The position numbers were made by a program, and so were the translations under genes. The notes below the pieces were generated by a model. It did not search any database, was not told where the DNA came from, and worked only from the letters and a program-made list of their open reading frames with translations. From Paramicrosporidium saccamoebae KSL3 (taxonomy: Eukaryota > Fungi > Cryptomycota), in contig MTSL01000027.1 in NCBI GenBank assembly GCA_002794465.1, positions 1-10,317 of the forward strand: 10,317 nucleotides of DNA, written 5' to 3'. Each line of letters opens with the position of its first letter. Position 1 is the first letter of the stretch. This document shows positions 1-10,317 of the stretch, one piece after another.

Positions 1-216
1 CTAGAATAGCACGAATACACATCTCACTGTCCTCAAATACCCAGCAACTAGGTCTTCTCTAAACTAGGGAACTATTTCCAAAGACATGCTAATCAGCCTT
101 CTACACCACATAGAGACATGATAATGCAATGTTAATAGTAAGATTTAATCACAATATAGACCCAACAGTTCAATGTTCATAGTAACGATAGAACCCTTGT
201 CAGTTGTCAAGTGCCA

Positions 217-768
217 ATGCTCAACGTCGGAGTGGGTCGTCTTTCTTGCCGAATCGGTTGGCGTAAATCTTGTCGAATGGTTCGTTGTTTTGCCACAACA
301 ACCACACCTACAGTTGAAGCTATATCTGCCGTAAAGGCTAGCATTCCCTCCGCCTCTGTCGATACAGTTCCCCATTCTCCTGAACTCGCCGGTCTCGTTG
401 ACCATATTTGTCAGCTCAACCTAATCCAGACCGCCCAGCTCGTATCTTTGCTCAAGAAGCGACTGAATCTGCCTGATATTATTGCCGCACCGGCTATGGC
501 TGCTGCACCTGCACAAGCTGCGGCGGCGCCAGTGGAGCCAGTGGTGGAAAAGACGGAATTTAGAGTGACGCTGGAGAAATTCGACCCAGCCAGCAAGGCA
601 AAGATTATTAGAGAGATCAAGTCCCTGCTACCGCAGCTGAATTTGGTAGAGGCAAAGACTTTTGTGGAATCGGCGCCAAAGCTCATTAAGGAAAAGGTCA
701 AAAAGGACGAGGCGGAGAAATTGAAAAAGACACTCGAAGATCTGGGTGCTACCATTACTCTCGACTAA
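217..768 (+). CDS. MRPL12: Mitochondrial ribosomal protein L7/L12 (bL12m), 183 aa, intronless
   Basis: ATG at 217 (the track starts at GTG 211). Arg-rich, acid-free presequence MLNVGVGRLSCRIGWRKSCRMVRCF. N-terminal L12 helices LVDHICQLNLIQTAQLVSLLKKRLNL, an Ala-rich hinge, and C-terminal domain EKTEFRVTLEKFDPASKAKIIREIKSLLPQLNLVEAKTFVESAPKLIKEKVKKDEAEKLKKTLEDLGATITLD. Confidence 0.95.
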   Translation: MLNVGVGRLSCRIGWRKSCRMVRCFATTTTPTVEAISAVKASIPSASVDTVPHSPELAGLVDHICQLNLIQTAQLVSLLKKRLNLPDIIAAPAMAAAPAQAAAAPVEPVVEKTEFRVTLEKFDPASKAKIIREIKSLLPQLNLVEAKTFVESAPKLIKEKVKKDEAEKLKKTLEDLGATITLD

Positions 769-1048
769 TTGAATGCTGGGCACCACTCTAGGCCCATTGA
801 CTGCTACTCTAGATTAACGACCAGTAATTCATTACATTTGAATGATCATAAATGTTTGTGAGAGAGTATATCTAAGGGAGCTATTAAAGAAGTAAAGTTT
901 TCATTTAAAGCTGGTGACGCCTTTTGTAGGCCGGTGTCCGTAACACACTCGGCTAACTTTATGGAATGGCATTTACGATTGGGACCACCAATCGCAAGCG
1001 GATGCTATCCCACCGCTTCATATAAAACTAACAATGCTACATATATTT

Positions 1049-1749
1049 TTACATGGTGGTACAACCAGTGGATTTCCTATTCGGGGCATTCTTCTTCTCA
1101 CCCGCCGCTTGTTCCTGACGGGATTTTTGTATTTCCTTTACTAGCCCATAGAACGACTCTTCTACATTGTGTCGAGCCTTGGCGGATGTTTCAATGTATC
1201 GACAGCCAAACGACCTTGCCAGCTCCTTGGCCTCGGCTGCAGAGATTTGTCGCTCGGCAGAGAGATCGGATTTGTTGCCCACTAGAATCATGGGAAAGGC
1301 ATCTGCATCCTTCACCCTCAATATTTGTTCCTGGAACTTTTGCACCTCTTGGAAGGAGCTCTTGGAATTGAGGGCAAAGACGAGGAGAAACCCATCTCCT
1401 CGGCGCAAATAGCTGTCCCGGAGTGCACTAGCAGGTCAGTGGTGATAAGGGATGTACCTGTAGTCTTCCTGTCCAGCCGTATCAAGAATATCCAGAATCG
1501 CAGTTTCCTCATCCACAGTACACTGTTTCCTGTACGAATCTTATTATGAAAATATGCAAAGTCGGCCTGGTACCTTCGATGGTAGGGTCGTATTCATCCA
1601 CAAAACGTGCATGCACAAATTGGATAGTAAGGGCACTTTTTCCCACACCTGCAACAATCACGTCACTCGACGGGCCTACCTCCGCCACCAACCACTACGA
1701 GGCGATACTCAGGCAGATTAACGCCAGCGGACTTTGCTCGAGGTGGCAT
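1049..1749 (-). CDS. RAS: Ras-family small GTPase, 201 aa, 4 exons
   Basis: Exons (minus strand): 1749-1680, 1648-1574, 1539-1458, 1427-1049 (606 nt). GT-AG introns: 1679-1649 (31 nt), 1573-1540 (34 nt), 1457-1428 (30 nt). The spliced protein [34 protein letters not shown]...YDPTIEDSYRKQ...DTAGQEDY...GNKSD...ETSAK...CTTM has all G boxes, the Ras effector loop and a CaaX box. Confidence 0.96.
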
Positions 1750-1944
1750 GAGTCGTGGAAACAAATGACACTTGCGGCGACCAATGAGAAATGGCCCCGC
1801 TTTATACACGCCATGCTGACGAGATCACATGGTAAAATGAGCCATGCTTGGGTTCGATTACAAGCAGGTATAGCGTGATCTTGGTATTAGGATAGGATTC
1901 CAGTACAAGAGGTCCACGGCCATGCCCCGGTTAGTAACAGTACA

Positions 1945-2224
1945 ATGGGTGGTGTGTGTTCTTGCTTTGGTTCTGAAGATGATCGTGAAAGGGACCGCCA
2001 CCAAAGGCAGAACAATTCTGAGCGTGCTGCCCAACGTGAGCAGGTAGCCCGTGCCACCGAGGAGCGATTAAATCAGGTTAGCACATTGAGAACGCAACTA
2101 ACTGTGACAGGTGGAGAGTCAGAAGCGTAAAGGCACGCTTGGAAAAAAGCTCGCCGAACGACAGGCTAATCCTCATGGTCCTCCACCCTCCGAGACCCCC
2201 CTTCAGTGGCGCGCAGAGGCTTAA
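1945..2224 (+). CDS. SVIP: Small VCP/p97-interacting protein (SVIP)-like micro-protein, 81 aa, 2 exons
   Basis: Exons 1945-2076 and 2111-2224; intron 2077-2110 (34 nt, GTTAGC...ACTAAC...CAG). Protein: MGGVCSCFGSEDDRERDRHQRQNNSERAAQREQVARATEERLNQVESQKRKGTLGKKLAERQANPHGPPPSETPLQWRAEA. It has an MG myristoylation signal with nearby Cys, a central A..A.ER helix and a C-terminal GPPP...L.W motif, as recalled for the SVIP family. Confidence 0.8.
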
Positions 2225-2260
2225 TCAGCTAGTGTCAAGTTGTTGCTATAGTGAAGAATC

Positions 2261-2330
2261 TGAACCCTGCAAACATTGTGAATCCTGCGAACATTGAATC
2301 CTGCGAACATTGTGGATCCTGCGAATACTG
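2261..2330. repeat. Degenerate 18-bp tandem repeat, about 4 copies, one copy 2 nt short
   Basis: tgaaccctgcaaacattg (2261-2278), tgaatcctgcgaacat (2279-2294), tgaatcctgcgaacattg (2295-2312), tggatcctgcgaatactg (2313-2330). Confidence 0.9.
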
Positions 2331-2511
2331 TAACCTCTACCAACCTCACTGGGGAACTTTACGAGTATTGCAAATTCTACTAACATTACTGCGAACACCA
2401 AGTAGCAATAATAACAACGTGGCTTTTTTGTAGAAATGAGGATATCCCATAATAGGATCACATAATTCACACCAATCAAAAGTCTAAACAAAACAGTTTA
2501 GCCGCTTGTCG

Positions 2512-5377
2512 ATGGCCACGACTGTCGAGGTACCAAAAGGTCAGTTTATTGTTCATTATGTGATTGCAGCGCGTTGAAGAGCTTTTGGCAGACGCCGGCT
2601 ATTCGGCCCTGTTGCCCACAAACAGCAATATTTTTGCGGGCGGGGACGGGTATGCCGTAGAGGAGGCGCCTATTGGCTATTACCGGTTTCATTTCTGGAA
2701 AAACGATGAACATTGGAAGGGTTCCTCCCTCATAATGATGTTGATGATGTAGAACATGAAAATTGGATCGCCAGCACCGATGTGTCGGGACCCATGTGCG
2801 TGTCAATTCTGAAGGATCAACAAGGATCCAATAGCCGCGTCTTTTATCGCATCCTATTCCGTACAATCTTTAGCACAAAGTCAATGGTCCTACTGGGAGA
2901 CGATATTTCTGGGATCCTCGGCGGCAGCAAGAGCCTTACAATGACTCGGATTATTGGCGCGGCTCTCAAATTATTCATTGAACATGAGAGGGACGAAATG
3001 TGTGCATTGGAGGACGAATTTGGAGCAATGTCAATCAGATCGTCTTGTACAATTGCGACACTTTCAGACGAGTTGGTGCGCAATCTGCCGTCCTCGAGAT
3101 TGCACGATGGCACGGCCATGACCAACAGTGAAGTGGGACTAACGCGCCGCAATACGGTTCGGAGCAGTGGAGGCGGCACTGTCCCTCGTCCGGAAGTTAT
3201 GGTGACCGCAGTGGAAGTCCCAGCACAAAAGAATGAGTCGCTGCAAAGAAAGTTTAGAGAATTTAGCAAAGTTAATCCGTTCGAGTTGGCCAAGAGCTTT
3301 ACCCAAGTCAAAGACAAGGAGATTTACACTGTCCTGCAAGATCTGGAACGTGCTCTCGATCCCAAGATATGTCATTTTGACATTGTCGTTGCCGCTGGGA
3401 GCACGGCCAAGAAGTCACAGCAAGAGACTACGTGGAGGGCCTTTACAAAACTCCTCGGCGAAAAGCTGTCGAAACGAGAATTCCAGATGCAGTCAAAATA
3501 TCTGGCCAAAAATGGAAGGGCGCCGTCAAAGACATTGGAAGGAGAGAGAATCAGCATCAGCAAGAATGTCATTCCCGCTGCCGAAACGGATTCAGAGGAG
3601 AATCGCGAGGAGAAATCCAAAAGAGTGATTGAATTTCTCAAAAATGAGCAGAGTTGTCTGCGCAAACTCGAATGGATGGACGAATTCTTTGTCCAACGAT
3701 TGGATCCCTCTCGAAGCGGAAATACGCTGATGAAGGCGGAGACGTTTAAAAAGATATTTGAAGGATTTGGATCATTCGTAGCCCTTCACAAAGGTTTTTT
3801 CACCAAACTATCCAACAATACGGAGACTTTGACTGAGGATGAGATTTGCAATCTAGAAAGGGAGGGCCTGTTGACTGCCCAGTCAATAGCCGAGACAATG
3901 GTGGGTCTTTGCGACGAACGTGCATTTGACATTTATTCTCAATTTTTCCGAGACCAGGAGGAGCGTTGTAATGCGATCAAGGAAGAATATTCAAAAAACG
4001 AAGAGTTTGCTGAGCTGTCGGAAGAGGCAGCACGGGATCCAAGGTCAGGAAGACAACTACTAAACATGGTAGTACCAATTATCATGCAGCAGCTCACTCG
4101 CTATCCATTGCAATTCAAGGCAATTATAGAAAATACCTACAAGGACTCGGAGGACCTGCCAACCCTCAGGAGAGCCTATGATAAAACCCACGAAATGTTG
4201 AACCGGCTAGAAATGGTCCAGAAGATCCAGGAAGATGGGACCCATTCATTGCGACTCTACAAAACGGTGCACAGCTGCGATCCAACAGTGGCCAATGCTG
4301 AGCGTATTTTTATTATGAAGATGGCGGCATATGAAGTGGAACGGGGAGAGGCCAACTTTTCCAAGAGAATCACCTTTTATTTGTATAATGACCTGATTGT
4401 GGCTGCCCGGAAACGCCGTGGCCAGAAGGGAAAGTTTGAAAAGGACTCGTATTCCGGCGTCACCCACGATTTCATGTTTTCCACACCCATTGATGGGACT
4501 ATAATGCGAAGACTCGATGTGACTGCCAAAGTCCGCAAGAACGCCACCAAAACCTTTGGAGTGGATCTGTCACCGGCAGCCAGCGTGTTGCAAAATGATC
4601 GGTGTGTAAAGTACGCCTCCTGTGCAGAAGAGGTCAGTGGCAGTTTCATTTTGGTTCCCAAGAAACAAGAAAAGCTGAATGCCTTTTTGGAAAAGTTTAC
4701 CAATGCTGAACACCAACTGTTCCTGTCCAGTACCCCTCTTTGATGCCCACTAACCGATAGGATCTCAAGCGGATGTCTATATAAGGAGGGCTGAGGACAA
4801 GACGCTCTATTTCCATGTCTATAGGCAGGCGGACTATTTGCATTGTCAGCGTCGAAATCGACATGCAGTGCTTTATTGTCACCAGACACCGGTGCCACCG
4901 GCCGTGTTTTCTGAGGATCAAACCGAGTCCATAATGGTAGTGCAGGCCATGCAAAGCACTTTCCGATGGCTTGTAAAATGTCGCGATTGCATCGTGTCCT
5001 CACATGACAATTACGAGGCTATTCGCGAGTTCCACTCGGCCGATATTGTCAGTCCTGATTTTACTCGTGCCCTAATCAACTGTCATCTGATGCACTCTAT
5101 CTATCCTCCGTTTGGGCCTCATCTAAAGTTGCAGATGCGTCAACAGCTGGAAAAGCACATTGGACCCTTTTCTAAGGGGATGATGCGTAAGATGCGCGAA
5201 ATTGTGAACAGGCTGCACAAGACTGTCGATCCGACGACATTGGTGGACAACAGTGATTCGGGCTCTGTATACTCTATTGAAAACTCTTCCATTATGGAGG
5301 ACTCGGGAAAGCCCACAAAGACGGTTCTCGGGAAAATGTTTGGACGCTTTAAATCACCGCTCTCTCGTCTGCAATAA
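2512..5377 (+). CDS. RhoGEF (DH-PH) protein with flanking Rap1GAP-like segments, about 920 aa, 4 exons
   Basis: Proposed exons 2512-2529, 2570-2720, 2753-4729, 4761-5377 (2763 nt). Introns: 2530-2569 (40 nt), 2721-2752 (32 nt), 4730-4760 (31 nt, with CTAAC branch site). This joins track ORFs 2564, 2713 and 4838. DH domain about 3607-4230 (RVIEFLKNEQSCLRKL...QQLTRYPLQFKAIIENTYKDSEDLPTLRRA). PH domain about 4250-4715 (RIFI...FYLYNDLIVAARK). The first exon and start codon are the least certain part. Confidence 0.85.
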
Positions 5378-5399
5378 AGACCTGTCTGTTCTGTTTATT
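5373..5399. terminator. Facing polyadenylation signals of two convergent genes
   Basis: AATAAA on + at 5373-5378 overlaps the GEF stop codon (TAA 5375-5377). AATAAA on - at 5399-5394 lies 2 nt past the stop (5404-5402) of the opposite gene. Confidence 0.55.
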
Positions 5400-5401
5400 A
5401 T

Positions 5402-6280
5402 TTACATTGTCATCTTTTTGAGACCTTGTCGAGCTGTCTGCAATAAAGTCGGCTCCACCTTGCCTTTCAATGCCTTTCCCACTGGCAGCACTGTCAGTTT
5501 AGCCTTTGCCTTGCGTAGATCACCAAAAGTAATTGCCCGGTTGACTGGTCCGGTGCTTTTCTTCAATGATTGGCGTTGCTTCACCAAGTCGCTGCGGGAG
5601 GGGGCGGCCATTTTGTCCGTTGAGCGACTCTTTGCCATCACTTTGACATCAACCCAATCGCGCCACAAGAGAGGTGTTTTGGGGTCTTTTGAACGGGCCA
5701 GCAGACATCGAATCCATGCTGTGAACATTTCCTTTTTCAGTCCGCTTTGCTCCTTTTTCTCCAGGAGCGGCGCAACCATCTGCCAAAGAGATCCTTCCTC
5801 CTTACCAGACAAATCGTCCAGGCTGGCAATGTTTCCCGTCATGGCCAGTGCATTGACCAGTTCCGGTGGAAGTTGGGGCATGTCCTCTAGAAGAGCAGAA
5901 ATCTTGCGCAATTTTTTAATCGGTGATTCTGTTGTGCTGTCTTTGGCCGGCGATCTCTTCAAGGGGCTTCCTGACTTGAGTGGCGACTTTTGAGATTGAT
6001 CTAAAGTCTCTGTTCCTTTAACTTTGGAGGGAGTCACGTTTGTCGACGGCTTTTTCAACGGACTCTCACGTACTGAGCCTTTGTTACTAGTCTTTAACGG
6101 ACTTTCACGTACTGAGCCTTTGTTACTAGTCTTTAACGGACTTTCACGTATTGAGCCTTTGTTACTAGTCTTTAGCGGACTTGCACATACTGAGCCTTTG
6201 TTACTGGCTTTCAACGGACTATCCTTTGGGGTGCCCTGAGAGCTGCGACTACCACGTAGATTGTAAACGCTGGTGGGCAT
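5402..6280 (-). CDS. Hypothetical Ser/Pro/Lys-rich protein, 292 aa, with SPLK repeats and WH2-like C-terminal motifs
   Basis: Long open frame with first ATG at 6280 (the track starts at GTG 6307). The 39-bp repeat preserves the frame. It is convergent with the GEF gene and divergent from the F-BAR gene. No family recognised. Confidence 0.8.
   Translation of the reverse strand: MPTSVYNLRGSRSSQGTPKDSPLKASNKGSVCASPLKTSNKGSIRESPLKTSNKGSVRESPLKTSNKGSVRESPLKKPSTNVTPSKVKGTETLDQSQKSPLKSGSPLKRSPAKDSTTESPIKKLRKISALLEDMPQLPPELVNALAMTGNIASLDDLSGKEEGSLWQMVAPLLEKKEQSGLKKEMFTAWIRCLLARSKDPKTPLLWRDWVDVKVMAKSRSTDKMAAPSRSDLVKQRQSLKKSTGPVNRAITFGDLRKAKAKLTVLPVGKALKGKVEPTLLQTARQGLKKMTM
6054..6220. repeat. 39-bp coding minisatellite, about 4.3 copies
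   Basis: Unit tttaacggactttcacgtactgagcctttgttactagtc. Copies at 6054-6092, 6093-6131, 6132-6170 and 6171-6209, plus a partial copy at 6210-6220. On the minus strand it encodes SPLK(T/A)SNKGS(V/I)(R/C)(E/A). Confidence 0.97.
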
Positions 6281-6411
6281 CTTTTCTTCTGTTGACACCG
6301 CGGTCACACCCGCTCAAATATAATATAAGAACAATTCGTTTCCTAGTAACGCCATCCCTGCGGACTTTTAGATTATTTTGAATACCATTCGCTACTTGGT
6401 TGGAACGATTC
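6281..6411. promoter_or_regulatory. Putative bidirectional promoter, 131 bp
   Basis: Gap between divergent ATGs at 6280 (-) and 6412 (+), with an AT-rich core aaatataatataag near 6316-6329. Positional inference only. Confidence 0.4.
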
Positions 6412-7918
6412 ATGATGACCTTTGGCTCTGAATTATTGGATAAACAAAGTGAAATTGAGCAGTATGGACAGGCGGGAAATGAGGCCGTATCTCGACTGGC
6501 TGATTATCTCCGTCGTCGAGCCGCCCTTAGCGAGGATTACGCCCGAGGACTGCAGAAACTCAATCGGCAATTCTCGCCCGTGCAGCCGCATGAAATTGGG
6601 TACGCATTATCGAGATTCTAATTATAGGATGGACAATTTACTGGGGGCGTCGGATGCGGTTGTCGGGGCTCACCTGTTGCTGGTGGAACAGGTGCAAAAT
6701 TCGCTTCTGGATGGAACGCGGATGACGGTGCGTGATCACGATCGACAGCGTCGCGAAGTGCTGGCCGAGATTCGCATGCTGCGGACAGAGTGGAAGAAGA
6801 TTTTGGCTTCCTTTGACAAGACTCGTCGTTCCCGTGACGGAGCCGTCAAGGCAGCCGAGGATGCCCGGGCTGCGTTTGAGAAGGCAAACAATGACAAGAA
6901 TGTCACCAAGGCGTATGTGGAAAAATGTCGAGACGAGTATGCCATCAAGGCGAGGAAGGCGCTAGTCTACAAGGAAGAGTACATCCAGGCCGCCCGCATC
7001 ATCAATGGACAACAAAAGAAGCATTACGAAGAAGACTTGCCGGCCACCTTTGACAAATTACAGAAAATTGAAGAGACCCGTCTGGCCAAGATCAAGCTGC
7101 ATCTGAACGAATTTGGGTTGTTGATAACTAGCGCCTTGGCTGAAGAGCTGAATGGATTCAGAGATATGCTGTCAAAATGGGACCGCCTCGTCCCAAACAC
7201 AATTGTACAAAAGTTTATTGACGAGAATCGCGACGACGCGCCCTTTGAGTTTCCCGAAACCATTCTGATCGATGAATCTGCCTCCATTGAATCTCTGGGC
7301 CTGACCTCGAGGACCACCACACAGAATCGCATAGAAAGCGCCCTCATCTCTTCCGATGATCCTGAAGTCATTCAGACAAGACTTGACGAGCTGAGCAAGA
7401 GACTATTGACTTTGGAAAAGCAACGAGAAGGCGCCAAGATTCTGCGCGACATGTACGTATCAAGACCTGAACTCGCTGATCAAAAGACCAAAACTGAGGC
7501 TGCCAAAGAACTGGACGACCTCACCTCGCAGCTCGAATGTCTCCAAATTGAACAGGAACAACTCCAGGAAAAGCTCGAGAGTCTCGCCAAAGCTGATACT
7601 TTTTCTGCTAGATCTGTCCAGAGTGCTCCTTCCTCACCAGTTCTTTGGGAAGAGGCCACCGCCAATATGGAATCGCCCATTCCTGGTGCTCCTAATTCAT
7701 GCTTGTCGGCAATCGAGACGAACCCAAATGAAAAGCTAAAGGCGCTCTTCAATGCCACGGCCATTTTTGACTTTGAAGCTACTGAATCAGCCCACGAGTT
7801 GAGCATTAAGAGCGGCGAGACTGTGACGATCCTTTCCAATGACGGAGAGTGGTGGCAAGCACAGAATGCCGATGGGAGTATTGGCTTTGTGCCCTTTAAC
7901 TATGTACGTCAAGAGTAG
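6412..7918 (+). CDS. F-BAR-HR1-SH3 protein of the CIP4/TOCA-1/FNBP1 type, 492 aa, 2 exons
   Basis: Exons 6412-6599 and 6628-7918; intron 6600-6627 (28 nt, GTACGC...CTAAT...TAG). FCH/F-BAR start MTFGSELLD...LADYLRRRAALSEDYARGLQKL. HR1-like coil about 7358-7583 (LEKQREGAKILRDMYVSRPELAD). SH3 about 7748-7915 (ATAIFDFEATESAHELSIKSGETVTILSNDGEWWQAQNADGSIGFVPFNYV). Confidence 0.9.
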
Positions 7919-7967
7919 AAGTATGTGTATTGACGTATCAGGAACGAAATAAAATTATTAAATGTTT

Positions 7968-8483
7968 ATGCTTCGGAGGTTTACTGGCCCAATGTGGTCG
8001 ACGGGCCGTTCCATCAGTTCAATGTGGTCAAAGGGGCGATGCATGCAGAGCACCGACCGTCCGGAACTTCGAGCTCGCACAATTGAGTGTATCGAATCTG
8101 TCCTGTCCAAACCAACAGCCGTAGCCAAGACTAAACGCAGCACACCGCTGCCCTGTAGTCTAAATGTCCTCATCCGTGGCCTCTCCATCCCCCTTCTTGA
8201 CGCCTATCTACGATTTTGTCTTTCCGCAGCACATTCCCTCTCCAGTCCCACGCGACACGGCGCACTGCCCACACGTATCCAGCGCTGGTCTGTTCTTAGC
8301 AGTCCGCATGTGCACAAGACGGCGTGGACGCAACTGGAGCGAAGAGTGCATAGGAGGGTTTTCGGAGTGTATGGGATGCATGAAGAGGTAATCCCCAAGT
8401 TTATTTGGTATGTGGAGAGACATGCCCCACCGGATATGAAGTTGGAATTTTCCATTCACGACTATGTTAAGCCAGAGCAATAA
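7968..8483 (+). CDS. MRPS10: Mitochondrial ribosomal protein S10 (uS10m, Rsm10)
   Basis: Presequence MLRRFTGPMWSTGRSISS (an alternative ATG lies at 7962). S10 core: LLDAYLRFCLSAAHSL...GALPTRIQRWSVLSSPHVHKTAWTQLERRVHRR...KFIWYVERHAPP. Confidence 0.9.
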   Translation: MLRRFTGPMWSTGRSISSMWSKGRCMQSTDRPELRARTIECIESVLSKPTAVAKTKRSTPLPCSLNVLIRGLSIPLLDAYLRFCLSAAHSLSSPTRHGALPTRIQRWSVLSSPHVHKTAWTQLERRVHRRVFGVYGMHEEVIPKFIWYVERHAPPDMKLEFSIHDYVKPEQ

Positions 8484-8499
8484 ATATCTACGGTTAGGC

Positions 8500-9486
8500 A
8501 TGGTCTATATAGCGAGATTTGTGACAAAAACTGCTGAGATTACAGGCCGAATTGTCGTAGCCATTGGCCAGCAACTTGTTGCACCAATTGTACTTTCAAT
8601 TACCCGATCCATCAGTGGGACCGCTGTCAAAGGAGCCGTGGAGCAAAACTATAATGTGAGGTAGTGAACTGCTTGGCTGAGTGCCGAATGCTGAATTTTG
8701 AGTACTGAATGCTGGGTATCTGCCCAATTTAATATTCCCTCGCTTTACTCGTTATGCCTGTAATGGTTTGTAATCGCAGCAAACCCATGCACCGTACTTG
8801 AAATAAACCTGATACAAATAGTTATATAAATAGTACCGATGCCGTGGGGGCGTGGCTGTATAGTGAGGCGACTGATTGATTATCTAAGAGTATTTACTTC
8901 CCACCGGTGGTCCCAATACATACCCGTCCTGTCAAGGATGGCGTTCGATAGACGCCACCTTCTTTGATAAAGAAATCTTTCGCTTCACTAATCGGTCCTT
9001 TGCCGAAAACCAATCGATCAAGACAGGAGCAGTCGAAGGCGCTTAATTGATGGATAGGATTGTCTTGCTCCTCATTTAGATAATTGCACAAATTGTATTA
9101 AAAAACCTGTCAATGGGACTGTCGAATTAATAATAGAAGAGCTCTCTTCTCGCCTGACAGAGTATATTGGTGCTTGTAAGATCTGATCCATAAAACGTCA
9201 TGTGGGTTGAAAACTCGAGGGTTGCATACTGAATGATGCAACTGAGCAAGCAGGTTTTTGTTCTTCCTTGCGGCGTGGCGGTTCCAACAAAACGTGCCAT
9301 TTTCAATCAATTGAGAGCTCTGCCAAAGTGTCTTGTGGTGGGCCGATCCGCTTCAACAAGGACGGCCGATATTTCATGGAACAAGCATCCATTAATCCTG
9401 TGCTTAGGTTTTCGACACTACGGAACACTGAAGATGGCATCTTCCAATCACGGTCCACAATTTTCGTAAATTGCATTTGTGACTGA
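8500..9486 (+). CDS. Tentative cryptic multi-exon gene (Cys- and N-glycosylation-sequon-rich protein, about 234 aa) or pseudogene
   Basis: A hand-built, phase-consistent model has exons 8500-8655, 8780-8793, 8822-8862, 8889-9031, 9058-9175 and 9254-9486. Introns are 124, 28, 26, 26 and 78 nt, all GT-AG. Two are atypically long for this window, and no homology was recognised. Confidence 0.3.
8676..8717. repeat. Degenerate heptamer tandem repeat, 6 copies, consensus GCTGA(A/G)T
   Basis: gctgagt gccgaat gctgaat tttgagt actgaat gctgggt. Confidence 0.7.
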
Positions 9487-9505
9487 ATTGCAGACTCTCG
9501 CTACA

Positions 9506-10317
9506 ATGAAACGGCTGTTTAGCGCACTGTGTCTTTATGTTTCCATCCAGTCCACACTTAGTGCTTCTTTAAAAGTTCCTACTGAAGCACAGTTGCGCCA
9601 GCGTCTATTTGAGGATCATACTTTGGCTAAATTCAAAAAGATCCTGGAGGTGGCCATTAAGCAAAACTACACAAACCTCCTCAATAGCATTCCTAGCGTG
9701 CCTTATGTGACACCCGAGGAGCATTTGTGCTACTCTATCAAGTGTTTCAAGTCTTATTGGTGTAACACTCCAGATGTGGCCCCAGAACTAGACAAGATGC
9801 AAGACGCTATTCCTTCCATTCTATATGCCGACAACCCCGCAGTGCTTAAATTACTATCACCTGCACTACGCGAAATGGTGCTTGATCCCACCAATTTGGC
9901 TACTTATGATGCTGTGCATCTTGCCCGAAGCCTGGACAATCCAGCCATATTCTTCACCACGGGCGTTGATCTGTGTGAATTTCGCGCTCTGCGAATCATG
10001 AAATATTTGAATGAGGGGAGTACTGTGTTTCAGTACCGCCCGAATTCTGCAGTTACAATGGGAGATATCCGGTACCTTGAACGTCTGATTAGCAAAGGAT
10101 TTTGGGTTCCCAGCATGGAGGACGTCGAAATTGCAATTAGCAATAACGCGCACGATGGCTTGCTGTTTCTTTTAAAAAATTTGAGACAGACGCCTTCCCC
10201 TTCCTCCCTCTACTATCTGATTCAAAATGGCCTTTTAATTTCTCTCGGACGCATACGCTCATGCAGTCTTGGCTGGACGACGAGTCAAGATGAAATTGAC
10301 GAAGCCACCCGATCTGG
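9506..10317 (+). CDS. Secreted hypothetical protein with degenerate ankyrin-like helical repeats; 3' end lies outside the window
   Basis: Stop-free frame from ATG 9506 to the window end (270 codons), missing from the ORF track because it has no stop. Signal-peptide-like start MKRLFSALCLYVSIQSTLSA. Later units of about 28 aa: WVPSMEDVEIAISNNAHDGLLFLLKNLR, QTPSPSSLYYLIQNGLLISLGRIRSCSLG, WTTSQDEIDEA. Confidence 0.8.
   Translation, partial: MKRLFSALCLYVSIQSTLSASLKVPTEAQLRQRLFEDHTLAKFKKILEVAIKQNYTNLLNSIPSVPYVTPEEHLCYSIKCFKSYWCNTPDVAPELDKMQDAIPSILYADNPAVLKLLSPALREMVLDPTNLATYDAVHLARSLDNPAIFFTTGVDLCEFRALRIMKYLNEGSTVFQYRPNSAVTMGDIRYLERLISKGFWVPSMEDVEIAISNNAHDGLLFLLKNLRQTPSPSSLYYLIQNGLLISLGRIRSCSLGWTTSQDEIDEATRS

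Follow-up and report, generated by a model that had tools for sequence, protein, structure and literature searches.

Regulators of small GTPases are, to our knowledge, nearly always assembled as beads on a string. In the cytoplasmic region of plexins, a GAP domain of the RasGAP fold that is active on Rap is split by an inserted Rho-GTPase-binding domain. Among GAPs of the Rap1GAP type, the structures of Rap1GAP and TSC2 show a dimerisation domain alongside the GAP domain (PMC7804450). The defining catalytic features are the Asn thumb (Asn290 / N1643) and the catalytic helix K-R-H-[IL]-G-N (PMC2265111, PMC7804450), and residues R286, R388, F313 and E373 of Rap1GAP bind or position the GTPase (PMC2265111). 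Dictyostelium GxcC is reported to be a RacGEF acting as a Rap effector (PMC3675359).

Here we describe a gene of Paramicrosporidium saccamoebae KSL3, located in a window of 10,317 nucleotides (the whole stretch of DNA analysed, contig MTSL01000027.1), in whose product a DH-PH cassette is probably inserted in a surface loop of a Rap1GAP-type module, the GAP-like part being most likely a pseudo-GAP. The features of the gene, in window coordinates and with residue numbers of its product, are as follows.

2512-5377, + strand: whole gene, four exons, 920-aa product, stop codon 5375-5377
2512-2529, 2570-2720, 2753-4729 and 4761-5377, + strand: exons, joined in one frame once the GT..AG introns are removed
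2530-2569, + strand: intron 1, 40 nt, GT..AG (41-42 nt at the same place in orthologues)
2721-2752, + strand: intron 2, 32 nt, GT..AG, phase 1, inside the dimerisation-like domain
4730-4760, + strand: intron 3, 31 nt, phase 1, GT..AG, branch site CTAAC, where the PH domain meets the C-flank
2678-3078, + strand: RapGAP dimerisation-type domain, aa ~43-165, with YYRFHFW..EHENW..GPMCVSI..YRILFRT, followed by a long helix; contains intron 2
3079-3258, + strand: linker of variable length, aa ~166-225, probably disordered and carrying a conserved basic site of the RRxS/T type (LTRRNTVRSS)
3259-3528, + strand: putative first half of the RapGAP catalytic-type domain, aa 226-315, with NPFELAKSF..LERALDPKICHFDIVV..WRAFTKLLGEKL..LAKNGRAPS
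3631-4203, + strand: DH (RhoGEF) domain, aa 350-540, from Pfam PF00621, PDB sequence matches and Foldseek of a relative's model
4246-4719, + strand: PH domain, aa ~555-712, from a weak ECT2_PH match, the AF2 model of the relative P0014 and Foldseek
4761-5218, + strand: putative second half of the RapGAP catalytic-type domain, aa 716-868, with ADVYIRR..LYFHV..AVLYCH..IMVVQA..FRWLVKCRD..ALINCH..YPPF..QMRQQLE
4844-4861, + strand: catalytic-helix remnant, aa 744-749 (CQRRNR), with HIGND and its Asn thumb missing
5318-5362, + strand: basic-hydrophobic motif KTVLGKMFGRFKSPL at the C-terminal end, aa 902-916, preceded by a disordered tail, nearly invariant among orthologues

The exchange-factor unit was recognized by sequence and by predicted fold. 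The RhoGEF profile PF00621 matched aa 350-540 of the window protein (E=1.8e-19; 71 bits, cutoff 27.6) and also matched all relatives, and a phmmer search of PDB sequences returned the DH-PH of PDZ-RhoGEF, LARG and intersectin. The Pfam match to ECT2_PH was weak and covered aa 572-620. The structure of P0014, a relative encoded by a single ORF, was modelled with AF2 in place of the window protein; this model displayed a beta-sandwich and a C-terminal helix after the DH domain, and in Foldseek its best matches to DH-PH structures reached E=1e-13, with 430-500 aligned columns covering the tandem. The Glu of CR1 is present in the window protein (NEQ). In the HMMER alignment, Glu occupies the position of the asparagine of PDZ-RhoGEF 'yvNEav', which we take to be the conserved DH asparagine and which is Asn in some relatives, and the 'QR' of CR3 is 'QQ', so that GEF activity is not certain. 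We describe the product as a predicted Dbl-family exchange factor for Rho/Rac/Cdc42.

Both flanks of the DH-PH are strongly conserved, and the order N-flank, DH-PH, C-flank is kept in every relative found of this small family, including OIR57210.1 from Amphiamblys sp. WSBS2006, an early-branching microsporidian; no relative with contiguous flanks lacking the DH-PH was found among 30 representative and 8 word-index matches. In the N-flank, the Pfam profile Rap-GAP_dimer (PF21022) passed its cutoff of 27 in the relative P0037 (27.9 bits, E=3.3e-6); in the window protein and in two orthologues the match fell on the same part of the profile, at the equivalent place, with 12.9-14.8 bits, the window protein scoring a sub-threshold 12.9 bits at aa 43-98. 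The flanks were then compared by hhalign with a 45-sequence RapGAP alignment, a deeper profile built from unannotated metagenomic tblastn segments, with 41 non-redundant Rap1GAP-type sequences collected from metagenome contigs. With the DH-PH removed, the joined flanks matched this reference at 97.8% probability (E=1.2e-12) over 213 columns across the junction. Their score of 99.0 lies far above chance: 30 RapGAP profiles with permuted columns gave 16.2 +/- 3.4 (maximum 23.3), and the reversed profile gave 19.6. The DH and PH alignments of the family itself, used as controls, remained at noise (scores 13.7 and 16.4; P=0.41 and 0.13).

When the parts were compared separately, the N-part matched Rap1GAP construct positions 1-62, the dimerisation domain (95.5%, P=1.6e-8); the pre-insertion segment, query positions 80-151, matched Rap1GAP 169-240 (68.8%, P=4.5e-5; score 35.9, permutation null 13.2 +/- 2.5); and the post-insertion C-part, query positions 171-313, matched Rap1GAP 260-402 (89%, P=2.4e-6; score 46.3, null 13.5 +/- 2.5). 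These are the expected regions, non-overlapping and collinear, and they lie on a single collinear path across the 322-aa Rap1GAP construct, which recovers the motif order that a first-pass annotation of this DNA had aligned by eye with Rap1GAP. All motifs quoted in that annotation are present at the places given, WRAFTKLLGEKL for example at aa 284-295 (3433-3468). Some of the quoted matches are particular to Rap1GAP and not family-wide; neither TSC2 nor RalGAP conserves VVVQA, for instance. In an hmmsearch of the PDB with an 11-sequence joined profile, Rap1GAP (1srq/3brw) gave the only matches below E=1 (E=0.0045; next 1.9). Homology of both flanks to one Rap1GAP-type module is thus supported at the level of profile comparison. 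On the hhalign map, S315 corresponds to Rap1GAP G248 and S715 to Q249, which places the insertion in the loop after GGLD, where the earlier annotation had put it (the GFRGGLD loop).

Alternatively, only the N-terminal ~60-120 aa might be RapGAP-related and the pre-DH segment and C-flank might be unrelated, family-specific domains, in which case the DH-PH would be flanked rather than nested. Several searches lean towards this alternative. Pfam Rap_GAP (PF02145) gave no match in the family, even with E allowed up to 10, and matched neither the full, the N-only nor the C-only protein, nor the DH-PH-deleted version that the first-pass annotation had proposed as a check. A 27-sequence profile of the C-part alone found no PDB sequence by HMMER, nor did a 6-sequence joined profile by hmmsearch. 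Against a 4-sequence RapGAP alignment of PDB chains, hhalign gave only suggestive probabilities, 0.9% when 6 family sequences were used and 28% when 11 were; the pre-insertion half was at noise with this shallow profile (P=0.33), so that its RapGAP support depends on the deeper one. In addition, the invariant catalytic residues are all missing. However, the two halves match complementary parts of the catalytic domain at the P values given above, the joined match reaches E=1.2e-12 and the DH and PH controls are noise. Residues of the core are also kept: L307 aligns with Rap1GAP L243, F733/H734/V735 with the FHV strand (F266/H267/V268), N822 with N371 and F833 with F382. Moreover, a dimerisation domain accompanies the GAP domain in the Rap1GAP and TSC2 structures (PMC7804450). 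We therefore consider a merely flanked DH-PH unlikely and retain the nested arrangement.

The full-length P0014 model (mean pLDDT 73.4, pTM 0.68) is near pLDDT 90 in both flank regions, and the order of strands and helices in its flanks fits the hhalign path, by our own reading of the Rap1GAP sequence. The equivalent of the linker, residues 114-216 of P0014, is below pLDDT 50 in this model and variable in length across the family alignment. Because DH-PH structures fill the 50 Foldseek matches listed, these matches neither support nor refute a RapGAP fold. The C-flank modelled alone with 4 sequences reached pLDDT 38 and was unusable.

The RapGAP-type module has lost catalytic residues. The hhalign path contains a 5-residue deletion exactly over Rap1GAP H287-D291 (HIGND, with the Asn290 thumb), a segment that is invariant in 45/45 RapGAPs. 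Further invariant RapGAP residues, K194, Q204, R286 and R388, are replaced, and E207, D244, F313 and E373, which are near-invariant, are lost too; R388, E373, F313, K194 and Q204 align with L839, H824, Q769, H264 and S273, none of which is conserved in the family. That Asn748 of the window protein ('QRRNR') might be a displaced Asn thumb was considered but dismissed, as this residue aligns with R286 and is Ser, His or Thr in relatives, even in close ones such as P0038, P0028 and P0014. Given the HIGND deletion, the lost invariant and near-invariant residues and the unconserved Asn of 'RRNR', the module is not a canonical RapGAP, and it is doubtful that it binds Rap in the canonical way; most likely, it is a non-catalytic pseudo-GAP that would serve as a scaffold or regulator of the GEF. 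The suggestion of the first-pass annotation that one polypeptide couples Ras/Rap state to Rho signalling is weakened by the same losses.

We propose that the module consists of an N-terminal dimerisation-type domain and a catalytic-type domain split into halves of ~90 aa (226-315) and ~150 aa (716-868), which together would form a structural or regulatory platform for dimerisation, docking or autoinhibition. As this platform would grip both ends of the DH-PH, changes in it could move the GEF between an open and a closed state, and these might be triggered when the conserved RRxS linker is phosphorylated or when a partner binds. In a more specific version, the dead RapGAP-type domain would dock a Ras-family GTPase in its GTP-bound form, perhaps the product of the upstream Ras gene, and would thereby switch the DH-PH allosterically, forming a Ras-to-Rho relay by a single domain insertion. 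We hold this version to be improbable; if true, it would represent a GAP turned into a sensor.

A Ras-family gene lies ~750 bp upstream of the GEF gene in conserved synteny, which also includes genes for L12, S10 and an F-BAR/SH3 protein. The same neighbour could be cited for a different proposal, that the split domain retains GAP activity towards a Ras, Rap or Rheb-like GTPase through a non-canonical catalytic residue, the protein being a bifunctional GAP-GEF relay. Non-canonical Rap GAPs do exist, such as plexin with its RasGAP fold acting on Rap, and Asn748 of the window clade is close to the deleted segment. However, relatives, close ones included, have Ser, His or Thr in place of Asn748, and the residues that bind or position the GTPase, both invariant (R286, R388) and near-invariant (F313, E373), are replaced. 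Since the synteny takes in unrelated genes, the proximity of the Ras gene may be plain collinearity. An active GAP is thus very unlikely, and a pseudo-GAP platform remains our preferred reading.

Exon structure and protein are conserved in the orthologous loci L001, L003 and L006-L009. Intron 2 is present in L001 and L003 and absent from L006, where the ORF is continuous. The intron at 4730-4760 proposed in the first-pass annotation has GT..AG borders and a CTAAC branch site, and its position is common to all six of these loci, whereas the relatives P0014, P0016, P0017, P0022 and P0029 lack it and are encoded by single uninterrupted ORFs, indicating that 4761-5377 belongs to the same protein and ruling out the separate transcript for which the annotation had allowed. 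A gene-model artefact, with 4761-5377 as a separate gene and the C-flank no part of the GEF, is almost certainly wrong: prokaryote-style gene callers do separate the C-flank in several contigs (for example, L003 8130-8801), but the short GT..AG intron is conserved in the same phase at the C-flank boundary in six loci, DH-PH and C-flank share one ORF in P0037 as well as in the five relatives just named, and P0038 shows an in-frame read-through of intron 3.

Consistent with the first-pass annotation, which knew of no such layout, we found no relevant literature on a nested RhoGEF-in-RapGAP architecture. A literature search for a RapGAP-family pseudo-GAP likewise returned none, and we know of no other described pseudo-enzyme within this family. 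If the model holds, the gene would provide a natural case of a domain insertion that mechanically couples two GTPase-regulator modules, a pseudo-enzyme within the RapGAP family and a marker for a lineage that is poorly sampled and has very compact genes. The split domain goes wholly unseen in standard Pfam annotation, so the number of similar nested architectures may be underestimated.

Compared with known systems, the flanks most resemble Rap1GAP/SIPA1-type RapGAPs (1SRQ, 3BRW; PF21022 and PF02145), with which they share a dimerisation-type domain followed by a catalytic-type domain, the same order of blocks and the core residues L243, F266-H267-V268, N371 and F382. In contrast to Rap1GAP, the catalytic-type domain is broken by ~400 aa of DH-PH after GGLD, HIGND with Asn290 is deleted, K194, Q204, E207, G242, D244, R286, F313, E373 and R388 are not kept, and Pfam Rap_GAP fails to match. 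GxcC, as reported, offers a precedent for control of a Rho-family GEF by a Rap-family GTPase, as a functional analogy only; we know of no RapGAP-type domain in GxcC. Plexins share with the present family a Ras/Rap-family GAP-type domain in two segments around a Rho-GTPase-related insert, without any sequence relation between the two; what is inserted in plexins is a small binding domain rather than an exchange factor, and the plexin GAP is an active RasGAP fold. The best sequence and fold matches are the Dbl-family DH-PH RhoGEFs (PDZ-RhoGEF/LARG/p115, intersectin, ephexin and P-Rex1), which likewise have a Pfam-passing DH followed by a PH domain. Unlike PDZ-RhoGEF, the window protein has Glu at the 'yvNEav' asparagine position, and, unlike in the Dbl-family RhoGEFs, both ends of its DH-PH appear to be anchored in another domain, which would make the exchange factor an insert rather than a bead on a string.

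After removal of three short GT..AG introns, the region read between 1880 and 5500 contained one frame running from an ATG at 2512 to a TAA at 5375-5377 and encoding a product of 920 aa, in which all the motifs quoted in the first-pass annotation were found where it had placed them. The introns, whose removal restored the frame, are as follows.

2530-2569, plus strand, GT..AG intron of 40 nt
2721-2752, plus strand, GT..AG intron of 32 nt
4730-4760, plus strand, GT..AG intron of 31 nt (intron 3)

Pfam placed a RhoGEF DH domain at aa 350-540 with 71 bits (E=1.8e-19); its match to an ECT2-type PH domain, at aa 572-620, was weak. A phmmer search of PDB sequences matched tandem DH-PH regions in PDZ-RhoGEF, LARG, intersectin and p115. 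We infer that the protein is a Rho-family GEF, with the caveat that in the phmmer alignment a Glu occupies the position of the asparagine in the PDZ-RhoGEF 'yvNEav' motif.

A search of a large protein collection returned only six relatives, all of which ended where the window has intron 3; in their contigs, the segment following the DH-PH (the C-flank) lay just downstream, past a short intron at the identical position, with 47-88% identity to the window C-flank. A full HMMER scan with a C-flank profile returned 30 proteins. The N-flank, DH-PH and C-flank occur in a single uninterrupted ORF in P0014, P0016, P0017, P0022, P0029 and P0037, and P0038 reads in frame through the intron at the intron-3 position. 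These relatives indicate that 4761-5377 belongs to the GEF protein, which counters the possibility, raised in the first-pass annotation against its own reading, that this segment is a separate transcript. The sole named member, P0037 (OIR57210.1), is annotated as an uncharacterised protein of the metchnikovellid microsporidian Amphiamblys sp. WSBS2006; it also carries an extra C-terminal region of ~200 aa (aa ~800-995) past the GAP-like second half, with no Pfam match and no counterpart in the window protein. No contiguous flanks lacking the DH-PH were present among the relatives found, and the N-flank/DH-PH/C-flank architecture is conserved across this divergent family.

Pfam Rap_GAP, the model named for a check at first reading, did not match the full window protein, either flank or the DH-PH-deleted construct. 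The only Pfam hint of a RapGAP in the window protein was Rap-GAP_dimer at aa 43-98, below threshold (E=0.15); the Amphiamblys member exceeded the curated cutoff for this family at aa 46-105 (27.9 bits, E=3.3e-6), and in two orthologues, as in the window protein, the match fell on the same region of the profile. A six-sequence joined-flank profile had no match among PDB sequences, and the first joined-flank profile reached 0.9% in hhalign against four PDB RapGAP chains (1srq, 6ssh, 9qwp and 7dl2). With an alignment of 11 diverse members with flanks joined, a PDB-wide hmmsearch returned Rap1GAP (1srq/3brw, E=0.0045) as the sole matches below E=1 (next, 1.9), and hhalign rose to 28% (E=6e-4). A RapGAP profile of 45 sequences, comprising 41 non-redundant contiguous Rap1GAP-type segments from metagenome contigs and the four PDB sequences, gave the following hhalign results.

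Joined flanks: query positions 80-314, 213 columns over the junction; 97.8%, E=1.2e-12
N-part alone: query positions 1-62, dimerisation domain; 95.5%, P=1.6e-8
Pre-insertion half alone: Rap1GAP residues 169-240; 68.8%, P=4.5e-5
Post-insertion half alone: Rap1GAP residues 260-402; 89%, P=2.4e-6
Family DH (control): noise; 0.1%, P=0.41
Family PH (control): noise; 0.4%, P=0.13

As a null, the columns of the RapGAP profile were permuted 30 times; this yielded top scores of 13-16 +/- 2.5-3.4 (maximum 23.3), against real scores of 99.0 (joined), 65.9 (N-part), 35.9 (pre-insertion) and 46.3 (post-insertion). Each half maps independently to its own part of the catalytic domain, and the two parts are complementary and collinear, as predicted by nested insertion and not by a chance match; the joined-flank match and the order of the halves support the split Rap1GAP-type domain proposed earlier. 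The hhalign path paired window L307 with Rap1GAP L243 (of GGLD), S315 with G248, S715 with Q249 and V721/Y722 with V255/Y256; these pairs place the DH-PH in the Rap1GAP loop D244-E253, in line with the proposal at first reading. The DH-PH exchange cassette therefore sits within a RapGAP-type module.

The C-flank modelled alone from four sequences had a pLDDT of 38. For P0014, a single-ORF relative, a model built on a family alignment of 41 rows had a mean pLDDT of 73.4 and a pTM of 0.68 over a 1059-residue chain, about a quarter of which, including the linker and tail, is disordered; both flank regions reached ~pLDDT 90. The high pTM despite this disorder suggests that the regions may be packed compactly against each other. 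In this model the succession of strands and helices along the flanks agrees with the hhalign path, by our own reading of the Rap1GAP sequence, and the catalytic-helix position holds a helix of five residues only (800-804). Among the best 50 Foldseek matches to the PDB, only DH-PH structures were present.

Core RapGAP residues are kept: F733/H734/V735 correspond to Rap1GAP F266/H267/V268 (the F conserved in 11/11 family members), N822 to N371 (10/11) and F833, within an invariant YPPF, to F382 (11/11). The hhalign path has a gap of exactly H287-I288-G289-N290-D291, residues invariant in 45/45 RapGAPs. The most conserved helix carries Asn290 as the catalytic Asn thumb (PMC2265111), and the equivalent TSC2 helix, KRHLGN, is essential (PMC7804450). 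In addition, non-conserved family residues face Rap1GAP K194, Q204, E207, G242, D244, R286, F313, E373 and R388, the last an invariant switch I contact (PMC2265111). Asn748 of the window protein adjoins the deletion; relatives carry Ser, His or Thr at this site. With the catalytic asparagine and further invariant RapGAP residues lost, and Asn748 not conserved, we read the module as a pseudo-GAP.

A role of the pseudo-GAP as a GTPase sensor is less likely, since the residues for canonical contacts have been replaced. We favour a pseudo-GAP and dimerisation platform that would serve in dimerisation, docking or autoinhibition; because the platform holds both ends of the DH-PH, it could signal to the exchange cassette by passing on conformational changes. 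Candidate inputs, possibly membrane-binding or phosphorylation sites, are two conserved elements.

~3139-3168 (aa 186-195), plus strand, LTRRNTVRSS, a basic site of the RRxS/T type in the disordered linker that joins the dimerisation-type part to the GAP-type part
5318-5362 (aa 902-916), plus strand, C-terminal motif KTVLGKMFGRFKSPL, outside the folded domains

The DNA comes from a compact eukaryotic genome, with about eight genes in 10 kb; all introns seen have GT..AG ends and are very short (31-40 nt in the window, 38-53 nt in orthologous loci). The following genes were found around the GEF.

211-768, mitochondrial ribosomal protein L7/L12 gene
~1049-1760, minus strand, four-exon Ras-type GTPase gene
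1945-2076 and 2111-2224, plus strand, small gene of two exons with a 34-nt intron (2077-2110), directly upstream of the GEF
5402-6307, minus strand, 301-aa ORF convergent with the GEF
6400-7918, plus strand, TOCA/CIP4-like gene (FCH/F-BAR, HR1_TOCA, SH3) with a short intron near 6620
7962-8483, mitochondrial ribosomal protein S10 gene

As mitochondrial L7/L12 and S10 are still encoded, the source is not a derived microsporidian. The Ras product has VVVGGGGVGKS, an effector region with Gln61 and a C-terminal CAAX box, CTTM; its gene, on the strand opposite to the GEF, lies ~750 bp upstream. It also precedes the GEF in orthologous loci L001, L003/L004 and L010 and was not detected in L006. The small gene encodes 81 aa starting with MGGVCSC, a likely acylation site, and ending with GPPPSETPLQWRAEA; its Pfam match to SVIP, the small VCP/p97-interacting protein, stays below threshold (E=2.3e-4). 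The gene also lies upstream of the GEF in L006, L007 and, as a weak match, L003/L004. The 301-aa ORF has at least four tandem copies of a ~13-aa unit, SPLKTSNKGS[VI]RE, and no Pfam match; in L003, L006 and L008, ORFs of about this length occupy the same place and strand. The TOCA/CIP4-like gene keeps its synteny with the GEF in every longer orthologous contig and, since TOCA/CIP4-like proteins bind Cdc42-type GTPases, the two products may act in a common pathway.

The first-pass annotation knew of no described nested architecture of this kind, and our literature searches likewise turned up no account of a RapGAP-type domain with a DH-PH nested inside it, or of a pseudo-GAP among RapGAPs. The interest lies chiefly in the domain-insertion architecture and the pseudo-enzyme, in a sparsely sampled lineage. 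The host module is closest to RapGAPs of the Rap1GAP/SIPA1 type, and the insert to GEFs of the Dbl family. In architecture the nearest analogue is plexin, where a Rho-GTPase-binding insert interrupts a domain of RasGAP fold, although the plexin domain is active and both its fold and its insert are different.
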